The notes beneath the pieces were generated by a model that ran no database searches, was not told the DNA's origin, and worked only from the letters and a program-made list of their open reading frames with translations. A stretch of 15,728 bases of DNA, taken from Planctomycetales bacterium (GTDB lineage Bacteria > 4484-113). The translations under genes and the position numbers were made by a program. Location: assembly GCA_037445915.1 (NCBI GenBank), contig JBBIJQ010000046.1, positions 1 through 15,728 of the forward strand, written 5' to 3'. Positions 1-15,728 of this stretch are shown piece after piece (position 1 is the first letter of the stretch; each line of letters opens with the position of its first letter).

Positions 1-48
1 GCCCCTCCCGACGAGGAAACAGCTCCACCGCCTGCTGAAGGCGAATAA
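1..48 (+). CDS. 3' end of a gene entering from upstream (APPDEETAPPPAEGE*), Pro/Glu-rich tail, product unknown
   Basis: Frame 1 is open from base 1 to TAA at 46-48, 28 nt before the next start on the same strand. The composition resembles a low-complexity C-terminal tail. Confidence 0.45.
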   Translation, partial: APPDEETAPPPAEGE

Positions 49-76
49 TCCTGTAACACCAACTCCGGAGCGATTG

Positions 77-1648
77 ATGTTAACCCGCGCAACCATTGCC
101 ATTTTCGTTTTGCTGGCTTTGCTTTGCCTGCAAATTTTGCCTGCTTCCGCTGAAGAGGCGCAGCCCGCGCCCGAACAGCCTGCTGCGGCCACTGAAGCAG
201 AGCAGCCGTCGGATGTCACGACGGAAGAGCCTCAAGCGGAGGAACCTGCTGCGACATCTGAGGAGCAGGCTCTAGAGGAAACGGCAACTGAAGGGGCTGC
301 CGACGACAGCTGGGACGAAGACACGTCGTGGCAATCACAAGGCCTGAAGTATTACGGGACGCTTACCTATTGGCACAGCCTTGACCGCACGAGCCGCATG
401 GACAAGCACGAAGGCGAGTTCTCCCTTTCATTTAGCCTTGATGAATACCAGGGCAGGTTGCGCATCGGCAACTTCAACCCTTACGCCAGCCGCAGGGATG
501 ATATCCGCATTGAGAAAGTTGAATTAGGTGGCCCGCTTGGCAAGTTCAATTTTTCAATGGGAACTTTTCCCCAGACGCTTGGCAAAGGCCTTGTGCTCTC
601 CGGCATAGAACAGCGCGATATTGATGTTGATAACGAGATTGAAGGCTTTCGTCTGTCTTATCCAGGGAAGCACTTCTCCGCGCTAGGCTTCATTGGCCAG
701 CACAAGCTCGTTACAGATATCGGCGCTACCAAGGTATATGGCGGACGCGTGGAGGCGAAGCCGTGGGATTGGTTCACTGTCGGCGGCAACGCATTCAGTT
801 ACCGGCCAGTGAAGAAAGGGCTAGGCGGCGCGCCTGATGTGCGCATTGAAAACGGCTCGTACTCGTTTGATACCGCGCTTAAGTTCAAGGCTGTCAGCGC
901 GTACTTTGAATACATGCGCCAGGACTGGGCGGCGGACACTGACGGGCGCGGAATGTATGGCAACGTGTCGCTAAGTCTGCCCGGGCTTGGGCTGACATAC
1001 GAATACAAGGACTATTGGAAAGTCAACGGCTTTTTCAGCGGCCCACCGCCTGTAAGGTACGCCCCTGAATATGCCGCCGCAGACCTTTTAGACGAGAAAG
1101 GCTATGGCGTCATCCTAAGCTGGACTCCGTTCAAGAGTAGTTCGCTCATTGAAGCCAGCTATGCGCAGGCAAATGTGCGCGCTAAGGGAATGCCGATGAC
1201 GGAGTTTATCATCGCTTACCATTCGCCGACTGAAAAGCGCTTCAACTGGATAGCGCAGCGCCTTTACCATAACAGCCTTTTCCTCAAGAACCGCGCGTAT
1301 TATGTTGAGGCTGCCTATTCATGGAATGACTTCTTCACAACGCAGGTGGCCTGCGAGATACGCAACAAGGACGAAGGTCTTGGTGCGCGCGACGAGCAGG
1401 AAATCTCAATTGACTTCGGCTACGGAGGATGGCTCACACTTGTGATTTCACAAGAAAAAGCGGAGCGCGGGTTCAATAAAACTGCCCAGAGGTGGACTAT
1501 TGCGGAAGTGAAGCTCCAGGAGAGCGGCAAGCATGAGCTTTCGCTTGCCTATGGCAAACGGCGCGCAGGCATTGTCTGTTCAGGCGGCGTTTGCCGGCTG
1601 GAACCCGAATTCAGCGGCTGGAAGCTGGAATACCGTTTCTTCTTCTAG
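77..1648 (+). CDS. Exported outer-membrane beta-barrel-like protein, DUF6029-like
   Basis: Signal peptide ending ...LPASA, then an acidic Pro/Ala/Glu linker and amphipathic beta-strand pattern. C-terminal 'GIVCSGGVCRLEPEFSGWKLEYRFFF' has the CxGGVC motif I associate with DUF6029 and a terminal Phe. GGAG at 67-70 favours ATG77 over TTG74. Confidence 0.7.
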   Translation: MLTRATIAIFVLLALLCLQILPASAEEAQPAPEQPAAATEAEQPSDVTTEEPQAEEPAATSEEQALEETATEGAADDSWDEDTSWQSQGLKYYGTLTYWHSLDRTSRMDKHEGEFSLSFSLDEYQGRLRIGNFNPYASRRDDIRIEKVELGGPLGKFNFSMGTFPQTLGKGLVLSGIEQRDIDVDNEIEGFRLSYPGKHFSALGFIGQHKLVTDIGATKVYGGRVEAKPWDWFTVGGNAFSYRPVKKGLGGAPDVRIENGSYSFDTALKFKAVSAYFEYMRQDWAADTDGRGMYGNVSLSLPGLGLTYEYKDYWKVNGFFSGPPPVRYAPEYAAADLLDEKGYGVILSWTPFKSSSLIEASYAQANVRAKGMPMTEFIIAYHSPTEKRFNWIAQRLYHNSLFLKNRAYYVEAAYSWNDFFTTQVACEIRNKDEGLGARDEQEISIDFGYGGWLTLVISQEKAERGFNKTAQRWTIAEVKLQESGKHELSLAYGKRRAGIVCSGGVCRLEPEFSGWKLEYRFFF

Positions 1649-1689
1649 GGAGGCGGGATTCGTGCGGCTATGGCAACGATGCCCTTCCA

Positions 1690-1698
1690 TGATAGAAT
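1690..1698 (+). promoter_or_regulatory. Putative extended -10 promoter (TGaTAGAAT) for the amidohydrolase
   Basis: TGnTAnnnT match in the 77-nt intergenic gap, 27 nt upstream of ATG1726. Confidence 0.45.
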
Positions 1699-1725
1699 AC
1701 CGCCTTAACTAGGGCTGATTTACTG

Positions 1726-2919
1726 ATGATAATAACTGGCACGTATCTTATGCCTAGGCCGGGGGAGGTCATCGCCGACGGCGCCCTCTGCATTGAGAAC
1801 GGTCGCATCGCCGCTATTGGGAAGCGGGATGAAATCATCAGGCGCTACCCCGGCAAGAGCGCTGTTGAGCGACCCGGCAGCCTAATAACCCCCGGCTTTA
1901 CCAACGCCCACTGCCACCTAGAGCTTGAGTTTTGCGCAGGCAAGGTCAATTACAACGGCAATTTCCTAGAGTGGCTCCAGGAAGTGCGCAACCTTAAGCA
2001 TGACTTTATGGTGCTCCCGGGTTACTTCCCCGAAACGAGCGTTCGTTCTGTCCTAGGCTCAGGCACAACGACGCTTTGCGACCATTACACCCTGGAAATG
2101 GACTTCCGGGCGATTGAGAGTTCCGGCTTGCGCTACTTTTGTTTCCGTGAGCTGTTTGAATTCAACAACCATAACCCCGACCTGCGCAGATTGCGCGAAG
2201 CGACTATTTTTAGCTATGCCGTGCATTCGCCATACACCGCCAGCCCGGAGATTGCGCAAGCGGCGATGAAGATTGCCTCTGAGAAAGGCTACCCGATATC
2301 CATGCACCTCTCCGAGATGCTGGCGGAGATTGAGTTCGTCATAAGCCACAACGAGGATGTGGAAAAGCTACTTCGCCGTTCAGGCTCGTATGACGATGGC
2401 TGGAAAGGGATGGGCGTTAGCCCGGTTGCATACTTCAACTCGCTGGGAGTGCTAGCACCGAAATCATACTGCGTCCATTTGAACTACGTGCTTCCCGGCG
2501 ATGTGGAGATCCTTGCTGCGCGCGGGATTACCCACGTTTACTGCCCGCGCAGCCATGCATACTTTATGCACCCGGACCACCCCCTGATGCGATTCAGGGC
2601 TGCCGGCATTAATATCGCCTTGGGGACTGACTCCTACGGCAGCAATATCAATTTAAACATTCTTGAAGAAGCGAAGCTTGCCTGGGTTGAGTTTCCAACG
2701 CTTACCGGGACTGAAGTCTTCGCGATGATTACTTGCAATGGGCTGCGCCCGCTAGGGTTATGCAACGAGCTTGGCAAGCTGGAAAGAGATTTCCGCGCTG
2801 ACCTTGCAGTCTGGCATGACTGCCCTGGCGGCAGCTTTGACGAGATCATGAAGTGGCTGGTTAACCAGAAAGAGGCTGCGCTTGTTATGCGCGATGGCCG
2901 CGTTGTCCACGGAAGCTGA
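1726..2919 (+). CDS. Metal-dependent amidohydrolase/deaminase (SsnA/MtaD/aminodeoxyfutalosine deaminase-like)
   Basis: Motifs PGFTNAHCHLE (HxH), HSPYT, MHLSE (HxxE), VHLNY, CPRSH, LGTDS and the C-terminal GKLE..RADLAV beta-sandwich motif. Confidence 0.85.
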   Translation: MIITGTYLMPRPGEVIADGALCIENGRIAAIGKRDEIIRRYPGKSAVERPGSLITPGFTNAHCHLELEFCAGKVNYNGNFLEWLQEVRNLKHDFMVLPGYFPETSVRSVLGSGTTTLCDHYTLEMDFRAIESSGLRYFCFRELFEFNNHNPDLRRLREATIFSYAVHSPYTASPEIAQAAMKIASEKGYPISMHLSEMLAEIEFVISHNEDVEKLLRRSGSYDDGWKGMGVSPVAYFNSLGVLAPKSYCVHLNYVLPGDVEILAARGITHVYCPRSHAYFMHPDHPLMRFRAAGINIALGTDSYGSNINLNILEEAKLAWVEFPTLTGTEVFAMITCNGLRPLGLCNELGKLERDFRADLAVWHDCPGGSFDEIMKWLVNQKEAALVMRDGRVVHGS

Positions 2920-2939
2920 ACAGGCTGCTGCGCCTGCGG

Positions 2940-3923
2940 CTAAATGCTAAACCTTCCCTCGGCGAAGTTAAGGATAAGGTTTCCAACGCACAAGCCGACT
3001 ACGCGCAAGCTGTCAGCGCTGCACTTATCAACTGTGTCCTGAAGCGTGTGCCAAGGGGCGTAGTCAAAGTCTATGACGTCGTACATCTTAACGCCGCGCT
3101 GTATGAATGGAATGTGGTCGTCTAGGACTTCGTAATGGCCGCTGGTCCCGAATCCCGAAAGCCCCATCATATCCTGCAATTCCAGCAGCGCAGTATAAAT
3201 ACCGGGCGCCACTCTTTCAGAGTTGCGTTCAGGCTTTATGTTGAGATTCGCGTCGCCAACCATATCTAGCAAGACGCCGAAAACGATGCGCTTCTTCAGC
3301 GCGATGCTCATTTTGCTGGCGAAATGCTCCGCTCCCACAAACATTTGGCTTACAGTGCTGCCGGTATCCTCCCCGTCAGTGAACAGGAAGAGGATGCCTA
3401 CATCTTCCGGCAGCTTGTCGTGCAGCATCCTTGCAAGCTCTAGCAGGGCTGCAACGCCTGAAGCGCCGTCATTCGCGCCAGGTATCGGCGTGGAATAGTT
3501 TGCCGGCGTGTCCAGGTCGGCAAACGGGCGGGTATCAAAGTGCGCGGCGAGGATAACAAGCTTAGGCGCGTTGGGATGGATGTAGGCGATGACGTTGTTG
3601 AAGGTGTAGTTGCGGCCATTGACGACGCGATCAAAGGTTTGTTCAGTGATGCCTGTGCAGTATGGTGCCAGTTCACGCTTAATGAAGTTGCGGCAGAGCA
3701 AGTGCGCGTTTGAGCCGGGCACCCGAGGCCCGAACGCAACTTGTTTCTTTAGAAAGCCGAAGGCGCGGCTGCCGGAGAAGTCTGTGGATATCACCTTAAG
3801 GTCGCTTGTAGTCGGAGTAGCTTTCTGCGGTGCATTCTTCTCAGCTCCTGATGCCGAGCCAACGCAGGCAGCCATCCAGCACAACGCCAGTATTAAGACC
3901 ATAGTTACGGCTAATCGCTTCAT
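2940..3923 (-). CDS. M28 family metallopeptidase / glutaminyl-cyclase-like lipoprotein
   Basis: Motifs FGPRVPGS, AHFDTRP, GANDGASG, DGED, LLDMVG, DDHIPF, WHT. N-terminal hydrophobic segment with lipobox-like MAAC. Starts immediately after the ileS stop (TGA GTG ATG); start is 3926 or 3923. Confidence 0.85.
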   Translation of the reverse strand: MKRLAVTMVLILALCWMAACVGSASGAEKNAPQKATPTTSDLKVISTDFSGSRAFGFLKKQVAFGPRVPGSNAHLLCRNFIKRELAPYCTGITEQTFDRVVNGRNYTFNNVIAYIHPNAPKLVILAAHFDTRPFADLDTPANYSTPIPGANDGASGVAALLELARMLHDKLPEDVGILFLFTDGEDTGSTVSQMFVGAEHFASKMSIALKKRIVFGVLLDMVGDANLNIKPERNSERVAPGIYTALLELQDMMGLSGFGTSGHYEVLDDHIPFIQRGVKMYDVIDFDYAPWHTLQDTVDKCSADSLRVVGLCVGNLILNFAEGRFSI

Positions 3924-3926
3924 CAC

Positions 3927-6900
3927 TCACTCCGCCTTGACAGGCACAAGTTGAATAAGCACTTCCAGTCCTTCAATTTCAGATGGATACACGTTTGGAA
4001 AATCGTCAGCGAGGCTGCTGTCTTCCGCAAAGTCAACCGTAAGCGTTTCACCAGCTATTACGGCAGCGTAGTTCAACACTGCCGAGCGGACTGGCTCATC
4101 AACGGTAAACTTCAGCGAGATGCGCTGCTCATAATCCAGCGCGAGGTTCTTGCGCTGCGTCTGCACACGGTTGATGAACTCGCGGCACAAGCCCTCTTCG
4201 CGCAGCTCCGGCGTTATTACTAAGTCTAGCACAAGAAGCAAGTTGCCATCGCGCTGCGCTACCGTGCCTTGGCGCTCTATAATGCGGATGTCAAGGTCGT
4301 CCGCCGTAAGCTCGTAATTCTCGCCGCCCGCGGCAAGCGAAAAGCTACCGGATTCGCCTAGCTGATTTACAAGTGCAGACGCATTTGCCGAAGCAAGCGC
4401 TTTTTGGACTGCTCCAATCGCCTTGCCCAGCCGCGGGCCCAGGACGCCGAAGTTGGGCTTGACTTGGAAGTTTACGTAGTCTTCTGCGCGCTTAGCCCAG
4501 CGAATCGCTTTGATGTTAAGCTCTTCGCGCACGATGTTGTGGTAAGGCTCAATTGCCGACGGCAGCTTCGTGTCGTTGGTAACGAGGATGATCTCGCGAA
4601 GCGGCTGTCGCACTTTTAACTTGGACTGGTTGCGCGCCGCATGGCCGAGCTTTACCACGCGGAGCACGGCGTCCATCCCTTCCTCAAGCTCCGGGTCAGC
4701 GATGCTTTCGTCTGCTTCAGGATAATCGCATAGGTGAACGCTGACAGGCGACTCCGCATCTATCGCGCGCACCAGCTTCTCGTGAAGCTCGTCGGAAATG
4801 AATGGGGTAAATGGCGCAATCAGCTTGGAGAGGCCGCAAAGGATGCCATAGAGCGTGTGGTATGCGCTCCATTTCTCGCCGTTCTTTTGGCTTTGCCAGA
4901 AACGGCGGCGGCTCCGGCGGACGTACCAATTGCTGAGGATATCAAGGAATACCTCAATCGCGCGCGCAGCTTCAGTGGCGCGGAAGGCATCCAAGTTCTC
5001 TATCACGTTTCTGATTAGCTGGTTGTACTTAATAAGAATCCAGCGGTCAAGCAGCGGCCGTTCTTTCCATGGCAGCGCAGGCTGAGCAGGGTCATAGTCG
5101 TCTATGTTCGCGTAGATGGTGAAAAACGAGTACACGTTCCAAAGCGGGATGAGAAACTTTTGCAGCGAGCTGACGACGGCAGGTTCGGAATAGCGCGTGT
5201 TAACCCAAGGCGCGTTAGCGCTGAGGAAATACCACCTAAACGCGTCAGCGCCCTGGCGGTTGATGACATTCCACGGGTCAGCCACATTGCCCATAGACTT
5301 GCTCATCTTGCGGCCTTTCTCATCTTGTATGTGGCCAAGCACGACGCAGGTTTTGTATGCCGGGGTGTCCTTTACCATAGTGGCTATTGTATGCAGCGTA
5401 TAGAACCACCCGCGCGTCTGGTCTATTGCCTCGCTGATGAAATCGGCAGGAAACTGCCCGCCGCCGTCAATGTCGTCTTTGTGCTCAAAGGGGTAGTGGT
5501 GCTGGGCGAAGGGCATTGAGCCACTATCAAACCAGCAGTCTATGACATGCGGCACCCTTTGCATCGCGCCACCGCAAGCGCACTTCCAAGTCATCTCGTC
5601 AACGAACGGGCGGTGCGGGTTGAACTGTGCGGAATTGTAGAGGTCGTCAGCCTTGAATTCCGCCAATCCTTGAAGCTCAGCAAAAGAGCCAATGCAACGG
5701 GTGTTGCCGCATGAGCCGCATTCCCAGATGGGCAGCGGAGTGCCCCAGTAGCGGTTGCGGGAGAGCGCCCAATCAACCACGCCTTCCAGCCATTGGCCGA
5801 AACGCCCGTTGCGGATGTGCTCAGGCACCCAGTTTATCTTTTCATTGTTAGAGAGAAGCTGGTCGCGGATTGCGGTCGTGCGGATGAACCAGGACGGAAA
5901 TGCATAATAGAGCAGGGGTGTATCGCAACGCCAGCAGAACGGATACGCGTGGATATAGTTTGTGATGTGGAACAGCAGCCCTCGGTCGCGCAAGTCCAGC
6001 GTTATTTCAGCGTCAGCTTCCTTCACATTGCGCCCGGCCCACTTGGCAACTTCGGGGACGAAGTTCCCGCGCTCGTCAACCGCGCACACAAACGGCAGGT
6101 CGTTTGCTAAACCGACCTGGTAGTCATCTTCACCGAAGGCAGGCGCAATGTGGACTATGCCTGAGCCATAATCCATCGTCACGAACTTGCCGGTTATTAC
6201 ATAGTGTGCGCGCTTGTCTACCGGCAGATACCAAAAGAGCGGCTCGTAATTAATGTTTGCTAAGTCAGAACCGCGGAAAGCAGCGGTTATAGGCTCTTCG
6301 CCCAAGCCTGTGGCCGCGAGAAGCTCACGGGCGAGAATTATGTGCTCTCCATCGTGGAAGACCGCGACATACTCGGCATCTGGGTTCACCGCCAGCGCGA
6401 CATTGGATATCAGCGTCCACGGTGTAGTCGTCCAAACCAAAAAGTAGGTTCTCCCTGTGGCAAGATCTCCGCTAAGGTCATCCATCGCGTCCTTGACGCG
6501 AAACTTGACGAAGACGCTTGGGTCTTTGGTGTCTACGTAGTTCTGCGCGACTTCATGGGATGAGAGCGGCGTTCCGCAGCGGTAGCAGTAGGGGACAATC
6601 TTGTGGCCCCGGTAAATTAGCTGCTTGTCCCACATCTGGCGGAGCAGCCACCACACGGTTTCTATGTACTTGTTCGTGTAGGTGAAATAGGCTTCATCGT
6701 AGTTGAGCCAGAAGCCAATGCGGTTGCTTATGCGCCGCCACTCTTTCTCGTAGCGCTGCACCGAGGCTAAGCAACGCTCGTTGAAAGCAGCTATGCCGTA
6801 CTTTTCAATGTCAGCCTTGCCGGTAAAGCCAAGCTCTTTTTCAACCTCAATCTCAACCGGCAGCCCGTGCGTGTCCCAGCCTGCTTTGCGCGCCACGTGG

Positions 6901-7136
6901 TAGCCACGCATGGTCTTGTAGCGCGGGAACAGGTCTTTCATCACTCGGGTCAGCACGTGGCCGGGGTGCGGTAAGGCATTGGCTGTCGGCGGGCCTTCGT
7001 AGAATACGAAGTTGCCTTTTGGCGAAGAGCGCTGCAGCGACTTGCCAAACACATCTTCCGCTTCCCAGTAGCGAAGGATGCGCTCCTCCATTTCCGGGAA
7101 GTTATATGCCGTATCAGCTTTTTCAAATCTTCCCAT
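3927..7136 (-). CDS. ileS: Isoleucyl-tRNA synthetase, type 2 (IleRS2)
   Basis: FYEGPPTANALPHPGH (HIGH equivalent, 6957-6968), GWDTHGLPVE, WTTTPWTL editing motif, DWALSRNRYWGTP, KMSKS (5295-5309), SNWYVRRSR. Type-2-style C-terminus (EGLCREFINRVQ..RK) without the type-1 zinc finger. Confidence 0.97.
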   Translation of the reverse strand: MGRFEKADTAYNFPEMEERILRYWEAEDVFGKSLQRSSPKGNFVFYEGPPTANALPHPGHVLTRVMKDLFPRYKTMRGYHVARKAGWDTHGLPVEIEVEKELGFTGKADIEKYGIAAFNERCLASVQRYEKEWRRISNRIGFWLNYDEAYFTYTNKYIETVWWLLRQMWDKQLIYRGHKIVPYCYRCGTPLSSHEVAQNYVDTKDPSVFVKFRVKDAMDDLSGDLATGRTYFLVWTTTPWTLISNVALAVNPDAEYVAVFHDGEHIILARELLAATGLGEEPITAAFRGSDLANINYEPLFWYLPVDKRAHYVITGKFVTMDYGSGIVHIAPAFGEDDYQVGLANDLPFVCAVDERGNFVPEVAKWAGRNVKEADAEITLDLRDRGLLFHITNYIHAYPFCWRCDTPLLYYAFPSWFIRTTAIRDQLLSNNEKINWVPEHIRNGRFGQWLEGVVDWALSRNRYWGTPLPIWECGSCGNTRCIGSFAELQGLAEFKADDLYNSAQFNPHRPFVDEMTWKCACGGAMQRVPHVIDCWFDSGSMPFAQHHYPFEHKDDIDGGGQFPADFISEAIDQTRGWFYTLHTIATMVKDTPAYKTCVVLGHIQDEKGRKMSKSMGNVADPWNVINRQGADAFRWYFLSANAPWVNTRYSEPAVVSSLQKFLIPLWNVYSFFTIYANIDDYDPAQPALPWKERPLLDRWILIKYNQLIRNVIENLDAFRATEAARAIEVFLDILSNWYVRRSRRRFWQSQKNGEKWSAYHTLYGILCGLSKLIAPFTPFISDELHEKLVRAIDAESPVSVHLCDYPEADESIADPELEEGMDAVLRVVKLGHAARNQSKLKVRQPLREIILVTNDTKLPSAIEPYHNIVREELNIKAIRWAKRAEDYVNFQVKPNFGVLGPRLGKAIGAVQKALASANASALVNQLGESGSFSLAAGGENYELTADDLDIRIIERQGTVAQRDGNLLLVLDLVITPELREEGLCREFINRVQTQRKNLALDYEQRISLKFTVDEPVRSAVLNYAAVIAGETLTVDFAEDSSLADDFPNVYPSEIEGLEVLIQLVPVKAE

Positions 7137-7168
7137 TACACATCACCTGTAAACGAAGCCATTACCAG

Positions 7169-7201
7169 AAAAGAAAAAGCCCTCCTCTTGTGAGAAGGGC
7201 T
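7169..7201 (-). terminator. Intrinsic terminator (attenuator 3:4 hairpin) in the ileS leader
   Basis: Minus strand reads AGCCCTTCTC-ACAA-GAGGAGGGCT followed by TTTTCTTTT: a 10-bp stem with one G.U pair and a U-tract, about 30 nt upstream of the ileS ATG. Confidence 0.85.
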
Positions 7202-7226
7202 GGGTAAACCTCTAATGCGTGTTAGC

Positions 7227-7286
7227 CTACCCCGCCCAGGGCGGGATAATAATGGACGCCGTGCATTCTACAAGTATCAAAAGCAT
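7227..7286 (-). CDS. Putative ileS attenuator leader peptide MLLILVECTASIIIPPWAG (19 aa)
   Basis: ATG at 7286-7284 to TAG at 7229-7227. Tandem ATT ATT ATC codons at 7253-7245 overlap hairpin 1:2, and the ORF lies upstream of a terminator preceding ileS. Confidence 0.7.
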   Translation of the reverse strand: MLLILVECTASIIIPPWAG

Positions 7287-7308
7287 CGTCTGATCTCGTA
7301 AGGCTTAC

Positions 7309-7391
7309 TGCCGAGGGCCGGACTCGAACCGGCATGGGGTTATACCCGGGGGATTTTAAGTCCCCTGCGTCTGCCATTTCGCCACCTCGGC
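7309..7391 (-). tRNA. tRNA-Leu (anticodon TAA), CCA not encoded
   Basis: GCCGAGG/CCTCGGC acceptor stem, discriminator A, anticodon arm GGGGA-CTTAAAA-TCCCC, long variable arm GGG-TATAA-CCC, T arm GCCGG-TTCGAGT-CCGGC. Confidence 0.96.
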
Positions 7392-7412
7392 CCCTGGCAG
7401 CAAGCCAGATTG

Positions 7413-7910
7413 TTATGGGCGGCCGTGTAGAGCGCGTTTCTTGCGCTTCTTCTTGCCTCCTGCACGTTTAGCTTCCAGGTTGCGTTTCAAATCTACCAAG
7501 TTCTCCTCGCTCATACGCTTGAAGACCTTGAGCATTTGGTCGAAGTCGTAATTAGCCTTTCGCAGCTCTTCTTCCAAGTTGAAGTCAAACTGCGGGGGCT
7601 CGGATGCGAATACTTCAGGCGCGGGCATAGGGAGTTCATCGCGTTCTTCAACCCTAGGAGGCCTAGTGTAATCAAGGCCAGAGGCCTGCTTGAGCGACAA
7701 CTCAATGCGCCCGTCCTCTTTGATGGAGAGGACCTTGATCTTCACCTTCTGATTAGGTTTTACCTTCTCGCGGATGTCCTTAACGAATTCGTCACTGATT
7801 TCGCTGATGTGAATGAGGCCTTTCTGGCCCGGACCGAGCCATACAAAGGCGCCAAAATCACGCACTTCAGCAATGCGCCCCTGGACCACATCGCCAGTGG
7901 TCAAGTCCAT
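7413..7910 (-). CDS. S1 RNA-binding domain protein (YabR/YugI-like)
   Basis: S1 signature GDVVQGRI..VRDFGAFV..GLIHISEIS..IELSLK. C-terminal FDQMLKVFKRMSEENLVDLKRNLEAKRAGG resembles the YabR tail, followed by a basic KKKRKKR. SD AAGGAGGT 7 nt before ATG7910 favours that start over GTG7919. Confidence 0.88.
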   Translation of the reverse strand: MDLTTGDVVQGRIAEVRDFGAFVWLGPGQKGLIHISEISDEFVKDIREKVKPNQKVKIKVLSIKEDGRIELSLKQASGLDYTRPPRVEERDELPMPAPEVFASEPPQFDFNLEEELRKANYDFDQMLKVFKRMSEENLVDLKRNLEAKRAGGKKKRKKRALHGRP

Positions 7911-7965
7911 GGAGCACACCTCCTTTTATCGCAAGAGTATCGCGGGACACCCCGCGTAGCACTTT

Positions 7966-7994
7966 AGTCTATCTTGGCAGCGCAGATAAGTCAA
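7966..7994 (-). promoter_or_regulatory. Sigma70-type promoter TTGACT-N17-TAGACT upstream of the S1 gene
   Basis: -35 at 7994-7989 and -10 at 7971-7966 with an exact 17-nt spacer, in the tgt/S1 intergenic gap. Confidence 0.7.
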
Positions 7995-8020
7995 GCACTT
8001 GCAGAGCCGGCAAACCCGCC

Positions 8021-9145
8021 CTAGAGCCTGCGCTTCAAGCTATCCAGCTTCATTTTGAGGAACACGTGCAGCTTGCCGCCCATAATCGCAGCCCTAAGCT
8101 CGCCTACCAGAGAATGGTAGAAATGCAGGTTGTGATGGGTAAGCATCACCCCGGCGGTAATCTCGTCGGCCATAACAAGATGCCGCAGGAAAGCCCGGCT
8201 GTGACGACTGCACATCTCGCAGCCGCACTTTGCAGAAACAGGCGAAGTATCCAGCTCAAACTTCTTTAGCTTCAGGTTAAGAATGCCTTCCCATGTGTAG
8301 GCGACTCCCCGCCGCGCCATTCTAGTGGGCAGGACGCAGTCAAAGAAGTCGTAGCCCATCTGCACCGAGAGAGCAATGTCTTCCGGCGTGCCCAGCCCCA
8401 TCAAATAGCGCGGCTTGCTAGGAGGGAGCCTGTCGGCGCAAAATGCCGCTGTCCTCGCGAACTGCTCACGGGTTTCCCCCACGGCCAGCCCGCCGACGGC
8501 GATGCCTGGGAACCCAAGCCCACCAACAACATCCAAACTCCTCTCCCGCAGTTCAAGGTCTGTGCCGCCCTGGACAATCCCGAATAGGCGCGTCTTTGTC
8601 CGCGCCCCACCTAGGCTTCGCCAATGCTCGTAAGCGCGCTTCGCCCATACGTGCGTGATGGCCATGTCAGCTTCCACTTGCTTGCGCTCGGATGGATGAT
8701 GGCTGCATATGTCAAGCATCATAGCTATGTCGCTTTTGAAGCCGATTTGCGCATCCATCACGTCTTCCGGCGTGAGGAAGAACTGGCGGCCGCTTTCGTA
8801 ATCGCGGAATTTCACGCCGTCCATGGTCACTTTGCGAAGTGGAGACAGGCTCATTATCTGGAAGCCGCCGGAGTCCGTAAGTATGCTGCCTCGCCAGCCG
8901 GTAAACTTCCTCAATCCACCAAGTTCCTTGACAGCGGCAAGCCCAGGGCGGCAAAGAAGGTGGTAGGTGTTCATCAGGATGTGCGGGAATCCGATGCGCT
9001 CAAGGCTGTCAAAGCTGCCATCCTTTACCATCCCGCGCGTGGCGACAGGCTGGAAGTAAGGTGTTGGGACTTGCACGCCGTTCAGCGACATCAAACCCGC
9101 ACGGGCATTACCATCAACGGCTTCAACTGTGAAAAACTTAGCCAT
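8021..9145 (-). CDS. tgt: tRNA-guanine(34) transglycosylase
   Basis: NTYHL, DSGGFQ, LDIC, GIVQGG, GLAVGE, PRYLMGLG, FDCVLPTR and the Zn site CGCEMC...HNL. Confidence 0.96.
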   Translation of the reverse strand: MAKFFTVEAVDGNARAGLMSLNGVQVPTPYFQPVATRGMVKDGSFDSLERIGFPHILMNTYHLLCRPGLAAVKELGGLRKFTGWRGSILTDSGGFQIMSLSPLRKVTMDGVKFRDYESGRQFFLTPEDVMDAQIGFKSDIAMMLDICSHHPSERKQVEADMAITHVWAKRAYEHWRSLGGARTKTRLFGIVQGGTDLELRERSLDVVGGLGFPGIAVGGLAVGETREQFARTAAFCADRLPPSKPRYLMGLGTPEDIALSVQMGYDFFDCVLPTRMARRGVAYTWEGILNLKLKKFELDTSPVSAKCGCEMCSRHSRAFLRHLVMADEITAGVMLTHHNLHFYHSLVGELRAAIMGGKLHVFLKMKLDSLKRRL

Positions 9146-10247
9146 CTTCGCCTGCTATGCGCAACATGGAATCAGTATCCTGCGGAGACTCCCAGGAAAA
9201 CACATTGCATAGGCTTGTGAAATACTTAGGCAGAGGAGCTTTCAGTGAGACTACCTCATTTGTGCGAGGATGCCGGAAGCCGATTGAGTACGCATGGAGA
9301 AACATGCCCGGCGAAGCCTCAACCGCGTCGCGAACCTGCCGTCTTAATTCAGCTTCAGGAAGCGCTTCCAACCATGCTTTATGCAGGCTTTCGTCCATCC
9401 CGCCCCCGAGGAAACTCGCCAGTATTTGGTTCGCACCCTTGCCGTAATCGTCATCGCCGATGATGCTGTGCTTGTTCTCCTTCAAATGAATGCGTATCTG
9501 GTGCGTGCGGCCTGTAATGATGCGAAGGAGGATGAAATTGCATAAGCCGTTAGCTGCGAGCGTGCGGAAAAATGTCAGCGAATGGCGGCCCTCAGGCGCA
9601 GCCATAAACAGCTCTCGGTGATGGGGGTTGCGCGCCAGCAGGTATTCCCAGCGTCCTTGTTCCGGCAGCTCTGGGCCGATGGTGACAGCCAGATAATGCT
9701 TGCGCACGAGGCGCTGCTCAAATGCAGCCTGAAGGATCTGGTGCGTCCGAGCGTCTTTCGCAATTAGCATCAGCCCGCTTGTGCCCTTGTCCAGCCGGTG
9801 CACGATACCAGGCTTCAGCGCTTCACCCGTCTCGGCAAGCTCCACCGATTTAGCCCGTAAGTAATCAACAATCGTCGGTTCGGGCATTCCTTGAACGGGA
9901 TGCACGGTTACGCCTGCGGGCTTGTTGATGGCGAGCAGATACTCGTCTTCGTAAATTGTGTCCAGCGTAAACGGGATGTCCTCAAGCTTGAAGCGCACTT
10001 CGGCGCGGTCGCGGGTAAGCTCGCTCCAAACATCCAGGAGAATGGTGGCAGTTTCACCGCCTCGCAGCGCCATGTTCTTCTTAAGAGGCTTCCCGTTAAT
10101 CAGCGCGCCGCCTGCAGCGATGAGCTTTTGCACTTGCGTTCTTGACGCTCCGGCGAAGCCGTCCACTTCATCAGTGAGCCCTTCGGTAAGCGCAATGTCC
10201 ACGCGCACGCCTTTATATTCGCTGCCGAAGCAAAGCTCCAATCTCAC
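9138..10247 (-). CDS. rluD: RluA-family pseudouridine synthase with N-terminal S4 domain (RluD-like)
   Basis: S4 motif RVD...SRTQVQKLI..G, INKPAGVTVHP, catalytic HRLDKGTSG, TGRTHQIRIH, IGDDDYG, LHA..HP. GTG start overlaps the rbgA TGA (GTGA); the 3' end overlaps tgt by 8 nt. Confidence 0.9.
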   Translation of the reverse strand: MRLELCFGSEYKGVRVDIALTEGLTDEVDGFAGASRTQVQKLIAAGGALINGKPLKKNMALRGGETATILLDVWSELTRDRAEVRFKLEDIPFTLDTIYEDEYLLAINKPAGVTVHPVQGMPEPTIVDYLRAKSVELAETGEALKPGIVHRLDKGTSGLMLIAKDARTHQILQAAFEQRLVRKHYLAVTIGPELPEQGRWEYLLARNPHHRELFMAAPEGRHSLTFFRTLAANGLCNFILLRIITGRTHQIRIHLKENKHSIIGDDDYGKGANQILASFLGGGMDESLHKAWLEALPEAELRRQVRDAVEASPGMFLHAYSIGFRHPRTNEVVSLKAPLPKYFTSLCNVFSWESPQDTDSMLRIAGEDG

Positions 10248-11176
10248 TTGCGGCTCCCGCGCTTCGCCGATGCGCTTTCAAGCCTGCGCAGCAGGTCGGC
10301 GAGCTTCGGCCCGTAATCATCCACTGTCTCCAGCGTGATGCGCCCGAAGCGGGCGTGGCGGAAATCGCCGAGTATCTTGTAGCCCATGTCGTCAAGCAGC
10401 GCATCGCTCATCCGCGCGCCCAGCACGCGCCTGCCCACAGCGTCCGCCATGACCCACGGCTCAGCCTTATCCAACTCGCGCAACTTGTAAAACGCGCTAA
10501 ACTTAGCCCATCCTCTGTCTCCAAGCCGGGCGAAAACCGCCCGCAGCGCATTCTCCAGCGAGCCTTCGTCTTCAGTGATTAGCCCGAGCGCAAGGAGGTG
10601 GGGGCGGCCCTGCTTAAAGCGCGCATAATCGCGCAGTATTCCCGGCGTATCCAACAGGTCAACGCCGTCAATTATGCGAATCCACTGGTAGCCGCGGGTG
10701 ATGCCGGGGCGGTTGCCGGTACGGGCACGGTGGGTGCCGGTCAGGCGGTTAATGATGGTTGACTTTCCGGTATTGGGGACTCCGATGACGACGCAGCGGA
10801 TCGTCGTCTCGCGGATTCCCTGTGCAGCGCGGGCTTTGTGCTTCGCTTCCCATACGCTAGAGAGATGCTTGGTGAGTCGGGCAAAGGATGAGCTGTCGTT
10901 GCTGCTCATTGACAGCGCGGTCAGGCCTTGCTCCTGAAAAAGCTTCGCCCATCGCGCAGTTTCCCTTGGGTCGGCAAGGTCAGCCTTGTTCAAGAGGAAA
11001 ATCCGCGCTCCTGAAAGCTCAGTTTCCACATGAAAAGTCGCCAGGGGCGCGCGCGCTTCCAGGACGTAAACCGCTACGTCCAGGTATGCGGCAATGTCGC
11101 TAGGGAACAGCGCCTTCTGGCTTGCCTGTTGAACCACGCAGCTATTATCGCATGGCGGGACAGTAATTACCGGCAT
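10244..11176 (-). CDS. rbgA: Circularly permuted ribosome biogenesis GTPase RbgA/YlqF (start uncertain: ATG11176 or GTG11137)
   Basis: G4-G1-G2-G3 order: NKADL, GVPNTGKST, GNRPGITRGYQW, DTPG. C-terminal DFRHARFGRITLE. Confidence 0.88.
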   Translation of the reverse strand: MPVITVPPCDNSCVVQQASQKALFPSDIAAYLDVAVYVLEARAPLATFHVETELSGARIFLLNKADLADPRETARWAKLFQEQGLTALSMSSNDSSSFARLTKHLSSVWEAKHKARAAQGIRETTIRCVVIGVPNTGKSTIINRLTGTHRARTGNRPGITRGYQWIRIIDGVDLLDTPGILRDYARFKQGRPHLLALGLITEDEGSLENALRAVFARLGDRGWAKFSAFYKLRELDKAEPWVMADAVGRRVLGARMSDALLDDMGYKILGDFRHARFGRITLETVDDYGPKLADLLRRLESASAKRGSRK

Positions 11177-11200
11177 TAGCGCCTTCCCATGCTATTGCTC

Positions 11201-11209
11201 TGCTACAAT
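11201..11209 (+). promoter_or_regulatory. Extended -10 promoter TGcTACAAT, 7 nt before the ispH ATG
   Basis: Direct motif match. The same 13-mer CTCTGCTACAATC precedes bshA. Confidence 0.6.
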
Positions 11210-11216
11210 CGCGGGG

Positions 11217-12119
11217 ATGCGCATCATATACGCGAGGAGAATGGGCTTTTGCCAAGGAGTGCGGCGCGCTTTTGAATCCACCGCATCCCTTGCGGCAAAG
11301 CTGGACGGCAGGAGCGAGAACACATATATTCTCGGCGACCTCGTCCACAACTCGCGCGTCGTGGAGCGCATCGCAGGATGGGGTATCCAGTTTGCCGGGG
11401 TCAAGGGAATACCTGCAGGAAGCCGCGTGATTATCAGGACGCACGGCGAGACCAAGCGCAACATCGCGCAGCTCAAGGATGCCGGCGATGAGATTGTTGA
11501 CCTTACATGCGCCGTTGTGAAATCGGTGCGTGAGCGCGCCTTGCAGCTCCAGAAACGCCACCCCGCCGTCATTGTCGTAGGTAAGAAAGACCATCCTGAA
11601 GTTCAAGGGCTCGTTTCATACTTGGAAACGCCGCATGTTGTAACCGAGCCCGAAGACGTTTCGTTGTTGCCTGAATACACAAGCGTCGGAGTGGTTGAGC
11701 AGACGACAATCAGCCGGGAGAGGTATGCTGAAGTGCTCGCAGCACTCATCTCTAAGTTCGGCGAAAGCAGTGTAGAAGCGCTTGATACTATCTGTCCGCA
11801 CACCGATGAAAGCCAGCAAGCAAGCAGGGAGACCGCATCTTGCTGTGATATAATGCTTGTTGTCGGGGACGCCCACTCCAGCAATACCCGCCGCCTGTTT
11901 GAAGTATGCGCAGAGGCTAACCCGAATGCGCACTTTCTGAGCTGCGCAGACGAGCTTGACCCCCAGTGGTTTCCGCCGGAGGGAGCCCCGGAATGGGAGA
12001 ATCTTACCGTTGGCATCACCGCAGGTGCATCCACTCCGGACTGGGTTATCGCCGAAATTGCGGAAAAAGCCGGTCAGCTTGGCGGCCAGCAAAAAGGGGA
12101 AGCGTGTTGTGAAACTTAA
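11217..12119 (+). CDS. ispH: 4-hydroxy-3-methylbut-2-enyl diphosphate reductase
   Basis: Three Fe-S cysteines (GFCQGV, DLTCAVV, DTICPHT), LVHN, RTHG, HPEV, QTT, SSNT, TAGASTPDW. Confidence 0.96.
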   Translation: MRIIYARRMGFCQGVRRAFESTASLAAKLDGRSENTYILGDLVHNSRVVERIAGWGIQFAGVKGIPAGSRVIIRTHGETKRNIAQLKDAGDEIVDLTCAVVKSVRERALQLQKRHPAVIVVGKKDHPEVQGLVSYLETPHVVTEPEDVSLLPEYTSVGVVEQTTISRERYAEVLAALISKFGESSVEALDTICPHTDESQQASRETASCCDIMLVVGDAHSSNTRRLFEVCAEANPNAHFLSCADELDPQWFPPEGAPEWENLTVGITAGASTPDWVIAEIAEKAGQLGGQQKGEACCET

Positions 12120-12597
12120 CTTTAAAATACTCGGAAACGATCTCGGCGAGTATGACATCACGCCGGTTGAACCATATCTGAGGAGCCTTCCCAGGCTTAT
12201 CCGGGCGTTCGTGGCCGGGATGGCTCACCCCGAAGTCTCGCCGTGGATGAAAATCTTTGCCACCGCAGGCATCGTTTATTTCTTCTCGCCGCTTGACATC
12301 GTTCCCGACTTCATCACCGGCGTTGGCTTCATTGACGACGTTATCATTATGCTACTTATAATGCAGGCGTTCCTGCGCCGTATTCCTCAGCCGCTGCTTG
12401 AGAGAATCCTCGGCAGCGCGGGAGACAGCGTGTTTTTTAATGTGAAGGACGGCCTGGCCGCCTGCCAGAACACCTTTGCCGAGATATACGCCAAGGTAAT
12501 GGAGCGCTACGACTCGCTGCTGGGGCAAGGCGAGGCCTCGGCGCCTGCCCCTGGCGACCTAGGCGCAGGGAAGCGCGCCGAAGGAGAAAGCGACTAA
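12109..12597 (+). CDS. YkvA/DUF1232 family small membrane protein
   Basis: YFFSPLDIVPDFITGVGFIDD matches the DUF1232 signature. GTG12109 is preceded by purine-rich AAGGGGAAG and overlaps the ispH 3' end by 11 nt, which is more plausible than TTG11956. Confidence 0.85.
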   Translation: MKLNFKILGNDLGEYDITPVEPYLRSLPRLIRAFVAGMAHPEVSPWMKIFATAGIVYFFSPLDIVPDFITGVGFIDDVIIMLLIMQAFLRRIPQPLLERILGSAGDSVFFNVKDGLAACQNTFAEIYAKVMERYDSLLGQGEASAPAPGDLGAGKRAEGESD

Positions 12598-12601
12598 ACG
12601 C

Positions 12602-13576
12602 CTGCGGATAATCTATTGGAGTTCCAGCGAATTCGGGCTGCCAGCGCTGTCGTTCCTGCTCAATTCCGGCCTATACGACGTCCCTTTAGTTGTTACGCGC
12701 GCACCTGCGCTTAAAGGACGCAGGCAAGAGCTTTGCCCCACAGTGATTGGCGATTACATGCGCGCGGAATTTCCAGAAGTTGAGGTTGCAGAACCGGAAC
12801 GACTGGCATACAACGAGGAACTGAAGGCGAAAGTGCGCGCGCTTAACCCTGATGCGTATATCCTTGCAAGCTTCGGGATGATACTTCCCCAAAGTTTTCT
12901 TACCCTCACGGGCCATCCGCTTTGCCTGCACCCCGGTCCACTCCCGAAGTTGCGCGGCCCAATTCCCATACGCGCGGCATTGATGGAAGGCTACATTGAG
13001 ACCGAGCTTTGTGTGATGAAAATGGTGCGCGAGGCGGATGCCGGGCCTGTAATGTTGCGCCGTAAGCATCTCATTGACCCGCAGGATAACTTCGGAACGC
13101 TGCGGGAGAAGCTGGCGCTGCTGGGCGCGCAATGCACAGAAATCGCGCTGCACAAAATAGCGGAGGGAAGCGCAGTTTACGAGCCGCAGCTTGGCGAGCC
13201 AAGCTACACGCGCATTATGGCGAACGAGGATTCCTACATTGACTTTAGCTGGTGTGCGCGCCGCATTGTGAACTTCATCAGGGGGATGGCGCCGGAGCCG
13301 GGCGCGGCATGCTTAGACCCCTGGGGCCACCGGCTGAAGATACTTTGCGCGACGGAGCGCAGGCAGCCCATCCCTGGCGCTGTTCCCGGCGTGATAGTCG
13401 CAGAGAGCAAGTTGAACTTTGAATTTGCGGCAGGCGATGACAACGCAGTCTGCGTACATGAAGTCCAGCCGGAGGGCAGGAGGGTAATGAGCGCGCGCGA
13501 ATACCTTGCCGGCCACCATGTTTCCACGGGCCTAAGCATGGGGATGATTCCTAGAGAAAGGAAAGCGCGGGATTAG
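12602..13576 (+). CDS. fmt: Methionyl-tRNA formyltransferase; true start lies upstream of the tracked ORF, probably the non-canonical CTG12602
   Basis: The frame upstream of GTG12743 reads LRIIYWSSSEFGLPALSFLLNSGLYDVPLVVTRAPALKGRRQELCPTV, matching the Fmt N-terminus pattern. Also ASFGMILP, HPGPLPKLRG..PI, DAGPV, IRGMAPEPGA, and the C-terminal VQPEGRRVMSAREYL. Confidence 0.88.
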   Translation: MRIIYWSSSEFGLPALSFLLNSGLYDVPLVVTRAPALKGRRQELCPTVIGDYMRAEFPEVEVAEPERLAYNEELKAKVRALNPDAYILASFGMILPQSFLTLTGHPLCLHPGPLPKLRGPIPIRAALMEGYIETELCVMKMVREADAGPVMLRRKHLIDPQDNFGTLREKLALLGAQCTEIALHKIAEGSAVYEPQLGEPSYTRIMANEDSYIDFSWCARRIVNFIRGMAPEPGAACLDPWGHRLKILCATERRQPIPGAVPGVIVAESKLNFEFAAGDDNAVCVHEVQPEGRRVMSAREYLAGHHVSTGLSMGMIPRERKARD

Positions 13577-13582
13577 CGGCGC

Positions 13583-14731
13583 CTAGCCGCAGTTCATCTG
13601 ACTGTAAACCTCAAGGTACTTTTCCACTTGCGCGTCCCGCGAAAACTTTGTCAGCGGCTTGAGCGCTGCAGCTTGTGACATCTTCGCCATCCCGGGCTTG
13701 TCCTCAAGCAGCTTTAGGGCTGCGCCCGCCATTCCGCTAATGTCTTCGGGTCTTTTCAGCACGCCGTCCACCCCATCGTCAATTACTTCCGGCAGGCCGC
13801 CGATATTGCTAGCGATGACGGGAGTTCCGCATGCCATCGCTTCCAGCGCAGCCAGTCCGAAGCTTTCGGAACTGCTTGGCATCAGCAGGAGGTCGGCGGC
13901 GGCAAGGTAGGGGGGGAGTTGGAGAGTATTATCTATAAAAGTAACTTCGCGGGATACGCCGAGCTGACATGCGCGCTCTTCAGCCTGGCTGCGGTCAGGG
14001 CCGTTTCCAATCATCACCATCCTCGCGGGCATCTGACCGCGCACTTGGGCGAACACTTCAACCGCCGCCGGCGCTCGTTTCACTAGCCGGTAGTTGCTGA
14101 CATGCATCAAAAGCGCGCACCCATCAGGCGCGAACCGAGTGCGGATGGAGGCTACGTCCGGCTGGTTGGGATGGAAGACCTCTGGCGCAACGAAATTATG
14201 GATGACTTCAATGTCCTGGCAAGGGCTGAATACTTCGCAAGTCGCATCTTTAAGCGAAAACGAAACAGCAGTGACGACCTTGCTTACTTGCAGTGCAAAA
14301 CAGACGACGCTTCGGTAGGAAGGGTCAAGGCCGACGATAGTGATGTCGGTTCCGTGTAACGTTGTAACGACGGATAGCTTTCCGTTAAGCATGTCCGACG
14401 CGAGGTGAGCGGCGATAGTGTGCGGCACTGCATAATGCGCGTGGACAAGTTGGATGTCGCGGTCGCGGGCAGTGTCGGCGATCTTAGCTGCAAGGGTTAA
14501 AGCGTAGGGCTGCTGGTCAAACATTGAGTACGCAGGACCGCTGACTTCGTGGAAGAAGATGCGGTCTTCAAGCTGCACGCCGTAGCGGTGCATCTCCAGG
14601 CGCACCGGCATGGCGCTGGAGATGAAGTGAACCTCCCATCCGCGCCGCGCAAGCGCGATACCCAGCTCTGATGCGACGATGCCACTCCCGCCGTAAGTTG
14701 GGAACGCGACCATAATTACCGCTTCACGCAT
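13583..14731 (-). CDS. bshA: N-acetyl-alpha-D-glucosaminyl L-malate synthase (bacillithiol glycosyltransferase, GT4)
   Basis: FPTYGGSGIVASELG, HAHYAVPH, TTLHGTDITIVG, HVSNYRLVKR, ESFGLAALEAMACG. The homologous region begins at ATG14731 (MREAVIMVAF). Confidence 0.9.
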   Translation of the reverse strand: MREAVIMVAFPTYGGSGIVASELGIALARRGWEVHFISSAMPVRLEMHRYGVQLEDRIFFHEVSGPAYSMFDQQPYALTLAAKIADTARDRDIQLVHAHYAVPHTIAAHLASDMLNGKLSVVTTLHGTDITIVGLDPSYRSVVCFALQVSKVVTAVSFSLKDATCEVFSPCQDIEVIHNFVAPEVFHPNQPDVASIRTRFAPDGCALLMHVSNYRLVKRAPAAVEVFAQVRGQMPARMVMIGNGPDRSQAEERACQLGVSREVTFIDNTLQLPPYLAAADLLLMPSSSESFGLAALEAMACGTPVIASNIGGLPEVIDDGVDGVLKRPEDISGMAGAALKLLEDKPGMAKMSQAAALKPLTKFSRDAQVEKYLEVYSQMNCG

Positions 14732-14739
14732 GTGCGGAG

Positions 14740-14748
14740 ATTGTAGCA
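14740..14748 (-). promoter_or_regulatory. Extended -10 promoter TGcTACAAT, 8 nt before the bshA ATG
   Basis: Minus strand reads CTCTGCTACAATCTCCGCAC-ATG, with no SD sequence in between. Confidence 0.6.
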
Positions 14749-14832
14749 GAGGTGATGGAAGGGGTAAGGGGTAAGGGCAAGGAAGAAGCTCAATAGATAC
14801 ACTGTTGCTTCTACTAGGCAACACAGCCGGAT

Positions 14833-14894
14833 GGAGTCGGGACTTTCCAGTCCCGATATGGGAATACAGAACGCGACTGGAAAGTCGCGTCCCA
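14833..14894. repeat. Inverted doublet of 20-nt palindromes (REP/REPIN-like)
   Basis: TCGGGACT-TTCC-AGTCCCGA (14837-14856, +) and ACGCGACT-TTCC-AGTCGCGT (14890-14871, -), 14 nt apart. Confidence 0.6.
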
Positions 14895-14917
14895 GTCCTT
14901 CTTTCTACTGATGCGTG

Positions 14918-14945
14918 TTGACCCCACGCGCGGGCGTGGTATACT
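14918..14945 (+). promoter_or_regulatory. Sigma70-type promoter TTGACC-N16-TATACT (with TGn extension) for tRNA-Met
   Basis: -35 at 14918-14923, TG at 14937-14938, -10 at 14940-14945, 5 nt before the tRNA 5' end. Confidence 0.7.
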
Positions 14946-14950
14946 TCACG

Positions 14951-15023
14951 TGCGGGGTGGAGCGGCCGGTAGCTCGCCAGGCTCATAACCTGGAGGTCGC
15001 AGGTTCGAATCCTGCCCCCGCAA
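14951..15023 (+). tRNA. tRNA-Met (CAT), initiator (fMet)-type, CCA not encoded
   Basis: TGCGGGG/CCCCGCA acceptor stem with G2:C71, C3:G70 and A73; D-stem GAGC/GCTC with A11:U24; anticodon arm CCAGG-CTCATAA-CCTGG; T arm GCAGG-TTCGAAT-CCTGC. Confidence 0.93.
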
Positions 15024-15037
15024 CTTAGGCCGCTCAT

Positions 15038-15059
15038 GCGCCGGTTAGCCGGCGCTTTT
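15038..15059 (+). terminator. Intrinsic terminator after tRNA-Met
   Basis: GCGCCGG-TTAG-CCGGCGC followed by TTTT, between the tRNA and the convergent gene. Confidence 0.7.
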
Positions 15060-15062
15060 CGC

Positions 15063-15728
15063 TTAATCCTTCGAGGTAACTTTCACGGCCTGGTCGGGCG
15101 AAAGCACAAAGATGACCTGCTTCCCCATCGCGAAATACTGGCCGAGTTCGGGGTTGCCGTCCAGCAGTTTGAAGTATTCATCGCTGAACGCCTTGATCTC
15201 CTGGAGCTTCTGTACCTTCGGGTCGTAGCGGCTGTCAGTCCAGAAGCCGTCCTGCAGCACGAACGTAAGGTCGCCTTGATACTGGATATTCGTCACCTGC
15301 TGCTGATTGCCTTCTGCATCAAAATACGCCTGGGGCGCCATCGCAGCCTGGCCTGCGCCTGCATTTTGCCCCTTGAGATTCTGCGAGTTTTGCGCCTGGC
15401 CAACTCCGCCCGCGCCTACTTTGGCTTCGTCAAGGACGAACGCGTTGTCGCGCATCATTGACGCTTGCGCTTCTGCGGGCGCGAAGTAGTTGTTCTCCTC
15501 AAGTATGAGGAAGCTCGTGTATTCAGTGATGATGCCGTAGCGCTTACTCAGGCGGATAATTTCGTTGACAAGCTCATCATTCACGCCGTGCAGGCGTATT
15601 TCGTCTGTGAGGTAGCCAATCTTACGCCCTGCCCATATGCGCGGAACGAACTTGTGCGCTTCCTTGCCGGTGAAAGAAACGGGGAAACTATAAACCTTGT
15701 CTCTACCTTCAATCTTGCCCGCCAGCGT
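15063..15728 (-). CDS. 3' part of a VIT/vWA-domain (inter-alpha-trypsin-inhibitor-like) protein; starts beyond the window
   Basis: The frame is open from 15728 (TLAGKIEG...). FVPRIWAGRKIGYL..EIRLHG..ELVNEIIRLSKRYGIITEYTSFL is typical of the C-terminal region of bacterial VIT-vWA proteins. Confidence 0.75.
   Translation of the reverse strand, partial: TLAGKIEGRDKVYSFPVSFTGKEAHKFVPRIWAGRKIGYLTDEIRLHGVNDELVNEIIRLSKRYGIITEYTSFLILEENNYFAPAEAQASMMRDNAFVLDEAKVGAGGVGQAQNSQNLKGQNAGAGQAAMAPQAYFDAEGNQQQVTNIQYQGDLTFVLQDGFWTDSRYDPKVQKLQEIKAFSDEYFKLLDGNPELGQYFAMGKQVIFVLSPDQAVKVTSKD

Follow-up and report, generated by a model that had tools for sequence, protein, structure and literature searches.

The window, by which is meant the whole 15,728-nucleotide stretch of DNA analysed, carries on its minus strand a series of genes that leads into ileS, the gene for isoleucyl-tRNA synthetase (IleRS). 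The genes that lie upstream of the tRNA-Leu(UAA) gene all act on RNA, encoding an RluD-type pseudouridine synthase, a queuine tRNA-ribosyltransferase and a protein with an S1 domain, and this run of tRNA- and RNA-related genes (10247-7413) ends in tRNA-Leu(UAA) and ileS. The S1-domain gene stops 21 nt upstream of tRNA-Leu(UAA), and a basic C-terminal tail on the ORF that precedes the tRNA gene is also seen in four other genomes of the phylum (G011, G016, G017 and G023). The start codon of ileS is the ATG at 7136, with AGGTGA upstream of it. The peptidase M28 gene that adjoins the other end of ileS may be co-transcribed with it, in which case it would come under the same attenuator. The features are collected in Table 1.

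Table 1. Features in and around the ileS leader (window coordinates), with the T-box loci of other phyla in the last row (coordinates of each locus)
Feature	Position	Strand	Basis or remark
RluD-type pseudouridine synthase	10247-9138	minus	domain match
Queuine tRNA-ribosyltransferase	9145-8021	minus	domain match
Promoter-like site TTGACT-17 nt-TAGACT	7994-7966	minus	9/12 consensus positions
S1 RNA-binding-domain protein gene, 168 aa	7919-7413	minus	ORF; Pfam S1, E 4e-18
tRNA-Leu, anticodon UAA	7391-7309	minus	ARAGORN; Rfam tRNA 57.8 bits
Leader ORF, 19 codons, MLLILVECTASIIIPPWAG + TAG	7286-7227	minus	sequence reading
Three putative regulatory Ile codons, ATT ATT ATC	7253-7245	minus	last one within 5' arm of hairpin 1:2
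Hairpin 1:2, 10 pairs, 3-nt loop CTG, -15.2 kcal/mol	7249-7227	minus	folding
Segment 2, 5' strand of proposed antiterminator	7237-7224	minus	13 pairs with 7210-7197
Segment 3, 3' strand of proposed antiterminator	7210-7197	minus	7200-7197 shared with terminator 5' arm
Intrinsic terminator 3:4 and U tract	7201-7169	minus	stem 7201-7178, U tract 7177-7169
ileS, 1069 aa, putatively regulated gene	7136-3927	minus	tRNA-synt_1, Anticodon_1, DUF5915
Peptidase M28 gene	3926-2940	minus	begins right at ileS end (3927)
tRNA-Met (CAT)	14951-15024	plus	tRNA gene search
T-boxes in loci L039, L040, L048, L053, L055, L062, L066, L070, L079, L080, L085, L089	about 850-1166 in each

A first-pass annotation of the DNA had placed an isoleucine-sensing leader-peptide attenuator upstream of ileS, and the 19-codon ORF, its isoleucine codons, hairpin 1:2, the terminator and the 2:3 pairing are all found where that annotation put them. 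Absent from it was the tRNA-Leu(UAA) gene, the 3' end of which is just 22 nt upstream of the leader ATG. This gene occupies 7391-7309, which makes the putative attenuator part of its 3' trailer. The leader ORF extends from an ATG at 7286-7284 to a TAG at 7229-7227, an arrangement in which the stop codon sits within the 3' arm of hairpin 1:2 and the last isoleucine codon within its 5' arm. The strands of the proposed antiterminator form their 13 pairs around one G/A mismatch, and the terminator stem is made up of 10 pairs, six of which are G-C, closed by a 4-nt loop and followed by TTTTCTTTT. When stretches of 144 and 96 nt were folded, z-scores of -4.52 and -4.53 were obtained, and none of 200 shuffled sequences was as stable.

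The translation signals of the leader vary. Reading of the sequence reveals no clear Shine-Dalgarno motif before the leader ATG of the window, just GAGA, and the motif is likewise weak in several relatives and good in the leaders of G002, G005 and G007. In G005 and in loci L160 and L163, where 11 nt separate the tRNA from the ATG, a TATAAT overlaps the start codon (..GAGAGGGTATAATGG..). This could represent a Shine-Dalgarno sequence with an AT-rich spacer, or it could be a -10 box with transcription starting downstream of the first ATG; further in-frame ATG codons follow in these three leaders. The N-terminal part of the peptide carries a run of Leu, Ile and Val residues, for which an additional role in sensing branched-chain amino acids had been proposed in the first-pass annotation. 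This proposal is unsupported because the run is confined to G000 and G001, and the leader peptides of other genera begin quite differently (MHRKPA.., MEAALLAK.. and MCTLRER..).

The phylum is represented by 24 species genomes in the collection examined (G000-G023). The N-terminal part of IleRS was detected in 20 of these and was not detected in G003, G008, G018 and G020, which are 77-85% complete. For 18 of the 20 loci ARAGORN placed a tRNA-Leu(UAA) gene in the 600 nt that precede ileS, and a nineteenth locus, that of G001, is also linked to the tRNA, its contig starting inside the tRNA gene, leaving G004 as the sole locus that truly lacks it. Families f1, to which the window belongs, and f2 together make up one order, and each of their 16 ileS loci has the same leader design. 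It consists of an ATG-started ORF of 13-23 codons in which two or three in-frame isoleucine codons come shortly before a GC hairpin; the stop codon lies in the 3' arm of that hairpin, and a second hairpin follows. Fourteen of the 16 leaders were detected automatically and those of G009 and G012 by hand. A strict terminator follows the leader in 14 of the 16, with G002 and G015 having a hairpin with a poor U tract. The four ileS loci of a further family, f3 (G019, G021, G022 and G023), have no leader, and their tRNA gene is directly followed by its own terminator.

The design extends beyond the genome collection. A scan of metagenomes with a search pattern that fixed the hairpin and terminator arms only returned seven matches, and all seven have the tRNA, an in-frame isoleucine-rich ORF and ileS downstream. 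Four of them represent new lineages; MCTLRERQEAIIIAPPGAG and MDEDAAVYAVLTNSVIIIAPRRAG are examples of their peptides. Conservation of the ORF and of its isoleucine codons, on which the earlier proposal hung, thus holds in 16 of 16 ileS loci of f1 and f2 and in seven of seven metagenome matches. The geometry is equally constant, the stop codon falling in the hairpin 3' arm in every one of the 16 genomes and seven metagenome sequences with 0-5 nt between the end of the last isoleucine codon and the GC core of the 5' arm. The stop codon itself is TAG or TGA in the genomes, and all three stop codons occur at this hairpin position because two of the new metagenome lineages use TAA. With the metagenome sequences included the leaders range from 13 to 24 codons, and outside the C-terminus the peptide is not conserved.

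The frame that contains the isoleucine codons and the stop is open from an ATG in 16 of 16 sequences, against three and one of 16 for the other two frames, counts that overstate independence and significance because the 16 relatives are kin and represent about eight genera. Shuffled sequences would be expected to hold about 0.2 ATG-open frames each. The frame is kept although the stretch from the tRNA to the isoleucine codons defies alignment from one genus to another. Across 13 lineages isoleucine accounts for 36 of 156 in-frame codons, compared with one and three in the other frames, and each lineage has two or three isoleucine codons among the last 12 codons of its leader; the genomic background is 5.4% isoleucine in long ORFs. 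That the ORF encodes a small functional peptide, with its place before ileS being incidental, is scarcely credible on these data. The C-terminal residues are indeed alike across lineages (..II.P..G), but they are dictated by the GC hairpin that they are encoded in, the remainder of the peptide, in ORFs of 13 to 24 codons, is not conserved, and the sole enriched residue is the cognate of the downstream synthetase.

The position of the element raises the question of whether it belongs to the tRNA or to ileS. The 3' external transcribed spacers of tRNAs can act as small RNAs, as with the E. coli leuZ trailer, and the present element resembles that trailer in coming directly after a tRNA-Leu(UAA) gene and in ending in the terminator of that unit. 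Accordingly, the hairpins could be read as the 3' trailer and terminator of an S1-tRNA-Leu(UAA) unit, perhaps releasing a trailer-derived small RNA, with the ORF untranslated and no sensing of isoleucine. The start of the element so close to the tRNA is in keeping with this, as are the lack of any promoter-like site between tRNA and ORF, the weak, sub-threshold Rfam matches to four small RNA families and the tRNA of f3 (G019, G021, G022 and G023) with its immediate terminator; a terminator is in any case equally expected where a tRNA transcription unit ends. Against it stand the ATG-open frame, the in-frame isoleucine codons and the fixed position of the stop, all of which are kept as the N-terminus drifts, and a conserved hairpin-plus-ORF architecture of about 110 nt, for which a plain terminator would have no need. 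A translatable frame with the cognate codons of the next gene also sets the element apart from the leuZ trailer.

In G004 the two genes have been separated. No tRNA gene lies upstream of ileS here, yet leader (MLVWNDVKERRISRFSIIMTRAG) and terminator are both retained, and ahead of the leader is a promoter-like TTGCAA-17-TATAAT, in agreement with the consensus at 10 of 12 positions. The tRNA-Leu(UAA) gene of G004 is on a separate contig, with an unrelated trailer and no leader. Because G004 separates the two in this way, the element can be said to travel with ileS and not with the tRNA, and an explanation in which it is a trailer or terminator that moves with the tRNA fails. The reading as a trailer of the tRNA unit is for these reasons held to be decidedly unlikely. 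The f3 loci share the gene order but have a plain terminator right after the tRNA, a hint that the amino-acid sensor may have arisen from a tRNA terminator, co-opted when a leader ORF and a competing helix were inserted ahead of it, downstream of the tRNA.

How the leader comes to be transcribed bears on the same question. A scan of 6800-8100 yielded a single sigma-70-like match, the site upstream of the S1-domain gene given in Table 1, which is weak in that 0.7 such matches would be expected by chance, and no promoter-like site was found between tRNA-Leu and the leader ORF. A start of transcription downstream of the leader ATG, from the TAGAAT at 7270-7265, had been considered as a means by which the leader would be bypassed; the scan has no match there and, on our own reading, no TTGACA-like hexamer lies 16-18 nt upstream. 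The gap between tRNA and ATG is 11-79 nt in the other genomes. In the family of the window it is too short for a usual promoter, and transcription of the leader and ileS through the tRNA gene is therefore most likely, with the terminator doubling as the end of the tRNA unit. A more far-reaching suggestion, tentative and one that we would sooner doubt than accept, is that ileS has no promoter of its own in this order and is expressed solely by isoleucine-dependent read-through of the S1/tRNA-Leu(UAA) terminator, the 5' end of the leader mRNA then being generated when the tRNA is processed at its 3' end, 10-30 nt upstream of the ATG in the family of the window.

The element can be compared to well-known leader-peptide attenuators. 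The E. coli pheST genes are controlled by an attenuator with the leader peptide PheM, encoded by pheM, and the trp, his, thr, leu and ilv leaders belong to the same class. As in these systems, there is a short ORF in which the cognate codon is enriched, together with four segments able to form helices 1:2, 2:3 and 3:4 and a terminator before the structural gene, and as with pheST the gene under control is that of an aminoacyl-tRNA synthetase. Unlike them, the amino acid is isoleucine and the gene ileS, the host belongs to an uncultured phylum, and the element is located in a tRNA-Leu trailer, no promoter belonging to it having been detected; the 2:3 helix of the window overlaps the terminator by just four of 10 bases, and no Rfam leader family is matched.

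On this model transcription would enter from upstream, most likely by way of the genes for the S1-domain protein and tRNA-Leu(UAA), and the leader ORF would then be translated. When charged isoleucine tRNA is plentiful the ribosome would reach the TAG in the 3' arm of hairpin 1:2 and cover segment 2, and where no ribosome is loaded hairpin 1:2 would form. Either state, segment 2 covered or 1:2 formed, would allow the terminator 3:4 to form and transcription to end at around 7170, a stop that would also terminate the S1-tRNA-Leu transcript. When charged isoleucine tRNA is scarce the ribosome would stall on ATT ATT ATC and cover segment 1, and the freed segment 2 would pair with segment 3, hinder the base of the terminator stem and so permit more read-through into ileS. 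The anatomy, the conservation, the frame-specific enrichment in isoleucine and the linkage to ileS all support the isoleucine-sensing attenuator that was first proposed, and the element is likely to be a ribosome-mediated attenuator of the leader-peptide type, adjusting transcription of ileS to the amount of charged tRNA-Ile available. Less confidence is attached to the classical 2:3 helix as the working antiterminator in the window.

Support for the individual helices is uneven. In the alignment of f1, hairpin 1:2 and the terminator jointly show pairing in 98.6% of cells, three pairs are changed on both sides and the score is reached by 15 of 500 shuffles. When four metagenome rows are added, 98.2% of cells pair and six of 500 shuffles reach the score, an alignment in which several columns are fixed by the search pattern. 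The hairpin stem reads CCCGCC/GGCGGG in one family and GCCCCC/GGGGGC in the other, with its register shifted and the codon frame kept. For the antiterminator 2:3, 92.8% of cells pair in f1, with a single pair altered in both its bases and a score that is reached by 41 of 500 shuffles. The f2 alignment (A3) is too far out of register and was excluded from the pair counts. Duplex energies were compared instead because the extension of the 2:3 helix outside its two GC stems varies from genus to genus and pairs in different registers, making column covariation uninformative. Duplexes of segment 2 with segment 3 come to -24.1 kcal/mol for cognate partners versus -17.5 kcal/mol for non-cognate ones, the cognate duplex being the best in its row for 10 of 13 lineages. 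With shortened segments, from which most of the spacer is omitted, the respective values are -17.6 and -13.3 kcal/mol. The cognate mean was reached by none of 20000 permutations, with full and shortened segments alike, a count that overstates its significance because the relatives are not independent.

Competing folds were compared with a ribosome masking different parts of the leader. All 16 full-length sequences form the complete terminator when left unmasked or with the ribosome at the stop codon. With the ribosome stalled on the isoleucine codons it is kept in 13 and lost in three, and loss occurs under this mask alone. The 2:3 helix prevails in the full-length folds of two f2 sequences, G013 and G015, and partly in that of G007 from f1. 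In f2 the antiterminator occupies 6-9 of the 9-11 bases of the terminator arm. In the window, with an isoleucine codon masked, it occupies four of the 10 bases of the terminator 5' arm, and the fold that retains the terminator is the more stable by 8.2 kcal/mol, with an estimated barrier of 2.6 kcal/mol. For the window and f1 as a whole the terminated fold is more stable by about 6.5 to 13 kcal/mol, and the estimated path barriers are 1.8-5.3 kcal/mol. The fold comparison that the first-pass annotation had proposed therefore goes in the direction of the model, with the terminator lost in three of 16, but the equilibrium fold of the window keeps its terminator. Its description of a 2:3 helix that sequesters the 5' arm of the terminator is similarly right about the 13 pairs and overstated as to their reach, the overlap being confined to those four bases. 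Because the equilibrium fold keeps the terminator even when segment 1 is masked, antitermination in the window is something that we infer only, and on the modelled energies it must, if real, be kinetic.

These energies also bring in the possibility that the ORF is translated and senses Ile-tRNA but operates without a 2:3 antiterminator, the position of the ribosome affecting termination, the access of Rho or the decay of the mRNA by another route. Freed segment 2 could, for example, form a 9-pair helix that abuts the terminator, or the effect could arise through coupling between ribosome and polymerase. The small overlap in the family of the window, the win of the terminated fold at equilibrium and the weak covariation of 2:3 within the family would all fit such a mechanism. 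It is nonetheless considered unlikely, given that the 2:3 helix of the sister family covers most of the terminator arm and wins the fold in G013 and G015 and that cognate 2:3 pairing beats non-cognate pairing.

The T-box binds the uncharged tRNA directly and does not require translation, and it is the form of control usually described for the synthetase genes of Firmicutes, Actinobacteria and Chloroflexi-type bacteria. A T-box could have accounted for the structure at the present locus, as the first-pass annotation had allowed. An Rfam search of 6800-7700 returned no T-box up to E = 10 and no leader family; the tRNA alone reaches its family threshold, and the four small RNA families are far below theirs. 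The phylum's 20 ileS loci are likewise free of T-boxes, and by these Rfam searches of the window and the 20 loci a T-box or other known RNA family is ruled out. The element is like the ileS T-boxes (RF00230) in the gene that it precedes, in responding, on the proposed model, to the charging of tRNA-Ile and, where these are transcriptional, in its terminator/antiterminator output, but differs in being a presumably translated leader of isoleucine codons with no T-box match. T-boxes of ileS have been described in Actinobacteria (PMC1262725).

Outside the phylum the picture is reversed. Among the scanned ileS loci of other phyla, which include the nearest homologues of the gene, 12 of 16 contain a T-box at or above the Rfam threshold, all 12 being titled Anaerolineae, Chloroflexia or relatives, and no T-box match was obtained in L024, L033, L047 and L063. 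Short ORFs with a recurring '..CGII..' upstream of ileS in other phyla were considered as leader peptides and rejected, as they lie inside T-boxes. In the ileS upstream regions of 20 genomes from other phyla no isoleucine ORF ending before a terminator was found, and the same 20 regions gave no Rfam matches. Among 80 named ileS loci the leader design is present only in the three closest (L021-L023, corresponding to the G001, G002 and G006 lineages). This phylum probably uses a translated isoleucine-codon leader in place of a T-box, and the same regulatory problem would then be solved by a different device.

The element appears to be unique within its genome. No second copy of it was found, and a scan of 142 terminator-like sites for a short ORF with at least three of one residue before a strict terminator and a gene returned ileS and one serine-rich match; the latter precedes an ORF of 141 aa and was taken for chance. 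A looser scan took in 85 terminator-like sites before ORFs of at least 100 aa, of which 15 besides ileS, with an ORF of at least 400 aa, were inspected. These 15 include a class II synthetase, for which no leader with Gly or His runs was seen.

A translated leader before ileS has a precedent in Caulobacter crescentus, where CCNA_03934, termed the 'ileS leader CDS', comprises 45 nt with its stop codon, lies 78 nt upstream of ileS and was found by ribosome profiling (PMC4117421). In that paper CCNA_03934 serves as a negative control only. It comes from an alphaproteobacterium and is comparable to the present leader in its small size and its place before ileS. Besides this leader CDS, no isoleucine leader-peptide attenuator of ileS was found in full-text searches of the literature, and a survey of attenuators of synthetase genes made in 2010 by Lopatovskaya, Seliverstov and Lyubetsky (cited in PMC4833913) may list such cases. 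The locus is a neat rather than a surprising case, because the mechanism is textbook and the translated ileS leader has its precedent in Caulobacter. Judged by its sequence, the element is very probably a conserved isoleucine leader-peptide attenuator of ileS that shares the terminator of a tRNA-Leu gene and belongs to a well-known class. It corrects the annotation by an unannotated 19-codon ORF and its attenuator, and offers a handle on gene regulation in a lineage known from metagenomes only. It also supplies a natural series on the overlap between antiterminator and terminator, ranging from the plain terminator of f3, through the 4-base overlap of f1 and the 6-9-base overlap of f2, to G004 with a putative promoter of its own.

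Two further observations concern the ileS loci themselves. In G009 (L011) and G012 (L012) the terminator of the attenuator is separated from ileS by about 280-300 nt. The spacer of G009 contains GC-rich repeated words and long predicted helices, and that of L012 includes a run of N. In G017 a second, partial match to the N-terminal part of IleRS, a 187-aa open frame, is found at the start of a short contig (C117:16-555) and is probably an assembly duplicate.
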